Source: Escherichia coli | Lineage (GTDB): Bacteria > Pseudomonadota > Gammaproteobacteria > Enterobacterales > Enterobacteriaceae | Length of the DNA: 64,000 nucleotides | Reading direction: 5' to 3' (one strand) | NCBI RefSeq assembly: GCF_024223415.1 | Contig: NZ_CP100500.1 | Shown: positions 1 through 64,000 of the stretch, piece after piece | How positions within the stretch are numbered: position 1 is the first letter of the stretch | Layout: each line of letters starts with the position of its first letter | Program-made: the position numbers and the translations under genes | Notes under the pieces: generated by a model | Databases searched by the model: none | What the model was told of the DNA's origin: nothing | What the model saw: only the letters and a program-made list of their open reading frames with translations

Positions 1-363
<363 letters not shown>

Positions 364-459
364 GTTATGTGTTCTTTAAAAATAAGGAAATGTTTGAATT
401 TAGTTGGTAGATTGTTGATGTGGAATAAATTTGTTTAAAAACAGATATGTATGCTTAGT
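364..459 (+). promoter_or_regulatory. CRISPR leader (AT-rich, expected to hold the array promoter and integration-host-factor site)
   Basis: 96 bp AT-rich segment between cas2 stop and first repeat; position matches the E. coli type I-E leader. Promoter elements not pinpointed. Confidence 0.7.
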
Positions 460-1342
460 GTGTTCCCCGCGCCAGCGGGGATAAACCGGTCAAATCGGTT
501 ACCTTAACCTGTTGAATGTGGTGTTCCCCGCGCCAGCGGGGATAAACCGAACGGCTACGGCACCGAGGTGACAAACCAGATGTGTTCCCCGCGCCAGCGG
601 GGATAAACCGAACTCCAGGATATTGCAAACCGCATAGTGGATGTGTTCCCCGCGCCAGCGGGGATAAACCGCCGTTGCGCTGGCATCGGGTGTACCTGTT
701 GTGGTGTTCCCCGCGCCAGCGGGGATAAACCGCCGTTGCGCTGGCATCGGGTGTACCTGTTGTGGTGTTCCCCGCGCCAGCGGGGATAAACCGGGCTTAC
801 ACGCCACCATGGCATCAAGAACGATGTGTTCCCCGCGCCAGCGGGGATAAACCGATTACGACTTCCGCACGCACCCACCGTTTGTAGTGTTCCCCGCGCC
901 AGCGGGGATAAACCGTTGGGCTAGGAGGAAGAGCATCATTAACATGGGTGTTCCCCGCGCCAGCGGGGATAAACCTGAGGCGGCTAAACCGTCGCGCACA
1001 CGAGCGACGTGTTCCCCGCGCCAGCGGGGATAAACCGCGTACTGCTTACTCCGTCATCGATGTATGAGTGTGTTCCCCGCGCCAGCGGGGATAAACCGTA
1101 CGTGTCGCCGTTACAGATTTCAGTCTGTTAGTGTTCCCCGCGCCAGCGGGGATAAACCGGGCGTCCAGTGATGCTTTCTGGTGCTCGAATAGTGTTCCCC
1201 GCGCCAGCGGGGATAAACCGCACGATTTTATGTGCCGCGTTGAGGCGTGGGCGTGTTCCCCGCGCCAGCGGGGATAAACCGGGCGCACTGGATGCGATGA
1301 TGGATATCACTTAGAATTCCCCGCCCCTGCGGTAGAACACCC
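460..1342 (+). CRISPR. Type I-E CRISPR array: 14 canonical 29-bp repeats GTGTTCCCCGCGCCAGCGGGGATAAACCG, one degenerate terminal repeat, 14 spacers of 32 bp (13 unique)
   Basis: Repeats start at 460, 521, 582, 643, 704, 765, 826, 887, 948, 1009, 1070, 1131, 1192, 1253 with exact 61-bp period. Terminal degenerate repeat 1314-1342 (GAATTCCCCGCCCCTGCGGTAGAACACCC, about 19/29 identity). Repeat 9 ends in T (976) instead of G. Spacers 672-703 and 733-764 are identical. Confidence 0.98.
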
Positions 1343-1362
1343 AGCTCCCATTTTCCAACCCA

Positions 1363-2400
1363 TCAAGACGCCTTCGCCAGCTCCTTCACCAACGGTAGCA
1401 TTATCCGCATAACATCACGGCAGCGACGTTCTATTCTTCCAGGAAGTGCCTTATCAATATGCTGTTGATTATCCAGTCTTACGTCATGCCAGCTATTTCC
1501 CGCAGGGAATGCGGCTGTTTTTGCGCGTTGCTGATAACCATCCTTATTCCCAAGATTCCAGTTAGTCGCTTCCACCGAAAGTACAGCAATGCCCGCTTTG
1601 TCGAATATTTCTGCGTCATTACAACACCCAGTGCCTTTCGGATAATTTTTATTCAAACCCGGATTGGTCGTTGCGGCTATTCCGTGACTGCGCGCAATTG
1701 CCAGCGCCCTGTCGCGCGTTAATTTCCTTACTGCCTCAGGGGTTTTTACACCGCTGTTGAAATACAATTTATCGCCAACAATTAAGTTATCGAGATTAAT
1801 CACCAGCAGCGTATTTTTCTTTTCGGTGTCACTCATCCGCTTGAGTAAATTCTCAGCGCCTAATTTCCCTTCCTCTTCGCCGCTGGTCGCCACAAATCGA
1901 ATACCATACTCGGTAGGCGTATTTTTCAGGCGTTCTGCCAGTTCCAGCATGACACCTAAACCTGCGGCGTTATCATCCATTCCTTGTAACGTCAGCCCGC
2001 CGAGATTGGCATCGGCGTCAGCATCGCTCAGCGGGGCGTAAGTATCCAGATGCGCCATAATGATGATCTGCTGCGGCGCTTTGCCTTCATGAGCGGCAAT
2101 CACCGTACTTCCCGTCACGTTATGCCAGCTCTTACGATTATCGCGGGCGGTATAAATATACCGACTATTAAATGTCCGAATATCACTGCGATAACCCATT
2201 TGCTGAAACTGTTGGCGAATATAATCGGCAGATAACATTTCTGCAGGAGTTCCGGTCATGCGTCCCGGAAAGAAAGTAGCAATATGTCGTGCCTGAGTAT
2301 TAGCAAAATCGCCAGGTTTAGGTGACGAGGCGTGTACGGGGAGAATAAAGCATACGCCGAGCGCCAGGGCAGCGGTACGGTGGCGCAATGCGGAAAACAT
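1363..2400 (-). CDS. iap: Alkaline phosphatase isozyme conversion aminopeptidase
   Basis: 345 aa ORF, signal-peptide-like N-terminus, matches E. coli Iap; conserved position next to the CRISPR array. Confidence 0.92.
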   Translation of the reverse strand: MFSALRHRTAALALGVCFILPVHASSPKPGDFANTQARHIATFFPGRMTGTPAEMLSADYIRQQFQQMGYRSDIRTFNSRYIYTARDNRKSWHNVTGSTVIAAHEGKAPQQIIIMAHLDTYAPLSDADADANLGGLTLQGMDDNAAGLGVMLELAERLKNTPTEYGIRFVATSGEEEGKLGAENLLKRMSDTEKKNTLLVINLDNLIVGDKLYFNSGVKTPEAVRKLTRDRALAIARSHGIAATTNPGLNKNYPKGTGCCNDAEIFDKAGIAVLSVEATNWNLGNKDGYQQRAKTAAFPAGNSWHDVRLDNQQHIDKALPGRIERRCRDVMRIMLPLVKELAKAS

Positions 2401-2651
2401 AGTGAGTCCTTAAATACCATGCAAATTTTTTTACCGCCATAGTATGAAACTGCCGCTGCGCTAAAACAATTTCAAATCTTCCTAAACGCCCGAAATCCGG
2501 TGCCTTAAGCACTTTTTGATATTAGCTTTGCCAAATCGTTATTCCGTTAAGGAACTACTCATTCTAATTGGTAATTTCATTCGTTCTCTTACGCTCCCTA
2601 TAGTCGAAACATCTGATGGCAAGAAAATAGCGGTATTGCAAAGGAACGGTT

Positions 2652-3560
2652 ATGGATCAAAAACGACTTACCCACCTACGACAGCTGGAGGCGGAAAGCA
2701 TCCACATCATTCGCGAGGTGGCGGCAGAATTCTCAAATCCGGTGATGCTCTACTCTATCGGTAAAGATTCCAGCGTCATGCTGCATCTGGCGCGCAAGGC
2801 GTTTTATCCAGGTACGCTGCCTTTCCCGTTGCTGCATGTCGATACCGGCTGGAAATTCCGCGAGATGTATGAGTTCCGCGATCGTACGGCGAAAGCCTAC
2901 GGCTGCGAGCTGCTGGTGCATAAAAACCCGGAAGGCGTGGCGATGGGGATTAATCCATTCGTGCACGGCAGCGCGAAACATACCGATATTATGAAGACCG
3001 AAGGCCTGAAGCAGGCGCTGAATAAATACGGTTTTGATGCCGCCTTCGGTGGTGCGCGCCGCGACGAAGAGAAATCCCGTGCTAAAGAGCGAATCTATTC
3101 TTTCCGTGATCGCTTCCATCGCTGGGATCCGAAAAATCAGCGCCCGGAGCTGTGGCACAACTACAACGGGCAAATTAATAAAGGCGAAAGCATCCGCGTC
3201 TTCCCGCTCTCTAACTGGACCGAGCAGGATATCTGGCAATACATCTGGCTGGAAAATATCGACATTGTGCCGCTGTATCTCGCTGCGGAACGTCCGGTTC
3301 TGGAACGCGACGGTATGTTGATGATGATTGATGACAACCGTATCGACCTGCAACAGGGCGAAGTGATTAAAAAACGGATGGTGCGTTTCCGTACGCTGGG
3401 CTGCTGGCCGCTGACCGGTGCGGTGGAGTCAAATGCACAAACACTGCCGGAGATCATCGAAGAGATGCTGGTTTCCACCACCAGTGAACGTCAGGGCCGC
3501 GTGATTGACCGCGACCAGGCGGGATCCATGGAGCTGAAAAAACGTCAGGGGTATTTTTAA
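2652..3560 (+). CDS. cysD: Sulfate adenylyltransferase subunit 2
   Basis: 302 aa; PAPS reductase-like fold motifs; cysD-cysN-cysC operon order. Confidence 0.95.
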
Positions 3561-3561
3561 G

Positions 3562-4989
3562 ATGAACACCGCACTTGCACAACAAATCGCCAATGAAGGC
3601 GGCGTCGAAGCCTGGATGATTGCGCAACAACATAAAAGCCTGCTGCGTTTTCTGACCTGTGGTAGCGTCGATGACGGCAAAAGTACCCTGATTGGTCGTC
3701 TGCTGCACGATACCCGCCAAATCTATGAAGATCAGCTCTCATCGCTGCATAACGACAGTAAGCGTCACGGCACCCAGGGCGAAAAGCTGGATCTGGCTCT
3801 GCTGGTGGACGGCCTGCAAGCTGAGCGTGAACAGGGCATCACCATTGACGTGGCCTACCGCTATTTCTCTACCGAGAAGCGTAAATTTATTATCGCCGAC
3901 ACTCCAGGGCACGAGCAGTACACCCGCAATATGGCGACTGGCGCATCGACATGTGAACTGGCGATCTTACTGATCGATGCCCGTAAAGGCGTGTTCGATC
4001 AAACCCGTCGTCACAGTTTTATCTCCACACTGTTGGGGATCAAACATCTGGTCGTGGCGATCAACAAAATGGATCTGGTGGATTACAGTGAAGAGACGTT
4101 CACCCGTATTCGTGAAGATTATTTGACCTTTGCCGGGCAGCTGCCGGGTAATCTGGATATCCGCTTTGTGCCGCTCTCTGCACTGGAAGGCGACAACGTG
4201 GCTTCGCAAAGTGAAAGTATGCCGTGGTACAGCGGTCCGACACTGCTCGAAGTGCTGGAAACCGTGGAGATTCAGCGAGTGGTGGATGCCCAGCCAATGC
4301 GCTTCCCGGTGCAGTACGTTAACCGCCCAAATCTCGATTTTCGTGGCTACGCCGGAACGCTGGCATCCGGTCGCGTGGAAGTCGGGCAACGTGTAAAAGT
4401 GCTGCCCTCTGGTGTGGAATCAAACGTCGCGCGGATCGTGACTTTTGATGGTGATCGCGAAGAAGCCTTTGCCGGAGAAGCGATCACCCTGGTGCTGACG
4501 GATGAGATCGACATCAGCCGTGGCGATCTGCTGCTGGCGGCAGACGAAGCGTTACCAGCTGTGCAGAGCGCGTCGGTGGATGTGGTATGGATGGCGGAAC
4601 AGCCGCTTTCCCCGGGCCAGAGTTATGACATCAAAATTGCCGGTAAGAAGACGCGTGCTCGTGTTGATGGCATTCGTTATCAGGTTGATATTAATAACCT
4701 TACCCAACGCGAAGTTGAAAACCTGCCGCTGAACGGCATCGGCCTGGTGGATCTCACTTTTGACGAGCCACTGGTGTTAGATCGTTATCAGCAAAACCCG
4801 GTTACCGGTGGGCTGATTTTTATCGATCGCCTGAGCAATGTGACCGTAGGTGCCGGTATGGTGCATGAGCCAGTTAGCCAGGCAACTGCTGCGCCATCTG
4901 AATTTAGTGCATTCGAACTGGAATTGAATGCCCTGGTTCGCCGCCACTTTCCACACTGGGGCGCGCGCGATTTGCTGGGGGATAAATAA
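3562..4989 (+). CDS. cysN: Sulfate adenylyltransferase subunit 1 (GTPase)
   Basis: 475 aa; GTP-binding motifs GSVDDGKST and DTPGH; starts 2 bp after cysD stop. Confidence 0.95.
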
Positions 4990-5594
4990 TGGCGCTGCAT
5001 GACGAAAACGTCGTCTGGCATAGCCATCCGGTCACTGTGCAACAACGCGAGCTACACCACGGTCATCGTGGTGTAGTGCTGTGGTTTACCGGCCTCTCCG
5101 GGTCCGGTAAATCAACGGTCGCCGGGGCGCTGGAGGAGGCGTTACATAAACTCGGCGTCAGTACGTATCTGCTGGATGGCGACAATGTTCGCCACGGATT
5201 ATGTAGCGATCTCGGTTTTAGCGATGCCGATCGTAAAGAGAATATCCGTCGCGTCGGTGAAGTGGCGAATTTGATGGTTGAGGCCGGACTGGTGGTGCTG
5301 ACCGCATTTATCTCGCCACACCGCGCCGAACGCCAGATGGTTCGTGAACGCGTAGGAGAAGGGCGCTTTATCGAAGTGTTTGTCGATACGCCGCTGGCGA
5401 TTTGCGAAGCCCGCGATCCAAAAGGCTTATATAAGAAAGCGCGTGCCGGTGAACTGGGCAACTTTACGGGAATAGATTCCGTTTACGAAGCGCCTGAATC
5501 GGCAGAAATTCATCTCAATGGTGAACAATTAGTAACAAATTTGGTACAGCAATTATTAGATCTGTTGAGACAGAACGATATTATCAGATCCTGA
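4989..5594 (+). CDS. cysC: Adenylylsulfate (APS) kinase
   Basis: 201 aa; P-loop GLSGSGKST; start overlaps cysN stop. Confidence 0.95.
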
Positions 5595-5643
5595 GACACC
5601 ACCGGGTTTCCATGCCCGGTTCGTCAAAGTAACAGGATCAAAT

Positions 5644-5967
5644 ATGCGTAATAGCCATAACATTACACTAACAAATAACGACAGCCTTACTGAGGATGAA
5701 GAAACCACATGGTCACTGCCTGGTGCCGTGGTCGGTTTTATCTCCTGGTTATTTGCGCTGGCGATGCCGATGTTGATTTATGGCTCTAACACGCTGTTCT
5801 TCTTTATCTACACCTGGCCTTTCTTTCTGGCGCTGATGCCCGTTGCGGTAGTGGTGGGGATTGCGCTGCATTCATTGATGGACGGAAAGCTACGCTACAG
5901 TATTGTTTTCACCCTGGTGACAGTAGGCATTATGTTTGGCGCACTGTTTATGTGGCTGCTGGGCTAA
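5644..5967 (+). CDS. ygbE: Small inner-membrane protein YgbE (DUF3561)
   Basis: 107 aa hydrophobic protein; same length and synteny as K-12 YgbE. Confidence 0.85.
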   Translation: MRNSHNITLTNNDSLTEDEETTWSLPGAVVGFISWLFALAMPMLIYGSNTLFFFIYTWPFFLALMPVAVVVGIALHSLMDGKLRYSIVFTLVTVGIMFGALFMWLLG

Positions 5968-6160
5968 TTTGTACTTTCCCGTCTCCTCTGTTCATAATTC
6001 AAACCGTAACTAATAATGAGATTATGTTCTGCACGCCCTGGGTATACGTAACAATGGACAAATGTGGTACATTTGCCCGCGTTGTCGCGGTATCCCCAAC
6101 AGAGGATGTAGAGTCGTCTTCGGATGCATGGGATGATGATGCCGTTTTTCAGGGGGCAGG

Positions 6161-6472
6161 ATGGGTAAACTAACGCTGCTGTTGCTGGCTATTCTGGTCT
6201 GGCTACAGTATTCGCTGTGGTTCGGTAAGAACGGTATACATGACTATACCCGCGTCAATGATGATGTGGCGGCACAGCAAGCTACAAACGCGAAACTTAA
6301 AGCGCGAAACGATCAACTTTTTGCCGAAATTGACGATCTCAATGGCGGCCAGGAGGCGCTCGAAGAGCGTGCGCGTAATGAACTCAGCATGACCAGGCCG
6401 GGCGAAACTTTTTATCGTCTGGTGCCTGACGCGTCGAAGCGCGCACAGTCTGCGGGGCAAAACAATCGATAA
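6161..6472 (+). CDS. ftsB: Cell division protein FtsB
   Basis: 103 aa; N-terminal transmembrane segment then coiled coil; upstream of ispD as in K-12. Confidence 0.93.
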
Positions 6473-6490
6473 ATCAGCCCGGGAATTAAC

Positions 6491-7201
6491 ATGGCAACCA
6501 CTCATTTGGATGTTTGCGCCGTGGTTCCGGCGGCCGGATTTGGCCGTCGAATGCAAACGGAATGTCCTAAGCAATATCTCTCAATCGGTAATCAAACCAT
6601 TCTTGAACACTCGGTGCATGCGCTGCTGGCACATCCCCGGGTGACACGTGTCGTCATTGCCATAAGTCCTGGCGATAGCCGTTTTGCACAACTTCCTCTG
6701 GCGAATCATCCGCAAATCACCGTTGTAGATGGCGGTGATGAGCGTGCCGATTCCGTGCTGGCAGGTCTGAAAGCCGCTGGCGACGCGCAGTGGGTATTGG
6801 TGCATGACGCCGCTCGTCCTTGTCTGCATCAGGATGACCTCGCGCGATTGTTGGCGTTGAGCGAAACCAGCCGCACGGGAGGGATCCTCGCCGCACCAGT
6901 GCGCGATACTATGAAACGTGCCGAACCGGGCAAAAATGCCATTGCTCATACCGTTGATCGCAACGGCTTATGGCACGCGCTGACGCCGCAATTTTTCCCT
7001 CGAGAGCTGTTACATGACTGTCTGACGCGCGCTCTAAATGAAGGCGCGACTATTACCGACGAAGCCTCGGCGCTGGAATATTGCGGATTTCATCCGCAGT
7101 TGGTCGAAGGCCGCGCGGATAACATTAAAGTCACGCGCCCGGAAGATTTGGCACTGGCCGAGTTTTACCTCACCCGAACCATCCATCAGGAGAATACATA
7201 A
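6491..7201 (+). CDS. ispD: 2-C-methyl-D-erythritol 4-phosphate cytidylyltransferase
   Basis: 236 aa; [10 protein letters not shown] motif; overlaps ispF start. Confidence 0.95.
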
Positions 7202-7680
7202 TGCGAATTGGACACGGTTTTGACGTACACGCCTTTGGCGGTGAAGGCCCAATTATCATTGGTGGCGTACGCATTCCTTACGAAAAAGGATTGCTGGCGC
7301 ATTCTGATGGCGACGTGGCGCTCCATGCGTTGACCGATGCATTGCTTGGCGCGGCGGCGCTGGGGGATATCGGCAAGCTGTTCCCGGATACCGATCCGGC
7401 ATTTAAAGGTGCCGACAGCCGCGAGCTGCTACGCGAAGCCTGGCGTCGTATTCAGGCGAAGGGTTATACCCTTGGTAACGTCGATGTCACTATCATCGCT
7501 CAGGCACCGAAGATGTTGCCGCACATTCCACAAATGCGCGTGTTTATTGCCGAAGATCTCGGCTGCCATATGGATGATGTTAACGTGAAAGCCACTACTA
7601 CGGAAAAACTTGGATTTACCGGACGTGGGGAAGGGATTGCCTGTGAAGCGGTGGCGCTACTCATTAAGGCAACAAAATGA
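7201..7680 (+). CDS. ispF: 2-C-methyl-D-erythritol 2,4-cyclodiphosphate synthase
   Basis: 159 aa; [12 protein letters not shown] signature. Confidence 0.95.
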
Positions 7681-8706
7681 TTGAGTTTGATAATCTCACT
7701 TACCTCCACGGTAAACCGCAAGGCACCGGGCTGCTGAAAGCCAATCCGGAAGACTTTGTGGTGGTGGAAGATTTGGGCTTTGAGCCTGATGGTGAAGGTG
7801 AGCATATTCTGGTTAGAATCCTCAAAAACGGCTGCAATACCCGTTTTGTGGCGGATGCACTGGCGAAATTCCTGAAAATTCATGCCCGTGAAGTCAGCTT
7901 CGCTGGGCAAAAAGATAAACATGCTGTTACGGAACAGTGGTTATGCGCTCGCGTGCCGGGCAAAGAGATGCCCGATCTGAGTGCCTTTCAACTGGAAGGC
8001 TGCCAGGTGCTGGAGTATGCGCGGCACAAGCGCAAGCTGCGTTTAGGGGCGCTGAAAGGTAACGCCTTTACCCTGGTACTACGCGAAGTGAGCAATCGCG
8101 ATGACGTTGAACAACGTCTGATCGATATTTGCGTAAAAGGTGTACCGAACTACTTCGGTGCCCAACGTTTTGGGATTGGCGGTAGCAACTTGCAGGGCGC
8201 GCTGCGCTGGGCGCAAACCAATACTCCGGTGCGCGATCGCAATAAACGGAGTTTTTGGTTGTCGGCAGCCCGCAGTGCGTTGTTTAATCAGATTGTTGCT
8301 GAGCGCCTCAAAAAAGCAGACGTTAATCAAGTTGTTGACGGCGATGCGCTACAATTAGCCGGACGTGGTAGCTGGTTTGTAGCAACCACCGAAGAACTGG
8401 CGGAATTACAGCGTCGCGTCAACGATAAAGAGCTGATGATAACCGCCGCATTGCCGGGCAGTGGCGAATGGGGAACTCAGCGTGAAGCGCTGGCATTCGA
8501 ACAAGCAGCTGTCGCCGCAGAAACTGAATTACAAGCCTTACTGGTGCGCGAAAAAGTTGAAGCCGCGCGCAGAGCGATGCTGCTGTATCCGCAACAATTA
8601 AGCTGGAACTGGTGGGACGACGTCACTGTCGAAATCCGTTTCTGGCTTCCGGCAGGAAGCTTTGCGACCAGCGTTGTCAGGGAACTTATCAACACAACAG
8701 GTGATT

Positions 8707-8726
<20 letters not shown>
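7677..8726 (+). CDS. truD: tRNA pseudouridine(13) synthase
   Basis: 349 aa; matches TruD; overlaps ispF stop. Confidence 0.93.
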
Positions 8727-10088
<1,362 letters not shown>

Positions 10089-10227
10089 AACGTGAGGAAA
10101 TACCTGGATTTTTCCTGGTTATTTTGCCGCAGGTCAGCGTATCGTGAACATCTTTTCCAGTGTTCAGTATGGTGCCTTGCACGGTAATTATGTCACTGGT
10201 TATTAACCAATTTTTCCTGGGGGATAA

Positions 10228-11367
10228 ATGAGCGCGGGAAGCCCAAAATTCACCGTTCGCCGCATTGCGGCTTTGTCACTGGTTTCGCTATGGCTGGCAG
10301 GCTGTTCTGACACTTCAAATCCACCGGCACCGGTCAGCTCCGTTAATGGCAATGCGCCTGCAAATACCAATTCTGGTATGTTGATTACGCCGCCGCCGAA
10401 AATGGGGACGACGTCTACAGCGCAGCAACCGCAAATTCAGCCGGTACAGCAGCCACAAATTCAGGCCACTCAACAACCGCAAATCCAGCCAGTGCAGCCA
10501 GTAGCTCAGCAGCCGGTACAGATGGAAAACGGACGCATCGTCTATAACCGTCAGTATGGGAACATTCCGAAAGGCAGTTATAGCGGCAGTACCTATACCG
10601 TGAAAAAAGGCGACACGCTTTTCTATATCGCCTGGATTACTGGCAACGATTTCCGTGACCTTGCTCAGCGCAACAATATTCAGGCACCATACGCGCTGAA
10701 CGTCGGTCAGACCTTACAGGTGGGGAATGCTTCCGGTACGCCAATCACTGGCGGAAATGCCATTACCCAGGCCGACGCAGCAGAGCAAGGAGTTGTGATC
10801 AAGCCTGCACAAAATTCCACCGTTGCTGTTGCGTCGCAACCGACAATTACGTATTCTGAGTCTTCGGGTGAACAGAGTGCTAACAAAATGTTGCCGAACA
10901 ACAAGCCAACTGCGACCACGGTCACAGCGCCTGTAACGGTACCAACAGCAAGCACAACCGAGCCGACTGTCAGCAGTACATCAACCAGTACGCCTATCTC
11001 CACCTGGCGCTGGCCGACTGAGGGCAAAGTGATCGAAACCTTTGGCGCTTCTGAGGGGGGCAACAAGGGGATTGATATCGCAGGCAGCAAAGGACAGGCA
11101 ATTATCGCGACCGCAGATGGCCGCGTTGTTTATGCCGGTAACGCGCTGCGCGGCTACGGTAATCTGATTATCATCAAACATAATGATGATTACCTGAGTG
11201 CCTACGCCCATAACGACACAATGCTGGTCCGGGAACAACAAGAAGTGAAGGCGGGGCAAAAAATAGCAACCATGGGTAGCACCGGAACCAGTTCAACACG
11301 CTTGCATTTTGAAATTCGTTACAAGGGGAAATCCGTAAACCCGCTGCGTTATTTGCCGCAGCGATAA
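10228..11367 (+). CDS. nlpD: Murein hydrolase activator lipoprotein NlpD (LysM + M23 peptidase domain)
   Basis: 379 aa; lipobox LAGCS; Gln/Pro-rich linker; LysM and LytM domains; directly upstream of rpoS. Confidence 0.95.
10423..10518 (+). repeat. Imperfect 24-bp tandem repeats (about 4 copies) encoding the Gln/Pro-rich linker of NlpD
   Basis: Units cagcaaccgcaaattcagccggta / cagcagccacaaattcaggccact / caacaaccgcaaatccagccagtg / cagccagtagctcagcagccggta, giving QQPQIQPV-like peptide repeats. Confidence 0.7.
10829..10857 (+). promoter_or_regulatory. Putative major rpoS promoter inside nlpD (-35 TTGCGT, 17-bp spacer, -10 TATTCT)
   Basis: Hexamers sit about 570 bp upstream of the rpoS ATG, consistent with the known long rpoS 5' leader; exact boxes are my assignment from sequence. 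Confidence 0.5.
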
Positions 11368-11429
11368 ATCGGCGGAACCAGGCTTTTGCTTGAATGTTCC
11401 GTCAAGGGATCACGGGTAGGAGCCACCTT

Positions 11430-12422
11430 ATGAGTCAGAATACGCTGAAAGTTCATGATTTAAATGAAGATGCGGAATTTGATGAGAACGGAGTTGAGGT
11501 TTTTGACGAAAAGGCCTTAGTAGAAGAGGAACCCAGTGATAACGATTTGGCCGAAGAGGAACTGTTATCGCAGGGAGCCACACAGCGTGTGTTGGACGCG
11601 ACTCAGCTTTACCTTGGTGAGATTGGTTATTCACCACTGTTAACGGCCGAAGAAGAAGTTTATTTTGCGCGTCGCGCACTGCGTGGAGATGTCGCCTCTC
11701 GCCGCCGGATGATCGAGAGTAACTTGCGTCTGGTGGTAAAAATTGCCCGCCGTTATGGCAATCGTGGTCTGGCGTTGCTGGACCTTATCGAAGAGGGCAA
11801 CCTGGGGCTGATCCGCGCGGTAGAGAAGTTTGACCCGGAACGTGGTTTCCGCTTCTCAACATACGCAACCTGGTGGATTCGCCAGACGATTGAACGGGCG
11901 ATTATGAACCAAACCCGTACTATTCGTTTGCCGATTCACATCGTAAAGGAGCTGAACGTTTACCTGCGAACCGCACGTGAGTTGTCCCATAAGCTGGACC
12001 ATGAACCAAGTGCGGAAGAGATCGCAGAGCAACTGGATAAGCCAGTTGATGACGTCAGCCGTATGCTTCGTCTTAACGAGCGCATTACCTCGGTAGACAC
12101 CCCGCTGGGTGGTGATTCCGAAAAAGCGTTGCTGGACATCCTGGCCGATGAAAAAGAGAACGGTCCGGAAGATACCACGCAAGATGACGATATGAAGCAG
12201 AGCATCGTCAAATGGCTGTTCGAGCTGAACGCCAAACAGCGTGAAGTACTGGCACGTCGATTCGGTTTGCTGGGGTACGAAGCGGCAACACTGGAAGATG
12301 TAGGTCGTGAAATTGGCCTCACCCGTGAACGTGTTCGCCAGATTCAGGTTGAAGGCCTGCGCCGTTTGCGCGAAATCCTGCAAACGCAGGGGCTGAATAT
12401 CGAAGCGCTGTTCCGCGAATAA
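11430..12422 (+). CDS. rpoS: RNA polymerase sigma factor RpoS (sigma-S/sigma-38)
   Basis: Known N-terminus [14 protein letters not shown] starts at ATG 11430 (330 aa); ORF-track frame extends to an upstream ATG at 11394. Codon 33 is GAG (Glu). Confidence 0.97.
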
Positions 12423-12437
12423 GTAAGCATCTGTCAG

Positions 12438-12470
12438 AAAGGCCAGTCTCAAGCGAGGCTGGCCTTTTTC
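12438..12470 (+). terminator. rpoS intrinsic terminator (GC hairpin + T-run)
   Basis: aaaGGCCAGTCTCaagcGAGGCTGGCCttttt directly after the rpoS stop. Confidence 0.75.
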
Positions 12471-12541
12471 TTTTGTTTGGGAAGCTTGTGTTTTTGTCGC
12501 CTGGATAAGACACGTCAGCGTCCTACCCGGCAATTTGCATC

Positions 12542-12949
12542 CTATGTGTTCATCATCTTGCGCACCAGCTGCACAAACAGCTCCTGCTCTTCTGCACTCA
12601 AACGCCCCAAAAATTCCTCATCCACGCTGTCACCAATCGGTATCGCCGCAGCAAGTATCTTTTCTCCTTCGGCAGTCAGCCAGACAAAGCGACGCCGCTT
12701 GTCAGCGGCATCATGTTCACGTCTGACTAAGCCACGATTCTCCATTCTTGCCAACATTTCTGCCAACGTTGCTTTGGTGCTGACTGCTGCTTCTATCAGT
12801 GCCACCTGTTCGATACCAGGCTTATCAGCAATGGCGCGCATCACCGCATACTGTGGTTTGGTCAGGTCAGGTAACTCGTGCTGCCAGCGAGCCGTGTGCT
12901 GCTGAAAAAGCTGTCGTAACTGATGGAACGCTTTATTTCGTAACGCCAT
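12542..12949 (-). CDS. MarR/SlyA-family transcriptional regulator
   Basis: ORF-track frame 12542-12982; Met at 12949 has a GGAG Shine-Dalgarno 7 nt upstream, giving about 135 aa. Winged-helix MarR-like sequence. Divergent from the decarboxylase operon. Confidence 0.8.
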   Translation of the reverse strand: MALRNKAFHQLRQLFQQHTARWQHELPDLTKPQYAVMRAIADKPGIEQVALIEAAVSTKATLAEMLARMENRGLVRREHDAADKRRRFVWLTAEGEKILAAAIPIGDSVDEEFLGRLSAEEQELFVQLVRKMMNT

Positions 12950-13064
12950 GTAAACTCCGGGCAAACTATCTGCCGCTATCATAGCGGTTTTTCAGTGACG
13001 AAGGGGATGTTGTTACTTTTCAGTGCTTGCCGCAATGAGAACAGAGGCGTATTTTAATAATAAT

Positions 13065-13078
13065 GTTCGTATACGAAC
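13065..13078. promoter_or_regulatory. Perfect 14-bp palindrome GTTCGTATACGAAC, candidate MarR-family operator
   Basis: Exact inverted repeat in the 113-bp divergent intergenic region, 18 bp upstream of the ecdB ATG. Confidence 0.5.
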
Positions 13079-13095
13079 AATTAAGAGAGTAAGCA

Positions 13096-13689
13096 ATGAA
13101 ACTGATCGTCGGGATGACAGGGGCTACCGGTGCGCCTCTTGGTGTGGCATTACTGCAAGCGCTGCGGGAGATGCCGAATGTCGAGACTCATCTGGTGATG
13201 TCGAAGTGGGCGAAAACCACCATTGAACTGGAAACGCCTTACAGCGCCCGCGATGTTGCTGCCCTCGCTGACTTCAGCCATAACCCGGCGGATCAGGCGG
13301 CGACCATCTCCTCAGGTTCCTTTCGTACCGACGGCATGATCGTTATTCCGTGCAGTATGAAAACGCTCGCCGGTATCCGCGCTGGTTACGCTGATGGCCT
13401 GGTAGGGCGCGCGGCGGACGTCGTGCTCAAAGAAGGCCGCAAACTGGTGCTGGTGCCGCGTGAAATGCCGCTTAGCACCATCCATCTCGAAAATATGCTC
13501 GCACTTTCACGCATGGGCGTGGCGATGGTGCCGCCGATGCCTGCCTTTTATAACCATCCCGAAACGGTAGATGACATTGTCCACCACGTGGTAGCCCGCG
13601 TGCTGGATCAATTTGGCCTTGAACATCCCTACGCCAGGCGCTGGCAAGGATTGCCGCAGGCCCGGAATTTTTCTCAGGAGAATGAATAA
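13096..13689 (+). CDS. ecdB: UbiX-like flavin prenyltransferase (Pad1 family), decarboxylase subunit B
   Basis: 197 aa; MKLIVGMTGATGA flavoprotein signature; TAATG overlap with the next gene. Confidence 0.85.
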   Translation: MKLIVGMTGATGAPLGVALLQALREMPNVETHLVMSKWAKTTIELETPYSARDVAALADFSHNPADQAATISSGSFRTDGMIVIPCSMKTLAGIRAGYADGLVGRAADVVLKEGRKLVLVPREMPLSTIHLENMLALSRMGVAMVPPMPAFYNHPETVDDIVHHVVARVLDQFGLEHPYARRWQGLPQARNFSQENE

Positions 13690-15116
13690 TGGCATTTGAT
13701 GATTTACGCAGCTTTTTACAGGCGCTTGATGACCACGGCCAGTTACTGAAAATCAGCGAAGAGGTGAACGCGGAACCGGATCTGGCTGCCGCTGCCAACG
13801 CCACCGGGCGTATCGGCGATGGTGCACCGGCGCTGTGGTTTGATAATATTCGCGGTTTTACCGATGCCCGCGTGGCGATGAATACCATCGGTTCCTGGCA
13901 GAACCACGCGATTTCCTTGGGCCTGCCGCCAAACACCCCGGTTAAAAAACAGATTGATGAGTTTATCCGCCGCTGGGATAACTTCCCGATCGCCCCGGAG
14001 CGCCGCGCCAATCCAGCCTGGGCGCAGAACACCGTCGATGGTGACGAGATTAATCTGTTCGATATCCTGCCGCTGTTTCGTTTAAACGACGGTGATGGCG
14101 GTTTCTATCTCGACAAAGCGTGCGTGGTTTCCCGCGATCCGCTCGACCCGGATAACTTCGGCAAGCAGAACGTCGGCATCTACCGCATGGAAGTGAAGGG
14201 CAAGCGTAAGCTCGGCCTGCAACCGGTGCCGATGCACGATATCGCCCTGCATCTGCATAAAGCAGAAGAGCGCGGTGAAGATCTACCGATTGCGATCACG
14301 CTCGGTAACGATCCGATCATCACGCTGATGGGCGCAACGCCACTGAAATACGATCAATCTGAGTACGAAATGGCAGGCGCGCTGCGTGAAAGCTCGTACC
14401 CGATCGCCACCGCCCCGCTGACCGGTTTTGATGTGCCGTGGGGTTCAGAAGTGATCCTCGAAGGGGTCATCGAAAGCCGTAAACGCGAAATCGAAGGGCC
14501 GTTCGGTGAGTTTACCGGACACTACTCCGGCGGGCGTAACATGACCGTGGTGCGCATCGATAAAGTCTCTTACCGCACCAGGCCGATTTTCGAATCGCTG
14601 TACCTCGGCATGCCGTGGACCGAAATCGACTACCTGATGGGGCCAGCCACCTGTGTGCCGCTGTATCAGCAACTGAAAGCCGAGTTCCCGGAAGTGCAGG
14701 CGGTAAACGCCATGTACACCCACGGCCTGCTGGCGATTATCTCCACCAAAAAACGCTACGGCGGCTTTGCCCGCGCGGTGGGCCTGCGTGCGATGACCAC
14801 GCCGCACGGTCTGGGCTACGTAAAGATGGTGATTATGGTCGATGAAGACGTTGACCCGTTCAACCTGCCGCAGGTGATGTGGGCGCTCTCCTCGAAAGTA
14901 AATCCGGCAGGGGATTTGGTGCAGTTGCCGAATATGTCCGTGCTGGAACTCGACCCTGGCTCAAGCCCGGCGGGGATCACCGACAAGCTGATTATCGACG
15001 CCACCACGCCTGTCGCCCCGGACAACTGTGGTCACTACAGCCAGCCGGTGGTGGATTTGCCGGAAACCAAAGCCTGGGCTGAAAAACTGACCGCTATGCT
15101 GGCTGCACGTAAATAA
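13689..15116 (+). CDS. ecdC: UbiD-family (prFMN-dependent) aromatic acid decarboxylase, subunit C
   Basis: 475 aa; UbiD-like; operonic with the UbiX-like gene. Confidence 0.85.
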   Translation: MAFDDLRSFLQALDDHGQLLKISEEVNAEPDLAAAANATGRIGDGAPALWFDNIRGFTDARVAMNTIGSWQNHAISLGLPPNTPVKKQIDEFIRRWDNFPIAPERRANPAWAQNTVDGDEINLFDILPLFRLNDGDGGFYLDKACVVSRDPLDPDNFGKQNVGIYRMEVKGKRKLGLQPVPMHDIALHLHKAEERGEDLPIAITLGNDPIITLMGATPLKYDQSEYEMAGALRESSYPIATAPLTGFDVPWGSEVILEGVIESRKREIEGPFGEFTGHYSGGRNMTVVRIDKVSYRTRPIFESLYLGMPWTEIDYLMGPATCVPLYQQLKAEFPEVQAVNAMYTHGLLAIISTKKRYGGFARAVGLRAMTTPHGLGYVKMVIMVDEDVDPFNLPQVMWALSSKVNPAGDLVQLPNMSVLELDPGSSPAGITDKLIIDATTPVAPDNCGHYSQPVVDLPETKAWAEKLTAMLAARK

Positions 15117-15126
15117 GGAGAACAAG

Positions 15127-15363
15127 ATGATTTGTCCACGTTGTGCCGATGAACAGATTGAAGTGATGGCGAAATCGCCGGTGAAAGATGTCTGGACGGT
15201 ATATCAGTGCCAGCATTGCCTTTATACCTGGCGCGATACCGAACCGCTGCGCCGTACCAGCCGCGAACATTACCCTGAAGCGTTCCGCATGACGCAGAAA
15301 GATATTGATGACGCGCCAATGGTGCCGAGCATCCCGCCGCTGCTGGCGGCAGATAAGCGCTAA
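15127..15363 (+). CDS. ecdD: Small decarboxylase subunit D (Cys-rich, zinc-ribbon-like)
   Basis: 78 aa with CPRC...CQHC motifs; 10 bp after ecdC stop. Confidence 0.75.
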   Translation: MICPRCADEQIEVMAKSPVKDVWTVYQCQHCLYTWRDTEPLRRTSREHYPEAFRMTQKDIDDAPMVPSIPPLLAADKR

Positions 15364-15403
15364 TAAAAAGTGCCGGGTAGTGGCTTTGCTTTACCCGGCC
15401 TCA

Positions 15404-16060
15404 TTACTTTATTTTATAAAATGACAGCCGCCCGCTTTTCGGCGATCCGGTATCAATATAAATCTGGTTAGCGAACGTCTGAATGTTATCAAACATCATA
15501 TGTCCAAATATAAAATAATCAGCGCCGTTTATTTGTTGTAACTCGCCATTAAGCGATTTCTGCACACGATCAACAGGCCAGAGTAATTCGCTCTCCGCTA
15601 TTTCTTTACCAAAGAGATATTCACTCCCCGGATAATCTGCATGTGCGATGACATATTTTATATTGTCGTTAGTGATTTCAATAATATGTGGAAGGTGATG
15701 GAATTTCAGCAACAGATCTGTAGCTTCTTTTTGCTCTGAATCATTTAAATCGAAAAACCAGTCACCACCGCTGGCAAGCCACATATTTCCATCGCCAGTT
15801 TCGAATGCATCAAGCGCCATCGCTTCGTGGTTGCCTTTAACGGAGATAAACCAGGGCTGGTTTAGCAGGCGCAGGACGTTAAGACTCTCCGGCCCACGAT
15901 CAATATTATCGCCGACAGAAATAAGTAAGTCGGTTTCGGGGAAAAAAGAGAGTTGATGTAAGCGGGATTGTAATAACTGATATTCACCATGAATATCACC
16001 AACGACCCATATATGGCGATAGTGATGGGCATTGATTTTTTGATAGCGTGTAGATGGCAT
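15404..16060 (-). CDS. pphB: Serine/threonine protein phosphatase 2
   Basis: 218 aa; metallophosphatase motifs GDIHG and GDNIDRG; next to mutS. Confidence 0.9.
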   Translation of the reverse strand: MPSTRYQKINAHHYRHIWVVGDIHGEYQLLQSRLHQLSFFPETDLLISVGDNIDRGPESLNVLRLLNQPWFISVKGNHEAMALDAFETGDGNMWLASGGDWFFDLNDSEQKEATDLLLKFHHLPHIIEITNDNIKYVIAHADYPGSEYLFGKEIAESELLWPVDRVQKSLNGELQQINGADYFIFGHMMFDNIQTFANQIYIDTGSPKSGRLSFYKIK

Positions 16061-16165
16061 GGTTTTACCCTGTAAAATAAGCTTTCCTATTATACAGGGT
16101 ATTTTTATTTGATTCGTCAGTTATCGTTAATATTCCCGATAGCAAAAGACTATCGGGAATTATTA

Positions 16166-18727
16166 TTACACCAGACTCTTCAGGCGATAAATCCATTCCA
16201 GCGCCTGACGCGGGGTGAGTGAATCTGGATCGAGGTTTTCCAGTGCCTCGACCGCAGGCGAGGTTTCTTCCGGTACGGACAGCAAAGACATTTGTGTACC
16301 ATCCACTTGCGTAGCGGCGGCGTTCGGTGAAATGCTTTCCAGCTCACGCAGTTTCTGCCGCGCGCGTTTGATCACCTCTTTTGGCACGCCGGCCAGAGCT
16401 GCAACCGCCAGGCCGTAGCTTTTGCTCGCCGCGCCATCCTGCACGCTATGCATAAAGGCAATGGTGTCGCCGTGCTCCAGTGCATCGAGATGCACGTTGG
16501 CGACGCCTTCCATTTTCTCCGGTAACTGGGTCAGCTCGAAATAGTGGGTAGCAAACAGCGTCAATGCCTTAATCTTATTCGCCAGATTTTCCGCGCACGC
16601 CCATGCCAGTGACAGACCATCGTAAGTGGACGTTCCACGCCCGATCTCATCCATTAACACCAGACTGTATTCGGTGGCGTTATGTAAAATATTGGCGGTT
16701 TCAGTCATCTCCACCATAAAGGTTGAGCGCCCGGAAGCCAGGTCATCTGCCGCGCCTACGCGGGTAAAGATGCGATCGATAGGTCCAATCTCGACTTTTT
16801 GTGCCGGTACATAGCTGCCGATGTAGGCCATCAGCGCAATCAGTGCGGTCTGGCGCATATAGGTACTTTTACCGCCCATGTTCGGGCCGGTAATAATCAA
16901 CATCCGGCGCTGCGGTGACAGATTCAGCGGGTTGGCGATAAATGGCTCGTTCAGCACCTGTTCAACCACCGGATGGCGGCCTTCGGTAATGCGAATGCCC
17001 GGTTTATCAATAAAGGTCGGGCAGGTGTAGTTCAGGGTATAGGCCCGTTCCGCCAGGTTCACCAGCACGTCGAGTTCCGCCAGCGCGCTCGCGCTCTGTT
17101 GCAACGCTTCCAGATGCGGCAACAGCAGGTCGAACAACTCTTCATAAAGCTGTTTTTCCAGTGCCAGTGCTTTGCCTTTTGAAGTGAGGACTTTATCTTC
17201 GTACTCTTTTAGCTCTGGAATGATGTAGCGCTCGGCGTTTTTCAGCGTCTGGCGACGCATATAGTTGATAGGTGCCAGATGGCTTTGCCCACGGCTGATT
17301 TGAATGTAGTAGCCGTGCACCGCATTAAAGCCAACTTTTAGCGTGTCCAGGCCGGTACGTTCACGCTCGCGGACTTCCAGACGCTCCAGATAATCGGTCG
17401 CGCCGTCAGCCAGCGCGCGCCACTCATCCAGCTCTTCGTTATAGCCTGATGCGATAACACCACCGTCGCGTACCAGCACCGGCGGTGTGTCGATGATTGC
17501 TCGCTCCAGCAGATCGCGCAGCTCGGCAAACTCGCCCATCTTCTCACGTAGCGCCTGTACTGGTGCACTATCAACAGTTTCTAACTGCGCACGCAGCTCC
17601 GGCAGTTGCTGGAAAGCGTGACGCATACGGGCCAGATCGCGTGGGCGAGCGGTACGCAACGCCAGACGCGCCAGAATACGTTCCAGGTCGCCGACCTGAC
17701 GTAGTACCGGCTGCAACTCGGCGGTGAAATCCTGCAATGCGCCAATAGTTTGCTGGCGCTCAAGCAACACGCGGGTATCGCGCACTGGCATATGCAGCCA
17801 GCGTTTCAGCATACGGCTGCCCATCGGCGTGACGGTGCAGTCGAGCACAGAAGCCAGCGTATTTTCCGCACCACCCGCCAGATTCTGGGTGATTTCCAGA
17901 TTACGACGCGTCGCGGCATCCATAATGATGCTGTCCTGCTCACGTTCCATGGTGATGGAACGAATATGCGGCAGAGTCGTACGTTGGGTATCTTTCGCAT
18001 ACTGCAACAGACAACCGGCAGCACAAAGTCCGCGCGGCGCGTTCTCGACGCCAAAACCGACCAGATCGCGAGTGCCAAATTGCAGATTCAACTGCTGGCG
18101 CGCGGTGTCGATTTCAAACTCCCACAGCGGGCGACGGCGCAGGCCGCGACGGCCTTCAATTAACGACATTTCAGCAAAATCTTCTGCATACAGCAGTTCC
18201 GCAGGATTAGTGCGTTGCAGTTCTGCCGCCATCGTTTCCCGGTCAGCCGGTTCGCTCAGGCGAAAACGACCGGAACTGATATCCAGCGTCGCGTAGCCGA
18301 AACCTTTGCTGTCCTGCCAGATAGCCGCCAGCAGGTTGTCCTGACGCTCCTGCAACAGGGCTTCATCGCTGATGGTGCCTGGCGTAACGATACGCACAAC
18401 TTTGCGCTCAACCGGACCTTTGCTGGTCGCCGGATCGCCAATTTGTTCGCAGATGGCAACGGACTCGCCCTGATTCACCAGTTTGGCGAGGTAGTTTTCC
18501 ACCGCATGATAGGGGATCCCCGCCATCGGGATCGGCTCTCCCGCTGAAGCACCGCGTTTGGTCAGTGAAATATCCAGCAGTTGCGATGCGCGTTTTGCGT
18601 CGTCATAAAACAGTTCATAAAAATCACCCATCCGGTAAAACAGCAGGATCTCGGGATGCTGGGCTTTCAGCTTGAGATACTGCTGCATCATGGGCGTATG
18701 GGCGTCGAAATTTTCTATTGCACTCAT
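16166..18727 (-). CDS. mutS: DNA mismatch repair protein MutS
   Basis: 853 aa; Walker [10 protein letters not shown]; full-length match to E. coli MutS. Confidence 0.97.
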
Positions 18728-18971
18728 GGGGTTATGTCCGGTTCCCTGATATTAAATGGGGTGTGATGGTTTTTATTTTCGTTGTAATCACATAAGGCGC
18801 ACATGATACCGGAGTTAATCATTTCAGGGGAAGAAGCGAACGGCGAGTTCTTGATGCTGGTTCCGGGAAAGATGCTGTTTTGCAGCTTTTGCGTGATGCT
18901 TATGAAGCAAGTACGCAAAATTGCGTCGGTTGAATAAACCTCCTCCTTCAGAGCCATAGTCCCCTTTGAAA

Positions 18972-18997
18972 TTAAGTTGTAGTATAAATACACCTTA
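18972..18997 (+). promoter_or_regulatory. Imperfect inverted repeat upstream of ygbA, possible NsrR-type operator
   Basis: AAGTTGTAgtataaaTACACCTT lies 17-40 bp upstream of the ygbA ATG; ygbA is a known NO-responsive gene. Match to the NsrR consensus is only partial. Confidence 0.3.
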
Positions 18998-19013
18998 AGA
19001 GTATGGAGGCAGC

Positions 19014-19358
19014 ATGTCCGGCAAGCGTATCTCTCGTGAAAAACTGACGATTAAAAAAATGATCGATCTTTATCAAGCGAAATGCCCGCAGGCGTCAGCG
19101 GAGCCGGAGCATTACGACGCGCTGTTTGCCTACGCGCAAAAGCGGCTGGATAAATGTGTGTTCGGCGAAGAGAAACCAGCCTGTAAGCAGTGTCCGGTGC
19201 ACTGTTACCAGCCTGCAAAGCGTGAAGAGATGAAACAGATTATGCGTTGGGCCGGGCCGAGAATGCTGTGGCGTCATCCGATCTTAACCGTGCGTCATCT
19301 CATCGATGACAAGCGTCCGGTGCCGGAGTTGCCAGAAAAATATCGTCCAAAGAAATAA
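19014..19358 (+). CDS. ygbA: Uncharacterised Cys-rich protein YgbA (nitric-oxide-inducible)
   Basis: 114 aa; MSGKRISREKLTIKKMIDLYQAKCP matches YgbA. Confidence 0.9.
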   Translation: MSGKRISREKLTIKKMIDLYQAKCPQASAEPEHYDALFAYAQKRLDKCVFGEEKPACKQCPVHCYQPAKREEMKQIMRWAGPRMLWRHPILTVRHLIDDKRPVPELPEKYRPKK

Positions 19359-19362
19359 ATCT

Positions 19363-19385
19363 GCCGGAGAGCCATACTCTCCGGC
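19363..19385. terminator. Bidirectional hairpin terminator between convergent ygbA and the mop gene
   Basis: GCCGGAGAG-ccata-CTCTCCGGC, 9-bp perfect stem, 4 bp after ygbA stop and 12 bp after mop stop. Confidence 0.7.
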
Positions 19386-19396
19386 AAATAAGGCGT

Positions 19397-19825
19397 TTAC
19401 GCTTTGGTGGCAATCAGGATGGCTGATGCTTTGATCAATGCAATAACGCGTGAGCCAGTGGTGAGTTTCATTTCATCCTGACTTTCATTTGTTACCACTG
19501 CCACAATTTCAAAACCCGCATCCGTTTTGATATGGACAGTGGCGTTCACTGCGCCTTCGGTGATTGTCGACACGCTGCCAGCAAACTGGTTGCGAGCAGA
19601 GAATTTCAGTCCACAGTCTTCCGTTGCCAGCGTTACCCACGGGGCTTTAATCAGGGCAATCGCTTCTTTCCCTTTCGCCAGACCCAGAGCCTGCTGGCTG
19701 CTGTGAGTCACAATTGCCACCAGCTTTGCACCACCTGCCAGCGTCAGTTCTAATTCGTCATTCACCGCGCCCATTGCTACTGCGCTAACTGTTCCGGTTA
19801 ATTGATTTCTTGCTGAAACTGCCAT
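19397..19825 (-). CDS. Two-domain Mop/TOBE molybdate-binding protein (molbindin)
   Basis: 142 aa from ATG 19825 with AAAGGAGG Shine-Dalgarno 5 nt upstream. Two tandem ~70-aa halves each beginning SARNQ(L/F)(T/A)G(T/S)VS. 44 bp downstream of fhlA stop, same strand. Confidence 0.85.
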   Translation of the reverse strand: MAVSARNQLTGTVSAVAMGAVNDELELTLAGGAKLVAIVTHSSQQALGLAKGKEAIALIKAPWVTLATEDCGLKFSARNQFAGSVSTITEGAVNATVHIKTDAGFEIVAVVTNESQDEMKLTTGSRVIALIKASAILIATKA

Positions 19826-19869
19826 ACTGCCTCCTTTCATTGAATGTTGATCGAGTATAACCACATCTG

Positions 19870-21948
19870 TTAAATCAATGCCGATTTATCAATTCCCAGT
19901 CGCTTCATCCGTGACAGCAGGGTCGTGCGTTTCAGCCCCAGACGTTGCGCAGCGCCTTTAGGCCCGGCAACCACGCCGTTAGTTTCTTTCAGCACGCGAA
20001 CAATCAACTGATATTCATCTTCGCCCTCCTGAGCGACAACCGTTGCGGCAGGCGGCGTTTCAGGCTCCGGTAAAGCAATATCTGGCAATGACAGCTGCAG
20101 CACGTTGCCGCGTGTTAGCAATACCGCGCGCTCAATGACGTTTTCCAGTTCGCGTACGTTACCCGGCCACTCCATATTGCTCAAGGTGCGCAACGTCTCG
20201 GCAGGAATGCTGTCGATATTGCGCCCCAGACGACGGGCAATTTTGAAGGTAAAGGCTTTCGCCAGCAGCGGAATATCTTCCGGACGCTCGCGTAGTGGCG
20301 GAAGGTGAATCGGGAATACGTTCAGGCGGTAATAGAGATCGCTACGGAACTCACGGTCGGCGACCATTTTTTTCAGATCGCGGTTAGTCGCGGCGATTAG
20401 ACGCACGTCCGTCTGAATGATTTTGTTGCTGCCGAGGCGTTCAAACTCCTGTTCCTGCAATACACGCAGCAACTTCGGCTGTAACTCCAGTGGCATATCG
20501 CCCACTTCGTCGAGGAACAGGGAGCTTTTATCCGCCAGTTCAAAACGACCAATGCGCTGGGCGCTGGCACCAGTAAAAGCCCCACGTTCATGACCAAACA
20601 GATCGCTCTCCAGCAATCCGGCAGGCATCGCCGCGCAGTTCATTTTGACCATGCGGCGATTATTACGCCCACTGAGATTATGGATAGCACGGGCAATCAG
20701 CTCTTTACCCGTGCCAGTTTCACCGAGGATCAGCACGGTACTGTCACTTTGCGCCACCATTTCAACTTGTTTAAGCACGCTGTACATGGCTTCGCTGCGG
20801 CCAATAATCTCGCCAAATTCACTATCAACATTGTTGAGCTGCTCGGTCAGGGCGAGGTTTTCATCAACCAGCCGTTCTTTCAGACGATGGATTTCCTGAT
20901 AGGCGAGGGCGTTATCGACAGCGATTGCCACACGTTCGGCAATCTGGCGCAGTAAATTCAGATTGGTAGTGGTAAACACTTTCTCTTCACATTGCGCCAG
21001 TTTCAGCACGCCCAGCATGGTGTCGCCAGACATCAGCGGTAACAGGCACAAGGTTTGAATCTGGTTGCCCCAGGTGTCGAACAACATGCGTTCGTAGGGG
21101 GCTAAATTATCTCGTTCGTGGAGATTGATCAGCAGCATCTCTTTACTTTTGAACACGCGTTCGGTGAGGGTTCCGGCTTCATCGACTTCGCTCTGTTCGT
21201 GGGCGGGATGTTGTTTATCAAGATAGTGAGTGGAGTAGATGTTGAGTTTGTTTTTACGGTGGCTGCGTAAGACAATGCTGATATCGTCAATGTCGAAATA
21301 GTAATGGATTTCTTTGGCGACTTCGCTGACCAGTTCGTCCATATCCAGGCGGGAAAGCACCGCGTTGGTGATGGCGACCAGGATGCGGAAGTTATCGCGT
21401 TCCCGGCATAACAACTCATAGTCGACATTGTTAACGACGCGACTCTGGATTTGTTCGGTGACGACAGAAACGATCTGCGTAAATGTTTGCAGACGATTGA
21501 ACTCTTTTTCGCTCCAGGGGCGATCGTCATAACGAATAAATTCACAGCCACCAAAAATATGCCCTTCCGCCGCCAGTGGCATCAGGCAATAGTGACCAAA
21601 TTTGGGGTATAGCCCACCTGCGGCCAGCTGCGGCCAGGTTTCACAAAATTCTTCGTAACTGCAATGCAGCGTATCAGGGCGCGACAAAATGCTGCGTACC
21701 GGACCGTGTGCCAGAACAGTTTCGTCTTCATATTTAATGGGGGTGTCTTTTTCACGCGATGCGTAATAAGACGCACGTTGAGTCTGCGCTTGCCACAACA
21801 CAATAGCCGCGTTGTCGGCGAGCGCAGAACGCTTTACCAGTTGCGAAAGAGCCTCACACAGCGAGGCCAGATCGGGCTGCTGCAATAGTGTCCGAGTGAT
21901 GTCGAACAACCCTTGCTGTCCGAGATCACTCATCGGTGTATATGACAT
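19870..21948 (-). CDS. fhlA: Formate hydrogenlyase transcriptional activator FhlA (sigma54-dependent)
   Basis: Known N-terminus MSYTPMSDLGQQ gives 692 aa; ORF-track frame extends to an upstream ATG at 21984. AAA+ GETGTGKE and GAFTGA motifs. Confidence 0.96.
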   Translation of the reverse strand: MSYTPMSDLGQQGLFDITRTLLQQPDLASLCEALSQLVKRSALADNAAIVLWQAQTQRASYYASREKDTPIKYEDETVLAHGPVRSILSRPDTLHCSYEEFCETWPQLAAGGLYPKFGHYCLMPLAAEGHIFGGCEFIRYDDRPWSEKEFNRLQTFTQIVSVVTEQIQSRVVNNVDYELLCRERDNFRILVAITNAVLSRLDMDELVSEVAKEIHYYFDIDDISIVLRSHRKNKLNIYSTHYLDKQHPAHEQSEVDEAGTLTERVFKSKEMLLINLHERDNLAPYERMLFDTWGNQIQTLCLLPLMSGDTMLGVLKLAQCEEKVFTTTNLNLLRQIAERVAIAVDNALAYQEIHRLKERLVDENLALTEQLNNVDSEFGEIIGRSEAMYSVLKQVEMVAQSDSTVLILGETGTGKELIARAIHNLSGRNNRRMVKMNCAAMPAGLLESDLFGHERGAFTGASAQRIGRFELADKSSLFLDEVGDMPLELQPKLLRVLQEQEFERLGSNKIIQTDVRLIAATNRDLKKMVADREFRSDLYYRLNVFPIHLPPLRERPEDIPLLAKAFTFKIARRLGRNIDSIPAETLRTLSNMEWPGNVRELENVIERAVLLTRGNVLQLSLPDIALPEPETPPAATVVAQEGEDEYQLIVRVLKETNGVVAGPKGAAQRLGLKRTTLLSRMKRLGIDKSALI

Positions 21949-22021
21949 TTTGTTCTTCCAGGAAAGCACCGCAAAGCGGTGCAAAAGGTCATTGACTAAC
22001 TATAGGAGATTTAGAATTTTA

Positions 22022-23032
22022 TTAGCATATACGCGGAAGCGGTTCGGCGTGTGGTAAATCGAGGGTTCGTTTCACGCCATACAGACCGGCAAGACGAACA
22101 CCTTTACGTTCCACCACTTCACCAATCAGCGCCGCGTCTTTCCCCAGTGGATGGGAATGTAACGCTACCAGCACTTGCTCTGCCGCGTTGCGTTCAACGG
22201 CGATCACCAGTTTGCCTTCGTTGGCAAAGTTCAGGGCGTCCAGTCCCAGCAGTTCGCAAACGCCGCGCACGGCAGGTTTAACCGGCAGCGCTGATTCAGA
22301 AATTTCAATACCGCAACCGCAGGCTGCCGCGAACTCATGAACCACCGCGTTTACACCACCACGGGTGGCATCACGCAGCGCTTTCACGCCGGGAATGTCA
22401 CGCAGCGTCTGAATAAGCGGCGTCAGCACCGCGCAGTCGCTGACCAGTTCGCCATCCAGCCCCAGCTGCTCACGCAGGTTAAGGATAGTCGCCCCGTGGT
22501 CGCCGAGTGTACCGCTAACCAGCAATACATCGCCTGCGGTTAGCGTCTGTGCGCCCCAGTGAATATTCGCCGGAATTGCGCCCATGCCCGCGGTGTTGAT
22601 AAACAGTTTATCTGCCGCGCCGCGCTGCACCACTTTAGTATCGCCAGTAACGATGGCAATGCCTGCCGTGCGGGCGGTTTCTGCCATGCTGGTCACTACG
22701 GCTTTCAGTGTCTCCATCGGCAATCCTTCTTCGAGGATAAAGCCACAGGAGAGATAGCGCGGAATAGCGCCACTGACCGCAACGTCATTGGCGGTGCCGC
22801 AAATCGCCAGCTTGCCGATATTACCGCCAGGGAAGAACAGCGGGTCAATAACGTAACTGTCGGTGGAGAACGCCAGACGGTCGCCTTCCGCTACCAGTTG
22901 CGCCAGATCAAGACGTGCCTGATCTTCCTGCTCTGCCAGCCACGGGTTGGCAAAGGCTTCCATAAACAGGCTGTTGATTAATTGCTGCATCGCCTGGCCG
23001 CCGCTGCCGTGGGCGAGTTGGATATTATTCAC
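22022..23032 (-). CDS. hypE: Hydrogenase maturation protein HypE
   Basis: 336 aa; overlaps hypD stop. Confidence 0.95.
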   Translation of the reverse strand: MNNIQLAHGSGGQAMQQLINSLFMEAFANPWLAEQEDQARLDLAQLVAEGDRLAFSTDSYVIDPLFFPGGNIGKLAICGTANDVAVSGAIPRYLSCGFILEEGLPMETLKAVVTSMAETARTAGIAIVTGDTKVVQRGAADKLFINTAGMGAIPANIHWGAQTLTAGDVLLVSGTLGDHGATILNLREQLGLDGELVSDCAVLTPLIQTLRDIPGVKALRDATRGGVNAVVHEFAAACGCGIEISESALPVKPAVRGVCELLGLDALNFANEGKLVIAVERNAAEQVLVALHSHPLGKDAALIGEVVERKGVRLAGLYGVKRTLDLPHAEPLPRIC

Positions 23033-24150
23033 GCTTCACTCTCCTGCTGACGATACTGATACCACGCGGCGCACGCTCCTTCGGAGGAAACCATCAGCGC
23101 ACCAAACGCGGTTTGAGGATTACAGGTGTTACCAAACAGCGGGCATTGATGCGGCTTACATTTGCCCGTCAAGACTTCGCCACAACGCGCGCGCGGGTCA
23201 TCGCAGACCTGCTGCGGTGCCGGGCGGAAATGTGCTTCGGCATCGAATCGTTGATAATCCGGCGTCAGGTGCACGCCAGAAGATTCAATCACGCCTAAGC
23301 CGCGCCATTCGCTGTCGCCGTTGACACAGAACACATCGGCAATCGCCTGTTGCGCCAGCAGGTTACCGGCATCCGGTACCACCCGACGATACTGATTCTC
23401 TACCTTGCTGTGGGCCGCTATTTTCTGCTCCACCAGCATCACCACGCCTTGCAGTAGATCAAGGGGTTCGAAACCAGCGACCACCAGCGGACGATGAAAA
23501 TCGCTGGCGATAAAATTATAGGCATCAGTGCCGATAACCATACTAACGTGGCCCGGCGCGAGGAACGCGTCGATACCGTTATCCGGCTGTTCCAGCAAAC
23601 TGCGCAGCGTCGGGATAAGCGTAATGTGCTGGCAGAAGAAGTAAAAATTCTGCACATCACGCGCTTTCGCCTGTTGCAGAGTGATGGCGGTGGTCGGCAT
23701 GGTGGTTTCAAAACCTAAGCCGAAGAACACCACTTTGCGGGTTGGATTCTCCTGCGCCAGTTTCAACGCATCCATCGGCGAATAGACGATGCGCACATCG
23801 GCACCGCGTGCTTTTGCCTGCAACAGCGATCCCTGTTTCCCCGGCACGCGCATGGCGTCGCCAAAGGTACAGAAGATGACTTCCGGATGGCTGGCAATCT
23901 CCACGCAGGTGTCGATTCTGCCCATCGGCAGTACGCACACCGGGCAACCCGGACCGTGGATAAACTCAACGTTTTCAGGCAGTAACTGGTCGAGGCCGAA
24001 TTTAAAAATGGCGTGGGTATGACCACCGCACACTTCCATAATCCGCAGAGGGCGTTCGGCGGTGTAAGAGAGATGTGAAGCACGTTCGCGCAGATGCTCA
24101 ATTAACTGCATCACCTGTTCCGGCGCGCGATATTCATCAACAAAACGCAT
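23029..24150 (-). CDS. hypD: Hydrogenase maturation Fe-S protein HypD
   Basis: 373 aa; CGxH and CPVC motifs. Confidence 0.95.
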   Translation of the reverse strand: MRFVDEYRAPEQVMQLIEHLRERASHLSYTAERPLRIMEVCGGHTHAIFKFGLDQLLPENVEFIHGPGCPVCVLPMGRIDTCVEIASHPEVIFCTFGDAMRVPGKQGSLLQAKARGADVRIVYSPMDALKLAQENPTRKVVFFGLGFETTMPTTAITLQQAKARDVQNFYFFCQHITLIPTLRSLLEQPDNGIDAFLAPGHVSMVIGTDAYNFIASDFHRPLVVAGFEPLDLLQGVVMLVEQKIAAHSKVENQYRRVVPDAGNLLAQQAIADVFCVNGDSEWRGLGVIESSGVHLTPDYQRFDAEAHFRPAPQQVCDDPRARCGEVLTGKCKPHQCPLFGNTCNPQTAFGALMVSSEGACAAWYQYRQQESEA

Positions 24151-24422
24151 TATTTTTCCTCGCCATACAACAGCGCGCCGACATCCGGCTCAACGTCAAA
24201 CATGTTTTGTAAGGCGTCGAGAGTGTCGCGTGCTTCGGCTTCATTAATTACGCTCATGGCAAAGCCAACGTGTACCAGTACCCACTGGCCCACGCGCGGC
24301 TGACCGTTTTCATCGCAGCTGCCGACTAACGTTAAATCGACATCGCGCTGAATGCCGCAGATGTCGACTTTCGCCTGGTTGCCGTCAATGGTGCGGATCT
24401 GGCCGGGAACGCCTATGCACAT
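24150..24422 (-). CDS. hypC: Hydrogenase maturation chaperone HypC
   Basis: Start at conserved MCIGVPGQ (90 aa); ORF-track frame extends to 24449. Confidence 0.93.
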
Positions 24423-25285
24423 CGCTGTGTCTCCAGCCAGTTCAGCCACTGGTCCATCCCTTCGCCGCTGGTGGCGGAAATAAGGATGATTTCAATTTCT
24501 GGATTGACTTCGCGGGCGCAGGCGATGCACTTCTCAACGTCAAAGTTAAGATACGGCAGCAGGTCAACTTTGTTGAGCAGCATTAGCGAGGCGGCGGCAA
24601 ACATATGCGGATATTTCAGCGGTTTGTCTTCACCTTCGGTAACGGAAAGCACCGCCACTTTGTGTTTTTCACCGAGATCGAAGCTGGCCGGGCATACGAG
24701 GTTGCCAACGTTTTCGATAAACAGAATACCGTTATCGTCCAGTGGCAGGCGCGGTGCGGCGTCGGCAATCATCTGTGCGTCAAGATGGCAGCCTTTACCG
24801 GTATTCACCTGAATCGCTGGTGTGCCGGTAGCGCGAATGCGTGCGGCATCGTTCACGGTTTGCTGATCGCCTTCAATAACCGCGCACGGAACGCTGTCTT
24901 TCAGGCGCATTAAGGTTTCCGTCAGCAGGGTGGTTTTACCGGAACCTGGGCTGGAAACCAGGTTGAGCACCAGTTGCTTGCGGGCAGCAAAGCGCGCGCG
25001 GTTGCGTTCAGCCAGACGGTTATTTTTGTCCAGCACGTCAATTTCGACTTCCAGCATCCGACGCTGGCTCATGCCCGGTGCGTGAGTGCCCGCTTCGCCA
25101 TGACCGTAATGCAGGTCGCCTTCTTCAGTCTGGCTGGGGGTAAATTCAGGCGCTTTAATTCCGGTGATTTTCATCTTCGGGCGTGCCGCCGGGGCAAATG
25201 GCGCGCTACGAAACGCGGAATGAGGGTTATGTTCATCACCCTCGATATACAGGTTGCCTTCACCGCAACCGCATGTTGTACACAT
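24413..25285 (-). CDS. hypB: Hydrogenase nickel-incorporation GTPase HypB
   Basis: 290 aa; [10 protein letters not shown] metal-binding N-terminus; GSGKTT P-loop. Confidence 0.95.
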
Positions 25286-25288
25286 CGC

Positions 25289-25639
25289 TCACTCCTGGTC
25301 TATTTCTATCCGCCGAATCTGTAAACCGTCGTCTGCCACAATCTGTAGCATGTCACCATGACACTGTGGACAGCGGCGGACGCGCTGGGTCAGTAGCGTC
25401 ACATACTGTTGGCATGTTTCACACCAGCATTCGGCCTCTTGTTCTTCGAGGTGCAGTTTACAACCTTCCGCCACGCTGCCGCGGCAAACCAGATCAAAAC
25501 AAAAGGCAAGAGAGCTGGTTTCGACACAAGAAAATGCGCCAATTTTGAGCCAGACCCCAGTTACGCGTTTTGCGCCGTGTTTTGCGGCCTGCTGTTCGAT
25601 CAATTCCAGTGCCCGTTGGCAGAGGGTTATTTCGTGCAT
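25289..25639 (-). CDS. hypA: Hydrogenase nickel-insertion protein HypA
   Basis: Start at MHEITLCQ (116 aa); zinc-finger CxxC...CPQC. Confidence 0.94.
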   Translation of the reverse strand: MHEITLCQRALELIEQQAAKHGAKRVTGVWLKIGAFSCVETSSLAFCFDLVCRGSVAEGCKLHLEEQEAECWCETCQQYVTLLTQRVRRCPQCHGDMLQIVADDGLQIRRIEIDQE

Positions 25640-25668
25640 ATCGCCTCCCATTAACTATGGCTAGCCAC

Positions 25669-25686
25669 AAGCAATAATTGTGCCAG
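25669..25686 (-). promoter_or_regulatory. sigma54 (-24/-12) promoter for the hyp operon
   Basis: Minus-strand reading CTGGCACaattaTTGCT, with GG and GC 12 bp apart, about 30 bp upstream of hypA. Confidence 0.7.
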
Positions 25687-25710
25687 TATTGATTATCCCT
25701 GCGGTGAATA

Positions 25711-25740
25711 ATGTCGATGATGTCGAAATGACACGTCGAC
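25711..25740. promoter_or_regulatory. Putative FhlA upstream activating sequence in the hypA-hycA intergenic region
   Basis: atgtcgatgatgtcgaaatgacacgtcgac; a near-identical element recurs at 26354-26378. Confidence 0.5.
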
Positions 25741-25798
25741 ACGGCGACGAAATTCATCTTTAGCTTAAAAATCGTTTTAATAACAATGAATTAAAAGT

Positions 25799-25814
25799 TG
25801 GCACAGAAAATGCT
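25799..25814 (+). promoter_or_regulatory. sigma54 (-24/-12) promoter for the hyc operon
   Basis: TGGCACagaaaaTGCT, with GG and GC 12 bp apart, about 40 bp upstream of the hycA ATG. Confidence 0.7.
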
Positions 25815-25850
25815 TAAAGCTGGCATCTCTGTTAAACGGGTAACCTGACA

Positions 25851-26312
25851 ATGACTATTTGGGAAATAAGCGAGAAAGCCGATTACATCGCACAGCGGCA
25901 TCGTCGCCTACAGGACCAGTGGCACAACTACTGCAATTCGCTGGTTCAGGGGATCACGTTATCGAAAGCGCGCCTGCATCACGCCATGAGCTGCGCGCCG
26001 GACAAAGAACTCTGTTTCGTCCTTTTTGAACATTTTCGTATTTACGTCACCCTGGCGGATGGCTTTAACAGCCACACCATCGAGTATTACGTCGAAACAA
26101 AAGAGGGCGAAGACAAACAGCGGATTGCGCAGGCGCAACTGAGCATTGACGGCATGATTGATGGCAAGGTCAACATCCGCGATCGCGAACAGGTTCTGGA
26201 ACACTATCTCGAAAAAATCGCTGGCGTTTACGACAGCTTATACACCGCCATTGAAAACAATGTGCCGGTGAATTTAAGCCAACTGGTAAAGGGACAAAGC
26301 CCGGCAGCATGA
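25851..26312 (+). CDS. hycA: Formate hydrogenlyase regulatory protein HycA
   Basis: 153 aa; matches HycA; first gene of hyc operon. Confidence 0.94.
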   Translation: MTIWEISEKADYIAQRHRRLQDQWHNYCNSLVQGITLSKARLHHAMSCAPDKELCFVLFEHFRIYVTLADGFNSHTIEYYVETKEGEDKQRIAQAQLSIDGMIDGKVNIRDREQVLEHYLEKIAGVYDSLYTAIENNVPVNLSQLVKGQSPAA

Positions 26313-26353
26313 GCTGAGGCTTTGCCCGTTTTGCAGGCGTTACGCCTGTTTGG

Positions 26354-26408
26354 GGATGGGCGTGTCGATGAGTGTCGAAAATGACATTTCATCGGCATGT
26401 TTTCGTCA
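26354..26408. promoter_or_regulatory. Second putative FhlA upstream activating sequence (hycA-hycB intergenic)
   Basis: gtgtcgatgagtgtcgaaaatgaca (26354-26378) plus gtcaaaaatgaca (26396-26408); shares the GTCGAAA(A)TGACA core with 25711-25733. Confidence 0.5.
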
Positions 26409-26436
26409 AAAATGACAATCACCTGAGGAATGCCTG

Positions 26437-27048
26437 GTGAATCGTTTTGTAATTGCTGACTCCACGCTCTGTATCGGCTGCCACACTTGTGAGGCCGCCT
26501 GTTCAGAGACGCATCGCCAGCACGGCCTGCAATCAATGCCGCGCCTGAGAGTGATGCTGAATGAAAAAGAATCTGCGCCGCAGCTCTGTCACCACTGTGA
26601 AGATGCACCCTGCGCGGTGGTCTGCCCGGTTAACGCCATCACCCGCGTTGATGGGGCCGTGCAGTTGAATGAAAGCCTGTGCGTAAGCTGCAAGCTGTGC
26701 GGCATCGCCTGCCCGTTTGGCGCAATTGAATTTTCCGGCAGCCGTCCGCTGGATATTCCTGCAAATGCCAATACCCCGAAAGCGCCACCGGCACCGCCTG
26801 CTCCGGCGCGTATCAGTACGCTGCTTGACTGGGTGCCGGGTATTCGCGCGATCGCCGTCAAATGTGACCTTTGCAGTTTTGATGAACAAGGTCCGGCCTG
26901 CGTGCGGATGTGCCCGACTAAAGCCCTGCATCTGGTGGATAACACCGATATCGCCCGCGTCAGCAAACGTAAGCGTGAGCTGACCTTTAATACGGACTTT
27001 GGCGATCTCACCTTGTTTCAGCAGGCTCAAAGTGGAGAGGCTAAATGA
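26437..27048 (+). CDS. hycB: Formate hydrogenlyase subunit 2 (4Fe-4S ferredoxin-type)
   Basis: 203 aa; multiple CxxCxxCxxxCP motifs. Confidence 0.95.
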   Translation: MNRFVIADSTLCIGCHTCEAACSETHRQHGLQSMPRLRVMLNEKESAPQLCHHCEDAPCAVVCPVNAITRVDGAVQLNESLCVSCKLCGIACPFGAIEFSGSRPLDIPANANTPKAPPAPPAPARISTLLDWVPGIRAIAVKCDLCSFDEQGPACVRMCPTKALHLVDNTDIARVSKRKRELTFNTDFGDLTLFQQAQSGEAK

Positions 27049-28871
27049 GCGCAATTTCCCTGATCAATAGCGGCGTGGCGTGGTTTGTCGCCGCCGCTGT
27101 TCTGGCATTTCTCTTTTCTTTTCAAAAGGCGCTAAGCGGCTGGATAGCCGGAATTGGCGGCGCGGTTGGTAGCCTGTATACGGCAGCCGCGGGCTTCACT
27201 GTGCTGACTGGCGCGGTTGGCGTGAGCGGTGCGCTGTCGCTGGTAAGCTACGATGTGCAAATCTCTCCGCTTAACGCGATTTGGCTGATTACGCTCGGTC
27301 TGTGCGGTCTGTTTGTCAGCCTCTACAACATTGACTGGCATCGCCACGCGCAGGTGAAGTGCAACGGCTTGCAGATCAATATGTTGATGGCTGCCGCCGT
27401 CTGCGCCGTCATCGCCAGCAACCTCGGCATGTTCGTGGTAATGGCTGAAGTCATGGCCTTGTGTGCGGTGTTCCTTACCAGCAACAGCAAAGAGGGCAAA
27501 CTGTGGTTTGCGCTGGGGCGTCTTGGCACTCTGCTGCTGGCGATTGCTTGCTGGCTGCTGTGGCAACGTTATGGCACGCTGGATCTGCGCCTGCTGGATA
27601 TGCGTATGCAACAGCTGCCGCTCGGTTCCGATATCTGGCTGCTCGGTGTGATTGGCTTTGGCCTGCTGGCCGGGATTATTCCGCTGCACGGCTGGGTGCC
27701 GCAGGCACATGCTAACGCCTCTGCGCCAGCTGCCGCGTTGTTTTCTACGGTAGTCATGAAAATTGGCCTGCTGGGCATTTTAACCCTGTCGCTGCTGGGT
27801 GGTAACGCGCCGCTGTGGTGGGGGATCGCGCTGCTGGTGCTCGGCATGATCACCGCGTTCGTCGGCGGTCTGTATGCGTTGATGGAACACAATATCCAGC
27901 GTCTACTGGCTTACCACACCCTGGAAAATATCGGCATTATCCTGCTGGGGCTGGGCGCTGGCGTAACGGGTATCGCGCTAGAACAACCGGCGCTGATTGC
28001 TCTTGGCCTGGTCGGTGGTCTGTACCATCTGCTTAACCATAGCCTGTTCAAAAGCGTACTGTTCCTCGGGGCGGGGAGCGTCTGGTTCCGTACCGGTCAT
28101 CGCGATATCGAAAAACTCGGTGGTATTGGCAAGAAAATGCCGGTTATCTCCATCGCCATGTTAGTCGGGCTGATGGCAATGGCTGCGCTGCCGCCGCTGA
28201 ACGGGTTTGCCGGGGAATGGGTTATCTATCAATCCTTTTTCAAACTGAGCAATAGTGGCGCGTTTGTTGCCCGTCTGCTGGGGCCGCTGCTCGCTGTGGG
28301 TCTGGCAATTACCGGTGCGCTGGCGGTGATGTGTATGGCGAAAGTCTATGGCGTCACGTTCCTCGGCGCGCCGCGTACCAAAGAAGCCGAAAACGCCACC
28401 TGTGCACCGCTCCTGATGAGCGTAAGCGTAGTGGCACTGGCGATTTGCTGCGTAATTGGCGGTGTTGCTGCGCCGTGGCTACTGCCGATGCTCTCTGCTG
28501 CTGTACCTCTGCCGCTGGAGCCTGCTAACACCACCGTTTCTCAACCGATGATCACGTTGCTGCTGATTGCCTGCCCGCTGCTGCCATTCATCATTATGGC
28601 GATTTGCAAAGGCGATCGTTTGCCATCGCGTTCCCGCGGCGCGGCCTGGGTGTGCGGCTACGACCACGAAAAATCAATGGTGATTACCGCTCACGGTTTT
28701 GCCATGCCGGTGAAACAGGCGTTTGCGCCGGTGCTGAAACTGCGCAAATGGCTGAATCCGGTGTCGCTGGTGCCGGGCTGGCAGTGCGAAGGCAGTGCGT
28801 TGCTGTTCCGCCGGATGGCGCTGGTTGAACTGGCGGTACTGGTGGTGATTATTGTTTCACGAGGAGCCTGA
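27045..28871 (+). CDS. hycC: Formate hydrogenlyase subunit 3 (membrane, NuoL-like)
   Basis: 608 aa polytopic membrane protein. Confidence 0.95.
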   Translation: MSAISLINSGVAWFVAAAVLAFLFSFQKALSGWIAGIGGAVGSLYTAAAGFTVLTGAVGVSGALSLVSYDVQISPLNAIWLITLGLCGLFVSLYNIDWHRHAQVKCNGLQINMLMAAAVCAVIASNLGMFVVMAEVMALCAVFLTSNSKEGKLWFALGRLGTLLLAIACWLLWQRYGTLDLRLLDMRMQQLPLGSDIWLLGVIGFGLLAGIIPLHGWVPQAHANASAPAAALFSTVVMKIGLLGILTLSLLGGNAPLWWGIALLVLGMITAFVGGLYALMEHNIQRLLAYHTLENIGIILLGLGAGVTGIALEQPALIALGLVGGLYHLLNHSLFKSVLFLGAGSVWFRTGHRDIEKLGGIGKKMPVISIAMLVGLMAMAALPPLNGFAGEWVIYQSFFKLSNSGAFVARLLGPLLAVGLAITGALAVMCMAKVYGVTFLGAPRTKEAENATCAPLLMSVSVVALAICCVIGGVAAPWLLPMLSAAVPLPLEPANTTVSQPMITLLLIACPLLPFIIMAICKGDRLPSRSRGAAWVCGYDHEKSMVITAHGFAMPVKQAFAPVLKLRKWLNPVSLVPGWQCEGSALLFRRMALVELAVLVVIIVSRGA

Positions 28872-28873
28872 GA

Positions 28874-29797
28874 ATGAGTGTTTTATATCCGTTAATTCAG
28901 GCGCTGGTGTTATTTGCCGTTGCGCCGCTGCTCTCCGGTATTACCCGCGTGGCGCGCGCCCGTCTGCATAACCGTCGTGGGCCGGGTGTGTTGCAGGAGT
29001 ATCGTGACATTTTCAAACTGCTGGGCCGCCAGAGCGTTGGCCCGGATGCCTCCGGCTGGGTGTTCCGCCTGACGCCGTATGTGATGGTGGGCGTCATGCT
29101 GACTATCGCTACTGCGCTGCCGGTGGTGACCGTCGGTTCTCCGCTGCCGCAGCTGGGTGATTTGATCACCTTACTGTATCTCTTTGCCATAGCGCGTTTC
29201 TTCTTTGCCATTTCTGGTCTGGATACCGGTAGCCCGTTTACCGCTATCGGCGCGAGCCGTGAAGCGATGCTGGGTGTGCTAGTCGAGCCGATGTTGTTGC
29301 TTGGTCTGTGGGTTGCCGCGCAGGTTGCTGGTTCCACCAACATCAGCAACATCACCGACACCGTTTATCACTGGCCGCTGAGCCAGAGTATCCCGCTGGT
29401 GCTGGCGCTTTGTGCCTGTGCGTTCGCCACTTTTATCGAAATGGGCAAACTGCCGTTCGACCTGGCGGAAGCCGAGCAGGAGTTGCAGGAAGGTCCGCTC
29501 TCTGAGTACAGCGGCAGCGGCTTTGGCGTCATGAAATGGGGTATCAGCCTGAAACAGTTGGTGGTGCTGCAGATGTTCGTCGGGGTGTTTATTCCGTGGG
29601 GACAAATGGAAACCTTCACCGTCGGTGGGCTGCTGCTGGCGTTGGTGATTGCCATCGTCAAACTGGTGGTCGGCGTCCTGGTTATCGCGCTGTTCGAAAA
29701 CAGCATGGCCCGTCTGCGTCTTGATATTACTCCGCGCATTACCTGGGCTGGGTTTGGCTTTGCATTTTTAGCGTTCGTCTCCTTGCTGGCGGCGTGA
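28874..29797 (+). CDS. hycD: Formate hydrogenlyase subunit 4 (membrane, NuoH-like)
   Basis: 307 aa membrane protein. Confidence 0.95.
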   Translation: MSVLYPLIQALVLFAVAPLLSGITRVARARLHNRRGPGVLQEYRDIFKLLGRQSVGPDASGWVFRLTPYVMVGVMLTIATALPVVTVGSPLPQLGDLITLLYLFAIARFFFAISGLDTGSPFTAIGASREAMLGVLVEPMLLLGLWVAAQVAGSTNISNITDTVYHWPLSQSIPLVLALCACAFATFIEMGKLPFDLAEAEQELQEGPLSEYSGSGFGVMKWGISLKQLVVLQMFVGVFIPWGQMETFTVGGLLLALVIAIVKLVVGVLVIALFENSMARLRLDITPRITWAGFGFAFLAFVSLLAA

Positions 29798-29814
29798 TTA
29801 AAGAGAGTTTGAGC

Positions 29815-31524
29815 ATGTCTGAAGAAAAATTAGGTCAACATTATCTCGCCGCGCTGAATGAGGCATTTCCGGGCGTCGTGCTGGACCACGCCTGGCAGAC
29901 CAAAGATCAGCTGACTGTCACCGTAAAGGTGAACTACCTGCCGGAAGTGGTGGAGTTTCTTTACTACAAACAGGGTGGCTGGCTGTCGGTGCTGTTTGGT
30001 AACGACGAACGCAAACTGAATGGTCATTACGCCGTTTATTACGTGCTGTCGATGGAGAAGGGCACCAAGTGTTGGGTAACGGTTCGCGTCGAAGTTGATG
30101 CCAACAAACCGGAGTATCCGTCCGTGACGCCGCGCGTTCCGGCGGCGGTGTGGGGCGAGCGCGAAGTGCGCGATATGTACGGTTTGATTCCGGTAGGGCT
30201 GCCGGATGAACGCCGTCTGGTGCTGCCGGATGACTGGCCGGATGAACTTTATCCGCTGCGTAAAGACAGCATGGATTATCGTCAACGTCCGGCACCGACC
30301 ACCGATGCTGAAACCTACGAGTTCATCAACGAACTGGGCGACAAGAAAAACAACGTCGTGCCGATTGGTCCGCTGCACGTTACTTCTGACGAACCGGGTC
30401 ACTTCCGTCTGTTCGTCGATGGCGAAAACATTATCGACGCCGACTACCGTCTGTTCTACGTCCATCGCGGCATGGAAAAACTGGCGGAAACCCGTATGGG
30501 TTACAACGAAGTGACCTTCCTCTCTGACCGTGTGTGCGGGATCTGCGGCTTCGCCCACAGCACCGCCTACACCACGTCGGTGGAAAACGCGATGGGTATT
30601 CAGGTGCCAGAACGTGCGCAGATGATCCGCGCCATTCTGCTGGAGGTGGAACGCCTGCACTCGCATCTGCTCAACCTCGGCCTGGCCTGTCACTTTACCG
30701 GCTTTGACTCCGGCTTTATGCAGTTCTTCCGCGTGCGTGAAACCTCCATGAAAATGGCAGAGATCCTTACCGGTGCGCGTAAAACCTACGGCCTGAACTT
30801 GATCGGCGGGATTCGTCGCGATCTGCTGAAAGACGACATGAACCAGACCCGCCAGCTGGCACAACAGATGCGTCGTGAAGTGCAGGAGCTGGTGGATGTG
30901 CTGTTGAGTACGCCGAACATGGAACAGCGCACTGTCGGCATTGGTCGTCTGGACCCGGAAATCGCCCGCGACTTCAGTAACGTCGGCCCGATGGTCCGCG
31001 CCAGCGGTCACGCCCGCGATACCCGTGCCGATCACCCGTTTGTCGGTTATGGCCTGCTGCCGATGGAAGTGCACAGCGAGCAGGGCTGCGACGTTATTTC
31101 CCGTCTGAAAGTGCGTATCAATGAAGTCTATACCGCGCTGAACATGATCGACTACGGTCTGGATAACCTGCCGGGCGGTCCGCTGATGGTGGAAGGCTTT
31201 ACCTACATTCCGCACCGCTTTGCGCTGGGCTTTGCCGAAGCGCCGCGCGGCGATGATATTCACTGGAGCATGACCGGCGACAACCAGAAGCTGTTCCGCT
31301 GGCGCTGCCGTGCCGCGACCTACGCGAACTGGCCGACCCTGCGCTACATGCTGCGCGGCAACACCGTTTCCGATGCGCCGCTGATTATCGGTAGCCTGGA
31401 CCCTTGCTACTCCTGTACCGACCGCATGACCGTGGTCGATGTGCGTAAGAAGAAGAGCAAAGTGGTGCCGTACAAAGAACTCGAGCGTTACAGCATTGAG
31501 CGTAAAAACTCGCCGCTGAAATAA
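29815..31524 (+). CDS. hycE: Hydrogenase 3 large subunit (NiFe)
   Basis: Start at MSEEKLGQHYL (569 aa); ORF-track frame begins 21 bp upstream. NiFe-binding Cys motifs RVCGICGFAHS and DPCYSCTDR. Confidence 0.95.
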   Translation: MSEEKLGQHYLAALNEAFPGVVLDHAWQTKDQLTVTVKVNYLPEVVEFLYYKQGGWLSVLFGNDERKLNGHYAVYYVLSMEKGTKCWVTVRVEVDANKPEYPSVTPRVPAAVWGEREVRDMYGLIPVGLPDERRLVLPDDWPDELYPLRKDSMDYRQRPAPTTDAETYEFINELGDKKNNVVPIGPLHVTSDEPGHFRLFVDGENIIDADYRLFYVHRGMEKLAETRMGYNEVTFLSDRVCGICGFAHSTAYTTSVENAMGIQVPERAQMIRAILLEVERLHSHLLNLGLACHFTGFDSGFMQFFRVRETSMKMAEILTGARKTYGLNLIGGIRRDLLKDDMNQTRQLAQQMRREVQELVDVLLSTPNMEQRTVGIGRLDPEIARDFSNVGPMVRASGHARDTRADHPFVGYGLLPMEVHSEQGCDVISRLKVRINEVYTALNMIDYGLDNLPGGPLMVEGFTYIPHRFALGFAEAPRGDDIHWSMTGDNQKLFRWRCRAATYANWPTLRYMLRGNTVSDAPLIIGSLDPCYSCTDRMTVVDVRKKKSKVVPYKELERYSIERKNSPLK

Positions 31525-31533
31525 GGAATCGCC

Positions 31534-32076
31534 ATGTTTACCTTTATCAAAAAAGTCATCAAAACCGGCACGGCGACCTCGTCTTATCCGCTGGAGCCGA
31601 TTGCGGTTGATAAAAACTTCCGTGGTAAGCCAGAGCAGAACCCGCAGCAGTGCATCGGCTGCGCGGCCTGCGTCAATGCCTGCCCGTCAAACGCCTTAAC
31701 GGTTGAAACTGACCTCGCCACAGGAGAGCTGGCCTGGGAGTTTAATCTCGGGCGCTGCATCTTCTGTGGACGCTGCGAAGAAGTTTGCCCGACGGCGGCA
31801 ATCAAACTGTCGCAAGAGTACGAACTGGCGGTGTGGAAGAAAGAAGACTTCCTGCAACAGTCCCGCTTCGCGCTGTGCAACTGTCGCGTCTGCAATCGTC
31901 CTTTCGCCGTCCAGAAAGAGATCGACTACGCCATTGCTCTGCTTAAGCACAATGGTGACAGCCGCGCGGAAAACCACCGCGAAAGCTTTGAGACTTGCCC
32001 GGAATGTAAGCGCCAGAAATGCCTGGTGCCGTCCGACCGTATTGAACTGACTCGCCATATGAAAGAGGCCATCTGA
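31534..32076 (+). CDS. hycF: Formate hydrogenlyase subunit 6 (Fe-S)
   Basis: 180 aa; 2x CxxCxxCxxxCP. Confidence 0.95.
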
Positions 32077-32843
32077 TGAGCAATTTATTAGGCCCCCGTG
32101 ACGCCAACGGCATTCCGGTCCCGATGACGGTGGATGAATCCATCGCCAGCATGAAGGCGTCGTTACTGAAAAAAATCAAACGTTCTGCCTACGTTTACCG
32201 CGTGGACTGCGGCGGCTGCAACGGCTGCGAAATCGAAATTTTCGCCACGCTTTCGCCGCTGTTTGATGCAGAACGCTTCGGCATTAAAGTCGTTCCTTCA
32301 CCGCGTCATGCGGATATTTTACTGTTTACCGGCGCGGTCACCCGTGCAATGCGATCCCCTGCGCTGCGTGCGTGGCAGTCCGCGCCGGACCCGAAAATTT
32401 GTATCTCCTACGGTGCCTGCGGTAACAGCGGCGGGATCTTCCACGATCTCTACTGCGTGTGGGGCGGTACGGATAAAATCGTCCCGGTGGATGTTTATAT
32501 CCCTGGCTGCCCGCCAACGCCAGCCGCCACGCTGTACGGCTTTGCAATGGCGCTCGGCCTGCTGGAGCAGAAAATTCACGCCCGTGGGCCGGGTGAGCAG
32601 GATGAACAACCGGCGGAGATCCTGCATGGCGATATGGTGCAGCCGCTGCGTGTGAAAGTGGATCGCGAAGCACGTCGACTGGCGGGTTATCGTTACGGTC
32701 GTCAGATTGCCGATGATTACCTTACACAGTTAGGGCAGGGCGAAGAACAGGTTGCACGCTGGCTGGAAGCGGAAAACGATCCGCGTCTGAACGAGATTGT
32801 CAGCCATCTGAATCATGTTGTTGAAGAGGCGCGTATCCGATGA
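32076..32843 (+). CDS. hycG: Hydrogenase 3 small subunit
   Basis: 255 aa; NuoB-like Cys motifs. Confidence 0.95.
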
Positions 32844-33250
32844 GTGAAAAGGTGGTGTTCAGTCAACTGAGCCGTAAATTTATTGATGAGAACGATGCCA
32901 CGCCCGCCGAGGCGCAGCAGGTGGTCTATTACAGCCTGGCGATTGGTCACCACCTTGGGGTTATCGATTGCCTGGAAGCAGCGCTCACCTGCCCGTGGGA
33001 TGAATATCTGGCATGGATTGCCACTCTGGAGGCGGGCAGCGAAGCCCGCCGCAAAATGGAAGGTGTGCCGAAGTATGGTGAAATCGTCATCGACATTAAC
33101 CATGTGCCGATGCTGGCCAACGCATTCGATAAAGCCCGGGCAGCGCAAACTTCGCAGCAGAAAGAATGGAGTACAATGCTGTTAAGTATGTTGCATGATA
33201 TTCATCAGGAAAACGCCATCTATTTTATGGTGAGGAGACTGCGTGACTGA
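32840..33250 (+). CDS. hycH: Formate hydrogenlyase maturation protein HycH
   Basis: 136 aa; synteny and sequence match. Confidence 0.92.
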
Positions 33251-33713
33251 CGTTTTACTCTGTGTTGGCAATAGCATGATGGGCGATGATGGCGCAGGTC
33301 CGCTGCTGGCGGAAAAGTGCGCTGCCGCGCCGAAAGGTAACTGGGTGGTGATTGACGGCGGTAGTGCACCGGAAAACGACATCGTCGCCATCCGTGAACT
33401 GCGCCCTACGCGGTTACTGATTGTTGACGCTACTGATATGGGGCTAAACCCCGGCGAAATCCGCATCATCGACCCGGATGATATCGCCGAGATGTTTATG
33501 ATGACTACCCATAACATGCCGTTGAACTACCTTATCGATCAGTTGAAAGAAGATATTGGCGAAGTGATTTTCCTCGGCATCCAGCCGGATATCGTCGGCT
33601 TTTACTACCCGATGACCCAGCCGATTAAAGATGCGGTAGAAACCGTTTATCAACGACTGGAAGGCTGGGAAGGGAACGGCGGCTTCGCGCAGTTAGCGGT
33701 GGAAGAAGAGTAG
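33243..33713 (+). CDS. hycI: Hydrogenase 3 maturation endopeptidase HycI
   Basis: 156 aa; matches HycI. Confidence 0.94.
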   Translation: MTDVLLCVGNSMMGDDGAGPLLAEKCAAAPKGNWVVIDGGSAPENDIVAIRELRPTRLLIVDATDMGLNPGEIRIIDPDDIAEMFMMTTHNMPLNYLIDQLKEDIGEVIFLGIQPDIVGFYYPMTQPIKDAVETVYQRLEGWEGNGGFAQLAVEEE

Positions 33714-33784
33714 TTTTTCAATAAGGAATCAGGACAGGGATGTTCTTGATGGGGTGAACCAGCTCTGATGCCAAATGCTAAATT

Positions 33785-33864
33785 GCCCGATGCGCTGCGC
33801 TTATCGGGCCTACATGTCGCACGAACTATGTAGGCCGGATAAGGCGTTCACGCCGCATCCGGCA
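33785..33864. repeat. REP/BIME pair (two inverted REP palindromic units) at the convergent hycI/ascB junction
   Basis: tgcccgatgcgctgcgcttatcgggcctaca and inverted copy tgtaggccggataaggcgttcacgccgcatccggca. Confidence 0.85.
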
Positions 33865-33871
33865 CGGTTAC

Positions 33872-36762
<2,891 letters not shown>

Positions 36763-37021
36763 CGGAGTTTATCCTGTTATCAGTAGGGTAGATGTAGTTG
36801 TTATCAGTCGACGTGACGGAAAAATGCCGATGCTGAAACGGAATTAAGAAACCGGTTTCACAAAATCATGAATAGTTGCCACCAAATAAGCAAGAGAGTT
36901 AATTGTTCATTTTTTATATTTGTGAAACCGGTCACCTGAATATTTTTCCCGCCGATTGCGCAAGGACAATCGGCAAACGGTGCAGTACACTGCGTTGATT
37001 GCGTGTAAAGGGATGAAAATG

Positions 37022-38032
37022 ATGACGACGATGCTGGAAGTGGCGAAGCGCGCCGGGGTTTCAAAAGCGACCGTTTCCCGCGTGCTTTCAGGTAATGGCT
37101 ACGTCAGCCAGGAGACTAAAGATCGCGTGTTTCAGGCGGTAGAAGAGAGCGGTTACCGTCCAAACTTGCTGGCGCGCAATCTGTCGGCGAAGAGTACTCA
37201 GACGCTGGGGCTGGTAGTGACCAACACGCTTTACCACGGCATTTATTTTAGTGAATTACTGTTTCATGCCGCGCGAATGGCGGAAGAGAAAGGGCGGCAG
37301 TTGCTATTGGCAGATGGTAAACACAGCGCCGAAGAAGAGCGCCAGGCGATTCAGTATCTGCTGGATCTGCGCTGCGACGCGATCATGATTTATCCGCGCT
37401 TTTTAAGCGTGGATGAAATTGATGACATCATTGACGCGCACAGTCAGCCGATAATGGTGCTTAATCGCCGCCTGCGCAAAAATAGCAGCCATAGCGTCTG
37501 GTGCGATCATAAACAGACCAGCTTTAACGCCGTGGCAGAGTTGATAAACGCCGGACATCAGGAGATTGCTTTCCTTACCGGCTCGATGGATTCCCCCACC
37601 AGCATTGAACGTCTTGCCGGGTATAAAGACGCGCTGGCGCAGCATGGTATTGCGCTCAATGAAAAACTTATCGCTAACGGTAAATGGACGCCCGCCAGCG
37701 GGGCCGAAGGGGTAGAAACGTTGCTCGAACGTGGGGCTAAATTTAGCGCGTTAGTTGCCAGTAACGACGATATGGCGATAGGTGCGATGAAAGCGTTACA
37801 CGAGCGCGGCGTAGCGGTGCCAGAGCAGGTGTCAGTTATCGGATTCGATGATATCGCAATTGCCCCCTATATCGTTCCGGCGCTCTCCAGCGTAAAAATT
37901 CCGGTGACTGAGATGATTCAGGAAATTATTGGACGGCTGATTTTTATGCTCGATGGCGGGGATTTCTCACCGCCGAAAACCTTCAGCGGAAAACTGATCT
38001 GCCGCGACTCACTCATTGCTCTTTCGCGATAA
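37022..38032 (+). CDS. ascG: LacI-family repressor of the asc operon
   Basis: Start at MTTMLEVAKRAGVSKATVSRVL (336 aa); HTH plus periplasmic-binding-like domain; intact, no insertion sequence. Confidence 0.93.
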   Translation: MTTMLEVAKRAGVSKATVSRVLSGNGYVSQETKDRVFQAVEESGYRPNLLARNLSAKSTQTLGLVVTNTLYHGIYFSELLFHAARMAEEKGRQLLLADGKHSAEEERQAIQYLLDLRCDAIMIYPRFLSVDEIDDIIDAHSQPIMVLNRRLRKNSSHSVWCDHKQTSFNAVAELINAGHQEIAFLTGSMDSPTSIERLAGYKDALAQHGIALNEKLIANGKWTPASGAEGVETLLERGAKFSALVASNDDMAIGAMKALHERGVAVPEQVSVIGFDDIAIAPYIVPALSSVKIPVTEMIQEIIGRLIFMLDGGDFSPPKTFSGKLICRDSLIALSR

Positions 38033-38046
38033 ACATTGTCATCACA

Positions 38047-38083
38047 TGTCATCGTCACTAGTGTCGATGACATCTTTTTTCCT
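38047..38083 (+). terminator. ascG intrinsic terminator
   Basis: ATGTCATCG-tcactagtgt-CGATGACAT followed by cttttttcc, 15 bp after ascG stop. Confidence 0.7.
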
Positions 38084-38180
38084 GCATTATAGAAATTAAT
38101 TTCCTTAAATAACAGTGAATTAAAAACTGGCATGATTTGTGAATGTATCGGCGCATTAACTGTCATTGCTGGAGAATTTG

Positions 38181-38708
38181 ATGAACCGTTTCATCATTGC
38201 TGACGCGAGTAAATGTATTGGTTGCCGTACCTGTGAAGTGGCGTGCGTGGTTTCTCATCAGGAAAATCAGGACTGTGCATCGCTGACCCCGGAAACATTT
38301 TTACCGCGTATCCATGTCATTAAAGGTGTGAACATTTCCACGGCGACAGTTTGCCGTCAGTGTGAAGATGCACCGTGCGCTAACGTCTGCCCGAATGGTG
38401 CTATCAGCCGTGATAAAGGGTTTGTTCATGTGATGCAGGAACGTTGCATTGGTTGCAAAACCTGCGTTGTGGCTTGCCCGTATGGCGCGATGGAAGTGGT
38501 GGTACGTCCGGTGATCCGCAACAGCGGCGCGGGGCTGAATGTGCGGGCTGACAAAGCCGAAGCCAATAAATGCGACCTGTGCAACCATCGTGAAGACGGC
38601 CCGGCGTGTATGGCGGCTTGCCCGACTCATGCGCTAATTTGTGTCGATCGTAATAAACTTGAACAACTGAGCGCAGAAAAACGCCGCCGTACGGCGCTGA
38701 TGTTCTAA
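38181..38708 (+). CDS. hydN: Electron-transport Fe-S protein HydN
   Basis: Start [15 protein letters not shown] (175 aa); four ferredoxin-type Cys clusters. Confidence 0.93.
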
Positions 38709-38860
38709 AAATCTTACAGAACTGTTCTGGCATCAAAGGAATTCCCGGAAATATTCGTAGAATACGGAGCGGGCGGTATCGCCGACCTGAGACTGCCGGA
38801 TACGACGCTGTCGTGTCCGGCAGGGCGGGTTACGCAATTCATGATGGCGGGAATAACTCA

Positions 38861-41113
38861 ATGGCAAAAAACACATCTTGCGGTGTCCAACTGCGTATTC
38901 GTGGCAAAGTGCAGGGCGTCGGTTTTCGTCCGTTTGTCTGGCAGCTGGCACAGCAATTAAATCTTCACGGCGATGTCTGTAATGACGGCGATGGCGTAGA
39001 AGTCCGGCTGCTGGAAGACCCGGAAACGTTTCTTGTTCAATTGCATCAGCACTGCCCGCCGCTGGCGCGTATTGATAGCGTTGAGCGTGAACCGTTTATC
39101 TGGTCACAACTGCCCACTGAGTTCACTATCCGTCAGAGCGCGGGCGGCGCCATGAATACGCAAATTGTTCCCGATGCCGCCACTTGCCCTGCTTGCCTTG
39201 CCGAAATGAATACCCCAGGCGAACGGCGTTATCGTTATCCATTTATCAACTGTACCCACTGCGGCCCGCGCTTCACCATTATTCGCGCCATGCCTTACGA
39301 TCGCCCGTTTACCGTGATGGCGGCGTTTCCGCTGTGTCCAGCCTGTGATAAAGAGTACCGCGACCCGCTCGATCGTCGCTTCCACGCCCAGCCGGTGGCC
39401 TGCCCGGAGTGTGGCCCGCATCTTGAATGGGTAAGTCATGGTGAACATGCAGAACAAGAGGCGGCATTACAGGCGGCTATCGCACAGTTAAAAATGGGCA
39501 ACATTGTCGCCATCAAAGGGATTGGCGGATTTCATCTTGCCTGCGATGCACGTAACAGTAACGCGGTGGCGACACTTCGGGCGCGCAAACATCGCCCGGC
39601 GAAACCGCTGGCAGTCATGTTGCCAGTGGCTGACGGTTTACCAGACGCTGCGCGCCAGTTGCTTACCACGCCCGCTGCGCCGATTGTGCTGGTGGATAAA
39701 AAATACGTACCTGAGATTTGTGATGATATCGCCCCTGGCCTTAACGAAGTCGGGGTGATGTTGCCTGCGAACCCGCTCCAGCATTTGCTGTTACAGGAAC
39801 TGCAATGCCCGCTGGTGATGACCTCCGGCAACCTGAGCGGTAAACCACCGGCTATCAGCAACGAACAGGCGCTGGCGGATTTGCAGGGCATTGCCGACGG
39901 ATTCTTGATACATAACCGCGACATCGTGCAGCGGATGGATGATTCGGTGGTGCGCGAAAGCGGCGAAATGCTGCGCCGTTCGCGGGGGTATGTGCCGGAT
40001 GCGCTGGCTTTGCCTCCGGGCTTTAAAAATGTTCCGCCTGTGCTGTGTCTCGGCGCGGATCTGAAAAATACCTTCTGCCTGGTGCGCGGTGAACAAGCGG
40101 TGTTGAGCCAGCATCTGGGCGATTTAAGTGACGATGGCATCCAGATGCAGTGGCGCGAAGCGTTACGCCTGATGCGAAACATCTACGATTTCACCCCGCA
40201 ATACGTTGTGCATGACGCACATCCTGGCTATGTCTCCAGCCAGTGGGCGCGCGAAATGAATCTGCCGACGCAAACGGTGCTGCATCATCATGCCCATGCA
40301 GCGGCGTGTCTGGCAGAGCATCAGTGGCCGCTGGATGGCGGTGATGTCATTGCTTTGACGCTCGACGGTATCGGTATGGGGGAGAACGGCGCTTTGTGGG
40401 GCGGCGAGTGCCTGCGGGTGAACTATCGCGAATGTGAGCACCTGGGCGGCTTGCCTGCAGTGGTGCTTCCGGGTGGCGATTTGGCGGCGAAGCAGCCGTG
40501 GCGTAACCTGCTGGCGCAGTGCCTGCGCTTTGTGCCGGAGTGGCAGAATTACCCTGAAACGGCAAGTGTGCAACAGCAAAACTGGAGCGTGCTGGCGCGG
40601 GCCATTGAGCGTGGAATTAACGCGCCGCTGGCGTCATCGTGTGGGCGTTTGTTCGATGCTGTGGCGGCGGCACTGGGCTGTGCGCCAGCCACGTTAAGTT
40701 ATGAAGGTGAAGCGGCTTGTGCTCTGGAGGCGCTCGCAGATTCGTGCGACGGAGTGACGCATCCGGTGACGATGCCGCGGGTGGACAATCAACTGGATCT
40801 CGCCACTTTCTGGCAGCAGTGGCTGAACTGGCAGGCACCGGTTAATCAACGCGCGTGGGCGTTTCATGATGCGCTGGCGCAGGGTTTTGCCGCGTTGATG
40901 CGTGAGCAGGCCACGATGCGTGGTATCACTACGCTGGTATTTAGCGGCGGGGTTATTCATAACCGTTTGCTGCGTGCACGTCTGGCGCATTATCTCGCTG
41001 ATTTCACATTGCTCTTCCCGCAGAGTTTACCGGCGGGTGATGGCGGTTTGTCTCTGGGGCAGGGGGTTATTGCTGCGGCGCGTTGGTTAGCGGGTGAACT
41101 CCAGAACGGATAA
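38861..41113 (+). CDS. hypF: [NiFe]-hydrogenase maturation carbamoyltransferase HypF
   Basis: Start [25 protein letters not shown] (750 aa); acylphosphatase, Zn-finger and YrdC/Kae1-like regions. Confidence 0.95.
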
Positions 41114-41135
41114 AGCGTGTTGCATTTGGACACCC

Positions 41136-41220
<85 letters not shown>

Positions 41221-41240
41221 TTTTGGGCACAGTAGCCCGC

Positions 41241-42374
41241 CTACACCGGCAATGTTTTCAACAATCCAAATGCCTCTTTCATCCGATCCTCACTGACCAC
41301 AAAGGCGCGAAGTTGGTCTGCATCGTCAACACCGCGCGCCACCATTCCCTGGCGTTCGGTATTAATTTGCCAGCGTAAATCCTGACGCTGGGTTTCGCCT
41401 GCCAGATGCAGCGGTAATTCCGGCGTTTTGATTTTCACCAGCATCGCCGGTAGTTTCAGTGGCGTGTTATTGCCGAGAAGATTTTTTGCCAGCACCATCG
41501 CGCTAAGTTGAATCGGCTGCAGGAACGGCAGTACCTGACCGTTAATTTCCGCGCAATCGCCCAGCGCGTAAATATCGGCATTACTGGTTTGCAGATAACT
41601 ATCGACGCAAACGCCGCGATTAATCGTCAGCCCGGCGCGTTGTGCCAGGGCTGTTTCCGGGCGCAGTCCGGTGGCGGCAATTACCGCATCCACTTCGATA
41701 CTACGCTGGCGGTCCAGCGTTGCCAGAATGCCAGAATCCGTTTTTTCCAGCCCCTGCAACTGAGATTTCAACAGCAGATGAACGCCCATCTCCGTCAACC
41801 GATGCTGCAAGCGACTGCTTACTTCCGGTGGCATTAACGACGCCAGAATACTGGCAGCGTTGTCGATTAGCGTAACCATTTTGCCTGCACGACAAAAATC
41901 CATCGCCAGTTCGCTACCAATCAAACCACCGCCAACAATCAACACGCGTCGGGCATTCCGCAGTTGCGTTTCACAGGCGCGATACTCTTGCTGACTATTT
42001 AACGTCAGCATTAACTCACGCCCAGGCACTGGCGGGACAAAGGCGCTGGCACCGGTTGCCAGCACCAGCTTGTCGTATTGCCACTGATTATTCTGGCTTT
42101 TCACCACACGGGCTTCGGCATCGATATCCGTCACCCAGGTTTGCGGAAACAGGAGCAGATTAAACTGCTCGGCAAATTCACCCGCCGTCTGGCGGGTAAG
42201 GTCGTCGGCACGTTGCCCCTGACTGATAACATGGCTGAGGTCAGGTTTGTTGTACTCATCCATGCTGTCGGCGGCAATCAGGGTTAATGGAATACTGGCG
42301 TCCTGTTTGCGAATATTTTTCACCAGTTGGCGGGCGGCGAAGCCCGAACCAATGATCACAATGCCGTTGCTCAT
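41241..42374 (-). CDS. norW: NADH:flavorubredoxin reductase
   Basis: 377 aa; FAD/NAD Rossmann motifs; overlaps norV stop. Confidence 0.94.
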
Positions 42375-43810
42375 TTTGCCTCCGATGCCAGTTCGTCAAA
42401 GACGTCTTTGCCGAGGGAGCATTCCGGGCACAGGAAGTTATCCGGGACTTCACTCCACGGCGTTCCTGGCGCAACGTCCTGCATTGGCTCGCCTTTTGCC
42501 GGATCGTAAATCCACTGGCAGACGCTGCACTGCATCCGTGGGCCGAGGTCAGCCGTCGTGGTGGCAGAGGTTTCTTCTTTAACTACCGTATTCACCGTGC
42601 TCTGCGGCAGCGGCGCGAGCGCCCACTGACGGGCGATTTCGCGACCGTGTTCACGGCATAACTCCAGAGCGTCCTGGTCTGGTCGCCATTTCGCTTTCAG
42701 GCTAAGCGACATTTCGAAACCCGCATCCTGCAGGCGCGTGGAAAGACGATCCACCGCACCGCCGCTCCAGCCGTGAGAGCCGAAAGCACTGGCGCGTTTG
42801 TTACGGAAGCGTAATCCGGTCATCTCCTCCACCAGCCCGGCGATTTTCGGCATCATCACGTTATTCATCGTCGAAGTGCCGACCAGCACGCCTTTTGAGC
42901 GGAAGACATTGGTCAGGATTTCGTTTTTATCGCTTCGGGCGACGTTGAAAATTTTCACCGCCACGCGTGGGTCGGTTTCCGCAATCCCCTGGGCGATAGC
43001 GTCAGCCATCATGCGGGTGTTATTCGACATGGTGTCGTAGAAAATGGTGATTCTGTCTTCCTGATAATCAGCGGCCCACTTCAGGTACAGCTCGACAATT
43101 TGCGTCGGGTTATCGCGCCAGACCACGCCGTGGGAGGTCGCTATCATATCGACTGGTAAGTTAAAGCCCAGGATCTCGGTAATTTTCGGCGTTACCAGGC
43201 GGCTGAACGGCGTCAGGATATTGGCGTAGTAACGCTGGCACTGCTCGAAAAGCTCCGTCTGATCCACTTCATCGTTGAACAGATGCTCGTCGCAGTAGTG
43301 CTGACCGAAAGCATCGTTACTGAACAGCACCGCGTCGCCTGTCAGGTAAGTCATCATGCTGTCCGGCCAGTGCAGCATTGGTGTTTCGACAAAAATGAGC
43401 TGTTTGCCGTTGCCGATATCCAGCGTGTCGCCAGTTTTCACCACATTAAAATTCCACTCCGGATGATGGTGATGACCATTTATCGAGTCGATAGCGTTGG
43501 CTGTACAGTAGATCGGCGTATCGGGAATTTGTGCCATCAGTTCGGTTAGCGCCCCGGCGTGGTCCTCTTCTGCATGGTTAATCACGATGTAATCGATATC
43601 CGCCAGATCGATTTCATTACGCAGGTTCTGCACAAATTCGCGGCTGAATTTATGGTCGACGGTGTCGATCAGCACGTTTTTTTCTTCGCGGATGAGGTAG
43701 CTGTTGTAGCTGCTGCCGCGCAGCGTTTTATATTCCGTGCCGTGAAAATCTCGTACTTCCCAGTCACGTTGACCCACCCAATGAATGTTATTTTTCACCA
43801 CAATAGACAT
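42371..43810 (-). CDS. norV: Anaerobic nitric oxide reductase flavorubredoxin
   Basis: 479 aa full length, including C-terminal rubredoxin CxxC...CPEC; no internal deletion. Confidence 0.95.
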
Positions 43811-43857
43811 AGCAACCTCAATTTATTCAGCGTGTTCTAAAAAGATGTCTTGCTAAT

Positions 43858-43873
43858 TGCAGATTGCGTGCCA
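43858..43873 (-). promoter_or_regulatory. sigma54 promoter of norVW
   Basis: Minus-strand CTGGCACgcaatCTGCA, with GG and GC 12 bp apart, about 48 bp upstream of the norV ATG. Confidence 0.75.
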
Positions 43874-43928
43874 GTTTTTTATCTAATTGTTTTTACTCTA
43901 TAAATAAAATTATGCTCATTAGTGAGTA

Positions 43929-43984
43929 GTCAAAATGACTATCAATCAAATGGTCGATATGACAATATCTATAGTCAAATTGAC
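43929..43984. promoter_or_regulatory. Three NorR enhancer sites (GT-N7-AC)
   Basis: gtcaaaatgac (43929-39), gtcgatatgac (43953-63), gtcaaattgac (43974-84) in the norR-norV intergenic region. Confidence 0.8.
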
Positions 43985-43996
43985 AGTGAGGCAAAG

Positions 43997-45511
43997 ATGA
44001 GTTTTTCCGTTGATGTGCTGGCGAATATCGCCATCGAATTGCAGCGTGGGATTGGTCATCAGGATCGTTTTCAGCGTCTGATCACCACGCTGCGTCAGGT
44101 GCTGGAGTGCGATGCGTCTGCGTTGCTACGTTACGACTCGCGGCAGTTTATTCCGCTTGCCATCGACGGGCTGGCGAAGGATGTACTCGGTAGACGCTTT
44201 GCGCTGGAAGGTCATCCACGGCTGGAAGCGATTGCCCGCGCGGGTGATGTGGTGCGCTTTCCCGCAGACAGCGAATTGCCCGATCCCTATGACGGTTTGA
44301 TTCCAGGGCAGGAGAGTCTGAAGGTTCACGCCTGCGTTGGTCTGCCGCTGTTTGCCGGGCAAAACCTGATCGGCGCATTGACGCTCGACGGGATGCAGCC
44401 CGATCAGTTCGATGTTTTCAGCGACGAAGAGTTACGCCTGATTGCCGCGCTGGCGGCGGGAGCGTTAAGCAATGCGTTGCTGATTGAGCAACTGGAAAGC
44501 CAGAATATGCTGCCAGGCGATGCCGCTCCATTTGAAGCGGTGAAACAGACGCAGATGATCGGTCTGTCGCCAGGCATGACGCAACTGAAAAAAGAGATTG
44601 AGATTGTGGCGGCGTCCGATCTCAACGTCCTGATCAGCGGTGAGACGGGAACCGGTAAGGAGCTGGTGGCGAAAGCGATTCATGAAGCCTCGCCACGGGC
44701 GGTGAATCCGCTGGTCTATCTCAACTGTGCCGCACTGCCGGAAAGTGTGGCGGAAAGTGAGTTGTTCGGGCATGTGAAAGGAGCATTTACTGGCGCAATC
44801 AGTAACCGCAGTGGGAAGTTTGAAATGGCGGATAACGGCACGCTGTTTCTCGATGAGATCGGCGAGTTGTCGTTGGCATTGCAGGCCAAGCTGCTGAGGG
44901 TGTTGCAGTATGGCGATATTCAGCGCGTTGGCGATGACCGTAGTTTGCGGGTCGATGTGCGCGTGCTGGCGGCGACTAACCGCGATTTACGCGAAGAGGT
45001 GCTGGCAGGGCGATTTCGCGCTGACTTGTTCCACCGCCTGAGCGTGTTTCCACTTTCGGTGCCGCCGCTGCGTGAGCGGGGCGATGATGTCATTCTGCTG
45101 GCGGGGTATTTCTGCGAGCAGTGTCGTTTGCGGCAGGGGCTCTCCCGCGTGGTATTAAGTGCCGGAGCGCGAAATTTACTGCAACACTACAGTTTTCCGG
45201 GAAACGTGCGCGAACTGGAACATGCTATTCATCGGGCGGTAGTGCTGGCGAGAGCCACCCGCAACGGCGATGAAGTGATTCTTGAGGCGCAACATTTTGC
45301 TTTTCCTGAGGTGACGTTGCCGCCGCCAGAAGTGGCGGCGGTGCCCGTTGTTAAGCAAAACCTGCGTGAAGCGACAGAAGCGTTCCAGCGTGAAACTATT
45401 CGTCAGGCACTGGCACAAAATCATCACAACTGGGCTGCCTGCGCGCGGATGCTGGAAACCGACGTCGCCAACCTGCATCGGCTGGCGAAACGTCTGGGAT
45501 TGAAGGATTAA
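43997..45511 (+). CDS. norR: Nitric-oxide-responsive sigma54-dependent activator NorR
   Basis: Start [15 protein letters not shown] (504 aa); ORF-track frame extends upstream through the NorR sites. GAF domain, AAA+ [14 protein letters not shown]. Confidence 0.95.
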
Positions 45512-46473
45512 ATAATCCCGGCCTGATAGAAATCCTGCAGGTTAATTGCGCCGACGAGTTTGCCGTTTTCATCTACCACCGGTGCGGCAGTGATTTTGCG
45601 CTTCATCAGGATCTCTTTGGCGTCGATGGCGCGGCTTTGTGCCTGTAATGTGGTACCGCCTGTCGTCATCGCTTCATTAACTGGCGTGGTGAGTGCGCCG
45701 CCGCCAACCAGCCAGCGACGTAAATCGCCGTCGGTAAAGACGCCTTGTACCTGTTGTTGAGCGTCACATACCGCCACCAGCCCCAGACCGGTGCGGCTGA
45801 GTTCCAGCATCGCATCCATCACGCTGGCGGTTAACGCTACCTGTGGGATAGCGTCATCACGACGCATCAGATGATGCACTTTATTCAGCAAGCGAGCGCC
45901 CAGTGCCCCGGCTGGGTGGGAGCGGGCAAAATCTTCTTCATTAAATCCGCGCGCCTGCATGACCGCCATCGCCAGCGCGTCACCCATCATCAGGGTATTG
46001 ACGGTGCTGGAGGTCGGCGCAAGGTGCATCGGGCAGGCTTCGCGTTCTACGGAGATATCCAGCACCGCTTTCGCCGCCAGGCCCAGCGGTGACGTCGGTT
46101 TGCCGGTCATCGCCAGCAGCGCGATAGATTTGTCTTCCAGACGCGGAATAATCAGATCCAGTTCCTTCGCCCCACCGGAGTAAGAGATAAACAGCATCAC
46201 ATCGCGGCTTTCGATCATCCCCAGATCGCCGTGCAGCGCTTCTGCCGGATGGACAAAAAAAGCCGGTGTGCCGGTACTGGCAAGCGTTGCGGCGATTTTC
46301 TTACCAATGTGGCCCGATTTGCCAATTCCCGAAACCACCACTTTGCCTTCGCAGTGCAGGATGATATTGGCGGCGCGAACAAAATCATCGCCCAGACGTT
46401 CCGGTAAACGGCTTGCTTCCTGCAATTCCAGCATTAACGTCTGACGTCCCGCGTTCAGTAGTGCTTCACTCAT
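45508..46473 (-). CDS. gutQ: D-arabinose 5-phosphate isomerase GutQ
   Basis: 321 aa; SIS + tandem CBS domains. Confidence 0.94.
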
Positions 46474-47239
46474 TGCTCTCTCCGGTTATGATCACATCGA
46501 TCCCTTTCTCTTCCAGCGCCTGACGAAACGCCGGATCGATACCTGCGTCGGTAATCAGCTTATCGACGCTTTCAAGACTGCAAACTACGTTGGGGCTTTT
46601 ACGGCCAAACTTTGATGAGTCAGCCATCAAAATCACTTCGCGCGCGGCATTACACATCGCCTTACTGACGGTATAGACCTCGTTGAAGGTGGTTACGCCC
46701 GCATTGAGATCGATGCCGTCGGTGCCCATAAACAATTTATCGAAGGTGAAATGCTCGAAGGCATTCTCTGCCAGCTGCCCGTGAAATGAGGCCGATTTTT
46801 TACGAAACGTTCCGCCTGGCATCAGGATAGTTTGTTCGTTATCCAGTTCAGATAGCGCATTGACGATATGCAGACTGTTGGTCATCACCGTGATGTTATT
46901 AAAGCGCGAGAGCAGAGGCACCATCTGCAAAACGGTGCTGCCAGCATCAAGAATGATCGAATCGCCATCATGAATAAAACCAACGGCAGCTTCTGCTATC
47001 AGCTCTTTCTTGTGGGTGTTGATGAGTGTTTTATGATCGATAGGCGGATCGGCTTCCTCTTTATTCAACACCACTCCGCCATAAGTACGAATGACGGTTC
47101 CGGCATGTTCCAGAATGACCAGATCTTTGCGAATGGTTGTGCCTGTGGTGTCAAAGTATTGCGCCAATTCTTCAACCGAGCATTTACCCTGCTTTTGCAG
47201 ATACTCCAGAATGGCGGCCTGACGCTGACGAGGTTTCAT
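46466..47239 (-). CDS. srlR: DeoR-family glucitol operon repressor
   Basis: 257 aa; DeoR HTH. Confidence 0.94.
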
Positions 47240-47305
47240 GGGCGTGATTACCTGATTTAGGTTTCAAAATGATAACTTCGCAAGCAAGTAACATTCACAA
47301 CGAAA

Positions 47306-47665
47306 TTATCCACGTTTCAGTTTAAGCGCCAATGATAGAGCATTCTGTGATAGTGGATCATGGGGAAAGATCACATCGGGCTGTAAATCACCCGCATGCA
47401 TGCCGGTAATTGCGGGAATTTTTTGCGGTCGGGCGAAGACGGTCAGTCCTTTCATAAACAAGGTGTCGGCGATGCGCTGCTGATCGTCCAGGGCGATGGC
47501 GACCACGACCCGCGGTTTAAAGCGCCCGCTGGAACGGCCCACGCCAACCCGCCCTTGCTGGCATAGTGTGTCGAAGGCACGGTTAAAACGAGAAATTTGC
47601 CAGCCGCCTAAGGCCAGTTGCGCACACCAGGCGATAACGGCGACAGTGATGAGTGCGGATACCAT
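47306..47665 (-). CDS. gutM: Glucitol operon activator GutM
   Basis: 119 aa; matches GutM. Confidence 0.92.
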   Translation of the reverse strand: MVSALITVAVIAWCAQLALGGWQISRFNRAFDTLCQQGRVGVGRSSGRFKPRVVVAIALDDQQRIADTLFMKGLTVFARPQKIPAITGMHAGDLQPDVIFPHDPLSQNALSLALKLKRG

Positions 47666-47694
47666 AACTTTTCCTTAATGTAGTGGCGGAAGTC

Positions 47695-47726
47695 CTGTAG
47701 GCCTGATGAGCGTAGCGCATCAGGCA
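47695..47726. repeat. REP palindromic unit between srlD and gutM
   Basis: ctgtaggcctgatgagcgtagcgcatcaggca. Confidence 0.8.
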
Positions 47727-47740
47727 TTCTATTAGTCTCA

Positions 47741-47763
47741 CGGAGATCCTTAACGGATCTCCG
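47741..47763 (-). terminator. Perfect 9-bp-stem hairpin just downstream of srlD (possible terminator/attenuator)
   Basis: CGGAGATCC-ttaac-GGATCTCCG, 8 bp after the srlD stop. Confidence 0.5.
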
Positions 47764-47770
47764 CTGTTGA

Positions 47771-48925
<1,155 letters not shown>

Positions 48926-48935
48926 GTTTCAGCCT

Positions 48936-50473
<1,538 letters not shown>

Positions 50474-50710
50474 TTATTGTTTTATTACCAAACGGCAACC
50501 TAATCTAATCAGATCGAAAGATTTAAAAGTGTTATTTTGATCGCAAAATGAAAGATAAATATTTTAATTTGAAAGTTTGAGTAAAAGGATAGCGAGGAGA
50601 ATGAGTTGAGTTATGTAAAGTCCGTATCGGGCAGTGACTACCGCTTCCTTGTGCGGGGCGTGATGCTTTACCATACTTGCCCCTGGTTGAATCTGTTAAA
50701 TGGACCCCTC

Positions 50711-51796
50711 ATGTTCAAGCGTCGTTATGTAACATTGCTTCCCCTTTTTGTGTTGCTTGCCGCCTGTAGCAGCAAGCCAAAACCTACTGAGACTGAAACG
50801 ACCACCGGAACGCCGTCTGGCGGCTTCCTGCTTGAGCCGCAGCACAATGTGATGCAGATGGGCGGTGACTTCGCCAATAACCCGAATGCCCAGCAGTTCA
50901 TCGACAAAATGGTGAACAAACACGGTTTCGATCGTCAGCAGTTGCAGGAAATTCTGTCCCAGGCGAAGCGTCTGGATTCGGTGCTGCGGCTGATGGATAA
51001 CCAGGCACCAACCACATCGGTGAAACCGCCATCAGGTCCGAACGGCGCATGGCTGCGTTATCGCAAAAAATTTATTACGCCGGACAACGTGCAGAATGGT
51101 GTGGTTTTCTGGAATCAGTATGAAGATGCGTTGAATCGCGCGTGGCAGGTGTATGGCGTACCGCCGGAAATTATCGTCGGGATTATCGGCGTTGAAACCC
51201 GCTGGGGGCGCGTGATGGGGAAAACTCGCATCCTCGATGCGCTGGCAACGCTGTCATTTAACTACCCACGCCGCGCGGAGTATTTCTCTGGCGAGCTGGA
51301 AACCTTCCTGCTGATGGCGCGCGACGAGCAGGACGATCCGCTCAATCTGAAAGGTTCCTTTGCCGGGGCGATGGGCTACGGACAGTTTATGCCGTCGTCT
51401 TACAAACAATATGCGGTAGATTTCAGCGGCGACGGGCATATCAACCTGTGGGATCCGGTTGATGCGATCGGTAGCGTGGCGAACTATTTCAAAGCGCACG
51501 GTTGGGTGAAAGGCGATCAGGTCGCGGTAATGGCAAACGGTCAGGCTCCAGGCTTGCCAAATGGCTTCAAAACCAAGTACAGCATTTCGCAGCTTGCCGC
51601 GGCAGGTTTAACGCCACAGCAGCCGCTGGGCAACCATCAACAAGCCAGCCTGCTGCGTCTGGATGTCGGTACCGGTTACCAGTACTGGTACGGTCTGCCG
51701 AACTTCTACACCATTACCCGTTATAACCACAGCACCCATTACGCAATGGCGGTCTGGCAGTTAGGACAAGCCGTGGCGCTGGCGCGCGTGCAGTAA
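50711..51796 (+). CDS. mltB: Membrane-bound lytic murein transglycosylase B
   Basis: Start MFKRRYVTLLPLFVLLAACSS (lipobox), 361 aa; ORF-track frame extends upstream to 50606. Confidence 0.94.
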   Translation: MFKRRYVTLLPLFVLLAACSSKPKPTETETTTGTPSGGFLLEPQHNVMQMGGDFANNPNAQQFIDKMVNKHGFDRQQLQEILSQAKRLDSVLRLMDNQAPTTSVKPPSGPNGAWLRYRKKFITPDNVQNGVVFWNQYEDALNRAWQVYGVPPEIIVGIIGVETRWGRVMGKTRILDALATLSFNYPRRAEYFSGELETFLLMARDEQDDPLNLKGSFAGAMGYGQFMPSSYKQYAVDFSGDGHINLWDPVDAIGSVANYFKAHGWVKGDQVAVMANGQAPGLPNGFKTKYSISQLAAAGLTPQQPLGNHQQASLLRLDVGTGYQYWYGLPNFYTITRYNHSTHYAMAVWQLGQAVALARVQ

Positions 51797-51940
51797 CTAT
51801 TTGCAAGAGGGGGGCGTGAGCTTCCCTCTGGCTAATCAGCTTTTTTCTGAATCCTCCTCGTAAAATTGCAACGCCAACACCATCTTCCTGACGAAAGTGC
51901 TATCTTGTCCGGCATAAATTTTTGACTGACAGAGGTTGTG

Positions 51941-52434
51941 ATGACTGACAGTGAACTGATGCAGTTAAGCGAACAGGTTGGGCAGGCGCTGAAAGCCCGT
52001 GGCGCAACCGTAACAACTGCTGAGTCTTGTACCGGCGGTTGGGTAGCGAAAGTGATTACCGATATTGCCGGTAGCTCCGCCTGGTTTGAACGCGGATTTG
52101 TCACCTACAGTAACGAAGCCAAAGCGCAGATGATCGGCGTACGTGAAGAGACGCTGGCGCAGCATGGCGCGGTGAGCGAACCCGTCGTGGTGGAAATGGC
52201 GATAGGCGCACTGAAAGCGGCTCGTGCTGATTACGCCGTGTCTATTAGTGGTATCGCCGGGCCGGATGGCGGCAGTGAAGAGAAGCCTGTCGGCACCGTC
52301 TGGTTTGCTTTTGCCACTGCCCGCGGTGAAGGCATTACCCGGCGGGAATGCTTCAGCGGCGACCGTGATGCGGTGCGCCGTCAGGCTACTGCGTATGCAT
52401 TGCAGACCTTGTGGCAACAATTTCTACAAAACAC

Positions 52435-52438
<4 letters not shown>
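51941..52438 (+). CDS. pncC: NMN amidohydrolase PncC (CinA-like)
   Basis: 165 aa from MTDSELMQ; upstream of recA. Confidence 0.93.
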
Positions 52439-53579
<1,141 letters not shown>

Positions 53580-53599
53580 TCGTTCGTTATTGATGATAA

Positions 53600-53770
53600 T
53601 AGATAATGTGTGCACGGACGGTCCCCTCGCCCCTTTGGGGAGAGGGTTAGGGTGAGGGGAACAGGCCAGCACTGGCGTGAAAAATTACTCTCACCTCGAT
53701 CCTCTAACGAATTGGGCCTGCGGGAACATTCTGCACACTCATTGACTATTAAATCTGTTTATCAGCAAAA
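53600..53770. other. Palindrome-rich intergenic insertion between recA and recX (not recalled in K-12), with GC-rich nested inverted repeats at 53620-53660
   Basis: recA-recX gap is 242 bp; I recall about 70 bp in K-12. Core ggtCCCCTCgCCCCtttGGGGagaGGGttaGGGTGAGGGGaa. No ribosome-binding site or credible ORF. Confidence 0.5.
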
Positions 53771-53773
53771 CCT

Positions 53774-53803
53774 GGGTCGCATCTGCGGCCCTTTTGCTTT
53801 TTT
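53774..53803 (+). terminator. Hairpin + T-run terminator/attenuator between recA and recX
   Basis: GGGTCGC-atct-GCGGCCC followed by ttttgctttttt, 19 bp upstream of recX ATG. Confidence 0.75.
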
Positions 53804-53821
53804 AAGTTGTAAGGATATGCC

Positions 53822-54322
53822 ATGACAGAATCAACGTCCCGTCTCCCGGCATATGCTCGCCTGTTGGATCGTGCGGTACGCATTCTGGCGGTGCGCGATC
53901 ACAGTGAGCAAGAACTGCGACGTAAACTCGCGGCACCGATTATGGGCAAAAATGGCCCAGAAGAGATTGATGCTACGGCAGAAGATTACGAGCGCGTTAT
54001 TGCCTGGTGCCATGAACATGGCTATCTCGATGACAGCCGATTTGTTGCGCGCTTTATCGCCAGCCGTAGCCGCAAAGGTTATGGACCTGCGCGTATTCGC
54101 CAGGAACTGAATCAGAAAGGTATTTCCCGCGAAGCGACAGAAAAAGCGATGCGTGAATGTGACATCGACTGGTGCGCACTGGCGCGCGATCAGGCAACGC
54201 GAAAATATGGTGAACCTTTGCCAACTGTCTTTTCAGAAAAAGTTAAGATCCAGCGTTTTCTGCTCTATCGTGGCTATCTGATGGAAGATATCCAGGATAT
54301 TTGGCGAAATTTTGCCGACTGA
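53822..54322 (+). CDS. recX: RecA regulator RecX
   Basis: 166 aa; matches RecX. Confidence 0.95.
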
Positions 54323-54449
54323 ACGCATACGGTATTTTACTTCCCAGTCAAGAAAACTTATCTTATTCCCACTTTTCAGTTACCAGCCCGGCGGTTAAGA
54401 CACGCTGGAGCTGGTGGCGATATTTCGTTAGCTTGATTTCAGGATAATT

Positions 54450-57080
54450 ATGAGCAAGAGCACCGCTGAGATCCGTCAGGCGTTTCTCGACTTTTTCCAT
54501 AGTAAGGGACATCAGGTAGTTGCCAGCAGCTCCCTGGTACCCCATAACGACCCAACTTTGTTGTTTACCAACGCCGGGATGAACCAGTTCAAGGATGTGT
54601 TCCTTGGGCTCGACAAGCGTAATTATTCCCGCGCTACCACTTCCCAACGCTGCGTGCGTGCGGGTGGTAAACACAACGACTTGGAAAACGTCGGTTACAC
54701 CGCGCGTCACCATACCTTCTTCGAAATGCTGGGCAACTTCAGCTTCGGCGACTATTTCAAACACGATGCCATTCAGTTTGCATGGGAACTGCTGACCAGC
54801 GAAAAATGGTTTGCCCTGCCGAAAGAGCGTCTGTGGGTTACCGTCTATGAAAGCGACGACGAAGCCTACGAAATCTGGGAAAAAGAAGTAGGGATCCCGC
54901 GCGAACGTATTATTCGCATCGGCGATAACAAAGGTGCGCCATACGCATCTGACAACTTCTGGCAGATGGGTGACACTGGTCCGTGCGGCCCGTGCACCGA
55001 AATCTTCTACGATCACGGCGACCACATTTGGGGTGGCCCTCCGGGAAGTCCGGAAGAAGACGGCGACCGCTACATTGAGATCTGGAACATCGTCTTCATG
55101 CAGTTCAACCGCCAGGCCGATGGCACGATGGAACCGCTGCCGAAACCGTCTGTAGATACCGGTATGGGTCTGGAGCGTATTGCTGCGGTGCTGCAACACG
55201 TTAACTCTAACTATGACATCGACCTGTTCCGCACGTTGATCCAGGCGGTAGCGAAAGTCACTGGCGCAACCGATCTGAGCAATAAATCGCTGCGCGTAAT
55301 CGCTGACCACATTCGTTCTTGTGCGTTCCTGATCGCGGATGGCGTAATGCCGTCCAATGAAAACCGTGGTTATGTACTGCGTCGTATCATTCGTCGCGCA
55401 GTGCGTCACGGTAATATGCTCGGCGCGAAAGAAACCTTCTTCTACAAACTGGTTGGTCCGCTGATCGACGTTATGGGCTCTGCGGGTGAAGACCTGAAAC
55501 GCCAGCAGGCGCAGGTTGAGCAGGTGCTGAAGACTGAAGAAGAGCAGTTTGCTCGTACTCTGGAGCGCGGTCTGGCGTTGCTGGATGAAGAGCTGGCAAA
55601 ACTTTCTGGTGATACGCTGGATGGTGAAACTGCTTTCCGTCTGTACGACACCTATGGCTTCCCGGTTGACCTGACGGCTGATGTTTGTCGTGAGCGCAAC
55701 ATCAAAGTTGACGAAGCTGGTTTTGAAGCTGCAATGGAAGAGCAGCGTCGTCGCGCGCGCGAAGCCAGCGGCTTTGGTGCCGATTACAACGCAATGATCC
55801 GTGTTGACAGTGCATCTGAATTTAAAGGCTATGACCATCTGGAACTGAACGGCAAAGTGACCGCGCTGTTTGTTGATGGTAAAGCGGTTGATGCCATCAA
55901 TGCAGGCCAGGAAGCTGTGGTCGTGCTGGATCAAACGCCATTCTATGCGGAATCCGGCGGTCAGGTTGGTGATAAAGGCGAACTGAAAGGCGCTAACTTC
56001 TCCTTTGCGGTGGAAGATACGCAGAAATACGGCCAGGCGATTGGTCACATCGGTAAACTTGCTGCGGGTTCTCTGAAAGTGGGCGACGCGGTGCAGGCTG
56101 ATGTTGATGAAGCTCGTCGCGCCCGTATTCGTCTGAATCACTCCGCAACGCACCTGATGCACGCTGCGCTGCGCCAGGTTCTGGGTACTCATGTAACGCA
56201 GAAAGGTTCACTGGTTAACGACAAGGTGCTGCGCTTCGACTTCTCACACAACGAAGCGATGAAACCAGAAGAGATTCGTGCGGTCGAAGACTTGGTGAAC
56301 GCACAGATTCGTCGCAATTTGCCGATCGAAACCAACATCATGGATCTCGAAGCGGCGAAAGCGAAAGGTGCGATGGCGCTGTTCGGCGAGAAGTATGATG
56401 AGCGCGTACGCGTGCTGAGCATGGGCGATTTCTCCACCGAGCTGTGTGGCGGTACTCACGCCAGCCGCACTGGTGATATTGGTCTGTTCCGCATCATCTC
56501 TGAATCGGGTACTGCTGCAGGCGTTCGTCGTATCGAAGCGGTAACCGGAGAAGGTGCTATCGCCACCGTTCATGCAGACAGCGATCGCTTAAGCGAAGTC
56601 GCACATCTGCTGAAAGGCGATAGCAATAATCTGGCTGATAAAGTGCGCTCAGTACTGGAACGTACGCGTCAGTTAGAAAAAGAACTACAACAGCTTAAAG
56701 AACAAGCTGCCGCACAGGAGAGCGCAAATCTTTCCAGTAAGGCAATTGATGTTAATGGTGTTAAGCTGTTGGTTAGCGAGCTTAGCGGTGTTGAGCCGAA
56801 AATGTTGCGTACCATGGTTGACGATTTAAAAAATCAGCTGGGGTCGACAATTATCGTGCTGGCAACGGTAGCCGAAGGTAAGGTTTCTCTGATTGCAGGC
56901 GTATCTAAGGACGTCACAGATCGTGTGAAAGCAGGGGAACTGATTGGTATGGTCGCTCAGCAGGTGGGCGGCAAGGGTGGTGGACGTCCTGACATGGCGC
57001 AAGCCGGTGGTACGGATGCTGCGGCCTTACCTGCAGCGTTAGCCAGTGTGAAAGGCTGGGTCAGCGCGAAATTGCAATAA
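54450..57080 (+). CDS. alaS: Alanine--tRNA ligase
   Basis: 876 aa; class II aaRS motifs. Confidence 0.98.
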
Positions 57081-57094
57081 TATAAGCGTCAGGC

Positions 57095-57121
57095 AATGCC
57101 GTGGACTCGCTTCACGGCATT
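57095..57121 (+). terminator. Hairpin downstream of alaS (probable terminator; weak T-tract)
   Basis: AATGCCGTG-gactcgctt-CACGGCATT, 9-bp perfect stem, 15 bp after alaS stop. Confidence 0.45.
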
Positions 57122-57314
57122 CGCATTAACGCTATCGACAACGATAAAGTCAGGTTGAAGTTGTGTATATCGGCTAAACTTAGGTTTAACAGAATGTAAT
57201 GCCATGACTGCTTAGATGTAATGTGTTTGTCATTGCTTACTTTTTGGCGTTATATGATGGATAATGCCGGGATACAGAGAGACCCGACTCTTTTAATCTT
57301 TCAAGGAGCAAAGA

Positions 57315-57500
57315 ATGCTGATTCTGACTCGTCGAGTTGGTGAGACCCTCATGATTGGGGATGAGGTCACCGTGACAGTTTTAGGGGTAAAGGGCAACCA
57401 GGTACGTATTGGCGTAAATGCCCCGAAGGAAGTTTCTGTTCACCGTGAAGAGATCTACCAGCGTATCCAGGCTGAAAAATCCCAGCAGTCCAGTTACTAA
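57315..57500 (+). CDS. csrA: Carbon storage regulator CsrA
   Basis: 61 aa [48 protein letters not shown]..., exact CsrA signature. Confidence 0.98.
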
Positions 57501-57725
57501 TCTTTCCGCGTCTCATCTTTATCGGTGAGACGCACCCTCAAAATTTCTCCTTCACTCTATAGTCTTTTCGCTTTACTCCCGTTCATTCAACTTAAGTCTC
57601 CATTTTTTTACATTACTGCTATCTGTCAGACCTCCGTTTTTCTGTTGATAAAACACTCTTTTTGACGTTTTTACAGACTAATTGAGCGTGAAGTGTGCAA
57701 ACGATAAAAGTGTGGGAAAAATTGT

Positions 57726-57753
57726 TTGACTTATAAGTCTCAGAAAGTAATAT
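57726..57753 (+). promoter_or_regulatory. Probable tRNA operon promoter (-35 TTGACT, -10 TAATAT, GC-rich discriminator)
   Basis: Hexamers with 16-bp spacing followed by gcgccacgc; AT-rich upstream region; about 60 bp upstream of serV. Confidence 0.55.
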
Positions 57754-57815
57754 GTGCGCCACGCAGCGACGATGAGCGATAAACAAGTTCTTCGAAGCAC
57801 TCGTAAGAGGCGTGT

Positions 57816-57908
57816 GGTGAGGTGGCCGAGAGGCTGAAGGCGCTCCCCTGCTAAGGGAGTATGCGGTCAAAAGCTGCATCCGGGGTTCGAATCCCCGCCT
57901 CACCGCCA
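57816..57908 (+). tRNA. serV: tRNA-Ser (anticodon GCT)
   Basis: 93 nt GGTGAGGTGGCCGAG...CACCGCCA with long variable arm and anticodon loop cuGCUaa. Confidence 0.95.
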
Positions 57909-57911
57909 TTT

Positions 57912-57988
57912 GCATCCGTAGCTCAGCTGGATAGAGTACTCGGCTACGAACCGAGCGGTCGGAGGTTCGAATCCTCCCGGATGCACCA
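57912..57988 (+). tRNA. argV: tRNA-Arg (anticodon ACG), copy 1
   Basis: 77 nt GCATCCGTAGCTCAGCTGGATAGAGTACTCGGCTACGAACCGAGCGGTCGGAGGTTCGAATCCTCCCGGATGCACCA; 3 bp after serV. Confidence 0.95.
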
Positions 57989-58123
57989 TATTCTCCGTAA
58001 CCTTCAGCGATGAAGGTATGGAAGAGGTGGCGGTACTAACCGCAGGCACCAGGGAGGATAACGTTGCTTTAGCAACGGCCCGAAGGGCGAGCCGCAAGGC
58101 GAGTAATCCTCCCGGATGCACCA
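57989..58123 (+). repeat. tRNA-array spacer module X (copy A), ending in an 18-nt tRNA-Arg 3'-end fragment (58106-58123)
   Basis: Has hairpins ACCTTC-agcgat-GAAGGT and CGTTGC-ttta-GCAACG, then ATCCTCCCGGATGCACCA identical to the tRNA-Arg 3' end. Confidence 0.7.
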
Positions 58124-58187
58124 TCTCTTACTTGATACAGCTTTAGTAGCGGTATCAAAAAATCTGCAGTAAAGTAAGTTTCCCGAT

Positions 58188-58264
58188 GCATCCGTAGCTC
58201 AGCTGGATAGAGTACTCGGCTACGAACCGAGCGGTCGGAGGTTCGAATCCTCCCGGATGCACCA
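58188..58264 (+). tRNA. argY: tRNA-Arg (anticodon ACG), copy 2
   Basis: Identical 77-nt sequence; 199-bp spacer after copy 1. Confidence 0.95.
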
Positions 58265-58326
58265 TCTCTTACTTGATATGGCTTTAGTAGCGATATCAAT
58301 ATCAGCAGTAAAATAAATTTCCCAAT

Positions 58327-58403
58327 GCATCCGTAGCTCAGCTGGATAGAGTACTCGGCTACGAACCGAGCGGTCGGAGGTTCGAATCCTCCCGGATGCA
58401 CCA
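58327..58403 (+). tRNA. argZ: tRNA-Arg (anticodon ACG), copy 3
   Basis: Identical 77-nt sequence; 62-bp spacer after copy 2. Symbol assigned by order only; could correspond to argQ. Confidence 0.9.
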
Positions 58404-58536
58404 TATTCTCCGAAATCTTCAGCAATGAAGATATCGAAGAGGTAGCGGAATTAACCGCAGGCACCAGGAAGGATAACGTTGCTTTAGCAACGGCCCGAAG
58501 AGCGAACGCCAGCGAGTCATCCTCCCGGATGCACCA
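58404..58536 (+). repeat. tRNA-array spacer module X (copy B), ending in an 18-nt tRNA-Arg 3'-end fragment (58519-58536); no intact tRNA follows
   Basis: About 85% identical to copy A; first hairpin is ATCTTC-agcaat-GAAGAT, with compensatory changes preserving the stem. Confidence 0.7.
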
Positions 58537-58683
58537 TCTTCTCCAAAAAATTTCCTTCAAAAATATCTCATTTCTAAATAACTACTTTATCCATTTCCTG
58601 AATTTTCTTCTCCTTCGCCATCAGCGACAAAATCAAGCAATTACGCTAAAGTAGCGTCATATTTTTCGACTTGCGAGAAGACC

Positions 58684-59250
58684 ATGTACGAGCGTTATGC
58701 AGGTTTAATTTTTGATATGGATGGCACAATCCTGGATACGGAGCCTACGCACCGTAAAGCGTGGCGCGAAGTATTAGGGCACTACGGTCTTCAGTACGAT
58801 ATTCAGGCGATGATTGCGCTTAATGGCTCGCCCACCTGGCGCATTGCTCAGGCAATTATTGAGCTGAATCAGGCCGATCTCGACCCGCATGCGTTAGCGC
58901 GTGAAAAAACAGAAGCAGTAAGAAGTATGCTACTGGATAGTGTCGAGCCGCTTCCTCTTGTTGAAGTGGTGAAAAGTTGGCATGGTCGTCGCCCAATGGC
59001 TGTAGGAACGGGGAGTGAAAGCGCCATCGCTGAGGCATTGCTGGCGCACCTGGGATTACGTCGTTATTTTGACGCAGTCGTCGCTGCCGATCACGTCCAA
59101 CACCATAAACCTGCGCCAGACACATTTTTGTTGTGCGCGCAGCGTATGGGCGTGCAACCGACACAGTGTGTGGTCTTTGAAGATGCCGATTTCGGTATTC
59201 AGGCGGCCCGTGCAGCAGGCATGGACGCTGTGGATGTTCGCTTGCTGTGA
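58684..59250 (+). CDS. yqaB: HAD-family sugar phosphatase YqaB
   Basis: 188 aa; HAD motif I FDMDGT. Confidence 0.93.
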   Translation: MYERYAGLIFDMDGTILDTEPTHRKAWREVLGHYGLQYDIQAMIALNGSPTWRIAQAIIELNQADLDPHALAREKTEAVRSMLLDSVEPLPLVEVVKSWHGRRPMAVGTGSESAIAEALLAHLGLRRYFDAVVAADHVQHHKPAPDTFLLCAQRMGVQPTQCVVFEDADFGIQAARAAGMDAVDVRLL

Positions 59251-59675
59251 GTGAAGCGTTATCGCTTTTCTCATTGTTTGCCAGTAGTTTTCTCAGCGCT
59301 ACACTATTACCCGGCAACTCCGAAGTCGTGCTGGTGGCAATGTTGCTTTCCGGGATCAGTCATCCCTGGGTTTTAGTTTTAACAGCAACAATGGGTAATA
59401 GCCTTGGAGGGTTAACTAACGTTATCCTTGGGCGTTTCTTTCCACTGCGTAAAACATCGCGCTGGCAAGAGAAAGCTACCGGCTGGCTGAAACGCTATGG
59501 TGCAGTCACACTATTATTAAGCTGGATGCCCGTGGTTGGCGATTTACTGTGTCTCTTAGCGGGGTGGATGCGCATCTCGTGGGGACCGGTAATCTTTTTT
59601 TTGTGCCTTGGTAAAGCGTTACGTTATGTTGCAGTTGCAGCAGCGACCGTTCAGGGCATGATGTGGTGGCACTAA
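59247..59675 (+). CDS. yqaA: DedA/SNARE-associated family inner membrane protein YqaA
   Basis: 142 aa membrane protein; overlaps yqaB stop. Confidence 0.9.
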   Translation: MSEALSLFSLFASSFLSATLLPGNSEVVLVAMLLSGISHPWVLVLTATMGNSLGGLTNVILGRFFPLRKTSRWQEKATGWLKRYGAVTLLLSWMPVVGDLLCLLAGWMRISWGPVIFFLCLGKALRYVAVAAATVQGMMWWH

Positions 59676-59720
59676 TTGTAGGCCTGCACATATGGTCACC
59701 ATTACAGTTATGCTAATTAA

Positions 59721-61304
<1,584 letters not shown>

Positions 61305-61312
61305 CAGAAAAG

Positions 61313-61385
61313 AAAAAGGCCACTCGTGAGTGGCCAAAATTTCATCTCTGAATTCAGGGATGATGATAACAAATGCGCGTCTTTC
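61313..61385 (-). ncRNA. micA: MicA (SraD) small regulatory RNA
   Basis: Minus-strand GAAAGACGCGCATTTGTTATCATCATCCCTGAATTCAGAGATGAAATTTTGGCCACTCACGAGTGGCCTTTTT matches MicA from memory, including its terminator hairpin; conserved gshA-luxS location, divergent from luxS. Confidence 0.92.
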
Positions 61386-61453
61386 ATATACTCAGACTCG
61401 CCTGGGAAGAAAGAGTTCAGAAAATTTTTAAAAAAATTACCGGAGGTGGCTAA

Positions 61454-61969
61454 ATGCCGTTGTTAGATAGCTTCACAGTCGATCATACCCGGATGGAAGC
61501 GCCTGCAGTTCGGGTGGCGAAAACAATGAACACCCCGCATGGCGACGCAATCACCGTGTTCGATCTGCGCTTCTGCGTGCCGAACAAAGAAGTGATGCCA
61601 GAAAGAGGGATCCATACCCTGGAGCACCTGTTTGCTGGTTTTATGCGTAACCATCTTAACGGTAATGGTGTAGAGATTATCGATATCTCGCCAATGGGCT
61701 GCCGCACCGGTTTTTATATGAGTCTGATTGGTACGCCAGATGAGCAGCGTGTTGCTGATGCCTGGAAAGCGGCAATGGAAGACGTGCTGAAAGTGCAGGA
61801 TCAGAATCAGATCCCGGAACTGAACGTCTACCAGTGTGGCACTTACCAGATGCACTCGTTGCAGGAAGCACAGGATATTGCGCGTAGCATTCTGGAACGT
61901 GACGTGCGCATCAACAGCAACGAAGAACTGGCGCTGCCGAAAGAGAAGTTGCAGGAACTGCACATTTAG
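61454..61969 (+). CDS. luxS: S-ribosylhomocysteine lyase (autoinducer-2 synthase)
   Basis: 171 aa; HTLEHL metal-binding motif. Confidence 0.97.
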
Positions 61970-62002
61970 TCAGTAAACTATCTTCACAATTAATTGAAAA
62001 AA

Positions 62003-62032
62003 GCCAGTTCAAATGAACTGGCTTAGTTGTAC
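62003..62032. terminator. Bidirectional terminator between convergent luxS and emrB
   Basis: aaaaaaGCCAGTTcaaatgAACTGGCttagttgt; A-run on one side, T-rich on the other. Confidence 0.75.
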
Positions 62033-63571
62033 TTAGTGCGCACCGCCTCCGCCGCCACCTGCGCCAAAGGGCGGTTTAGCAAACCACACCAGCCCCAGCA
62101 AGACGAGGAATATCCCGGCTGACATCCAGAAGATCTCATTTGCGGAAATAATCAGCCCCTGATTGGTGATCTGCTGGGCAATCCAGCCTGATGCCTGCTG
62201 TTGTGTCATCCCAAGCCCTTCCAGTTGACTGTACATCGCCTGGGCATTCGGGTTGAACGGGTTTACCGACTCAGTCAACTGCGCATGGTGCATCGACTCG
62301 CGGTTGGTCCACATGGTCGTGGTTATCGACGTGCCAATAGACCCCGCCAGCGTTCGCGTAAAGTTGGAGAGGCTCGATGCCGCCGCCAGTCGTTCCGGTG
62401 GCAAACCAGACAGCGTAATGGTGGTCAGCGGCATAAAGAAGCAGGCCACCGCAAACCCCTGGATAAACTGCGGCCAGGCCGACGCGCCAAAATCCATACC
62501 CGGTTCAAAGGTATAGGCACGCCAGTAGAAGCAGACGGCATACATAATAAAGCTGAAGGTTACCAGCCGCCGCATATCCAGTTTATGCGCGAAGCGGCCG
62601 ATAATCGGCGACAGGATCACCGGAATAATCCCTACCGGCGCAGAGGCCAGACCTGCCCACGTTGCCGTGTAACCGTAGACCTCCTGCAACAACTGCGGCA
62701 GCAGAACAATAGCGCCGAAGTAGAGCATATACGCGAGGCTGATACACAAGCAGCCGATGGTGAAGTTGCGCGACTTAAACAACGACAGATCGACTATCGG
62801 GTTATCGTCGGTCAGCTCCCAGACAATCAGGAAGCAGATAGCCACCACCGCCACCACGGTAAGGATGATAATTTCCTGTGATGAAAACCAGTCCAGCTCT
62901 TTACCGCGGTCGAGCATAATCTGCAGGCTGCCGATACCAATAACCAGCAGTGCCAGCCCCACGGCATCAATCCGCCGCCGTTCGGTGCGGGTTTCACGTC
63001 CGCGCAGAGTTTGCAGTGTCATCAACACCACCGCCACGCCAATCGGCACGTTGATGAAGAATATCCAGCCCCAGTGGTAATTATCGCTGATATACCCGCC
63101 GAGGATTGGGCCGCAAATTGGCGCGACAATCACCGTCATCGACCACAACGCCAGCGCGATTGAGCGTTTGGCTGGCGGGTAATTATTCAGCAATAGACTT
63201 TGCGAAAGCGGGATCAACGGCCCGGCGACAATCCCCTGAATCACGCGGAAGAAGATCAGCATATTCAGGCTGCTGGAGACACCACACGCCCACGACGCAA
63301 TAGCAAAGGCGATGGTTGACCAGAGGAACAGTTTCACTTCCCCGACGCGCTTTGCCAGCCAGCCGGTAAGCGGGATCGAGATAGCATTCGCCACCCCGAA
63401 AGAAGTGATTACCCACGTTCCCTGGCTGAGCGATGAGCCCAGATTCCCGGCGATAGTGGGGATCGCCACGTTAGCAATGGTGGAGTCCAGCACCTGCATG
63501 AATGTCGCCAGTGACAGCGCAATCGTCATAATGACCAGTTGCGCGCCTTCCAGCGGTTTTTGCTGTTGCAT
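62033..63571 (-). CDS. emrB: Multidrug efflux MFS transporter EmrB
   Basis: Start MQQQKPLEGAQL (512 aa); ORF-track frame extends 3 codons upstream. 14-TMS MFS; C-terminal Gly-rich tail. Confidence 0.95.
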   Translation of the reverse strand: MQQQKPLEGAQLVIMTIALSLATFMQVLDSTIANVAIPTIAGNLGSSLSQGTWVITSFGVANAISIPLTGWLAKRVGEVKLFLWSTIAFAIASWACGVSSSLNMLIFFRVIQGIVAGPLIPLSQSLLLNNYPPAKRSIALALWSMTVIVAPICGPILGGYISDNYHWGWIFFINVPIGVAVVLMTLQTLRGRETRTERRRIDAVGLALLVIGIGSLQIMLDRGKELDWFSSQEIIILTVVAVVAICFLIVWELTDDNPIVDLSLFKSRNFTIGCLCISLAYMLYFGAIVLLPQLLQEVYGYTATWAGLASAPVGIIPVILSPIIGRFAHKLDMRRLVTFSFIMYAVCFYWRAYTFEPGMDFGASAWPQFIQGFAVACFFMPLTTITLSGLPPERLAAASSLSNFTRTLAGSIGTSITTTMWTNRESMHHAQLTESVNPFNPNAQAMYSQLEGLGMTQQQASGWIAQQITNQGLIISANEIFWMSAGIFLVLLGLVWFAKPPFGAGGGGGGAH

Positions 63572-63587
63572 CACACGCACCTCTGGA

Positions 63588-64000
63588 TTAGCCAGCGTTA
63601 GCTTTTACGATATCGTCGATCAGTTTATTGACAGGTGCCAGGCTGATTTCACGCGCGGTACTTACCGCAACCGGTGTGGAACGTACTTTATTTGCCAGTA
63701 CCTGACCGTCACGGTTAGTGGTATTGACGCTCACCAGCGTGGACAAACCGATACGCAGCGGATATTGCTCCAGCTGTTTCTGGTCCAGTTCGATACGCAC
63801 AGGCAGACGCTGAACGACTTTGATCCAGTTACCGGTCGCATTTTGCGCTGGAAGCAGTGAGAACGCGCTACCTGTGCCCATATCCAGACCAACCACTTTA
63901 CCGGTGTATTTCACATCATCGCCGTAAATATCGGTGGTGATGGTGACCGGCTGACCGATGCGCATATTGGCAATCTGCGTCTCTTTAAAGTTGGCATCCA
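63588..64000 (-). CDS. emrA: Multidrug efflux membrane fusion protein EmrA, C-terminal part (5' end outside window)
   Basis: Translation ends ...LAPVNKLIDDIVKANAG*; HlyD-family; 17 bp upstream of emrB. Confidence 0.9.
   Translation of the reverse strand, partial: DANFKETQIANMRIGQPVTITTDIYGDDVKYTGKVVGLDMGTGSAFSLLPAQNATGNWIKVVQRLPVRIELDQKQLEQYPLRIGLSTLVSVNTTNRDGQVLANKVRSTPVAVSTAREISLAPVNKLIDDIVKANAG

What the first reader, a model, noticed from the sequence alone, without database searches (positions are those of the whole stretch)
489..1313. Thirteen unique spacers: targets and possible self-targeting are unknown
The spacers record past invaders. For example, spacer 8 (916-947, ttgggctaggaggaagagcatcattaacatgg) looks like a gene start with a ribosome-binding site. 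I could not search them; a chromosomal protospacer with an AAG/ATG PAM would be notable.
Basis: inference. Interest (0 to 1): 0.3.

Follow-up and report, generated by a model that had tools for sequence, protein, structure and literature searches.

The report
E. coli CRISPR spacers target prophages
This is an ordinary Escherichia coli type I-E CRISPR array: at least 9 of its 13 different spacers match temperate phages that sit as prophages in other E. coli strains, each next to the expected ATG/AAG motif, and no self-targeting was found.

Summary
Window 460-1342 is a type I-E CRISPR array between cas2e and iap, with 15 repeats of 29 nt and 14 spacers of 32 nt. S4 and S5 are identical, so 13 spacers are unique. 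The flanks are 100% identical to E. coli SCU-316, which carries almost the same array.

Nine of the 13 unique spacers match prophages in other E. coli genomes. All nine protospacers are preceded by AWG (7 ATG, 2 AAG).
- S1, S4/S5, S6, S7 and S8 hit one family of temperate myoviruses with lambda-like early and head genes and a P2-like tail. S1, S6 or S7 match about 470 of 5426 complete genomes, mostly ST131-type.
- S12 and S13 hit one lambdoid prophage.
- S11 hits a prophage with P2-type head genes.
- S3 hits a phage-family gene of unknown function.

S2, S9, S10 and S14 have no target. S14 is the conserved trailer spacer, present once in each of 4241 genomes.

Spacer 8 is not a gene start. It lies inside a tail-sheath gene (codons 38-48), and its two mismatches are synonymous.

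No spacer matches the rest of the window, or a second site in any genome carrying a related array.

All of this agrees with published work on E. coli CRISPR. It is ordinary and already known.

The parts
70..363 (+). cas2e, 97 aa, of the non-K-12 (O157:H7-type, 'cas-EO') variant; the end of cas1e overlaps its start
   Evidence: ORF. Annotated as cas2e in the identical sequence of SCU-316 and NCTC9112.
364..459 (+). AT-rich leader between cas2e and the first repeat
   Evidence: Sequence; 100% identical in SCU-316. The simple sigma-70 scan found no consensus promoter, so the direction of transcription is inferred from the position next to cas2, the degenerate repeat at the far end and the side on which the PAM lies.
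460..1342 (+). Type I-E CRISPR array (E. coli CRISPR2.1, 'A' repeat variant): 15 repeats of 29 nt with a 61-nt period
   Evidence: The repeat folds into a 7-bp GC hairpin with a 4-nt loop, -15.2 kcal/mol, z = -3.2. Annotated 'CRISPR' in related genomes.
489..520 (+). S1, the leader-proximal spacer. Targets the myovirus prophage family at the end of a small unknown-function phage gene (phrog_5191) near the terminase genes
   Evidence: 32/32 with PAM ATG in the Z0117EC0040 prophage. 30/32 (mismatches at 9 and 20) with PAM ATG in the SA186 prophage and in phage vB_EcoM-705R4.
550..581 (+). S2, no target found
   Evidence: Found only in CRISPR arrays: E. coli genomes and one metagenome contig that is itself an E. 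coli array. No hit in phages, plasmids or IMG/VR.
611..642 (+). S3. Targets a 255-aa gene of phage family phrog_17809 (unknown function), next to a decayed recombinase gene
   Evidence: 32/32 with PAM AAG in T309.Ta3; 31/32 in six further listed genomes, including ST167-named strains.
672..703 (+). S4. Targets the tail-fibre gene of the myovirus prophage family
   Evidence: 29/32 (mismatches at 4, 26, 29) with PAM AAG in vB_EcoM-569R10 and in the SA186 prophage; about 438 genomes fall in the 90-95% identity band. No exact copy in IMG/VR.
733..764 (+). S5, an exact duplicate of S4 (tandem duplication of one 61-bp unit)
   Evidence: The duplication is absent from SCU-316, NCTC9112 and metagenome contig L027.
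794..825 (+). S6. Targets the RecE-like exonuclease gene (phrog_2489) of the myovirus prophage family
   Evidence: 32/32 with PAM ATG in SA186, Z0117EC0040 and an IMG/VR contig. 14 IMG/VR contigs carry its first 24 nt. Protein family.
855..886 (+). S7. Targets a 103-aa early gene (phrog_323, D5-like regulator fragment) of the same prophage
   Evidence: 32/32 with PAM ATG in SA186. Present on 8 of the 14 IMG/VR contigs that carry S6. Protein family.
916..947 (+). S8. Targets the interior of the tail-sheath gene (codons 38-48) of a variant of the same prophage family; not a gene start
   Evidence: 30/32 (mismatches at 8 and 20, both synonymous) with PAM ATG in Z0117EC0040 and 12 other genomes. 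phrog_23 tail sheath. No exact copy in IMG/VR.
948..976 (+). Repeat 9, a variant ending in T instead of G, immediately before S9
   Evidence: The same variant is in SCU-316 and NCTC9112. PMC3737337 reports that this repeat base is copied from the 33rd position of the protospacer.
977..1008 (+). S9 (69% GC), no target found
   Evidence: Only in arrays in E. coli genomes. No hit in phages, plasmids, IMG/VR, species-representative genomes or metagenomes.
1038..1069 (+). S10, no target found
   Evidence: Only in arrays. No hit in phages, plasmids, IMG/VR or genome contigs.
1099..1130 (+). S11. Targets a tail protein gene (phrog_1228) of a prophage with P2-type head genes
   Evidence: 31/32 (mismatch at position 1) with PAM ATG in E. 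coli N1420, the only non-array hit among 5426 genomes.
1160..1191 (+). S12. Targets the replication-initiation O-like gene of a lambdoid prophage integrated next to ttcA
   Evidence: 32/32 with PAM ATG in STEC384 and STEC379.
1221..1252 (+). S13. Targets the YbcN-family gene of the same lambdoid prophage as S12, on the same strand, 5.3 kb away
   Evidence: 31/32 (mismatch at position 3) with PAM ATG in STEC384. The 'Salmonella phage S.Kent 1-2-1' hit is a CRISPR array fragment, not a target.
1282..1313 (+). S14, the trailer-end ancestral spacer; no target found
   Evidence: Present exactly once in each of 4241 of 5426 complete E. coli genomes, including K-12 and O157:H7. The plasmid-database hits are arrays. 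No IMG/VR hit.
1314..1342 (+). Degenerate terminal repeat GAATTCCCCGCCCCTGCGGTAGAACACCC
1363..2400 (-). iap, the chromosomal gene flanking the trailer end of the array
   Evidence: ORF; annotation in relatives.

Best explanation
The region is the spacer content of a standard E. coli type I-E CRISPR array: CRISPR2.1, between cas2e and iap, with the 'A' repeat variant and O157:H7-type cas genes. Shown here: at least 9 of 13 unique spacers are copies of temperate-phage DNA, and every one was taken directly 3' of an AWG motif (7 ATG, 2 AAG). Five unique spacers (six units counting the duplicate) come from one mosaic family of temperate myoviruses with lambda-like early and head genes and a P2-like contractile tail. 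S1, S6 or S7 match about 470 of 5426 complete E. coli genomes, mostly ST131-type strains. S12 and S13 come from one lambdoid phage, S11 from a phage with P2-type head genes, and S3 from a phage-family gene of unknown function. Inferred from established type I-E biology, not tested here: the array is transcribed from the leader. Cas6e then cuts at the repeat hairpins to give 61-nt crRNAs. Cascade uses these to find AWG-flanked protospacers, and Cas3 degrades the DNA. Together these steps would block infection or lysogeny by these phages. Matches with seed mismatches (S4, S8, S11, S13 against the variants found) would more likely trigger primed acquisition than direct interference. The array lineage looks static. 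All variants share the same leader-proximal S1 and differ only by internal unit duplications and losses, which fits the known H-NS-silenced, slowly evolving E. coli system.
For: Array anatomy. Repeat hairpin. cas2e and iap flanks. A complete cas3-casABCDE-cas1-cas2 operon sits upstream of the near-identical locus in NCTC9112. Window flanks are 100% identical to SCU-316. Protospacers and PAMs: S1, S3 (32), S4, S6 and S7, S8 (33), S11 (35), S12, S13 (73). AWG at 9 of 9 sites has a chance probability of (2/64)^9, about 3e-14 (own arithmetic; one search computed the value for eight sites). All eight target genes tested belong to PHROG phage families (the S13 target was not submitted), and all nine sites lie in annotated prophages or phage-gene regions. 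S1, S6 or S7 are present in 470 of 5426 genomes, median 3 places per genome. Array variants are compared. Literature: A-type repeats go with leader-A and cas-EO, CAT (= ATG) is the commonest PAM for such arrays (34 of 55, against 9 CTT), and the last repeat base is copied from the protospacer (PMC3737337). [quoted passage not shown]
Against: Four spacers (S2, S9, S10, S14) have no target in any collection searched. Three matches are imperfect (S4 29/32; S8 30/32; S1 30/32 in one variant but 32/32 in another), and S4's BLAST E-value alone is weak (0.06-0.4). It rests on the AAG PAM and on lying in the same prophage as S1, S6 and S7. No promoter-like site was found in the leader. Expression and interference were not and cannot be tested here. 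Only cas2 and the end of cas1 are in the window, so an intact effector operon is assumed from relatives. The absence of the targeted prophages from the 16 array-bearing genomes is not statistically informative: at 8.7% prevalence, 0 of 16 has P of about 0.23, and it is confounded by phylogeny.
Confidence: 0.9

Rival explanations
1. The array is an inert fossil. The spacers did come from phages, but the system is silenced (H-NS) or no longer acquires spacers, so they give no present-day protection and persist by descent only.
For: All array variants found share the same leader-proximal spacer S1 and differ only by internal unit duplications and losses: SCU-316, NCTC10444, NCTC9112 and metagenome contig L027. 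S14 is fixed in 4241 of 5426 genomes. No consensus promoter was found in the leader. The literature describes E. coli arrays as stable and silenced in the laboratory (PMC10910852; PMC3737337).
Against: The cas operon is complete in the closest relatives. Perfect matches with an interference-proficient PAM persist for S1, S3, S6, S7 and S12. None of the 16 array-bearing genomes carries a targeted prophage, though this is weak evidence. Dion et al. argue for anti-prophage activity in vivo.
Confidence: 0.35
2. One or more spacers target the host's own chromosome, as autoimmunity or gene regulation. This is the notable case the first reader hoped for.
For: Nothing positive. The four unmatched spacers and the unseen remainder of the host genome leave formal room. 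Dion et al. report self-targeting events in about 10% of E. coli genomes.
Against: The best match in the 64-kb window outside the array is 22/32. SCU-316, NCTC10444, NCTC9112 and 13 other genomes with related arrays each show only one matching place, the array, at roughly 29/32 or better. S14 occurs exactly once in each of 4241 genomes. S2, S9 and S10 occur only in arrays.
Confidence: 0.04
3. The prophage matches are chance similarities or database artefacts, not true protospacers.
For: Artefacts do occur. The best 'phage' hit for S13 (OR851156.1) and all 'plasmid' hits for S14 are CRISPR arrays in misfiled or contaminated records. S4's E-value is weak.
Against: Five spacers have 32/32 matches with E of about 1e-5 or lower in 28 Gb. 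None of the nine sites is flanked by repeats. All nine have AWG at -3 to -1, P about 3e-14. Several spacers co-locate in the same prophage. The S8 mismatches are synonymous.
Confidence: 0.01

Closest known systems
E. coli CRISPR2.1 (CRISPR1/CRISPR I) type I-E array of the 'A' repeat / leader-A / cas-EO (O157:H7-type) variant (Diez-Villasenor et al. 2013, PMC3737337)
   Same: Same locus, between cas2e and iap-cysDNC. Same repeat: the reverse complement CGGTTTATCCCCGCTGGCGCGGGGAACAC has W = A. Same 32-nt (33 with the PAM-derived G) spacers and 61-nt period. The PAM is AWG with ATG predominant (7 to 2 here, 34 to 9 in the paper). The last repeat base tracks the protospacer.
   Different: Nothing in kind. 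This copy has a tandem duplication of the S4 unit and lacks one spacer (GCGTTTCTGGCGGGGGTAGGGAACGCCCAGAA) that SCU-316 and NCTC9112 carry between S8 and S9.
Arrays of E. coli SCU-316, NCTC10444 and NCTC9112 (RefSeq complete genomes)
   Same: All 13 unique spacers are present in the same order. The T-ending repeat before S9 is identical. The cas2, leader and iap flanks are 100% identical to SCU-316 over the 1646 bases compared.
   Different: They lack the S4 duplication and carry one extra spacer. NCTC9112 has a duplicated S11 instead.
The anti-prophage spacer repertoire of natural E. coli isolates (Dion et al. 2024, PMC10910852)
   Same: Targets are almost all prophages. The fraction with a known target is about 60% there and 69% here. 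Several spacers converge on one abundant prophage species. A spacer and its prophage target are not found in the same genome.
   Different: I did not check whether the abundant prophage cluster in that paper is the same family as the ST131-type prophage found here.
E. coli K-12 type I-E system (cas-EK, T-type repeat)
   Same: Same subtype, same architecture, and the same trailer spacer S14 (31/32 in MG1655).
   Different: The K-12 repeat starts GAGTT rather than GTGTT. Its Cas2 is 81/94 identical. Its acquisition motif is AAG only, whereas ATG predominates here.

Membership tests
Type I-E CRISPR array (E. coli CRISPR2.1) | 29-nt direct repeats matching the E. coli type-2 consensus, with 32-nt spacers and a 61-nt period | tested here: met
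   14 identical or near-identical repeats plus one degenerate repeat, all spaced 61 nt apart. The consensus is quoted in PMC3737337.
Type I-E CRISPR array (E. coli CRISPR2.1) | The repeat forms the GC-rich hairpin recognised by Cas6e | tested here: met
   7-bp stem and 4-nt loop, -15.2 kcal/mol, z = -3.2. Cas6e binding itself was not tested.
Type I-E CRISPR array (E. coli CRISPR2.1) | Adjacent cas1e-cas2e and an AT-rich leader; located between cas2 and iap | tested here: met
   cas2e at 70-363, leader at 364-459, iap at 1363-2400; annotation in relatives.
Type I-E CRISPR array (E. coli CRISPR2.1) | Complete effector module (cas3, cse1, cse2, cas7, cas5, cas6e) in the same genome | not testable with these tools
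   The window starts inside cas1e. NCTC9112, which has a near-identical array and the same Cas2e protein accession as SCU-316, has the full operon.
Type I-E CRISPR array (E. coli CRISPR2.1) | Protospacers flanked 5' by the AWG PAM (CWT on the other strand) | tested here: met
   9 of 9 identified protospacers: 7 ATG and 2 AAG.
A-type (leader-A / cas-EO) variant of the E. coli I-E system | A (not T) at the second base from the leader-proximal repeat end; non-K-12 cas genes; ATG more frequent than AAG among PAMs | tested here: met
   The repeat starts GTGTT, which reads ...AACAC on the other strand. Cas2 is 81/94 identical to K-12 Cas2 (K-12 sequence from memory). PAM ratio is 7 to 2. Definitions are in PMC3737337. 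The leader-A sequence itself was not compared with a reference.
Self-targeting CRISPR array | A spacer with a matching PAM-flanked protospacer elsewhere in the same genome | tested here: not met
   No match of 23/32 or better in the window outside the array. Only one place per genome in 16 genomes with related arrays. S14 occurs once per genome in 4241 genomes. The rest of the true host genome is unavailable.
Active, currently acquiring array | Strain-specific new spacers at the leader end; expression of crRNA | tested here: not met
   S1 is the same leader-proximal spacer in the four variants whose sequences were read (SCU-316, NCTC9112, L027 and the window); the differences are internal duplications and losses. 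Expression cannot be tested with these tools.

The most novel reading that the evidence does not exclude
The most novel reading still open has two parts. First, this array lineage actively excludes one abundant prophage family, the lambda-head/P2-tail myovirus fixed in ST131-type strains and hit by five unique spacers. That would help explain why the prophage is common in strains without this array and absent from strains that have it. Second, S9, which follows a T-ending repeat, records an acquisition from a non-AWG site and so serves only for priming. Both would illustrate mechanisms that are already published rather than new ones.
Probability: 0.25. Interest if true: 0.3.

Novelty: already known. 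Interest (0 to 1): 0.12.

Why it matters
It matters little beyond annotation. The result assigns targets to 9 of 13 spacers of one E. coli array lineage. It shows five of them converging on a prophage family typical of the pandemic ST131 clone. It also reproduces published rules: the AWG PAM with ATG predominant for A-type arrays, prophage-directed spacers, and no self-targeting. The practical lesson concerns method. Naive BLAST of spacers gives false 'phage' and 'plasmid' targets, because some database records contain CRISPR arrays, so the flanks of every hit must be inspected.

Tried and rejected
1. Phage-database hit of S13 to 'Salmonella phage S.Kent 1-2-1' (31/32). Rejected: the site is flanked by CRISPR repeats, so the record is a bacterial array fragment.

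2. Plasmid-database hits of S14. Rejected: they are chromosomes filed as plasmids, or an IncHI2A plasmid carrying a cas-CRISPR-iap segment. All are arrays.

3. Exact 24-nt scans of IMG/VR for S2, S9, S10, S13 and S14 found nothing. The same scan for S6, used as a positive control, found 14 contigs. Exact scans for S4 (28 nt) and S8 (24 nt) also found nothing, so the exact source phages of those two are not in IMG/VR.

4. S9 in species-representative genomes and in metagenomes: nothing. S10 in genomes: nothing. S2 in metagenomes: one contig, which is another E. coli array variant.

5. The promoter scan of the leader found no consensus site.

6. Rfam at gathering thresholds reported no CRISPR-DR family over the array. 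This says nothing against the array, which sequence and annotation define unambiguously.

7. Spacer 8 as a gene start: rejected.

8. Primed acquisition as the cause of the multiple hits on one phage. S12 and S13 lie on the same strand, which is consistent. S1 and S7 lie on one strand of the myovirus prophage and S4 and S6 on the other, which is not clearly consistent. Left as speculation.

9. The exact-match scans cannot see protospacers with scattered mismatches, so the negative results for S2, S9, S10 and S14 are weak.

Full report
**What is in the sequence**

Window 1-2500 holds these features, in order:
- the 3' end of cas1e;
- cas2e (70-363);
- a 96-nt AT-rich leader (364-459);
- a CRISPR array (460-1342);
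- iap on the minus strand (1363-2400);
- then cysD, cysN and cysC.

The array has 14 copies of GTGTTCCCCGCGCCAGCGGGGATAAACCG at an exact 61-nt period. The copy at 948-976 ends in T. A 15th, degenerate repeat lies at 1314-1342. The 14 spacers of 32 nt occupy 489 + 61(n-1), so the finding's limits and its spacer 8 (916-947) are exact. S4 and S5 are identical, which gives 13 unique spacers. The repeat folds into the expected 7-bp GC hairpin.

**Whose array it is**

All but four of 5426 complete E. coli genomes match the 2.5-kb region. The best matches, SCU-316 and NCTC10444, annotate cas1e, cas2e, CRISPR and iap there.

The window is 100% identical to SCU-316 over 1-459 and 1314-2500. SCU-316 carries the same spacers in the same order, including the T-ending repeat. 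It differs only in lacking the S4 duplication and in having one extra spacer between S8 and S9.

NCTC9112 has the same array, with that same extra spacer and with S11 duplicated instead, and a complete cas3-casABCDE-cas1-cas2 operon upstream. A metagenome contig carries a shorter variant. Every variant starts with S1. The lineage has therefore changed by internal unit duplication and loss, not by new acquisitions.

By the definitions in PMC3737337, the repeat is the 'A' variant (...GGGGAACAC on the other strand). That variant goes with leader-A and the O157:H7-type cas genes.

**Targets**

I joined the 13 unique spacers with N linkers and searched three collections.

The phage collection gave three kinds of hit.
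- S1 matched vB_EcoM-705R4 at 30/32.
- S4 matched the tail-fibre gene of vB_EcoM-569R10 and two sister phages at 29/32.
- S13 matched 'Salmonella phage S.Kent 1-2-1'. This record is a CRISPR array fragment with repeats on both sides of the match, so it is an artefact and not a target.

The plasmid collection gave only S14 hits. All of them lie in arrays, on chromosomes misfiled as plasmids or on pIOMTU792, which carries a cas-CRISPR-iap segment.

The E. coli genome collection was the productive one.

| Spacer | Best match | PAM | Target gene or region | Example genome |
|---|---|---|---|---|
| S1 | 32/32 (30/32 in SA186) | ATG | end of a small gene of phage family phrog_5191, near the terminase genes | Z0117EC0040 |
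| S3 | 32/32 | AAG | phrog_17809, unknown function, beside a decayed recombinase | T309.Ta3 |
| S4/S5 | 29/32 | AAG | tail fibre | SA186 |
| S6 | 32/32 | ATG | RecE-like exonuclease | SA186, Z0117EC0040 |
| S7 | 32/32 | ATG | 103-aa early gene | SA186 |
| S8 | 30/32 | ATG | tail sheath, interior | Z0117EC0040 and 12 others |
| S11 | 31/32 | ATG | tail protein, prophage with P2-type head genes | N1420 |
| S12 | 32/32 | ATG | replication O-like gene | STEC384, STEC379 |
| S13 | 31/32 | ATG | YbcN-family gene | STEC384 |

- **One myovirus family (S1, S4/S5, S6, S7, S8).**
  - In SA186, S1, S4, S6 and S7 all lie in one prophage. It sits next to the tRNA-Gly/Cys/Leu cluster near pgsA and has lambda-like early, lysis and head genes with a P2-like contractile tail.
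  - The Z0117EC0040 prophage is a mosaic relative integrated at a tRNA-Ser gene. It carries S1, S6 and S8.
  - So five unique spacers, or six units, point at one phage family.
- **One lambdoid prophage (S12, S13).** Both lie in the STEC384 prophage next to ttcA, on the same strand and 5.3 kb apart.
- **How common the myovirus prophage is.** S1, S6 or S7 protospacers occur in 470 of 5426 genomes, with a median of three places per genome. Most are ST131-type strains.
- **Phage families.** All eight target proteins I tested hit PHROG phage families.

**Are the matches real?**

None of the nine sites is flanked by repeats. All nine have AWG at -3 to -1 (7 ATG, 2 AAG). By chance this has probability (2/64)^9, about 3e-14. 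The bias toward ATG is what PMC3737337 reports for A-type arrays: 34 CAT against 9 CTT among 55 protospacers.

The weakest match is S4 at 29/32. It is supported by its AAG motif and by lying in the same prophage as S1, S6 and S7.

**Spacer 8**

The protospacer in fact begins 112 nt inside a tail-sheath ORF. There it reads V-G-L-G-G-R-A-S-L-T-W. The two differences from the spacer (CTG/CTA and GCT/GCA) are synonymous. It is therefore coding sequence from a related phage's sheath gene, not a gene start.

**Unmatched spacers**

- **S2, S9, S10.** These occur only in CRISPR arrays in E. coli genomes; all 37 records were listed. Exact scans found no non-array site, though not every spacer was run against every collection:
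  - IMG/VR for all three;
  - species-representative genomes for S9 and S10;
  - metagenomes for S9 and S2.
- **S14.** It occurs exactly once in each of 4241 genomes, including K-12 and O157:H7. It is the fixed trailer-end spacer of the species, with no known target.
- **Limits of these negatives.** The S6 control scan of IMG/VR worked, so that collection can detect such targets. The exact-match scans cannot see diverged protospacers, so these negatives are weak.

**Self-targeting**

Outside the array, the best match to any spacer in the 64-kb window is 22/32. In the 16 complete genomes whose arrays share several of these spacers, the only matching place is the array. Three of them carry all 13 unique spacers (the detection limit is about 29/32).

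No self-target was found. The true host genome beyond the window could not be examined.

The absence of the targeted prophages from those 16 genomes fits immunity but carries no statistical weight. At 8.7% prevalence, 0 of 16 has P of about 0.23, and phylogeny confounds the comparison.

**Mechanism**

Shown here: the spacers are phage-derived, were taken next to AWG, and sit in a canonical I-E array beside cas1 and cas2.

Inferred from established type I-E biology:
- the array is transcribed from the leader;
- Cas6e processes the transcript at the hairpins into 61-nt crRNAs;
- Cascade recognises AWG-flanked targets;
- Cas3 degrades them.

S4, S8, S11 and S13 have mismatches at seed positions (4, 8, 1 and 3) against the phage variants found. 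Against those variants they would more likely prime new acquisition than interfere directly.

The T that ends repeat 9 is best explained by the published rule that this base is copied from the protospacer. S9 was then either taken from a site with T at -1, or a later G-to-T mutation occurred. Without a protospacer for S9 I cannot decide between these.

Whether the system is expressed is unknown. E. coli I-E systems are H-NS-silenced in the laboratory, and no consensus promoter was found in the leader.

**Comparison with what is known**

Everything matches published descriptions.
- Locus, repeat variant and PAM preference match PMC3737337.
- The prophage-directed repertoire, the roughly 60% of spacers with known targets (69% here), the convergence on an abundant prophage, and the rarity of a spacer and its prophage target in one genome match PMC10910852.
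- All 13 spacers already exist in public genomes.

The only features particular to this copy are a tandem duplication of the S4 unit and the loss of one spacer.

**Verdict**

This is an ordinary, already known kind of locus, of low interest.

Noticed in passing
window 948-976: Repeat 9 ends in T instead of G, immediately before S9. SCU-316 and NCTC9112 have the identical variant. By the published rule that this base is copied from the protospacer, S9 may have been acquired from a non-AWG site; a later point mutation is the alternative.
   Followed up: partly
window 672-764: The S4 spacer-repeat unit is tandemly duplicated (S4 = S5). SCU-316, NCTC9112 and a metagenome variant lack the duplication. 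NCTC9112 has S11 duplicated instead, and the window lacks a spacer (GCGTTTCTGGCGGGGGTAGGGAACGCCCAGAA) that relatives carry between S8 and S9. The lineage therefore varies by internal recombination, or the duplication is an assembly artefact.
   Followed up: partly
L002 (OR851156.1, 'Salmonella phage S.Kent 1-2-1', UNVERIFIED_ORG), 1480-1600: This 2.6-kb 'phage' record is a fragment of an enterobacterial type I-E CRISPR array with repeat GTATTCCCCGCGCCAGCGGGGATAAACCG. It contains a 31/32 copy of S13. A spacer BLAST that ignored the flanks would score it as a false phage target.
   Followed up: yes
L005 (NZ_LC542972.1, plasmid pIOMTU792), 1-4117: A 293-kb conjugative IncHI2A plasmid carries cas5e, cas6e, cas1e, cas2e, a 5-spacer type I-E array and iap. 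This is a stretch of the E. coli chromosomal CRISPR-Cas locus. The plasmid collection also holds whole chromosomes filed as plasmids, for example NZ_OL790696.1 at 4.8 Mb.
   Followed up: no
window 1282-1313: S14 is present exactly once in each of 4241 of 5426 complete E. coli genomes, including K-12 MG1655 (31/32) and O157:H7. It is a species-wide ancestral trailer spacer with no known target.
   Followed up: yes
window 499-1288, minus strand: Mechanical ORFs of 80-107 aa run through the array on the minus strand, with repetitive translations (...FIPAGAGNT...VYPRWRGEH...). They are artefacts of the repeats, not genes.
   Followed up: yes
window 57816-58400 and 61314-61385: Rfam finds a cluster of four tRNA genes on the plus strand and the MicA sRNA on the minus strand. 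These are ordinary E. coli core-genome features and unrelated to the array.
   Followed up: no
L030 (STEC384 prophage next to ttcA), 31818-31849 and 37160-37191: S12 and S13 are adjacent in the array, and their protospacers lie on the same strand of one lambdoid prophage, 5.3 kb apart, both with ATG. This pattern is compatible with primed acquisition of S12 after S13.
   Followed up: partly

Follow-up and report, generated by a model that had tools for sequence, protein, structure and literature searches.

The nlpD locus and its 24-bp array

The window, a 64,000-nt stretch of Escherichia coli DNA, carries surE, pcm, nlpD and rpoS in the order typical of E. coli, as read from its open reading frames and from the RefSeq annotation of matching loci (Table 1). 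The initial annotation had assigned the third of these genes to nlpD and had recognised a Gln/Pro-rich linker of QQPQIQPV-type units within its product, and both assignments are borne out by Pfam, by synteny and by the units themselves. The translation has a signal peptide with a lipobox and Cys, followed by a LysM and then a Peptidase_M23 domain, each exceeding the curated Pfam cut-off, and it is 99% identical to the representatives of the E. coli NlpD clusters. The motif L[AVS]GC is kept in all of the NlpD homologues that were parsed, and an nlpD annotation lies under every E. coli match to a 221-bp query drawn from the locus and run against complete genomes. The K-12 protein is known to activate AmiC and to localise to the septum (PMC5533458), and the likeness of the window protein to it is consistent with the same activity and localisation.

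It should be noted that RefSeq/PGAP now places the nlpD start at a TTG at 10273, giving a protein of 364 aa, as opposed to the ATG at 10228, which gives 379 aa. The 364-aa form has only 10 residues ahead of the lipobox Cys; missing from it are K7, R11 and R12, the positively charged n-region that one expects in a lipoprotein signal peptide. The ATG at 10228 is preceded by GGGGGA. Judged from these features, the ATG looks the more plausible start. Directly downstream of rpoS, on the minus strand at 12542-12982, is a gene for a MarR-family regulator that resembles HosA/SlyA-like genes; a gene of this type belongs to the variable rpoS-mutS region and is not known from K-12 at this position. Taken with the 100% identity of an O157:H7 genome over the 221-bp query, this gene suggests a strain of the O157:H7 type. 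An Rfam search of positions 9500-12600 returned a single sub-threshold match, to ctRNA_p42d at 12436-12476 (28.7 bits, the gathering score being 50), which coincides with a hairpin just past the rpoS stop codon. We judged this match to be due to chance, the hairpin being most likely the stem-loop of the rpoS terminator.

Table 1. Features of the nlpD-rpoS region, with positions in the 64,000-nt window.
Feature	Position	Strand	Basis
nlpD coding sequence, 379 aa from ATG; outer-membrane lipoprotein, putative activator of amidase AmiC	10228-11367	+	ORF, Pfam, RefSeq annotation, synteny
Lipobox LAGC, residues 23-26; lipidated Cys26 at 10303-10305	10294-10305	+	translation
Unit U1, QQPQIQPV, CAGCAACCGCAAATTCAGCCGGTA	10423-10446	+	sequence, self-match, repeat search
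Unit U2, QQPQIQAT, CAGCAGCCACAAATTCAGGCCACT	10447-10470	+	sequence, self-match, repeat search
Unit U3, QQPQIQPV, CAACAACCGCAAATCCAGCCAGTG	10471-10494	+	peptide of U1, with 4 synonymous differences
Unit U4, degenerate, QPVAQQPV, CAGCCAGTAGCTCAGCAGCCGGTA	10495-10518	+	14/24 identity to U1, mostly through the terminal CAGCCGGTA
11-bp direct repeat CAACCGCAAAT, left copy	10426-10436	+	partner at 10474-10484, lag 48
12-bp direct repeat CAGCCGGTACAG, left copy	10438-10449	+	partner 72 bp away
12-bp direct repeat CAGCCGGTACAG, right copy	10510-10521	+	exact match
9-bp tandem sub-repeat CAGCCAGTG/CAGCCAGTA (QPV QPV), site of the -9 and +9 bp alleles	10486-10503	+	lag-9 exact match of 8 bp; allele alignment
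LysM peptidoglycan-binding domain, residues 123-165	10594-10722	+	Pfam PF01476, E = 2.7e-12
Major rpoS promoter within nlpD (PrpoS): TTGCGT 10829-10834 (-35), TATTCT 10852-10857 (-10), start ~10863	10829-10863	+	start site from the literature, hexamers read
Degenerate LytM / Peptidase_M23 domain, residues 279-372	11062-11343	+	Pfam PF01551, E = 4.6e-33
rpoS coding sequence	11430-12422	+	ORF; rpoS annotation at matching loci

The array lies between the lipidated Cys26 and the start of the LysM domain at residue 123, and amounts to 32 residues (66-97) of Gln/Pro-rich sequence. Its extent, 10423-10518, had been given to the nucleotide in the initial annotation and is in the nlpD frame, codon 66 starting at 10423. 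The accompanying description, about four imperfect 24-bp units, holds for three clear units, while the fourth is degenerate and is made up of a 9-bp QPV sub-repeat and AQQPV. At the DNA level the clear units are 63-83% identical (U1/U3 20/24, U1/U2 17/24, U2/U3 15/24). Tandem Repeats Finder reports a period of 24 with 2.6 copies and 75% matches at 10426-10488, and a second repeat search (find_repeats) recovers a three-copy family with 24-bp spacing across the array. When the sequence was compared with itself at a lag of 24 in windows of 72 nt, no position in the 64 kb gave a higher value than 10422 (43/72), which stands about 5.8 sd above a background with mean 19.7 and sd 4.0. Where the array matches itself exactly, the longest stretches measure 12 bp at a lag of 72, 11 bp at 48, 9 bp at 24 and 8 bp at 9. 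Upstream of the array, at 10388-10396, a (CCG)3 tract encodes PPP in a conserved motif.

Array length in complete E. coli genomes

A census of 5,426 complete E. coli genomes was made with the query of 221 bp, which spans the array. The locus is present in 5,420 of them, with at least 80% of the query covered in 5,418 and identity below 95% in just five; in a sample of 60 evenly spaced matches, the span was exactly 221 bp in 59. An O157:H7 genome matches the query at 100% identity, and the K-12 derivative MC4100 has the array length of the window with two synonymous differences. In six of the 5,426 genomes megablast detected no counterpart of the nlpD linker region, and in one the region matched at two places; these cases may represent loss, disruption or duplication of the locus.

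Synthetic alleles were also used as bait, so that loci of non-standard length would rank first and could then be read: one query was one unit shorter (197 nt), one was one unit longer (245 nt) and one carried a 48-bp deletion. Array length was found to be changed in at least 13 of the 5,420 genomes (0.24%), and every change is in frame (Table 2). This count is a lower bound: lengths were read in the sampled or bait-ranked matches, among the 60 listed for each search, and array indels of 3-6 bp could hide in the 95-99% identity band. The 197-nt and 245-nt queries exposed the 9-bp losses and gains and the +48 bp allele, and they found no allele differing by a single unit (±24 bp) in the complete E. 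coli genomes. The third query found no -48 bp allele among the complete genomes; here all wild-type matches were split in two pieces, which makes the identity bands uninformative.

Table 2. Length alleles read in complete E. coli genomes.
Change	Genomes	Strains	Nature of the change
-72 bp	1	Z142-6	array reduced to one unit (complete assembly)
+48 bp	1	PapRG-04-4	U1-U2 duplicated (complete assembly)
-9 bp	7	2014C-3061, 13E0780, 13E0725, four OkiPb strains	one QPV lost
+9 bp	4	13P460A, PS2Canimalfeces3, SW07096, Rb-50	one QPV gained
-3 bp	2	A30, G47-1	upstream (CCG)3 tract loses one CCG (PPP to PP), outside the array

Two sets of candidates were set aside. A30 and G47-1 ranked at the top of the 245-nt search as if they had longer arrays, a ranking that proved to be an artefact of two-piece matching. 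RM9387, the weakest match, brought out by the query with the 48-bp deletion, is not a length variant; it has a divergent, E. fergusonii-like allele of identical length in which 18 of 33 array codons differ from the window, 14 of these 18 synonymously. The RM9387 genome (NZ_CP009104.1) is labelled E. coli, and its pcm and nlpD are 89.6% and 89.3% identical to those of the window; its RpoS has the accession of the RpoS of the ordinary E. coli strain Z142-6 (WP_000081550.1). These sequence comparisons suggest either that recombination left a boundary close to the 3' end of nlpD or that the genome belongs to a cryptic clade.

As a positive control we used the intragenic repeat of tolA, for which copy numbers between 8 and 16 have been reported in a set of 234 isolates (Zhou, Michiels and Aertsen 2012, PLoS One 7:e47766; PMC3477136). 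The repeat was located in MG1655 and queried in the same way as the nlpD array. At least 80% of the tolA query is covered in 4,385 of 5,424 genomes, the remaining 1,039 (19%) falling below this coverage; 749 genomes match at less than 95% identity, and sampled spans vary widely. Because tolA is plainly polymorphic under the same method, the census detects polymorphism where it is present, and by this measure the tolA repeat is more variable than the nlpD array by roughly two orders of magnitude.

We conclude that array length hardly varies in E. coli: in-frame variants are sporadic, at about 0.2% of genomes. The initial annotation had proposed a length-polymorphic site, to be examined by comparing nlpD length across strains. 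Such a comparison did bring in-frame variants to light, so that repeat number is very nearly rather than strictly invariant, but the proposal itself is not supported in the complete genomes: more than 99.7% of the 5,420 share one repeat number.

The nearest rival reading, that the site is truly variable in length in the manner of a VNTR, with copy numbers that often vary between strains and could tune NlpD, is one that we regard as highly improbable. It can draw on the head-to-tail, in-frame arrangement of the units, on the in-frame variants of Table 2, on the +72 bp, -48 bp and seven-unit alleles of a wider protein collection, and on the loss of 12 bp, in frame, from nlpD of Salmonella Typhimurium UK-1 (PMC3391293), a loss that we place in the same linker by comparing the deleted sequence with Salmonella linkers from proteins of 373 and 377 aa. 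However, a site of this kind is expected to show appreciable differences in copy number between strains and a high identity between units, whereas the nlpD array combines the rarity of variants and the lack of one-unit alleles with units that match at only 15-20 of 24 positions and share no exact lag-24 match longer than 9 bp. Moreover, the seven genomes with the -9 bp allele may share one event, and the tolA repeat, seen through the same method, has many spans.

Breakpoints, homologues and the level at which the array acts

The changes in length occur at the longest exact microhomologies of the array (12, 11 and 8 bp). In Z142-6 the 72-bp deletion joins exactly at the 12-bp repeat CAGCCGGTACAG, and the reciprocal +72 bp duplication is found in a protein from an E. 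coli assembly (P0003). Among exact repeats spaced as in the +48 bp allele of PapRG-04-4 and in a -48 bp allele from a metagenome scaffold (P0008/L010), the longest is the 11-bp repeat CAACCGCAAAT; the -48 bp allele has a hybrid unit that switches from U1 to U3 inside this repeat. The alleles that lose or gain 9 bp are located in the QPV sub-repeat, as judged from the alignment of 2014C-3061, 13P460A and Rb-50. From breakpoints of this kind we infer occasional microhomology-mediated slippage.

Beyond E. coli, the homologue search found the same architecture of three units and a degenerate fourth in E. fergusonii. An Escherichia lineage whose pcm and rpoS are 93% and 95.6% identical to those of the window (GCA_026283405.1, here L009) has seven units, derived from a perfect 72-bp duplication on a four-unit base; this seven-unit allele was in none of the complete E. 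coli genomes searched. L009, too, has a MarR gene downstream of rpoS. Only a degenerate stretch rich in PQIQPV and QPV occurs in Citrobacter, Salmonella, Kosakonia, Enterobacter, Lelliottia and others, and Yersinia is without the repeat region altogether (PMC2736372). In almost all of the genera compared, 66-80 residues separate the lipidated Cys from a conserved GRIVY motif (75 in E. coli), the main natural outlier being a Citrobacter freundii cluster (P0050) with 57.

Taken together, the array may be described as an old, degenerate in-frame minisatellite within nlpD, whose units would have drifted apart at synonymous sites until only exact microhomologies of 8-12 bp were left. Copy-number change, by slipped-strand or microhomology-mediated events, would be rare because of this drift, and would proceed in steps of 9, 48 and 72 bp rather than 24 bp. 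Array length would then differ only between Escherichia lineages and between genera.

Two further observations were made among the homologues. Three proteins (P0045, P0087 and P0092) are 100% identical to the window NlpD over 81-85% of the query and have the appearance of fusions: P0045 (560 aa) has LysM, Peptidase_M23 and UbiD-like domains (PF20696/PF01977), P0092 (550 aa) has LysM and the same UbiD-like domains without M23, and P0087 (403 aa) has LysM and Sigma70_r4. They may reflect deletions or frameshifts that join nlpD to rpoS or to genes beyond it. The second linker of NlpD, a Thr/Ser/Pro-rich stretch between LysM and the degenerate LytM domain (~10830-10950 in the window), also has rare in-frame indels. 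A 39-residue deletion in P0030 (AVAS…TAS collapsed) would take out the PrpoS region inside nlpD, and in the Citrobacter-like P0033 six residues, an additional stretch of STSS type, are inserted with respect to its close relative P0031.

The array also lies in the nlpD-rpoS operon, upstream of PrpoS, and this raises the possibility that it acts on DNA or RNA, as an upstream element of PrpoS or as a structured part of the nlpD-rpoS bicistronic mRNA; regulation of rpoS is famously multilayered (PMC10948607). The transcription start of PrpoS is 567 nt upstream of the rpoS ATG (PMC10948607), that is, at about 10863, and the hexamers TTGCGT and TATTCT are rightly spaced for the -35 and -10 elements of this start. 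A generic sigma-70 consensus scan missed PrpoS, a weak-consensus promoter, and its placement therefore rests on the literature. With this start site, 311 bp separate the end of the array from the -35 element downstream, in agreement with the distance of about 310 bp given in the initial annotation, which had also anticipated that changes in an array upstream of the promoter would mainly alter the NlpD linker. The array ends 345 bp upstream of the start site and is thus absent from the main rpoS mRNA. It is the peptide rather than the nucleotide sequence that is conserved, as seen in the synonymous changes between the window and RM9387 (14 of 18 changed codons) and between U1 and U3 (4 of 4). 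Furthermore, no Rfam family matches the array region even at E <= 1, and natural alleles delete or duplicate the array. A role at the DNA or RNA level is unlikely on these grounds, and we give it slightly less credence still than a VNTR-like site.

The least probable reading of all is that a low-complexity Q/P composition gives the periodicity by accident, without true duplication: U4 is indeed degenerate and the Q/P-rich stretch of other genera is merely loosely periodic, but the lag-24 match is the highest in 64 kb, the period is recovered by two separate searches, the Ile codons run ATT/ATT/ATC across the three units in the window as well as in RM9387, divergent though its allele is, and perfect unit-wise duplications occur in related lineages (L009; PapRG-04-4).

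The linker and its relation to known systems

The preferred reading, with a probability of close to nine in ten, is accordingly that of an old minisatellite, essentially fixed in E. coli, that acts at the level of the protein through spacer length and flexibility. It belongs to the N-terminal tether between the lipidated Cys26 and LysM of the outer-membrane lipoprotein NlpD. The N-terminal linker of NlpD is predicted to be disordered by DISOPRED (PMC5533458), and the Gln/Pro-rich composition of the array is consistent with disorder. NlpD without residues 29-64 is kept in the inner membrane to an extent of about 60% and complements the chaining of an envC nlpD strain poorly, and removal of Lpp relieves this defect, pointing to handling by the Lol pathway (bioRxiv 10.1101/2021.01.05.425367); a linker-only construct comprising residues 1-115 shows weak midcell enrichment (PMC5533458). 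To judge from the deletion work, the tether would allow the outer-membrane-anchored protein to be handled by the Lol pathway and to reach septal peptidoglycan. By analogy with the published deletion of residues 29-64, residues 66-97 would add length and flexibility to this tether. Neither the exact sequence nor the exact length of the array is essential, because alleles lacking 16 or 24 residues, or with 16-26 extra, exist naturally in apparently viable isolates.

A more speculative proposal, to which we assign a low though not negligible likelihood, is that tether length is under stabilising selection, as a 'ruler' between the outer-membrane anchor and septal peptidoglycan, with the Q/P repeat as an evolvable module for adjusting length. 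The distance from Cys to GRIVY is held at 66-80 residues across genera of the Enterobacteriaceae despite the scrambled sequence of the segment, there is a hint that Escherichia has amplified a clean QQPQIQPV unit anew, arriving at a similar total length, and length variants are confined to about 0.2% of E. coli although mutational routes to them clearly exist. Should the proposal be true, the natural alleles of -24 to +26 residues would be a ready-made allelic series for models of envelope distance.

The array itself is already known, as the long-described Gln/Pro-rich stretch of the NlpD tether. It was reported in 1994 in a paper whose title names an 'unusual amino acid repeat' (Ichikawa et al., J Bacteriol 176:1630; via PMC2736372), and a 'P/Q rich region' of NlpD is named by Tidhar et al. 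(2009, PLoS One 4:e7023). The published repeat and the array in the window agree in gene, position and peptide repeat, with no structural difference between them. As the repeat entered the literature with the first description of nlpD, and behaves as a fixed part of the spacer, its presence here matters little; what is added is a population census, a catalogue of alleles and the microhomology breakpoints. The in-frame alleles (linker -16 to -24 or +16 to +26 residues) are possible reagents for work on how the length of a disordered linker affects Lol sorting and outer membrane-peptidoglycan coupling.

Three known systems offer a comparison. The array resembles the N-terminal disordered linkers of outer-membrane lipoproteins (RcsF, Pal and NlpD; El Rayes et al. 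2021) in being placed after the lipidated Cys and ahead of the first folded domain, and published work has shown that the length and disorder of such linkers matter for Lol-dependent sorting; the Pal linker has also been described as a length 'ruler' (J Bacteriol 2025, PMC12826056). The published NlpD deletion, however, stops just before the array. With the contingency loci of phase-variable genes in Haemophilus and Neisseria it shares the placement of tandem repeats in the coding region of a surface or envelope protein. Those loci have many identical units of 1-8 nt that shift frame or promoter spacing by high-rate slippage, whereas the nlpD array has three diverged copies of a 24-bp unit and rare changes, all of them multiples of three. 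The third comparison is with the tolA repeat, which is likewise an in-frame tandem repeat in an extended, non-globular, envelope-spanning segment of an envelope and division protein, where copy number sets the length of the spacer. Yet tolA, with about 13 copies of a 15-bp unit, is plainly polymorphic, while the nlpD array, with three diverged copies, is 99.76% monomorphic. Set beside tolA in the same 5,426 genomes, nlpD thus serves as a clear-cut negative case: tandem repeats that are in frame need not vary once their units have diverged synonymously.

Follow-up and report, generated by a model that had tools for sequence, protein, structure and literature searches.

Does the rpoS gene of this Escherichia coli strain carry the codon 33 of laboratory K-12 or that of natural isolates, does it encode a complete sigma-S, and how far does the answer help to place the strain? 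We addressed these questions in a stretch of 64,000 nucleotides, here called the window, by reading and translating the gene, comparing it with complete genomes of the species and following the neighbouring sequence. The rpoS gene in the window is almost certainly the ordinary ancestral-type 33E allele of natural, non-K-12 E. coli, encoding a complete sigma-S, and none of the results speaks against this reading.

The rpoS gene and its upstream region

The reading of the locus starts from three features, given with their coordinates in the window.

11430..12422, + strand: rpoS (sigma-S / sigma-38) coding sequence, 330 codons and a TAA stop, intact (translation)
11526..11528, + strand: rpoS codon 33, GAG (Glu), the natural-isolate 33E allele (direct reading)
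10800..11429, + strand: 3' part of nlpD and the nlpD-rpoS spacer, K-12-like (compared with MG1655)

Read directly from the window, rpoS begins with an ATG at 11430, its stop codon ends at 12422, and its length is 993 nt. Codon 33 stands in the context GTA GAA GAG GAA CCC (V31 E32 E33 E34 P35); this GAG in an uninterrupted reading frame is what defines the 33E allele, and the K-12 variant codons TAG, CAG and TAT are absent from rpoS codon 33 in the window, GAG being read instead. The earlier note had identified the gene as rpoS, read GAG (Glu) at 11526-11528 and proposed a full-length RpoS of 330 residues, all of which the reading and the translation bear out. A frameshift elsewhere in rpoS, which would have undone that proposal, was looked for in the translation of 11430-12422, and the frame contains neither a frameshift nor an internal stop.

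The encoded protein shows the four sigma-70 regions in order, all above the Pfam gathering cut-off: region 1.2 (PF00140, residues 56-88), region 2 (PF04542, 94-163), region 3 (PF04539, 174-248) and region 4 (PF04545, 262-315). Since the first of these starts at residue 56, residue 33 lies N-terminal to all conserved sigma regions, in the acidic and poorly conserved N-terminal tail upstream of region 1.2. Domain order from Pfam and orthology, judged from nucleotide identity and synteny, both identify the protein as RpoS, a member of the group 2 sigma-70 family. The gene order pcm (9462-10088), nlpD (10228-11367), rpoS matches that of strains KV7 and MG1655, with the position of rpoS 3' of nlpD conserved. 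Over its 993 nt the gene has 100% nucleotide identity to the annotated rpoS of many RefSeq genomes, and an rpoS match is present in 5,414 of 5,426 complete E. coli genomes (12 are without one). The identical gene of KV7 is annotated as RpoS, WP_000081550.1, a protein that unrelated strains (KE47, O111 RM9322) also have despite synonymous nucleotide differences; the RpoS of the window is the commonest RpoS protein in RefSeq.

Alignment with rpoS of a reference strain, the check that had been proposed, leaves Q33E as the only protein change relative to K-12 MG1655. Three nucleotides differ between the two genes, at codons 33, 273 and 330, and one of the differences is non-synonymous: position 11526 is G in the window and C in MG1655, giving GAG versus CAG and Glu versus Gln. 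The other two are synonymous (GTA in the window versus GTG in MG1655 at codon 273; GAA versus GAG at codon 330). Similarly, three differences from MG1655 occur over the 630 nt that precede the ATG, all within the nlpD reading frame, and the ~160 nt closest to the ATG, in which the ribosome-binding region lies, match MG1655 exactly. We take this stretch, 10800-11429, to carry the rpoS 5' mRNA leader and sRNA-pairing region.

An intact reading frame might still go together with an attenuated RpoS, if changes elsewhere than in the rpoS coding region (rssB, small RNAs, ppGpp or the promoter) reduced it, and codon 33 would then be uninformative on phenotype. Loss of rpoS is readily selected (PMC2700278) and the RpoS level varies greatly between strains, independent of the rpoS sequence (PMC3074542). 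We nonetheless consider such an attenuation unlikely here, given the near identity to MG1655 of the upstream 630 nt with its spacer and ribosome-binding region, and a protein equal to the commonest natural RpoS; the trans-acting loci lie outside the window. From the sequence we infer instead that this strain makes a working RpoS, as a full-length sigma-S that would be translated normally from its first ATG.

Codon-33 alleles in the species and in the K-12 pedigree

To count the alleles of codon 33, 45-mers centred on the codon, one per allele, were compared by megablast with the 5,426 complete E. coli genomes. Megablast seeds on an exact 28-mer, and each 28-mer of a 45-mer covers positions 18-28; the matches are therefore allele-specific, because every 28-nt seed covers codon 33. 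The census (n=5,426) gave the following counts.

GAG: 4,853 genomes (45-mer census)
GAG with GTT at codon 31: 203 genomes (fifth 45-mer)
CAG: 175 genomes (45-mer census)
TAG: 121 genomes (45-mer census)
TAT: 1 genome, a C600 (45-mer census)

The first four 45-mers left over ~264 rpoS-positive genomes, of which divergent ones were sampled; these proved to carry a lineage-specific synonymous change of GTA to GTT at codon 31, with GAG kept at codon 33. The 203 GAG genomes recovered by the fifth 45-mer had been missed initially because the GTT of codon 31 blocks seeding. Together, 4,853 + 203 genomes give a GAG total of 5,056 of 5,426 (93%), in a census that is not exhaustive, as ~61 rpoS-positive genomes fall outside all five 45-mers through other nearby SNPs, indels or disruptions. 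Since the collection is non-random, and both clonal pathogens and laboratory derivatives of K-12 are numerous in it, these figures are descriptive and not population estimates.

Among the matches listed, the CAG genomes are overwhelmingly MG1655, BW25113, MC4100, DHB4, DH-type, HST04, EPI300 and similar laboratory strains, and the TAG genomes include W3110, C600/EC600, J53, NCM3722, RP437, ER3413 and WG1. Several listed non-GAG genomes bear source labels such as 'Homo sapiens' or 'chicken'; their names (C600, J53-p133), their 4.6-Mb, K-12-sized chromosomes and the serotype O16:H48 suggest that they are K-12 conjugation recipients. The literature gives the same picture. One study found GAG to be common in natural isolates outside K-12 and present in every VTEC strain it tested, with CAG in MG1655 (PMC2700278); C97G / Q33E occurs in nearly all sequenced ECOR strains, where it was termed 'commonly observed' (PMC3074542); and all pathogenic and probiotic isolates examined in a further study carry GAG (PMC1852560). 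Taken together, the census, the listed non-GAG matches and these three studies establish GAG as the majority allele outside K-12.

In this context the base at 11526 can be judged. If the G were a sequencing or assembly error, the true allele would be CAG or TAG. Such an error is very unlikely: more than 5,000 independent assemblies show the same base (it is the one found in the 5,056 complete genomes), and the full 993-nt gene is identical to that of many of them; moreover, the surrounding 24 kb equals KV7 save for one indel ~8 kb away, and CAG and TAG are, among the matches listed, overwhelmingly K-12 alleles, whereas the flanking gene content here is non-K-12.

Within K-12, codon 33 varies, being amber in some strains and Glu, Tyr or Gln in others (PMC2700278). 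The amber allele, rpoS396(Am), is partly suppressed by supE44, and both mutations have been traced to Y10, early in the K-12 pedigree (PMC4444293). A truncated rpoS is found in WG1 and EMG2, and the 33Q allele of MG1655 is a pseudo-revertant (PMC9997739). These reports and the census together give the history of the codon: GAG, as in natural isolates, was the starting state, an early K-12 stock acquired TAG (rpoS396 amber), and later K-12 stocks pseudo-reverted from TAG to a glutamine codon (CAG, as in MG1655) or a tyrosine codon (TAT); each change along this path is a single-base step. In suppressor-free amber strains, a delta1-53 sigma-S with partial activity is made from a secondary initiation region (PMC2763269). 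Codon 54 of the window gene is GTG (11589-11591), and it has no role there because no stop lies upstream.

Both alleles are represented among solved sigma-S structures, Gln33 in 6kj6 and Glu33 in the 5ipl family. PDB chain 6omf_F, which we take to be a Salmonella-type sigma-S, has Glu33 along with the substitutions V24A and V31S, and its glutamate is consistent with Glu as the ancestral residue.

Two other sequences are disrupted close to the codon. The rpoS of FDAARGOS_1058 (NZ_CP065970.1) contains a 16-bp tandem duplication (AAAAGGCCTTAGTAGA) directly upstream of codon 33, at locus positions ~140-155, and is annotated as frameshifted, and in ECOR70 the 28 nt from 94 to 121 of rpoS are deleted (PMC3074542). 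Codons 28-41 may thus be a small hotspot for inactivating indels.

The earlier note had described codon 33 as a polymorphic site (Glu, Gln, Tyr or amber), which holds by the census and by published work (PMC2700278, PMC3074542, PMC4444293, PMC9997739). The polymorphism is, however, essentially limited to K-12 laboratory lineages, the listed CAG, TAG and TAT matches being overwhelmingly K-12 derivatives. The further suggestion that the codon helps to place the strain stands in part: Glu33 rules out a K-12 33Q, 33am or 33Y stock, but with GAG in ~93% of genomes it has little placing power. Its value is weak because the variation is bound to K-12 and natural isolates have GAG, so that Glu33 places the strain only negatively.

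The rpoS-mutS segment and the relatives of the strain

More can be learned from the DNA downstream of rpoS, for which the annotation of KV7 was transferred from identical sequence.

12542..15363, no strand assigned: variable rpoS-mutS segment (annotation transferred from KV7)
12542-12949, - strand: MarR/SlyA-like regulator (KV7 annotation)
13096-13689: non-oxidative hydroxyarylic acid decarboxylase subunit B (KV7 annotation)
13689-15116: non-oxidative hydroxyarylic acid decarboxylase subunit C (KV7 annotation)
15127-15363: non-oxidative hydroxyarylic acid decarboxylase subunit D (KV7 annotation)

Across 12542-16060 the order is rpoS / MarR / B / C / D / pphB / mutS, with pphB directly after D. 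Between rpoS and pphB the window contains none of the ygbI-ygbN genes, whereas MG1655 has ygbN-ygbI there. Of the 5,426 complete genomes, 2,379 (~44%) contain the MarR-BCD segment at a coverage of at least 80%, compared with ~93% for GAG, which makes the segment much more useful than codon 33 for marking lineages.

That the strain is a K-12 derivative with 33E, in which codon 33 would mark a particular K-12 pedigree, is the least likely alternative of all and practically discounted: some K-12 strains do have Glu33 (PMC2700278), but the gene content refutes it (MarR/SlyA-like gene and decarboxylase BCD present, ygbI-ygbN absent, unlike MG1655), two synonymous differences separate the gene from K-12 rpoS, the best matches are the natural animal and human isolates KV7 (phylogroup D, O27; PMC5609401), GPEC1446, SCU-316 and NCTC10444, and the type I-E CRISPR array has spacers in common with KV7.

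The 33E allele of the window thus sits in a non-K-12 background, whose nearest relative changes along the sequence. From 9000 to 33000 the window is identical to KV7, a pig isolate, apart from one extra base at 19878. Over 1-9000, SCU-316 and NCTC10444 match best (99.1%), and KV7 reaches only 97.8% because its CRISPR array differs. Over 39001-64000, GPEC1446 matches at 100.0% and KV7 is outside the best 10 matches, the lowest of which stands at 98.2%. These differences rule out KV7 as the source of the window, and no complete E. coli genome of the collection matches the whole window. As the best matches differ from part to part, the strain is related to a cluster of KV7, GPEC1446, SCU-316 and NCTC10444, and such whole-region matches place it better than Glu33 does. 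The change of nearest relative along 1-64000 suggests, at the level of sequence comparison, recombination mosaicism around the mutS-rpoS region, a region that the literature describes as polymorphic and mosaic.

Several observations were made along the way. The type I-E CRISPR array at 460-1342, downstream of cas1e-cas2e, has 14 full 29-nt repeats at a spacing of 61 nt and a degenerate terminal repeat, and its adjacent spacers 672-703 and 733-764 are identical to each other. It has three cas-proximal and seven iap-proximal spacers in common with KV7; in the internal part, four units are not in KV7 and one KV7 spacer is missing from the window.

The extra base at 19878 lies at the 3' end of fhlA (ORF 19870-21984, - strand), where the window reads TCAATGCC and the KV7 RefSeq record TCATGCC; it is the sole difference over 24 kb. 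With this base the FhlA of the window ends in ...RLGIDKSALI, presumably the canonical K-12 FhlA C-terminus. The FhlA annotated in KV7 has 690 aa, and the base lacking there may reflect either a 1-nt deletion or a mistake of assembly in the KV7 record.

An Rfam scan of the whole window gave no match at rpoS, its only matches being MicA and tRNAs elsewhere. The MicA sRNA (61314-61385, - strand; RF00078, 83.9 bits) adjoins luxS by the transferred KV7 coordinates, with the offset as transferred, and is an ordinary feature. The tRNA cluster at 57816-58403, downstream of csrA, consists of a tRNA-Ser(GCT) and three tandem tRNA-Arg(ACG). Four tRNA-Arg copies are annotated at the same site in KV7, a copy-number variation of the tandem array relative to the three in the window.

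Meaning for RpoS phenotypes and comparison with known alleles

Codon 33 of the window strain is a point of routine annotation, and it recalls that Glu33 is the species norm and the Gln33 of K-12 MG1655 the exception; with MG1655 as the reference, variant calling will flag 'Q33E' in nearly all natural isolates. With a normal full-length sigma-S predicted, stress-resistance, biofilm, acid-tolerance and catalase phenotypes of the window strain would be free of the caveat that applies to W3110, C600, J53 and similar stocks. For typing, codon 33 says 'not K-12' and nothing more, and the adjoining rpoS-mutS cassette is the informative marker.

Whether Glu33 and Gln33 differ quantitatively in their effect, for example on RssB/ClpXP turnover, on how well sigma-S competes for core RNA polymerase or on the promoters it prefers, is a separate matter. 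PMC1852560, citing Atlung et al. 2002, links 33E to more variable RpoS phenotypes, which is a hint. We regard a real effect of this kind as improbable, but if it existed, K-12 33Q data would systematically misestimate RpoS in ~93% of E. coli, the window strain included. The 33E allele itself is already known, is the default of the species and holds no mechanistic surprise, and the Glu33 call in this strain is of routine annotation value only.

Set beside known systems, the window shares its RpoS with the natural 33E allele (WP_000081550.1; for example in O157:H7, O111 and ECOR strains): the protein, the GAG codon, the length of 330 aa and the nlpD-rpoS arrangement are the same, and some lineages differ from it by synonymous changes only, such as GTT at codon 31 in O111 and KE47. 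The MG1655 33Q allele (WP_000081588.1) equals it in 329 of 330 residues, Q33E being the sole protein difference. The rpoS396(Am)/33am allele of early K-12 (W3110, C600, J53, WG1, EMG2) concerns the same gene and codon but has TAG where the window has GAG, and it is expressed either as the full-length protein, through suppression in supE strains, or from an internal start as a delta1-53 sigma-S (PMC2763269, PMC4444293). Downstream, the window has the arrangement described as 'pattern I' by Ewers et al. 2014 (PMC4209514), the O157:H7/EHEC1 type, in which a slyA-like regulator and kpdB/C/D (yclBCD-type) are followed by pphB-mutS. By the definition given there, o454 (ygbN) is absent from the window and kpdC/yclC lies within ~1.3 kb of mutS, an assignment made from sequence and annotation and not by the PCR scheme of that study. 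The window strain thus has the pattern I rpoS-mutS type in common with O157:H7, although it is not itself O157:H7.

Follow-up and report, generated by a model that had tools for sequence, protein, structure and literature searches.

A gene cluster between rpoS and pphB in Escherichia coli is very probably a HosA-controlled hydroxyarylic acid decarboxylase locus

Decarboxylases of the UbiD family that act on free phenolic acids belong to a group with solved structures, and in the enzymes of Sedimentibacter and Bacillus, for which direct enzymology is described, the catalytic subunit VdcC needs both VdcD and prFMN and decarboxylates 4-hydroxybenzoate (4-HBA) and vanillate (PMC8379154). In E. coli the regulator HosA has been crystallised and is used in biosensors. 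The HosA of strain UMN026 is freed from its DNA by 4-HBA, with a KD of about 4.7 μM, whereas close analogues of 4-HBA evoke no response. HosA is described as repressing the hydroxyarylic acid decarboxylase (HAD) operon as well as itself, with 4-HBA as the inducer (Roy and Ranjan 2016, as related in a preprint that cites it). It has also been tied to motility in EPEC, and its regulon may therefore exceed the decarboxylase operon. The chromosomal interval between rpoS and mutS has been known to be polymorphic since about 1999-2000 and serves as a typing marker; one of its arrangements was defined as pattern I in the o454-nlpD typing scheme (PMC4209514).

We analyzed a window of 64,000 nucleotides from an E. 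coli genome (contig NZ_CP100500.1), the whole of which is meant wherever the window is named below. The segment at 12423-15403 corresponds exactly to the 2,981 bp between the stop codons of rpoS and pphB: base 12423 is the first after the rpoS stop codon and base 15403 the last before that of pphB (15404-15406). It contains four intact genes, hosA and those of subunits B, C, and D (Table 1), and RefSeq annotates the same four in strain SCU-316, whose genome is 100% identical. No RNA families were detected inside the block with Rfam at the gathering threshold. We conclude with high confidence that this segment is the HosA-controlled non-oxidative HAD locus of E. coli, for which we propose a mechanism below.

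Table 1. Features located in and around the segment between rpoS and pphB (positions are those of the window)
Feature	Position	Strand	Basis
Intrinsic terminator hairpin of rpoS	12436-12469	+	Terminator scan: 15-pair stem, then T run
REP-like palindromic element flanked by the rpoS terminator and the hosA 3' end	12503-12530	+	Sequence
hosA, MarR-family repressor predicted to sense 4-hydroxybenzoate	12542-12949	minus	PDB 8AGA, Pfam MarR, PGAP
15-bp palindrome in the hosA 5' region	12973-12987	.	Sequence scan
Sigma-70-like promoter candidate for BCD (ATGAGA, 18 nt, AATAAT)	13035-13064	+	Promoter scan, 9/12 matches
Predicted HosA operator, 14-bp palindrome	13065-13078	.	Inverted repeat, 100% complementary arms
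Subunit B, UbiX-type flavin prenyltransferase predicted to make prFMN	13096-13689	+	PDB 1SBZ, NCBIfam VdcB
Subunit C, UbiD-type decarboxylase, catalytic, predicted to be prFMN dependent	13689-15116	+	NCBIfam VdcC, PDB 7AE4, Pfam
Subunit D, predicted zinc-ribbon activator of subunit C	15127-15363	+	NCBIfam VdcD, PDB 7AE4 chain a
Inverted repeat in the 40-bp subunit D-pphB spacer, likely pphB terminator	15372-15399	.	Sequence read

The identities of the proteins are settled by near-identical solved structures together with curated family models. HosA is identical at 133 of 135 residues to the protein in PDB 8AGA ("Transcriptional regulator HosA"), the differences being I98V and V126M, and its winged-helix domain clears the threshold of the Pfam MarR family (45.4 versus 24.6 bits). 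An alternative open reading frame of 146 amino acids begins at 12982; the 135-residue form is the one that fits both the crystallised HosA and the PGAP annotation, in which these coordinates are assigned to a regulator of the MarR family. The gene stands tail-to-tail with rpoS. Subunit B is identical at all 197 residues to 1SBZ, the structure of "Pad1" from O157:H7, and it exceeds the cut-offs of the VdcB model (NF041206; 311 versus 290 bits) and of models for UbiX subfamilies (257.8 versus 188 and 246.8 versus 108.9 bits). Subunit C matches VdcC (NF041204; 785.6 versus 650 bits; E = 1e-236; residues 4-469 of 475), aligns over its full length (residues 3-471) with ShdC/VdcC in PDB 7AE4 (E = 1.6e-159), and is above threshold for each of the Pfam families UbiD_N, UbiD, and UbiD_C. 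Its catalytic and metal/prFMN-binding motifs NVGIYR (161-166), MHD (182-184), and EGPFGE (269-274) have identical counterparts in the ShdC alignment, with N161/R166, H183, and E269/E274 all kept, and NVGIYR and EGPFGE supply what PMC8379154 describes as the ERE triad. Subunit D, which is only 78 amino acids long, scored 121.2 bits for VdcD (NF041205; cut-off 30) and matches ShdD (chain a of 7AE4) with E = 3.5e-11; its four cysteines (C3, C6, C28, and C31) form two CXXC knuckles and coincide with the zinc ligands of ShVdcD reported in PMC8379154. The three genes follow one another on one strand and are coupled in translation, with a one-base overlap between B and C (ATGA) and a 10-nt gap between C and D, in which AGGAG precedes subunit D.

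The original prediction, made from the DNA letters and their open reading frames, had placed between rpoS and pphB a divergent MarR-family gene followed by three overlapping or tightly spaced genes for UbiX-like, UbiD-like, and small Cys-rich proteins. The open reading frames and PGAP agree on the first of these, and the spacing and family models given above bear out the other three: the matches to the UbiX and UbiD families lie far beyond chance, and four cysteines in 78 residues make "small Cys-rich subunit" an accurate description. Passing the NCBIfam cut-offs for VdcB, VdcC, and VdcD alike, the genes are the non-oxidative HAD set that had been proposed. What had been called a MarR/SlyA-like regulator can now be named more sharply as HosA, a protein with solved structures, a known ligand, and a mapped operator. 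For this reason the accompanying remark that little is settled about substrate and role is only partly true, since the ligand to which the regulator responds, 4-HBA, was already established along with the operator.

The region between hosA and the decarboxylase operon contains, just upstream of subunit B, the palindrome GTTCGTATACGAAC. Oligonucleotides used in PMC6261655 mark this core as the HosA binding site, and judged by its sequence the palindrome is the published operator. The core is conserved among the window, the L003 allele, and the UMN026 probe. One flanking base differs from UMN026 (T rather than C at 13064), and the operator thereby grows to a perfect 16-bp palindrome (13064-13079) in this allele. 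Another palindrome, CCGCTATCATAGCGG, lies in the hosA 5' region and is identical in the window and in L003, an allele of 95% identity. The assignment of a promoter to BCD is tentative because the scan returned promoter-like sites in this region at the frequency expected by chance, and the candidate was chosen for its match to the consensus.

We propose that a HosA dimer would sit on GTTCGTATACGAAC, with the likely -10 element on one side and the first gene's ribosome-binding site on the other, and would there block transcription of both the BCD operon and hosA. On entering the cell, 4-HBA would bind HosA and take it off the DNA, a response that is carried over to this allele from the HosA of UMN026, and B, C, and D would then be transcribed as a single, tightly coupled unit. 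Subunit B would prenylate reduced FMN to prFMN, which would be taken up by subunit C as a UbiD-type hexamer, while the zinc-ribbon subunit D would bind C and fix its Glu-Arg-Glu catalytic loops. The resulting C-D complex would convert 4-HBA to phenol and CO2 in a reversible reaction and would probably also convert vanillate to guaiacol. Ligand, repression, and enzyme chemistry are taken in this scheme from the literature on identical or near-identical proteins, and for activity of the E. coli BCD enzyme it would lean on Lupa et al. (2005) and on Roy and Ranjan (2016). Literature searches on 4-hydroxybenzoate decarboxylase, phenol, and rpoS found nothing particular to the rpoS-pphB locus. The benefit to the cell, like the exact promoter, we can only infer; it may lie in the detoxification or use of phenolic acids derived from plants or preservatives in the gut.

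It is possible, if unlikely, that a different hydroxyaromatic acid is the true substrate (protocatechuate, gallate, or vanillate, for instance) or that the enzyme acts mainly as a carboxylase, forming 4-HBA from phenol at high CO2. Enzymes of this family can run in both directions and have wide substrate ranges, VdcCD accepting both 4-HBA and vanillate (PMC8379154), and proteins of the KpdB/D and EcdB/D types boost the protocatechuate decarboxylase AroY. However, subunit C is much nearer to ShdC, an enzyme of 4-HBA and vanillate, than to protocatechuate decarboxylases (E = 1.6e-159 versus about 1e-24 to 1e-26), and the cognate regulator answers to 4-HBA rather than to its close analogues. The names EcdBCD have been applied to proteins of Enterobacter cloacae as well, and HAD operon or VdcBCD/KpdBCD-type are less ambiguous.

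K-12 MG1655 shares with the window only the first 46 bases after rpoS, which comprise the rpoS terminator; this is the last DNA in common on the rpoS side, with homology stopping at 12468 and restarting at 15405. In the block's position MG1655 carries 6.1 kb before pphB with the genes ygbN-ygbM-ygbL-otnK-ltnD-ygbI. Alignment with MG1655 therefore confirmed the original statement that K-12 has ygbI-N here, and the block itself is absent from K-12. In a set of 5,426 complete E. coli genomes, 2,379 (44%) contain the block. It is joined directly to pphB, as in the window and in O157:H7, in only 804 of the 5,426, and about 1,575 have both the block and ygbN-ygbI; the original wording "instead of ygbI-N" is true for this window, while roughly two-thirds of the carriers hold the block besides those genes. 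The resemblance to O157:H7 that had been proposed also stood, the arrangement being pattern I of PMC4209514: subunit D stops at 15363 and pphB at 15404, no ygb genes lie between them, and ygbN (o454) is missing. Bases 15376-15404 are confined to the direct junction of subunit D with pphB, and homology to pattern IV stops at 15375. The spacer at this junction holds the inverted repeat GCCGGGTA...TACCCGGC, which is likely the pphB terminator because a T run comes after it on the minus strand. At the other junction, the REP-like pattern, which the element at 12503-12530 matches by construction, has a second copy at 41191-41218, with 0.01 expected by chance.

This patchy presence raises the question of whether the block is a recent genomic island, acquired for example from Shigella, rather than an ancestral segment that was lost in K-12-like lineages. 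One preprint does claim horizontal acquisition from Shigella, the same module is found on a Pantoea megaplasmid, and a REP-like element and hairpins mark the block's junctions. However, no integrase, transposase, or tRNA was found at the block borders in the gene and open reading frame annotation, the GC content of the block (55.4%) is set against 53.4% for the window, and the four-gene module also occupies the rpoS-mutS interval of Salmonella and Klebsiella. The identical-codon fraction relative to Salmonella was 0.47-0.78 for the block and 0.58-0.78 for flanking core genes, as fits divergence since the genera split. The title of Herbelin et al. (2000) likewise speaks of gene conservation and loss. 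With no mobility genes and a core-like divergence from Salmonella, we rejected the mobile island as improbable. The four-gene module seems to have resided between rpoS and mutS for a long time and to have been lost in some lineages, because its synonymous divergence from Salmonella and Klebsiella resembles that of the flanking core genes. In Salmonella the module is inverted, yet it occupies the same interval, a pattern that would be consistent with junctions of hairpin or REP-like type having been rearranged repeatedly.

That B and C might be a spare UbiX/UbiD pair for ubiquinone synthesis, decarboxylating 3-octaprenyl-4-hydroxybenzoate rather than free phenolic acids, is highly improbable, since subunit C, although the two proteins belong to the UbiX and UbiD superfamilies and C matches E. 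coli UbiD structures at E = 2e-46, reaches just 173.5 bits on the UbiD equivalog model (NF008175; cut-off 788) against 785.6 on VdcC, is accompanied by a VdcD-type subunit that was not associated with ubiquinone UbiD in the equivalog search or the literature read, stands beside a regulator that senses free 4-HBA, and is missing with the rest of the block from the majority of E. coli genomes, among them K-12. K-12 makes ubiquinone despite missing the block. From these family scores, subunit C is a paralogue of UbiD and not UbiD itself.

The regulator, its ligand 4-HBA, the operator, the enzyme family, and the polymorphism of the locus have all been published, and in this sense the locus is already known and ordinary. 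The main value of the analysis is one of annotation, as it assigns the window to the O157:H7-type class of the rpoS-mutS mosaic. A further prediction is that the strain can turn 4-HBA into phenol and that it cannot use L-threonate or D-erythronate via ygbI-N (the ltnD/otnK pathway). A wider significance is doubtful: presence of the module could make the phenol output of E. coli in the gut, or its tolerance of parabens and plant phenolic acids, strain dependent; control by HosA beyond the operon could make stress or motility phenotypes vary with the polymorphism; and the junctions could have been rearranged repeatedly.

Among described systems, the 2.9-kb rpoS-proximal segment of O157:H7 and EHEC 1 (slyA/hosA-pad1-yclC) has the same genes, order, and pphB junction, also without ygbN-ygbI, and differs from the window in nothing of substance. 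However, the strain of the window has a TOBE-domain gene between ygbA and fhlA, and PMC4209514 lists this gene (c3292) in CFT073 and E2348/69 and not in EDL933, which makes the surrounding region a different mosaic. The HosA-HAD systems of uropathogenic UMN026 and of EPEC E2348/69, known from Roy and Ranjan (2016) and from HosA structures that include 8AGA, share with the window the operator core GTTCGTATACGAAC and the divergent layout of hosA and BCD, whereas strains of the E2348/69 type (pattern IV) have the block followed by ygbN-ygbI, which the window lacks. VdcBCD of Streptomyces D7, BsdBCD of Bacillus subtilis, ShdBCD of Sedimentibacter hydroxybenzoicus, and KpdBCD of Klebsiella have the B-C-D three-gene architecture in common with the window, together with a prFMN-dependent UbiD-type C subunit and a four-cysteine zinc-ribbon D subunit; the Gram-positive enzymes are more distant (subunit D against ShdD, E = 3.5e-11) and are not paired with HosA. 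The Klebsiella C subunit is 96.6% identical to that of the window. AroY and LpdBCD, which act on protocatechuate and gallate, are UbiD-family enzymes that need a UbiX-type partner and are distant from subunit C (E about 1e-24 to 1e-26), and LpdD is unrelated to VdcD (PMC8379154). UbiX and UbiD of ubiquinone synthesis belong to the same two superfamilies as B and C and share their prFMN chemistry, but the substrate of that UbiD is polyprenylated, whereas the system described here would act on a free phenolic acid and includes, in addition, subunit D and a MarR regulator of its own.

The whole of the DNA separating the stop codons of rpoS and pphB (12423-15403; 2,981 bp) proved to be the segment for which the original prediction had claimed a MarR-family gene and three decarboxylase genes, and the open reading frame (ORF) list agrees with that claim. 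So does the RefSeq annotation of strain SCU-316, which among 5,426 complete E. coli genomes searched with megablast carries a 100% identical copy; at the same positions it has a regulator of the MarR family together with the B, C, and D subunits of a non-oxidative hydroxyarylic acid decarboxylase. The B and C genes overlap in ATGA and a gap of 10 nt containing AGGAG separates C from D, a tight coupling consistent with C and D being made in stoichiometric amounts.

Positions of features in the window (from the ORF list for genes of the rpoS-pphB interval)
Feature	Coordinates	Strand	Remarks
CRISPR array	460-1281		14 repeats (GTGTTCCCCGCGCCAGCGGGGATAAACCG, 61-bp period); upstream of iap/cysDNC region
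surE	8707-9468		5285-6046 in the strain SC487 locus
nlpD tandem repeat	10426-10488		24 bp, 2.6 copies; encodes glutamine/proline-rich QQPQIQ repeats
rpoS	end 12422
REP-like palindromic element	12503-12530		between rpoS terminator and hosA
hosA (MarR type)	12542-12949	minus	135 aa; in-frame upstream ATG at 12982 gives 146 aa
Shorter palindrome	12973-12987		CCGCTATCATAGCGG
Perfect inverted repeat	13064-13079		TGTTCGTATACGAACA
Subunit B	13096-13689	plus	197 aa
Subunit C	13689-15116	plus	475 aa
Subunit D	15127-15363	plus	78 aa
Hairpin	15372-15399
pphB	15404-16060	minus	stop codon 15404-15406; mutS comes next
TOBE-domain gene	about 19397-19825		molybdopterin-binding-like; between ygbA and fhlA
REP-like palindromic element, second	41191-41218
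tRNA-Ser(GCT) and three tRNA-Arg(ACG) in a 139-bp tandem repeat; MicA sRNA gene	57816-58403 and 61314-61385		ordinary E. coli features

The UbiX/UbiD-family and small-subunit identities held, as all three proteins exceeded the NCBIfam cut-offs: VdcB for subunit B (311 bits; cut-off, 290), VdcC for subunit C (785.6; 650), and VdcD for subunit D (121.2; 30). Subunit B is identical at 197/197 residues to PDB 1SBZ, the structure of "Pad1" from E. coli O157:H7. Pfam finds all three UbiD domains in subunit C, residues 3 to 471 of which align to the catalytic subunit of Sedimentibacter hydroxybenzoicus (7AE4; E = 1.6e-159); assignment as the ubiquinone-biosynthesis UbiD equivalog was rejected, the score being 173.5 bits against a cut-off of 788. 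The NxGxYR motif (N161, R166), H183, and the EGPFGE motif (E269, E274) are kept, and these conserved residues include the Glu-Arg-Glu triad named as catalytic in PMC8379154. Subunit D aligns with ShdD, the small subunit of the S. hydroxybenzoicus enzyme, and its cysteines C3, C6, C28, and C31 are the counterparts of the four zinc ligands described for that subunit (ShVdcD) in the same paper.

The regulator, predicted to be MarR/SlyA-like, does have a Pfam MarR domain and can be named more closely: it matches crystallized HosA (8AGA and six further entries) at 133/135 residues, a protein with a known ligand and operator. The 146-bp spacer between hosA and the B gene holds a single perfect inverted repeat. 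The oligonucleotides of PMC6261655 contain its 14-bp core, GTTCGTATACGAAC, as the HosA binding site, and the flanks around it there (CAGAGGCGTATTTTAATAATAAC...AATTAAGAGAATAAACATGAG) clearly correspond to window positions 13041 to 13100 in the version found in uropathogenic strain UMN026. A second, shorter palindrome is conserved between alleles. The HosA site lies immediately 3' of a weak -10-like AATAAT and 17 nt ahead of the B start codon. This placement agrees with a preprint that, citing Roy and Ranjan (2016), describes the site as downstream of the transcription start and working as a roadblock. In that preprint and other published reports, HosA represses the decarboxylase operon and itself, and 4-hydroxybenzoate (KD, about 4.7 uM) frees it from DNA, close analogues being ineffective.

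Combining the sequence evidence with this literature, we propose a model whose enzyme chemistry has been demonstrated in homologues rather than in this strain. HosA would repress the operon until 4-hydroxybenzoate induces it; subunit B would supply prFMN to subunit C, the predicted prFMN-dependent decarboxylase, with subunit D as its putative obligatory allosteric zinc-ribbon partner. The complex would convert 4-hydroxybenzoate reversibly to phenol and probably vanillate to guaiacol (PMC8379154).

In K-12 MG1655, 46 bases (the rpoS terminator) are shared with the window and are followed by ygbN, ygbM, ygbL, otnK, ltnD, ygbI, and pphB, a ygbN-ygbI stretch of ~6.1 kb; the block is missing, as the original prediction stated. 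The gap falls precisely between the rpoS and ygbN terminators, and homology restarts with the second base of pphB's stop codon (TAA in the window, TAG in K-12), so that the breakpoint lies exactly inside that codon. The block is present in 2,379 of the 5,426 genomes and ygbN-ygbI in 4,577; D adjoins pphB directly, as in the window, in 804. Replacement of ygbI-N by the block was correctly called for the window, but across E. coli coexistence is the commoner state (about 1,575 of the 2,379 carriers, i.e., 2,379 minus 804), exemplified by SC487 (rpoS-hosA-BCD-ygbN...ygbI-pphB). In a fourth arrangement, genes for a flavodoxin and an MBL-fold hydrolase sit in place of hosA-BCD; where the flavodoxin gene ends, this B2-type arrangement also has a sequence related to the REP-like element. 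PMC4209514 describes the same four patterns, the window being pattern I (O157:H7/EHEC 1 type), in line with the original prediction's reference to O157:H7, and the same 2.9-kb hosA-pad1-yclC segment is found in EPEC (PMC5491219).

The flanks vary as well. surE differs from that of SC487 by 9% of nucleotides, against 0.5% for neighboring rpoS and nlpD, a contrast that points to mosaic recombination flanking the variable segment. pphB has a GC content of just 41.6%, versus 53.4% for the window. The TOBE-domain gene, which K-12 lacks and 1,889/5,426 E. coli genomes carry, is a second presence/absence polymorphism near the block. As c3292, it is given in PMC4209514 for CFT073 and E2348/69 and not for EDL933, so that in the window strain the rpoS side is of the O157 type and the fhlA side is not. 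The position of the CRISPR array is likewise occupied by such an array in K-12.

Cross-genus context came from PLSDB records labeled as plasmids that are really chromosomes or chromosome fragments; mislabeled records include E. coli entries of 4.8 to 4.9 Mb and Klebsiella pneumoniae CP125156.1 (5.37 Mb), along with a Salmonella "plasmid 2" of 728 kb on which rpoS, nlpD, and cysN are present. In Salmonella Senftenberg NZ_LN868944.1 (7833-11712 of the extracted locus), the four-gene module adjoins rpoS within the rpoS-mutS interval and is inverted relative to E. coli, with subunit D toward rpoS and the MarR gene toward ygbI; neighboring ygb-type sugar-acid genes are likewise reversed relative to rpoS. 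In K. pneumoniae, rpoS is followed in order by three other genes, MarR-BCD, hok, and mutS, and in Pantoea sp. At-9b the module is carried by a 794-kb megaplasmid. Divergence from Salmonella, measured as the fraction of identical codons among identical amino acids, is about equal in the block (hosA, 0.47; B, 0.47; C, 0.65; D, 0.78) and in its core neighbors (rpoS, 0.78; nlpD, 0.62; pcm, 0.58; surE, 0.64; truD, 0.63). One preprint proposed a recent transfer of the block from Shigella. This core-like divergence, the absence of mobility genes from the block in the annotation of the identical SCU-316 locus, and a GC content of 55.4% versus 53.4% for the window argue against such a transfer and favor the block as an old resident of the rpoS-mutS interval that some E. 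coli lineages would later have lost.

The original prediction is confirmed as an observation and supported in its interpretation, with three refinements. The first two are the naming of the regulator as HosA and the finding that coexistence with ygbI-N is commoner; the third is that the role, described as poorly defined, is better defined than claimed. Since every component has been published, the system is an already known one.

Follow-up and report, generated by a model that had tools for sequence, protein, structure and literature searches.

The perfect palindrome GTTCGTATACGAAC, at positions 13065-13078 of the 64,000-nucleotide stretch of Escherichia coli DNA analysed here (the window), is very probably the operator of the divergently encoded repressor HosA. 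Bound HosA would keep the decarboxylase operon ecdBCD off, and 4-hydroxybenzoate would derepress it. The site, the regulator, the ligand and the mode of action are already known and were published in 2016. Binding, release by 4-HBA, repression and derepression are the work of others, performed with an identical site and the HosA of E. coli UMN026. The identity of the site, the orthology of the regulator, and the cross-genus conservation and position of the site come from the present analysis.

Sequence and setting of the palindrome

A sequence search of the window returned the exact 14-mer at 13065-13078. It is a perfect inverted repeat without a spacer and has no strand; the arms GTTCG and CGAAC enclose a TATA centre. 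A preliminary description had reported an exact 14-bp inverted repeat here, together with its distances to the ecdB start and (about 115 bp) to the start of a MarR-like gene, and these statements hold. The ATG of ecdB (13096) lies 17 nt beyond the palindrome, and the start codon of the MarR-type gene (12949) is 115 nt away on the other side. The divergent intergenic region between the two genes is 146 bp long. The arrangement is that of a MarR-type operator, with a perfect inverted repeat of 5-bp arms, their centres 9 bp apart, in the intergenic region between regulator and target.

One further outer pair (T...A) extends the palindrome to 16 bp, TGTTCGTATACGAACA, at 13064-13079. The T at 13064 needed for this extension occurs only in the window and in an O157:H7 strain; five of the seven E. 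coli sequences compared carry a C. The core is taken as 14 bp because the extra pair depends on this mostly absent T, and comparison of the strains suggests that the extension is probably a strain-specific coincidence without function.

A perfect 14-bp palindrome alone is not beyond chance in 64 kb. The window contains four perfect palindromes of at least 14 bp where 200 first-order Markov simulations gave 5.5±2.4, and one of at least 16 bp where they gave 1.4±1.2. It is therefore the context, the conservation and the published experiments that make the functional case. What does exceed chance is the placement within the 146-bp divergent intergenic region and the conservation across all 80 related loci described below. 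The palindrome counts are the argument for a chance feature without function, a reading so improbable as to be negligible. Against it, the palindrome keeps the same position in all the related loci while the flanks have diverged, and it is identical to a binding site used in experiments; because of this conservation and the published binding data, the chance reading is already refuted.

Further HosA boxes were sought in the window. The pattern GTTCGN4CGAAC with at most one mismatch gave three matches where 2.65 are expected, and the two others (30321 and 34915) are at chance level. With up to two mismatches allowed to the full 14-mer, no copy besides the site itself was found in the whole window.

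Correspondence with the published HosA site

The original identification, made in E. coli UMN026 (Roy & Ranjan 2016, Biochemistry 55:1120), is represented here by the papers that cite it. As these later papers summarise it, HosA represses the HAD operon and itself, the palindromic site is downstream of the transcription start, and 4-HBA relieves the repression. Cao et al. 2018 (PMC6261655) worked with synthesised DNA "containing 14-bp TFBS of HosA", taken from UMN026. In their EMSA and biolayer interferometry purified HosA binds the 14-bp site, and 4-hydroxybenzoate dissociates the HosA-DNA complex (ligand KD 4.74 uM). The oligo table of this paper gives the site with its native flanks, CAGAGGCGTATTTTAATAATAAC before it and AATTAAGAGAATAAACAATGAG after it.

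In the machine-read supplement of PMC6261655 some oligos print the site as 'GTTTCGTATACGAAC'. This was treated as a reading error because the form is identical on both complementary strands, the paper gives the length as 14 bp, and a 100% match to genomes is obtained with the corrected 59-mer. Elsewhere in the table an oligo has GTTCGTATACGAAC. When rebuilt with the 14-bp site, the 59-mer is found in 490 complete E. coli genomes at no less than 99% identity. All 15 of the matches listed are 100% identical and are located at the 5' end of ecdB, and the published site and the window site are therefore the same locus. The window 14-mer and the HosA site used experimentally agree at 14 of 14 positions.

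The UMN026 hosA/HAD locus shares with the window the 14-bp core, the gene arrangement, the place before ecdB and the regulator (HosA approximately 97-99% identical). The sites differ in flanking polymorphisms only. The window has AAT where UMN026 has AAC before the box, which creates the 16-bp palindrome, and three further positions are substituted on the way from the box to the ATG. The pair of HosA and its site has been reused as a biosensor part in two further studies. The papers that reuse the UMN026 site include PMC6694116 besides PMC6261655. A literature search for expression or transcription start data on ecdB and ecdC gave nothing relevant.

The regulator and the decarboxylase operon

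The gene hosA occupies 12542-12949 on the minus strand, stop codon included, and encodes a MarR-family repressor of 135 aa. The assignment draws on identity to HosA in the PDB, the 408-nt CDS of RefSeq and NCBIfam MarR-family matches. The window protein shares 133 of 135 residues with 'Transcriptional regulator HosA' as crystallised (PDB 8AGA, 8PQ4 and others); the two differences are I98V and V126M. The start at 12949 is that of the RefSeq annotation in a strain identical over this stretch, and most homologues are 134-135 aa long. A longer hosA ORF beginning at 12982 was rejected, as RefSeq and most homologues use the start that gives 134-135 aa.

On the plus strand, ecdB (vdcB; 13096-13689), the first gene of the operon, encodes the UbiX-type flavin prenyltransferase subunit (NF041206 VdcB, 311 bits against a cut-off of 290; also RefSeq). 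It is followed by ecdC (vdcC; 13689-15116), encoding subunit C, a UbiD-family hydroxyarylic acid decarboxylase (NF041204 VdcC, 785.6 bits against 650), and by ecdD (vdcD; 15127-15363), encoding the small subunit D (NF041205 VdcD, 121 bits against 30). All three genes, divergent from hosA, score above the curated NCBIfam thresholds for the B, C and D subunits of non-oxidative hydroxyarylic acid decarboxylase. The cognate regulator of the box is encoded beside it, divergent from the HAD operon. With a neighbour that matches HosA at 133 of 135 residues and a 14-mer equal to the published HosA site, the earlier suggestion that the palindrome is the likely operator of the adjacent MarR-like regulator gains support. 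The accompanying suggestion, that phenolic acids induce the operon through this site, is likewise supported by the published dissociation of HosA from the same 14-mer by 4-hydroxybenzoate.

Near its C-terminus the window EcdC reads APDNCGHYSQ, whereas the two orthologues from other genera that were read (L052 and L061) have APDNRGHYSQ. Judged from these sequences, the Arg-to-Cys difference looks like a lineage-specific one.

The RefSeq context runs from pcm-nlpD-rpoS through hosA and the divergent ecdBCD to pphB-mutS. Of 5426 complete E. coli genomes, 2404 carry the hosA-ecdBCD module, which is always on the chromosome and lies between rpoS and pphB-mutS. This locus is the polymorphic rpoS-mutS region of E. 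coli. Just after rpoS there is a terminator-like hairpin of 15 pairs (12436-12476), which matches Rfam ctRNA_p42d below threshold (28.7 bits against a gathering score of 50). This hairpin is most likely just the rpoS terminator.

Conservation of the operator across genera

An alignment of HosA homologues was searched against one genome per species, and 80 loci from 18 named genera were recovered, from Escherichia to Rahnella. Nearly all of them have the divergent hosA/decarboxylase arrangement. The box was found in 81 of 81 sequences (the 80 loci and the window), and its conservation therefore includes orthologous loci in other Enterobacteriaceae. All 81 have CGAAC as the right arm; on the left, 76 have GTTCG and five have ATTCG. 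In the cross-genus alignment the intergenic DNA around the box is otherwise poorly conserved. In most loci the box stands 15-21 nt ahead of the first decarboxylase start codon; a few outliers have 24 nt (L073) and approximately 36 nt (Rahnella).

The centre of the operator (13070-13073 and the orthologous positions) is more variable. Among the 81 sequences it reads TATA in 31, TACA in 23, TATG in 11, TGTA in 10, CATA in five and TGTG in one. These are transitions only, with zero transversions, and the pyrimidine-purine alternation (YRYR) is always kept. Such a pattern suggests that the centre may be read by DNA shape or flexibility rather than by base identity. The seven E. coli sequences differ by up to 4%, and among them the arms are invariant and the centre is TATG in one strain.

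The four hosA loci without an ecdB homologue (L052, L061, L067 and L071, from Pluralibacter, Superficieibacter twice and Cedecea) still have the box upstream of hosA. Two of these, L052 and L061, were read in detail, and there the divergent gene is ecdC. On the protein side, the genera surveyed show no variation in the predicted recognition helix of HosA (STKATLAEML) or in its wing (DKRRRF). An invariant helix and wing would fit the near-invariant arms of the operator.

The predicted ecdBCD promoter and the leader

The predicted promoter of ecdBCD lies directly before the operator on the plus strand. It consists of a -35 hexamer TTGCCG (13027-13032), whose TTG (13027-13029) is invariant in the cross-genus alignment, and a -10 hexamer TATTTT (13050-13055) within a conserved GTA..TT block (13049-13055). 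The pattern TTGnnn-17-TAnnnT was found in 79 of the 81 sequences, always with a spacer of 17 nt. In the same proportion of sequences 7-11 nt separate the end of the second hexamer from the box; the distance in the window is 9 nt. A simple promoter scan preferred ATGAGA-18-AATAAT, with a start inside the palindrome. This candidate was rejected as the main promoter, as it has no conservation in other genera.

From the position of the conserved hexamers, transcription of ecdBCD is predicted to start near 13062 (13061-13063), which would place the operator at approximately +3 to +17. This prediction agrees with the secondary literature, as far as that literature reports the primary work, in which the site is placed downstream of the transcription start. 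The likely ribosome binding site of ecdB, AAGAGAG (13083-13089, plus strand), was read from the sequence between the operator and the ATG, 6 nt from the latter; a purine-rich GAG/GAGG block is found at the equivalent place in the alignment of other genera. The preliminary description had counted a position inside the transcribed leader, with no effect on expression, against an operator. The site probably does lie in the leader, or at its 5' edge. The interpretation is not overturned by this, because the published mechanism is repression from just such a position.

With a start near 13062 the palindrome would be transcribed, and its main role might then be that of a hairpin in the first part of the ecdB transcript, with an effect on mRNA stability or on translation, and not that of a DNA operator. 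Folding of the leader gives a stem of 6 bp with a 4-nt loop (-5.8 kcal/mol, z = -2.2 against shuffles), and variation limited to the four central bases would suit a loop. However, across the 81 sequences and 18 genera the arms are almost unchanged and zero compensatory changes occur, while the rest of the leader diverges freely. The unchanged arms without compensatory change therefore point to selection on the sequence itself and not on pairing. A loop, moreover, has no reason to keep a YRYR centre, and the published binding of HosA is to a double-stranded site. No Rfam family matches the region: the scan of 12400-13400 gave nothing at the operator and one spurious lncRNA match elsewhere. With no Rfam match, no covariation in the arms and a weak fold, the signs of a structured RNA are not present at the site. 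We consider it very unlikely that the palindrome is mainly an RNA element; a hairpin in the ecdB leader is possible in principle, in a secondary role at most.

The hosA side of the intergenic region

A candidate -10 hexamer of hosA, TATGAT (12978-12983, minus strand), is located inside a CTAT(C/G)ATAG block (12976-12984) that is conserved in nearly all genera. From its conservation this block is probably the hosA -10. The upstream ATG at 12982, from which the rejected longer hosA ORF would begin, falls within the block.

Several other features were observed on this side. In Escherichia the CTAT(C/G)ATAG block is inside the inverted repeat GCCGCTATCATAGCGGT (12972-12988), which was flagged as terminator-like by a scan. 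The Escherichia intergenic region is approximately 25 bp shorter than that of other genera (146 against approximately 170 bp), and at 12985-13026 it is without their T-rich TTTTTTAA block. Around this junction TTTTCAGTG is directly repeated, as a 9-bp unit at 12989-12997 and again at 13017-13025. This repeat may be the scar of a rearrangement.

A second candidate for a divergent hosA promoter, TTGTTC-18-TAAAAT on the minus strand, has its -35 within the operator. Both hexamer anchors are present in just 45 of the 81 sequences, and this overlapping promoter was kept at low probability only. It bears on the proposal that the site is bound chiefly by another regulator (for example SlyA or another MarR paralogue), or serves mainly the autoregulation of hosA. 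Autorepression by HosA is reported in the literature, as summarised by papers that cite the original work, and the overlapping -35 would provide a means. However, only those 45 sequences keep the two anchors. The box always adjoins the decarboxylase genes, 7-11 nt after the conserved ecdB -10, and each of the genomes examined has it together with hosA. The same secondary sources report that 4-HBA derepresses the HAD operon. Taken with these observations, another chief regulator or a mainly autoregulatory site is extremely unlikely, and HosA acting on ecdBCD is the reading retained.

A second box in other genera

A second, weaker box, GATCG-YRYR-CGAAC with CGAAC invariant, is present in 39 of the 81 sequences, 56-57 bp upstream of the main box (examples are L006, L010, L020, L026 and L041-L043). 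About half of the genera have it, among them Klebsiella, Enterobacter, Kluyvera, Leclercia, Lelliottia, Pseudocitrobacter and Pluralibacter. In the 81-sequence survey it is absent from Escherichia, Salmonella, most Citrobacter, Kosakonia, Atlantibacter and Rahnella, and the equivalent place in the window (approximately 13008-13022) has no such site. The second box ends 4 nt before the TTG of the -35, and the two boxes therefore bracket the core promoter.

One tentative and rather doubtful proposal is that the operator architecture varies by lineage and that the single box of Escherichia does double duty, repressing ecdBCD and covering an overlapping hosA -35. If true, a single box that covers the -35 of TTGTTC-18-TAAAAT would explain the reported autorepression by HosA. 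No mention of the second box was found in the papers that cite or reuse the original HosA work. The second box may be the one lead here that is new, and it lies outside the window.

Proposed mechanism and uses

In the mechanism that we favour, a HosA dimer would set one winged-helix recognition helix on each arm, GTTCG and CGAAC, at the 9-bp distance between the arm centres. The operator would be directly downstream of the ecdBCD promoter, within the region that RNA polymerase occupies or traverses at initiation. Bound HosA would block polymerase binding, opening or promoter escape, and the decarboxylase operon would be off. 4-Hydroxybenzoate, which is the HosA ligand as well as a substrate of the decarboxylase, would bind the repressor and lower its affinity for DNA. 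HosA would then be released and ecdBCD transcribed. The mode of repression, occlusion as against roadblock, and the exact start in this strain are what we infer.

For annotation, 13065-13078 can be labelled as the HosA operator and the hosA start fixed at 12949, and a promoter model is provided for ecdBCD in the rpoS-mutS polymorphic region. The HosA site is already a part in biosensors for 4-hydroxybenzoate, a paraben metabolite. The YRYR-constrained centre and the second box of some genera could help engineers of HosA-based sensors.

Comparison with known systems

Homologous decarboxylase operons are not always controlled in this way. In Bacillus subtilis the B-C-D operon bsdBCD (yclBCD) is induced by phenolic acids via a divergently encoded regulator, BsdA. 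BsdA is a LysR-type activator, unlike the MarR repressor HosA, and its DNA site is different. In the position of the site the closer parallel is lac O1, which gives steric repression from just downstream of the start site. Relative to the predicted start, the HosA operator would likewise have its centre approximately 10 bp downstream, where it falls within the footprint of RNA polymerase. The lac repressor belongs to an unrelated protein family, and no auxiliary operators are evident in the Escherichia HosA locus.

Other MarR-family operator systems include MarR/marO, SlyA (TTAGCAAGCTAA), HucR/hucO and PcaV/pcaI. HosA shares with them a homodimeric winged-helix repressor encoded divergently from its target operon, a short palindrome over the promoter or start site, and release by a phenolic or aromatic acid ligand. 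The recognition sequence is different, and the HosA site is short, with 5-bp arms and a 4-bp YRYR centre. marO has two sites, whereas the Escherichia HosA locus has a single copy. The similarity of HosA to these proteins is distant only (E 1e-16 or weaker), with the PcaV structures 4FHT and 4G9Y among the matches. The site is a HosA operator, and it belongs to the ordinary class of MarR-family operators.

Follow-up and report, generated by a model that had tools for sequence, protein, structure and literature searches.

Organization of the fhlA-mop-ygbA Locus

The DNA under study is a stretch of 64,000 nucleotides from Escherichia coli (contig NZ_CP100500.1 of assembly GCF_024223415.1), referred to below as the window, whose positions are used throughout unless stated otherwise. 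Between fhlA and the convergent gene ygbA, the window holds a small gene designated here mop, whose coordinates are collected in Table 1 together with those of its neighbours, its signals and the two halves of its product. The mop frame is read on the minus strand from an ATG at 19825 to a stop codon at 19397-19399; a program-made list of open reading frames starts the same frame at an upstream GTG, giving a product of 155 residues, and the length of 142 residues is counted from the ATG. The stop codon of fhlA ends at 19870, while on the opposite side the end of ygbA (19358) lies 38 nt from the mop stop. Together with the GGAGG core, these coordinates agree with a preliminary description of the locus made from the sequence alone, according to which an open reading frame of 142 residues with a strong Shine-Dalgarno sequence follows fhlA at 44 bp on the same strand. 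When the regions upstream of 45 mop loci were compared by eye rather than in a formal alignment, a GGAGG or GGAGA core was seen at a constant distance from the mop start in nearly all of them, across genera.

RefSeq carries the identical 429-nt coding sequence in a genome with 100% identity to the window across 511 bp (19359-19869), and the identical protein sequence was listed on at least 1000 contigs, under the names “TOBE domain-containing protein”, “molybdopterin-binding protein”, “molybdenum-pterin-binding protein” and “transporter”. The gene is already annotated in databases, in generic terms and across thousands of genomes. Full-text searches, whose reach leaves out most subscription journals, retrieved no literature on the mop gene, on its linkage to fhlA or on its deletion in K-12.

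Table 1. Features of the fhlA-mop-ygbA region in the window
Feature	Position	Strand	Remarks
ygbA, convergent neighbour	19014..19358	+	114 aa in the window vs 117 aa in K-12
Intrinsic terminator hairpin 3' of mop	19359..19389	-	14-bp stem, T-rich tail TTATTTCTTT
mop CDS (predicted ModG-type di-Mop molbindin)	19397..19825	-	142 aa + stop; annotated WP_024257838.1, “TOBE domain-containing protein”
Mop/TOBE domain 2, residues 73-142	19400..19609	-	Pfam TOBE at residues 76-137, E 6.2e-16
Domain 2, predicted ligand positions			S76, R78, A92-V93-N94, T112, S115, K132, A133 (domain 1 set +72)
Mop/TOBE domain 1, residues 1-70	19616..19825	-	Pfam TOBE at residues 4-66, E 5.6e-17
Domain 1, predicted ligand positions			S4, R6, A20-V21-N22, T40, S43, K60, A61
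fhlA-mop spacer, 44 nt	19826..19869	-	No terminator-like site; contains the GGYTATAMT box
Shine-Dalgarno sequence GGAGG	19830..19834	-	4 nt before the mop ATG
fhlA, sigma-54 activator of the formate hydrogenlyase regulon	19870..21948	-	Directly upstream of mop

Transcription Signals

The hairpin located 3' of mop has a folding energy of -23.1 kcal/mol (z -5.0 relative to shuffled sequences) and is the sole terminator-like site found on the minus strand from the start of fhlA to ygbA. The terminator scan called it on that strand only, where the TTATTTCTTT tail follows the stem. Because the T-rich tail is confined to the minus strand, the hairpin is a canonical terminator for mop and fhlA, whereas for ygbA it represents a hairpin devoid of a U-tract. 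The bidirectional terminator initially proposed for this site thus holds as regards the hairpin, which is indeed shared with ygbA, but not as regards the U-tract, present on the mop/fhlA side only. The hairpin of E. albertii and of a cryptic Escherichia clade is as in the window, and K-12 has a homologous hairpin directly 3' of fhlA, which differs by a compensatory change of a C-G to a G-C pair in the stem.

No match to a sigma-70 or sigma-54 consensus promoter was found in the 44-nt spacer separating fhlA from mop. The spacer does contain a GGYTATAMT box (19854-19862), about 25 nt 5' of the Shine-Dalgarno sequence, which is found in Escherichia, Citrobacter, Kluyvera, Pluralibacter and other genera. 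On visual inspection, the box is a clean fit to neither the -24/-12 nor the extended -10 consensus, and it may possibly be the -10 element of an internal, separate mop promoter. A search for ModE-box-like sites (TAYAT-N6-8-WAYAT and TATAT-N4-10-ATATA) in up to 300 nt upstream of mop in the 45 loci, performed with regular expressions and thus cruder than a weight matrix, found none. Likewise, Rfam models, including that of the Moco riboswitch, gave no match at E <= 1 in window positions 18600-20200, and nothing reached the gathering score in ten related loci.

Judging from its position, mop is probably co-transcribed with fhlA. The short distance to fhlA, the presence of a strong, dedicated ribosome-binding site, the lack of an intervening terminator and the occurrence of a strong terminator right after the gene together make it most likely that the hyp-fhlA unit ends with mop.

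The Mop Protein Resembles ModG-Type Molbindins

The two PF03459 (TOBE) domains are the only significant Pfam matches in the protein, and the NCBIfam model TIGR00638 (Mop) matches it in two stretches with 139.9 bits against a cutoff of 55. The halves are identical at 29 of 70 residues and each opens with a version of the same motif, SARNQLTGTVS at residues 4-14 and SARNQFAGSVS at residues 76-86. Both the reading of the protein as two tandem halves with a repeated SARNQ motif and its assignment to the Mop/TOBE family, for which a PF03459 search had been suggested as the check, are borne out by these matches.

In a phmmer search of PDB sequences, the best match was ModG of Azotobacter vinelandii (1h9j), aligned over residues 1-140 with 48% identity (E 1.2e-32), followed by the di-Mop domain of E. 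coli ModE (E of about 1e-15) and by Tub, MopII and Mop (E from 1e-9 to 1e-5). An AlphaFold2 monomer model, built from 27 homologues, reached a mean pLDDT of 96.3. When this model was compared with PDB entries by Foldseek, the top three hits were ModG structures (TM 0.94-0.95, rmsd 1.3-1.4 A, 48% identity), with the ModE di-Mop domain coming next (TM 0.88-0.90).

The oxyanion-binding sites of this family have been described for Tub, in which type-1 sites, situated on the threefold axis, are formed by the Ala20-Val21-Asn22 backbone, and type-2 sites by Ser4, Arg6, Lys60 and Ala61 of one chain together with Ser40 of a neighbouring chain (PMC11980592). The Tub contacts align at identical residue numbers in domain 1 of the Mop protein, Ser40 corresponding to Thr40 and Thr112 here. 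The SARNQ, GAVN, TxxS and KA motifs are retained in both halves, and the positions expected to contact the oxyanion are invariant or nearly so among 47 orthologues. Since ModG and the Mop protein both keep two full sets of ligand residues, the latter is best described as a predicted di-Mop molbindin of the ModG type, with which it agrees in every testable feature of its sequence and modelled fold.

Comparison with Known Molybdate-Binding Systems

ModG (1h9j, 1h9k, 1h9m) shares with the Mop protein an architecture restricted to two Mop domains, with 141-145 residues as compared to 142. The 48% identity extends over the full length, the predicted Mop fold superposes at TM 0.95 (rmsd 1.3 A), and SARN, GAVN, TxxS and KA are kept in both halves of each protein. 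The genetic setting is, however, different. In A. vinelandii, modG lies beside modEABC, whereas the E. coli gene is found after fhlA, in the hyp-fhlA unit, and is not preceded by a ModE-box-like sequence in any of the 45 loci scanned. As the association with the mod locus has no counterpart here, and control by ModE no apparent one, mop differs from modG as a system but not as a protein family. In addition, ModG has been reported to play a role in the supply of the nitrogenase cofactor (PMC11980592), a role that is inapplicable to mop since its host has no nitrogenase.

The di-Mop portion of E. coli ModE (1h9r, 1h9s, 1o7l, 1b9m) has the same tandem Mop fold, with TM values of 0.88-0.90 and 33-35% identity. 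In ModE, the first Mop domain shares its ligand motifs with the Mop protein. From the second, the SARN and K motifs, both of which the Mop protein keeps, have disappeared (it reads NADNQ and has no Lys). The N-terminal winged-helix DNA-binding domain of ModE is absent from the Mop protein. An identification of the protein as ModE itself was considered and rejected, as the NF007957 equivalog model scored 87.1 bits against a cutoff of 369 and was matched only at model positions 124-261, that is, in its di-Mop part.

Each half of the Mop protein also aligns end to end with the single-domain molbindins of about 70 residues, namely MopII of C. pasteurianum (1gug), Mop of S. ovata (1fr3) and Tub of E. 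limosum (9beb), with 30-40% identity and E values from 1e-9 to 1e-5. These single domains are found as hexamers, and a fused di-Mop protein would give an equivalent particle as a trimer. Similarity to the TOBE domain of ModC/WtpC is weak and restricted to the domain level (3d31, E 4e-4). Identity with ModC/WtpC was discarded because the protein has no ATPase domain and scored 47-48 bits against equivalog cutoffs of 285-440.

Distribution in Escherichia coli and the K-12 Deletion

Comparison with K-12 MG1655 confirmed a point of the preliminary description, namely that this strain has a short fhlA-ygbA spacer without a gene. The spacer measures 36 nt, between the end of the fhlA coding sequence at 6417 and that of ygbA at 6454 (positions in the K-12 locus), and mop is missing. 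The two sequences diverge from exactly the ygbA stop to 4 nt past the fhlA stop. Because the divergence begins at the ygbA stop codon, the YgbA protein of K-12 is three residues longer (Table 1).

Among 5426 complete E. coli genomes, 1892 (35%) carry mop, always as a single chromosomal copy. The nucleotide match was full length in 1889 of these genomes and only partial in the other 3, and the copies were 95-100% identical, except for one at 80-90%. The K-12-type deletion junction, in turn, was found at full length and with at least 97.7% identity in 3505 genomes (about 65%), which means that the mop and the deletion alleles together account for 5397 of the 5426 genomes (99.5%). Reference strains recognised in the hit lists included NU14, E2348/69, ATCC 25922 and one ST648 strain among the carriers, and K-12, BL21 and O157:H7 among the non-carriers. 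ATCC 25922, NU14 and E2348/69 belong to phylogroup B2, and the pattern of carriers and non-carriers would fit retention of the gene in phylogroups B2 and F, with loss from phylogroups A and E.

What K-12 shows is the outcome of a deletion of about 470 bp, which cleanly took out the ancestral mop gene and spared the terminator. As to the way in which the deletion was formed, recombination between direct repeats was considered and rejected, since the sole repeat bracketing the segment, the 8-mer GCCATACT (at 19371 and 19821), is missing from the K-12 junction.

mop Is an Ancestral Gene Maintained by Purifying Selection

A scan of one genome per species returned 49 mop loci, whose synteny was established by tblastn with the FhlA, YgbA and MutS sequences of the window. 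In 36 of the 41 loci from Enterobacteriaceae, fhlA was directly upstream of mop on the same strand, with ygbA usually downstream. The order fhlA-mop-ygbA was observed in E. albertii, the cryptic Escherichia clade, Citrobacter, Klebsiella, Raoultella, Kluyvera, Pluralibacter, Yokenella, Lelliottia, Enterobacter and Kosakonia, and in E. fergusonii the complete order is hypA-E, fhlA, mop, ygbA. Synonymous divergence (dS) of mop was in line with that of the surrounding genes, both in the comparison with E. albertii (mop 0.36, fhlA 0.60, ygbA 0.33, mutS 0.53) and in that with the cryptic clade (mop 0.22, fhlA 0.19, ygbA 0.40, mutS 0.31), and the GC content of mop (0.506) was close to the 0.51-0.52 of its neighbours. 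The repeats flanking mop were only 8-nt chance matches, no target-site duplication was found, and no insertion sequence, integrase or other mobility gene and no tRNA is annotated near it.

The mop frame was also extracted from 48 related loci, in 46 of which it was uninterrupted and 142 residues long; these 46 intact loci and the window make up the set of 47 sequences mentioned above. Of the two exceptions, one is a distant homologue with 143 residues and the other a frameshifted copy in Enterobacter sp. EA-1 (locus L045). In the latter strain fhlA is fragmented as well. Pairwise dN/dS relative to the window copy ranged from 0.035 to 0.11, and the gene is under strong purifying selection. It is nevertheless dispensable, as two thirds of E. 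coli do without it and K-12 has an active formate hydrogenlyase (FHL) in its absence.

These data bear on how mop came to vary within the species. The preliminary description had regarded the gene as inserted between ygbA and fhlA, a polarity that has to be reversed: outgroup synteny, matching dS values, normal GC content and the lack of marks of mobility indicate instead an ancestral gene that was deleted in the K-12 lineage. A recent horizontal insertion in some E. coli lineages could be suspected from the presence of mop in no more than a third or so of the complete genomes, and from the accessory context of the homologue in some Salmonella, where it adjoins an IS21 fragment. Moreover, integration is known to occur between fhlA and mutS, where Salmonella harbours SPI-1. 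Yet, such an event is very improbable when the gene holds the same place in at least ten genera, including all Escherichia outgroups examined, and when all genomes lacking mop share one uniform junction and a homologous terminator is found in both alleles. Even less credible is the notion that mop is a functionless, decaying remnant. K-12 manages without the gene, one frameshifted copy exists and three E. coli matches are partial, but decay is contradicted by the dN/dS values, by the number of intact frames and full-length matches in and beyond E. coli, and by the conservation of the Shine-Dalgarno sequence and of the ligand residues.

Proposed Function and Relation to Formate Hydrogenlyase

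We consider it likely that mop encodes a cytoplasmic ModG-type molbindin that buffers or stores molybdate, being the last gene of the hyp-fhlA unit, ancestral to the Enterobacteriaceae at this position and deleted in K-12. Judging from its homologue in A. vinelandii, ModG, the protein would form trimers, each a pseudo-hexamer of six Mop domains. The stoichiometry of eight oxyanions per trimer comes from the description of ModG (PMC11980592). By analogy, the trimer formed by the Mop protein would have room for as many as eight oxyanions, molybdate or tungstate, where its domains meet, two of them at sites on the threefold axis contributed by the GAVN loops and six at buried interface sites made of the S-A-R, T-x-x-S and K-A motifs. 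It is from such a predicted particle that a role in buffering or storing cytoplasmic molybdate or tungstate, for use in cofactor synthesis, is proposed. Read-through from the hyp and fhlA promoters would result in anaerobic, formate-induced expression of mop, so that the Mop protein would rise as FHL, with its molybdenum- and selenium-dependent formate dehydrogenase FDH-H, is being built.

The linkage to fhlA had led to the early suggestion of a functional link to the molybdenum-dependent FHL regulon. In E. coli, ModE and molybdate, together with FhlA and formate, are needed for full expression of hyc and fdhF (PMC3149613), and this requirement means that molybdenum status matters to the regulon. 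The conserved linkage makes the suggestion plausible, but it is weakened by the genomes that kept mop where fhlA or the entire cluster has been lost. In Phytobacter diazotrophicus, P. ursingii and Kosakonia sp. S29, the locus reads ascB, hycI, hypA-E, mop and ygbA, fhlA and hycA-H being gone, whereas in Raoultella sp. BIGb0138 and Enterobacter sp. BIGb0383 the entire hyc-hyp-fhlA block is gone and mop comes after ascB. A hycI remnant persists in Raoultella sp. BIGb0138. In Serratia, Cedecea and Edwardsiella, an orthologue with 68-72% identity stands alone among unrelated genes, and the copy present in some Salmonella (88% identical) lies in an accessory region, near the IS21 fragment and a YedY/YedZ-like molybdoenzyme pair. 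In all these cases, whether fhlA is missing or merely unlinked, the mop frame and the ligand residues are intact. The persistence of an intact mop without fhlA or without the hyc-hyp-fhlA block favours general molybdate handling over an FhlA-specific role; the mop-fhlA linkage is strong, yet it is not an obligate functional coupling.

Other functions can be weighed against these observations. The Mop protein, made from the hyp-fhlA transcript, could be a dedicated part of FHL maturation and regulation, either handing molybdate to Moco synthesis for FDH-H or reporting molybdenum status to FhlA or ModE, which we view as unlikely. If this were nevertheless the case, the molybdenum dependence of FHL observed in K-12 would represent a degenerate form of an ancestral enterobacterial circuit, from which mop was lost by deletion. 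A regulatory partner in the strict sense would sense molybdate and act on FhlA or, by forming mixed di-Mop oligomers, on ModE, and it would tune transcription of hyc, hyp and fdhF to the supply of molybdenum instead of merely storing the anion. Such a partner could account for the tight linkage to fhlA in the great majority of the Enterobacteriaceae loci, and it would suit a protein that shares its fold and a third of its residues with the di-Mop domain by which E. coli ModE senses molybdate, all the more so because the route by which molybdate acts on hyc and fdhF via ModE is only partly understood (PMC3149613). Nonetheless, we regard it as quite unlikely: the protein has no DNA-binding domain, K-12 displays molybdenum-dependent regulation of hyc without mop, and the gene, with its ligands conserved, directly follows hypE in Phytobacter and Kosakonia sp. 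S29, survives the loss of the cluster in the Raoultella and Enterobacter strains cited above, and shows no linkage to fhlA in Serratia, Cedecea, Edwardsiella and Salmonella.

Finally, the physiological ligand could be tungstate, in which case the protein (“TudG”) would mainly sequester this anion, thereby protecting molybdoenzymes from mis-metallation or supplying a tungsten enzyme. Mop/TOBE sites accommodate both oxyanions, as illustrated by the di-Mop domain of ModE (1h9r) and by MopII (1gug), both crystallised with tungstate. Tub binds the two anions comparably in vitro, and a ModG-like architecture occurs in many gut species predicted to use tungsten (PMC11980592). Against this stand the identity of the nearest characterised relative, the molybdate protein ModG (48%), and the genomic neighbours of mop, which serve a molybdoenzyme pathway, while molybdenum and tungsten specificities are indistinguishable from sequence. 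E. coli is not known to have TupABC or established tungstoenzymes. Altogether, a dedicated tungstate binder is improbable, and the preferred reading continues to be that of a molbindin that would buffer or store molybdate.

The gain in knowledge is modest in that much is known about this family of proteins and its chemistry, and a generic annotation of the gene already existed. Still, FHL regulation and molybdenum homeostasis have been studied largely in K-12 derivatives (MC4100) and B strains (BL21(DE3)) (PMC3149613). K-12, BL21 and O157:H7 carry the deletion, while about a third of E. coli and most of the Enterobacteriaceae examined have an extra predicted molybdate-binding protein. If Mop buffers molybdate, carriers may handle molybdenum limitation or tungstate differently, which, if true, would have a bearing on how they respire anaerobically and metabolise formate in the gut and urinary tract.

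Loss and apparent transfer around mop in related bacteria

The formate hydrogenlyase (FHL) locus is eroded independently across relatives. In Phytobacter and Kosakonia sp. S29 (L035, L040 and L047, about 1-6429 in each locus), ascB, hycI, hypA-E and mop are retained, while hycA-H and fhlA are missing. The ascB-mop interval of Raoultella sp. BIGb0138 (L014 5578-5905) retains hycI fragments only, and that of Enterobacter sp. BIGb0383 (L030) is occupied by a toxin-antitoxin-like gene pair. In Enterobacter sp. EA-1 (L045 3969-6321), mop itself is frameshifted, leaving a 113-aa frame, and fhlA is fragmented; both are probably pseudogenes, or else the products of assembly errors.

Some Salmonella enterica (L054 2174-6429; L055 198-4453) have an 88% identical Mop gene within an accessory region. 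At a distance of 1-3 kb from it are genes for a YedY-like Oxidored_molyb protein and a cytochrome b; fimbrial usher genes follow downstream and, in L055, an IstB_IS21 fragment adjoins it. The Mop gene looks like a transferred copy placed beside another molybdoenzyme.

Other features of the window

Several further features were located (see table), including a 44-aa ORF, a putative gene that RefSeq annotates as hypothetical protein WP_000611926.1. On the other side of mutS, the rpoS-pphB interval carries, over window 12542-15363, a MarR-family regulator gene and a three-subunit non-oxidative hydroxyarylic acid decarboxylase, whereas K-12 has ygbI and its neighbours beside pphB. This segment is the known mutS-rpoS polymorphic region. 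Since its content differs from that of K-12, two K-12-discordant segments flank mutS in the window.

Coordinates of additional features in the window
Feature	Window position	Strand	Location and remarks
Type I-E CRISPR array, cas2e and cas1e adjoining	460-1281		Beside iap, at window start; coordinates transferred from a genome that was checked as identical to the window only across the 511 bp of the finding (19359-19869)
MarR-family regulator gene	12542-12949	-	Between rpoS and pphB
Decarboxylase subunits B, C and D	about 13096-15363	+	Between rpoS and pphB
44-aa ORF	18803-18937	+	mutS-ygbA intergenic region
GGTTATACT box, candidate -10 element	19854-19862	-	fhlA-mop spacer

Signals bordering mop

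The GGTTATACT box of the fhlA-mop spacer has counterparts in Citrobacter, Kluyvera, Pluralibacter and others, where it reads GGCTATACT or GGCTATAAA. Compared with the sigma-54 and extended -10 consensus sequences it gave no clean fit to either, and it is possible that it serves as the -10 element of an internal promoter.

On the terminator side, the K-12 hairpin with its GGCATACT tail (L002 6418-6453) is closer to the post-mop terminator of Citrobacter amalonaticus (L010 6430-6475) than to the hairpin of mop-carrying Escherichia. The K-12-type allele, which lacks mop, may have arisen from another variant of the terminator, possibly by way of recombination near mutS.

Follow-up and report, generated by a model that had tools for sequence, protein, structure and literature searches.

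A repeated element on both sides of hycA very probably marks the two FhlA enhancers of the divergent hyc and hyp operons

What are the nearly identical short elements that stand on either side of hycA, in the non-coding DNA before it and again in the spacer behind it? FhlA is a sigma54-dependent enhancer-binding protein that responds to formate. Its enhancers at hyc and hyp are already known, a textbook regulatory element, and FhlA is reported to bind at both places: between the two promoters, and between hycA and hycB. An earlier note on this DNA read the repeat as the two upstream activating sequences (UASs) for FhlA, and the analysis described here comes to the same answer. With a probability of about 0.88, the elements are the conserved cores of two FhlA UASs, or enhancers, of the divergent hyc and hyp operons. 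Support comes from a published FhlA site matrix (PMC7658346), from sigma54 promoters seen by ChIP-seq, from islands of conservation, from helical spacing, and from similar arrays elsewhere in the regulon. The re-identification validates the earlier note: it recovered both enhancers of a classic sigma54 divergon from the bare sequence, even the unusual one, which stands some 700 bp off within the adjacent operon.

The window (the whole 64-kb stretch of DNA that was analysed) is the hyp-hyc-asc-hydN-nor region of E. coli. Its gene map was taken from a 41-kb annotated stretch of an identical strain, with window positions obtained by adding 5599 to the locus positions; genes and elements are collected in Table 1. 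The fhlA gene itself sits at the end of the hyp operon, within the same window. The 901 bases around the element are chromosomal and 95-100% identical in 5425 of 5426 complete E. coli genomes, where they are annotated as hypA, hycA, and hycB. All three elements read identically in K-12, whose RefSeq record carries no binding-site features in the region.

Table 1. Genes and sequence elements of the locus, in window coordinates. Conservation is the mean fraction of species sharing the window's base.
Feature	Positions	Strand	Sequence	Conservation	Remarks
fhlA and hypEDCBA		minus			from the annotated stretch of the identical strain
hypA	25289-25639	minus			ATG at 25639
hyp sigma54 -24/-12 element	25670-25685	minus	TGGCACAATTATTGCT	0.81	no mismatch to the scan pattern
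Copy 1 extended, hypA-hycA intergenic enhancer (UAS)	25711-25737		ATGTCGATGATGTCGAAATGACACGTC	0.85	copy 1 of the earlier note plus the conserved CGTC after it
A+T-rich IHF-like segment	25779-25795	plus	AATAACAATGAATTAAA		one mismatch to WATCAANNNNTTR; between enhancer and hyc promoter
hyc sigma54 -24/-12 element	25799-25814	plus	TGGCACAGAAAATGCT	0.79	one mismatch to the scan pattern
Remainder of the hypA-hycA intergenic region				0.49	
hycA	25851-26312	plus			ORF; RefSeq 'formate hydrogenlyase regulator HycA'; FhlA antagonist gene; separates the two enhancers
Stretch past the hycA stop	26313-26361			0.29	
Copy 2	26362-26386		GTGTCGATGAGTGTCGAAAATGACA	0.85	TGTCGA at 26363-26368 plus dyad TGTC-GAAAAT-GACA at 26373-26386
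Predicted NsrR 11-1-11 site	26379-26401		AAATGACATTTCATCGGCATGTT		extends from the right half of the copy-2 dyad, which it overlaps, through the spacer to copy 3
Spacer between the dyads	26387-26400			0.52	
Copy 3 extended	26401-26417		TTTCGTCAAAAATGACA	0.94	dyad CGTC-AAAAAT-GACA at 26404-26417
hycB	26437-27048	plus			followed by hycC-I, plus strand
ascBFG, then hydN-hypF, then norVW and norR					downstream of hyc in the annotated stretch; hydN start 38181

The repeat is real, though the coordinates of copies 2 and 3 were off. Copy 1 lies exactly at the position stated in the earlier note (25711-25733; ATGTCGATGATGTCGAAATGACA). The other two strings are both present, but each was placed too low: copy 2, put at 26354-26378, lies 8 nt higher at 26362-26386, and copy 3 (GTCAAAAATGACA), put at 26396-26408, lies 9 nt higher at 26405-26417. 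An identity of about 90% between the first two was a fair estimate, as 22 of 25 columns (88%) agree over the full strings, with one mismatch and two 1-nt gaps. Taken as TGTCGATGA-TGTCG-AAATGACA (25712-25733) and TGTCGATGAGTGTCGAAAATGACA (26363-26386), the two copies are identical at all 22 aligned bases, again with two 1-nt gaps. Smith-Waterman local alignment of both non-coding regions gave a score of 34, and none of the 2000 dinucleotide shuffles (16.0 ± 2.3; highest score, 27) came up to it. Moreover, copy 2 is the best match to copy 1, besides copy 1 itself, on either strand of the whole 64 kb, and the shared GTCGAAAATGACA with at most one mismatch occurs in the window only at 26374-26386 and 26405-26417.

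The setting of the copies is also as proposed, copy 1 between the hyp and hyc -24/-12 elements, and copies 2 and 3 inside the hycA-hycB spacer (Table 1). The promoter elements were found by a scan with the pattern TGGCAC-N5-TTGCW, and both are backed by sigma54 ChIP-seq (PMC4591121): the hyp element is identical to site OS28 (CTGGCACAATTATTGCT, listed for hypA at a distance of 20), and the hyc element corresponds to site OS27 (hycA, distance 26), where K-12 differs by one base. Salmonella equivalents of both sites are given in PMC3844500. With +1 placed about 12 nt past the GC of the -12 element, transcription would start at about 25659 for hyp and about 25825 for hyc, respectively 20 nt before the hypA ATG and 26 nt before the hycA ATG (25851), in agreement with the distances of 20 and 26 in PMC4591121. 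Counted from these predicted starts, copy 1 spans -114 to -92 for hyc and -52 to -74 for hyp. Copy 2 falls at +537 to +561 from the hyc start and -703 to -727 from the hyp start, and copy 3 at +580 to +592 and -746 to -758. A search of the region for an internal sigma70 promoter or a terminator gave nothing above chance.

An A+T-rich, IHF-like segment separates copy 1 from the hyc promoter (Table 1). The exact IHF consensus stands 18-19 bp before the -24 element in 26 of 81 species, and a near-identical A+T-rich block, AATAACAGTGAATTAAAAACTGGCAT, precedes hydN. IHF is listed as an activator of hyc and hyp (PMC2636881); this listing and the consensus support a predicted IHF-type bend in the DNA that leads from copy 1 to the hyc promoter.

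How closely do the elements follow published descriptions of FhlA sites? A 14-column count matrix from 13 characterised sites (PMC7658346, Table 2) has the consensus TG(A/T)C-(A/G)A(A/T)(A/G)AT-G(A/T)CA. When both strands of the window were ranked by this matrix (about 128,000 positions), first place went to 26373-26386 in copy 2 (TGTCGAAAATGACA; 16.8 bits), second to 25712-25725 in copy 1 (TGTCGATGATGTCG; 15.3 bits), and sixth to 26404-26417, the copy-3 dyad (12.5 bits). The test is partly circular, since the window sites were probably among the 13 used; the ranks therefore speak for identity with the published sites and not for an independent prediction. (Rebuilding the 13 sites from K-12 regulatory regions was tried and abandoned with too few compatible E. 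coli candidates, so the matrix probably includes sites of other species or in other registers.)

Another FhlA consensus, CATTTCGTACGAAATG, is attributed to Leonhartsberger et al. 2000 in PMC4987338. As a contiguous 16-mer it has no good fit in the window, the best being 5 mismatches at 26399. The motif in the earlier note has the half-site CGAAATG of this consensus at its centre, and the two consensus strings thus differ in register. The exact FhlA contact bases within the elements are uncertain. Set against the FhlA UASs of the E. coli formate regulon, the elements share locus, organism, and position relative to the sigma54 promoters, and they match the published matrix; there is no substantive difference, save that the register of the published 16-mer is not that of the 13-14-mer proposed earlier.

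The half-sites are laid out with a helical rhythm. Extended copy 1 holds TGTC at 25712 and 25721, GACA at 25730, and CGTC at 25734. In the downstream array, TGTC/GACA-type half-sites start at 26363, 26373, 26383, 26394, 26404, and 26414, and because the steps between them are 10, 10, 11, 10, and 10 bp, all six share one face of the helix; the copy-3 dyad follows the copy-2 dyad by 31 bp, start to start. According to PMC11291172, which cites Leonhartsberger 2000, FhlA binds DNA from one side with its helix-turn-helix, and half-site stepping of about 10 bp fits one-sided binding of this kind. The steps in copy 1 are 9 bp, as against 10 bp in copy 2. The two arrays are therefore not rigid copies of each other, and one rigid site model cannot describe both.

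Comparison across species sets the elements apart from their surroundings. A HycA scan of species-representative genomes yielded 80 loci in genera ranging from Escherichia to Kosakonia, where HycA is 63-99% identical; 260 bp upstream of hycA and 190 bp past its stop were aligned at each. The copies and the sigma54 elements emerge as islands (Table 1). Within the downstream array, TGTCGA (26363-68), TGTCG (26373-77), and GACA (26383-86) are invariant or nearly so in the 70 distinct sequences, and TCGTCAAAAATGAC (26403-26416) is strictly invariant in them; TTTCGTCAAAAATGAC (26401-16) is conserved to at least 95% at every position across the 80 species. The comparison thereby defines a core, TGWCGA-N3-4-TGWCGAAA(A)TGACA plus TTTCGTCAAAAATGAC, that is cleaner than the two published consensus strings with their conflicting registers.

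Spacing is similarly restricted. The distance from the enhancer core to the hyc -24 element takes only the values 43, 54-57, or 65-66 bp; that from the hyp promoter to the enhancer core, only 33-35 or 43-46 bp; and that from TGTCGA at the start of element 2 (26363) to the copy-3 core TCGTCAAAAATGA (26403), start to start, only 27-31 or 37-40 bp. Enhancer-promoter spacing thus shifts in steps of roughly one helical turn. Conservation and phased spacing lend indirect support to a need for the sites in formate- and FhlA-dependent transcription. The distance from the hyp promoter to copy 3 is scattered between 653 and 738 bp, as expected for a long loop of about 700 bp.

The general mechanism of enhancer-binding proteins, their UASs, and IHF-assisted looping (PMC7175178) provides the frame for a specific model. 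FhlA would bind arrays of TGTC/GACA-type half-sites that follow one another at intervals of about a helical turn, along one face of the DNA. Sigma54 holoenzyme would wait in a closed complex at the hyc -24/-12 element; FhlA on the intergenic array, some 100 bp before hyc transcription starts, would be brought to it by an IHF-assisted bend, and ATP hydrolysis would then open the promoter. The hycA-hycB array would act likewise on the hyp promoter, looping over about 700-750 bp. This pairing, the intergenic array with hyc and the hycA-hycB array with hyp, is reportedly that of Lutz 1990, Schlensog 1994, and Hopper 1994. Both arrays may serve both promoters, because an enhancer can work from afar and whichever way round it lies. 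A full-text literature search, with the primary footprint papers outside its reach, found no statement that places the hyp enhancer between hycA and hycB. The extent of the FhlA footprint, the enhancer-promoter pairing, and the oligomeric state of FhlA on the DNA belong to the inferred part of the model.

Could the downstream element primarily serve a different regulator? It has been caught in vivo with the NO-sensitive repressor NsrR, an overlap that the earlier note does not have. In ChIP-seq of E. coli CFT073, one of the two strongest NsrR peaks lies between hycA and hycB, with the highest -log10 P in Table 2 of PMC5320621 (523.8) and the second-highest enrichment there (16.2-fold). Its summit, 59 bp before the hycB ATG, corresponds to about position 26378, inside the copy-2 dyad, and the site listed for hycB in Table 4 of that paper is identical to the window at 26379-26401. 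This segment has an 11-1-11 inverted-repeat form resembling AAGATGCATTT-N-AAATGCATCTT. Scored with an NsrR matrix rebuilt from 24 published sites, the hycB site and ygbA left out, it ranks second in the window at 15.2 bits, with about 0.1 such hits expected per 64 kb; first is the known ygbA operator (18974-18996; 22.5 bits). Across Escherichia, Salmonella, and Citrobacter the spacer varies in sequence and the NsrR-like features are kept; where the Citrobacter spacer changes, the NsrR score is retained or improved. On this explanation the site would be an NsrR operator first, and its similarity to copy 1 secondary.

The distribution of the site among genera argues the other way. Among the species compared, only those three genera score 12 bits or higher for NsrR, and the others fall below that value; the NsrR-like site is absent in Klebsiella, Kluyvera, and Kosakonia, and the Enterobacter spacer is shorter by a deletion of about 10 bp. 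However, all genera keep TGTCGA, TGTCG, GACA, and TTTCGTCAAAAATGAC unchanged, and hence the most conserved bases lie outside the NsrR site or only at its edge. Copy 1 lacks a strong NsrR peak, the nearest counterpart being a weak, 2.7-fold peak inside hypA (PMC5320621). The ChIP experiment used tagged, expressed NsrR, and an effect of NsrR on hyc and hyp expression is not separable there from that of nitrate (PMC5320621). The same study found hycB and hypAB down in nitrate-grown cells, which is not diagnostic of NsrR because formate and nitrate control also predict the drop. That the element is primarily an NsrR operator is possible but, on this evidence, doubtful.

NsrR occupancy of this spacer in vivo is a point against the FhlA reading. 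The dyad pair looks like a universal, ancient feature, and the NsrR site like a clade-specific overlay. With the NsrR operators at ytfE, hcp, hmp, and ygbA, the hycB site has in common an inverted-repeat matrix fit and an in vivo ChIP-seq peak. It differs in lying between two genes of one operon, atop an enhancer, with no sigma70 promoter beneath, and it is a weaker match than the ygbA operator in the same window. A site placed between the downstream dyads could let a nitric oxide sensor compete with FhlA. An NsrR operator would, in Escherichia, Salmonella, and Citrobacter, have been inserted between, and partly over, the FhlA dyads. Holo-NsrR and FhlA might then compete or interfere on about 55 bp, so that the sigma54-dependent induction of hyp-fhlA by formate, and possibly that of hyc, would be gated by NO. 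This scenario, drawn from the arrangement of the sites, is speculative and rather unlikely. FhlA is not mentioned in PMC5320621, and a full-text literature search found no paper linking NsrR and FhlA at the hycA-hycB site. The overlap offers a modest lead, open to test, on how NO sensing and hydrogen metabolism might interact; the small interest that the locus still holds comes from this overlap and from TTTCGTCAAAAATGAC, whose invariance is unusually strict.

A role in the hyc mRNA is very unlikely as the explanation of the downstream element. Here the inverted repeat TGTCGATGAGTGTC / GACATTTCATCGGCA, together with the invariant copy 3, would form a hairpin or leader affecting hycB translation or transcript stability. 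The region is indeed transcribed within the hyc operon, the E. coli sequence can be drawn as a stem of 14 pairs, and copy 3 ends about 20 nt before the conserved Shine-Dalgarno sequence (ribosome-binding site) of hycB. Yet the hairpin around copy 2 finds no support in the 70 distinct sequences: pairing cells make up 80.7%, against 80.2% in column shuffles; 3 pairs are changed on both sides, against 2.9 expected; the outer stem pairs are broken in 22-35 sequences; and the covariation score is no higher than that of the structure slid by -1. No Rfam family matched with E below 0.8. Moreover, the same element stands, as copy 1, in a non-transcribed intergenic region. (The copy-3 core is more constrained than a typical activator site, and a second function in the mRNA or its translation may be superimposed on it.)

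A chance match or a functionless remnant of local duplication can be dismissed: the 13-mer GTCGAAAATGACA at up to two mismatches does have only 3 matches in the window against 1.9 expected, which is not above chance, but no shuffle attained the gapped 24-nt match, both copies are conserved islands in genera whose HycA is only 63-75% identical, and the helical-step spacing is kept, so that the conservation data refute it.

If the elements are FhlA enhancers, as preferred here, do other promoters under FhlA control carry similar arrays? The FhlA UASs of the formate regulon (hyc, hyp, fdhF, hydN-hypF, and hyf) were reportedly described by Lutz in 1990, Schlensog and Hopper in 1994, and Leonhartsberger in 2000. 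In the window, hydN has TGTCATCACATGTCATCGTCACTAGTGTCGATGACA upstream of the sigma54 site CTGGCATGATTTGTGAA, the latter a published ChIP-seq site (PMC4591121). In K-12, CGTCAAAACTGACG and TTTTTCGTCAGAG precede TGGCATAAAAGATGCA at fdhF by about 60-100 bp, and at hyf CGACACGGGTGTCGAA stands upstream of TGGCATCCTTTATGCA. When the upstream regions of hyc, hydN, fdhF, and hyf were aligned together, they were similar only in patches. The regulon thus shares a theme, (T/C)G(T/A)C and G(A/T)C(A/G) in arrays, rather than a strict motif.

Comparable enhancers are found at other sigma54 promoters. The NorR enhancer at norVW, with three GT-N7-AC sites, and the GlrR sites (TGTC-N10-GACA; PMC2831303) likewise consist of several short dyad half-sites upstream of a -24/-12 element, on which an AAA+ activator oligomer assembles. 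The FhlA arrangement differs from both in having one array about 700 bp away, inside the divergent operon. NorR differs further in its signal, sensing NO where FhlA senses formate. The norV promoter and norR are part of the same window, the norV sigma54 site being at 43858-43873.

Within the hycA-hycB spacer, the third FhlA-type dyad copy contains a block of exceptional conservation. Each of its positions is at least 95% conserved across 80 enterobacterial species, and TCGTCAAAAATGAC within it is strictly invariant in this set. The same species keep the block with HycA identity down to 63%. Conservation of the block exceeds that of both the sigma54 promoters and the hycB start. This constraint is stricter than expected of a single pair of activator half-sites, and the alignment thus suggests an additional constraint on these bases.

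A predicted NsrR site, together with the published ChIP-seq peak to which it belongs, lies between and over both FhlA-type dyads of the spacer. In the species alignment, this site is found only in Escherichia, Salmonella, and Citrobacter. The NsrR ChIP-seq paper (PMC5320621) makes no mention of FhlA. The ygbA site served as a positive control for the NsrR matrix: the top match in the window (22.5 bits) lies immediately upstream of this known NsrR target.

Features of the hyp-hyc, ygbA, hydN, and norV regions, with positions in the window
Feature	Sequence	Position	Strand	Remarks
Conserved copy-3 block	TTTCGTCAAAAATGAC	26401-26416		hycA-hycB spacer
Predicted NsrR 11-1-11 site	AAATGACATTTCATCGGCATGTT	26379-26401		belongs to a published NsrR ChIP-seq peak
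NsrR-matrix match, ygbA	AAGTTGTAGTATAAATACACCTT	18974-18996		
Sigma54-like -24/-12 match	TGGCACAACTACTGCA	25920-25935	+	inside hycA, hyc direction; one mismatch
Hairpin-forming inverted repeat 1		26283-26301 with 26318-26336		around and after hycA stop codon
Hairpin-forming inverted repeat 2	CAGGCG-TTA-CGCCTG	26334-26348		perfect; followed by TTTGGGG
TGTC/GACA array	TGTCATCACATGTCATCGTCACTAGTGTCGATGACA	within 38040-38150		hydN upstream region
A+T block and -24 element	AATAACAGTGAATTAAAAACTGGCAT	within 38040-38150		hydN upstream region
Sigma54 element, norV promoter	TGGCACGCAATCTGCA	43858-43873	-	agrees with published ChIP-seq site

The hycA gene itself contains a sigma54-like match, overlapping codons QWHNYCN, which is absent among the sigma54 ChIP-seq sites listed from PMC4591121. 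It forms an inverted-repeat pair with the hyp promoter. Two further inverted repeats, around and after the hycA stop codon, fall where conservation of the spacer is lowest (0.29); the terminator scan called neither of them.

Dyad geometry differs among genera. In three Klebsiella and Raoultella loci, aligned to window positions 25721-25733, the intergenic enhancer core reads GTCGTCATCGACATGTC rather than TGTCGAAATGACACGTC. Here, as at the E. coli hydN site, 3 nt separate the TGTC and GACA halves of the dyad, so a spacing of 5-6 nt between half-sites is not a fixed rule.

Upstream of hydN, the A+T block and -24 element are nearly identical to their hyc counterpart, AATAACAATGAATTAAAAGTTGGCAC. 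With its TGTC/GACA array as well, the region appears, from its sequence, to be a third promoter module of the window that depends on FhlA. The norV element's agreement with the published site brings the sigma54 promoters in the window to four, with two different GAF-domain proteins, FhlA and NorR, as their activators.
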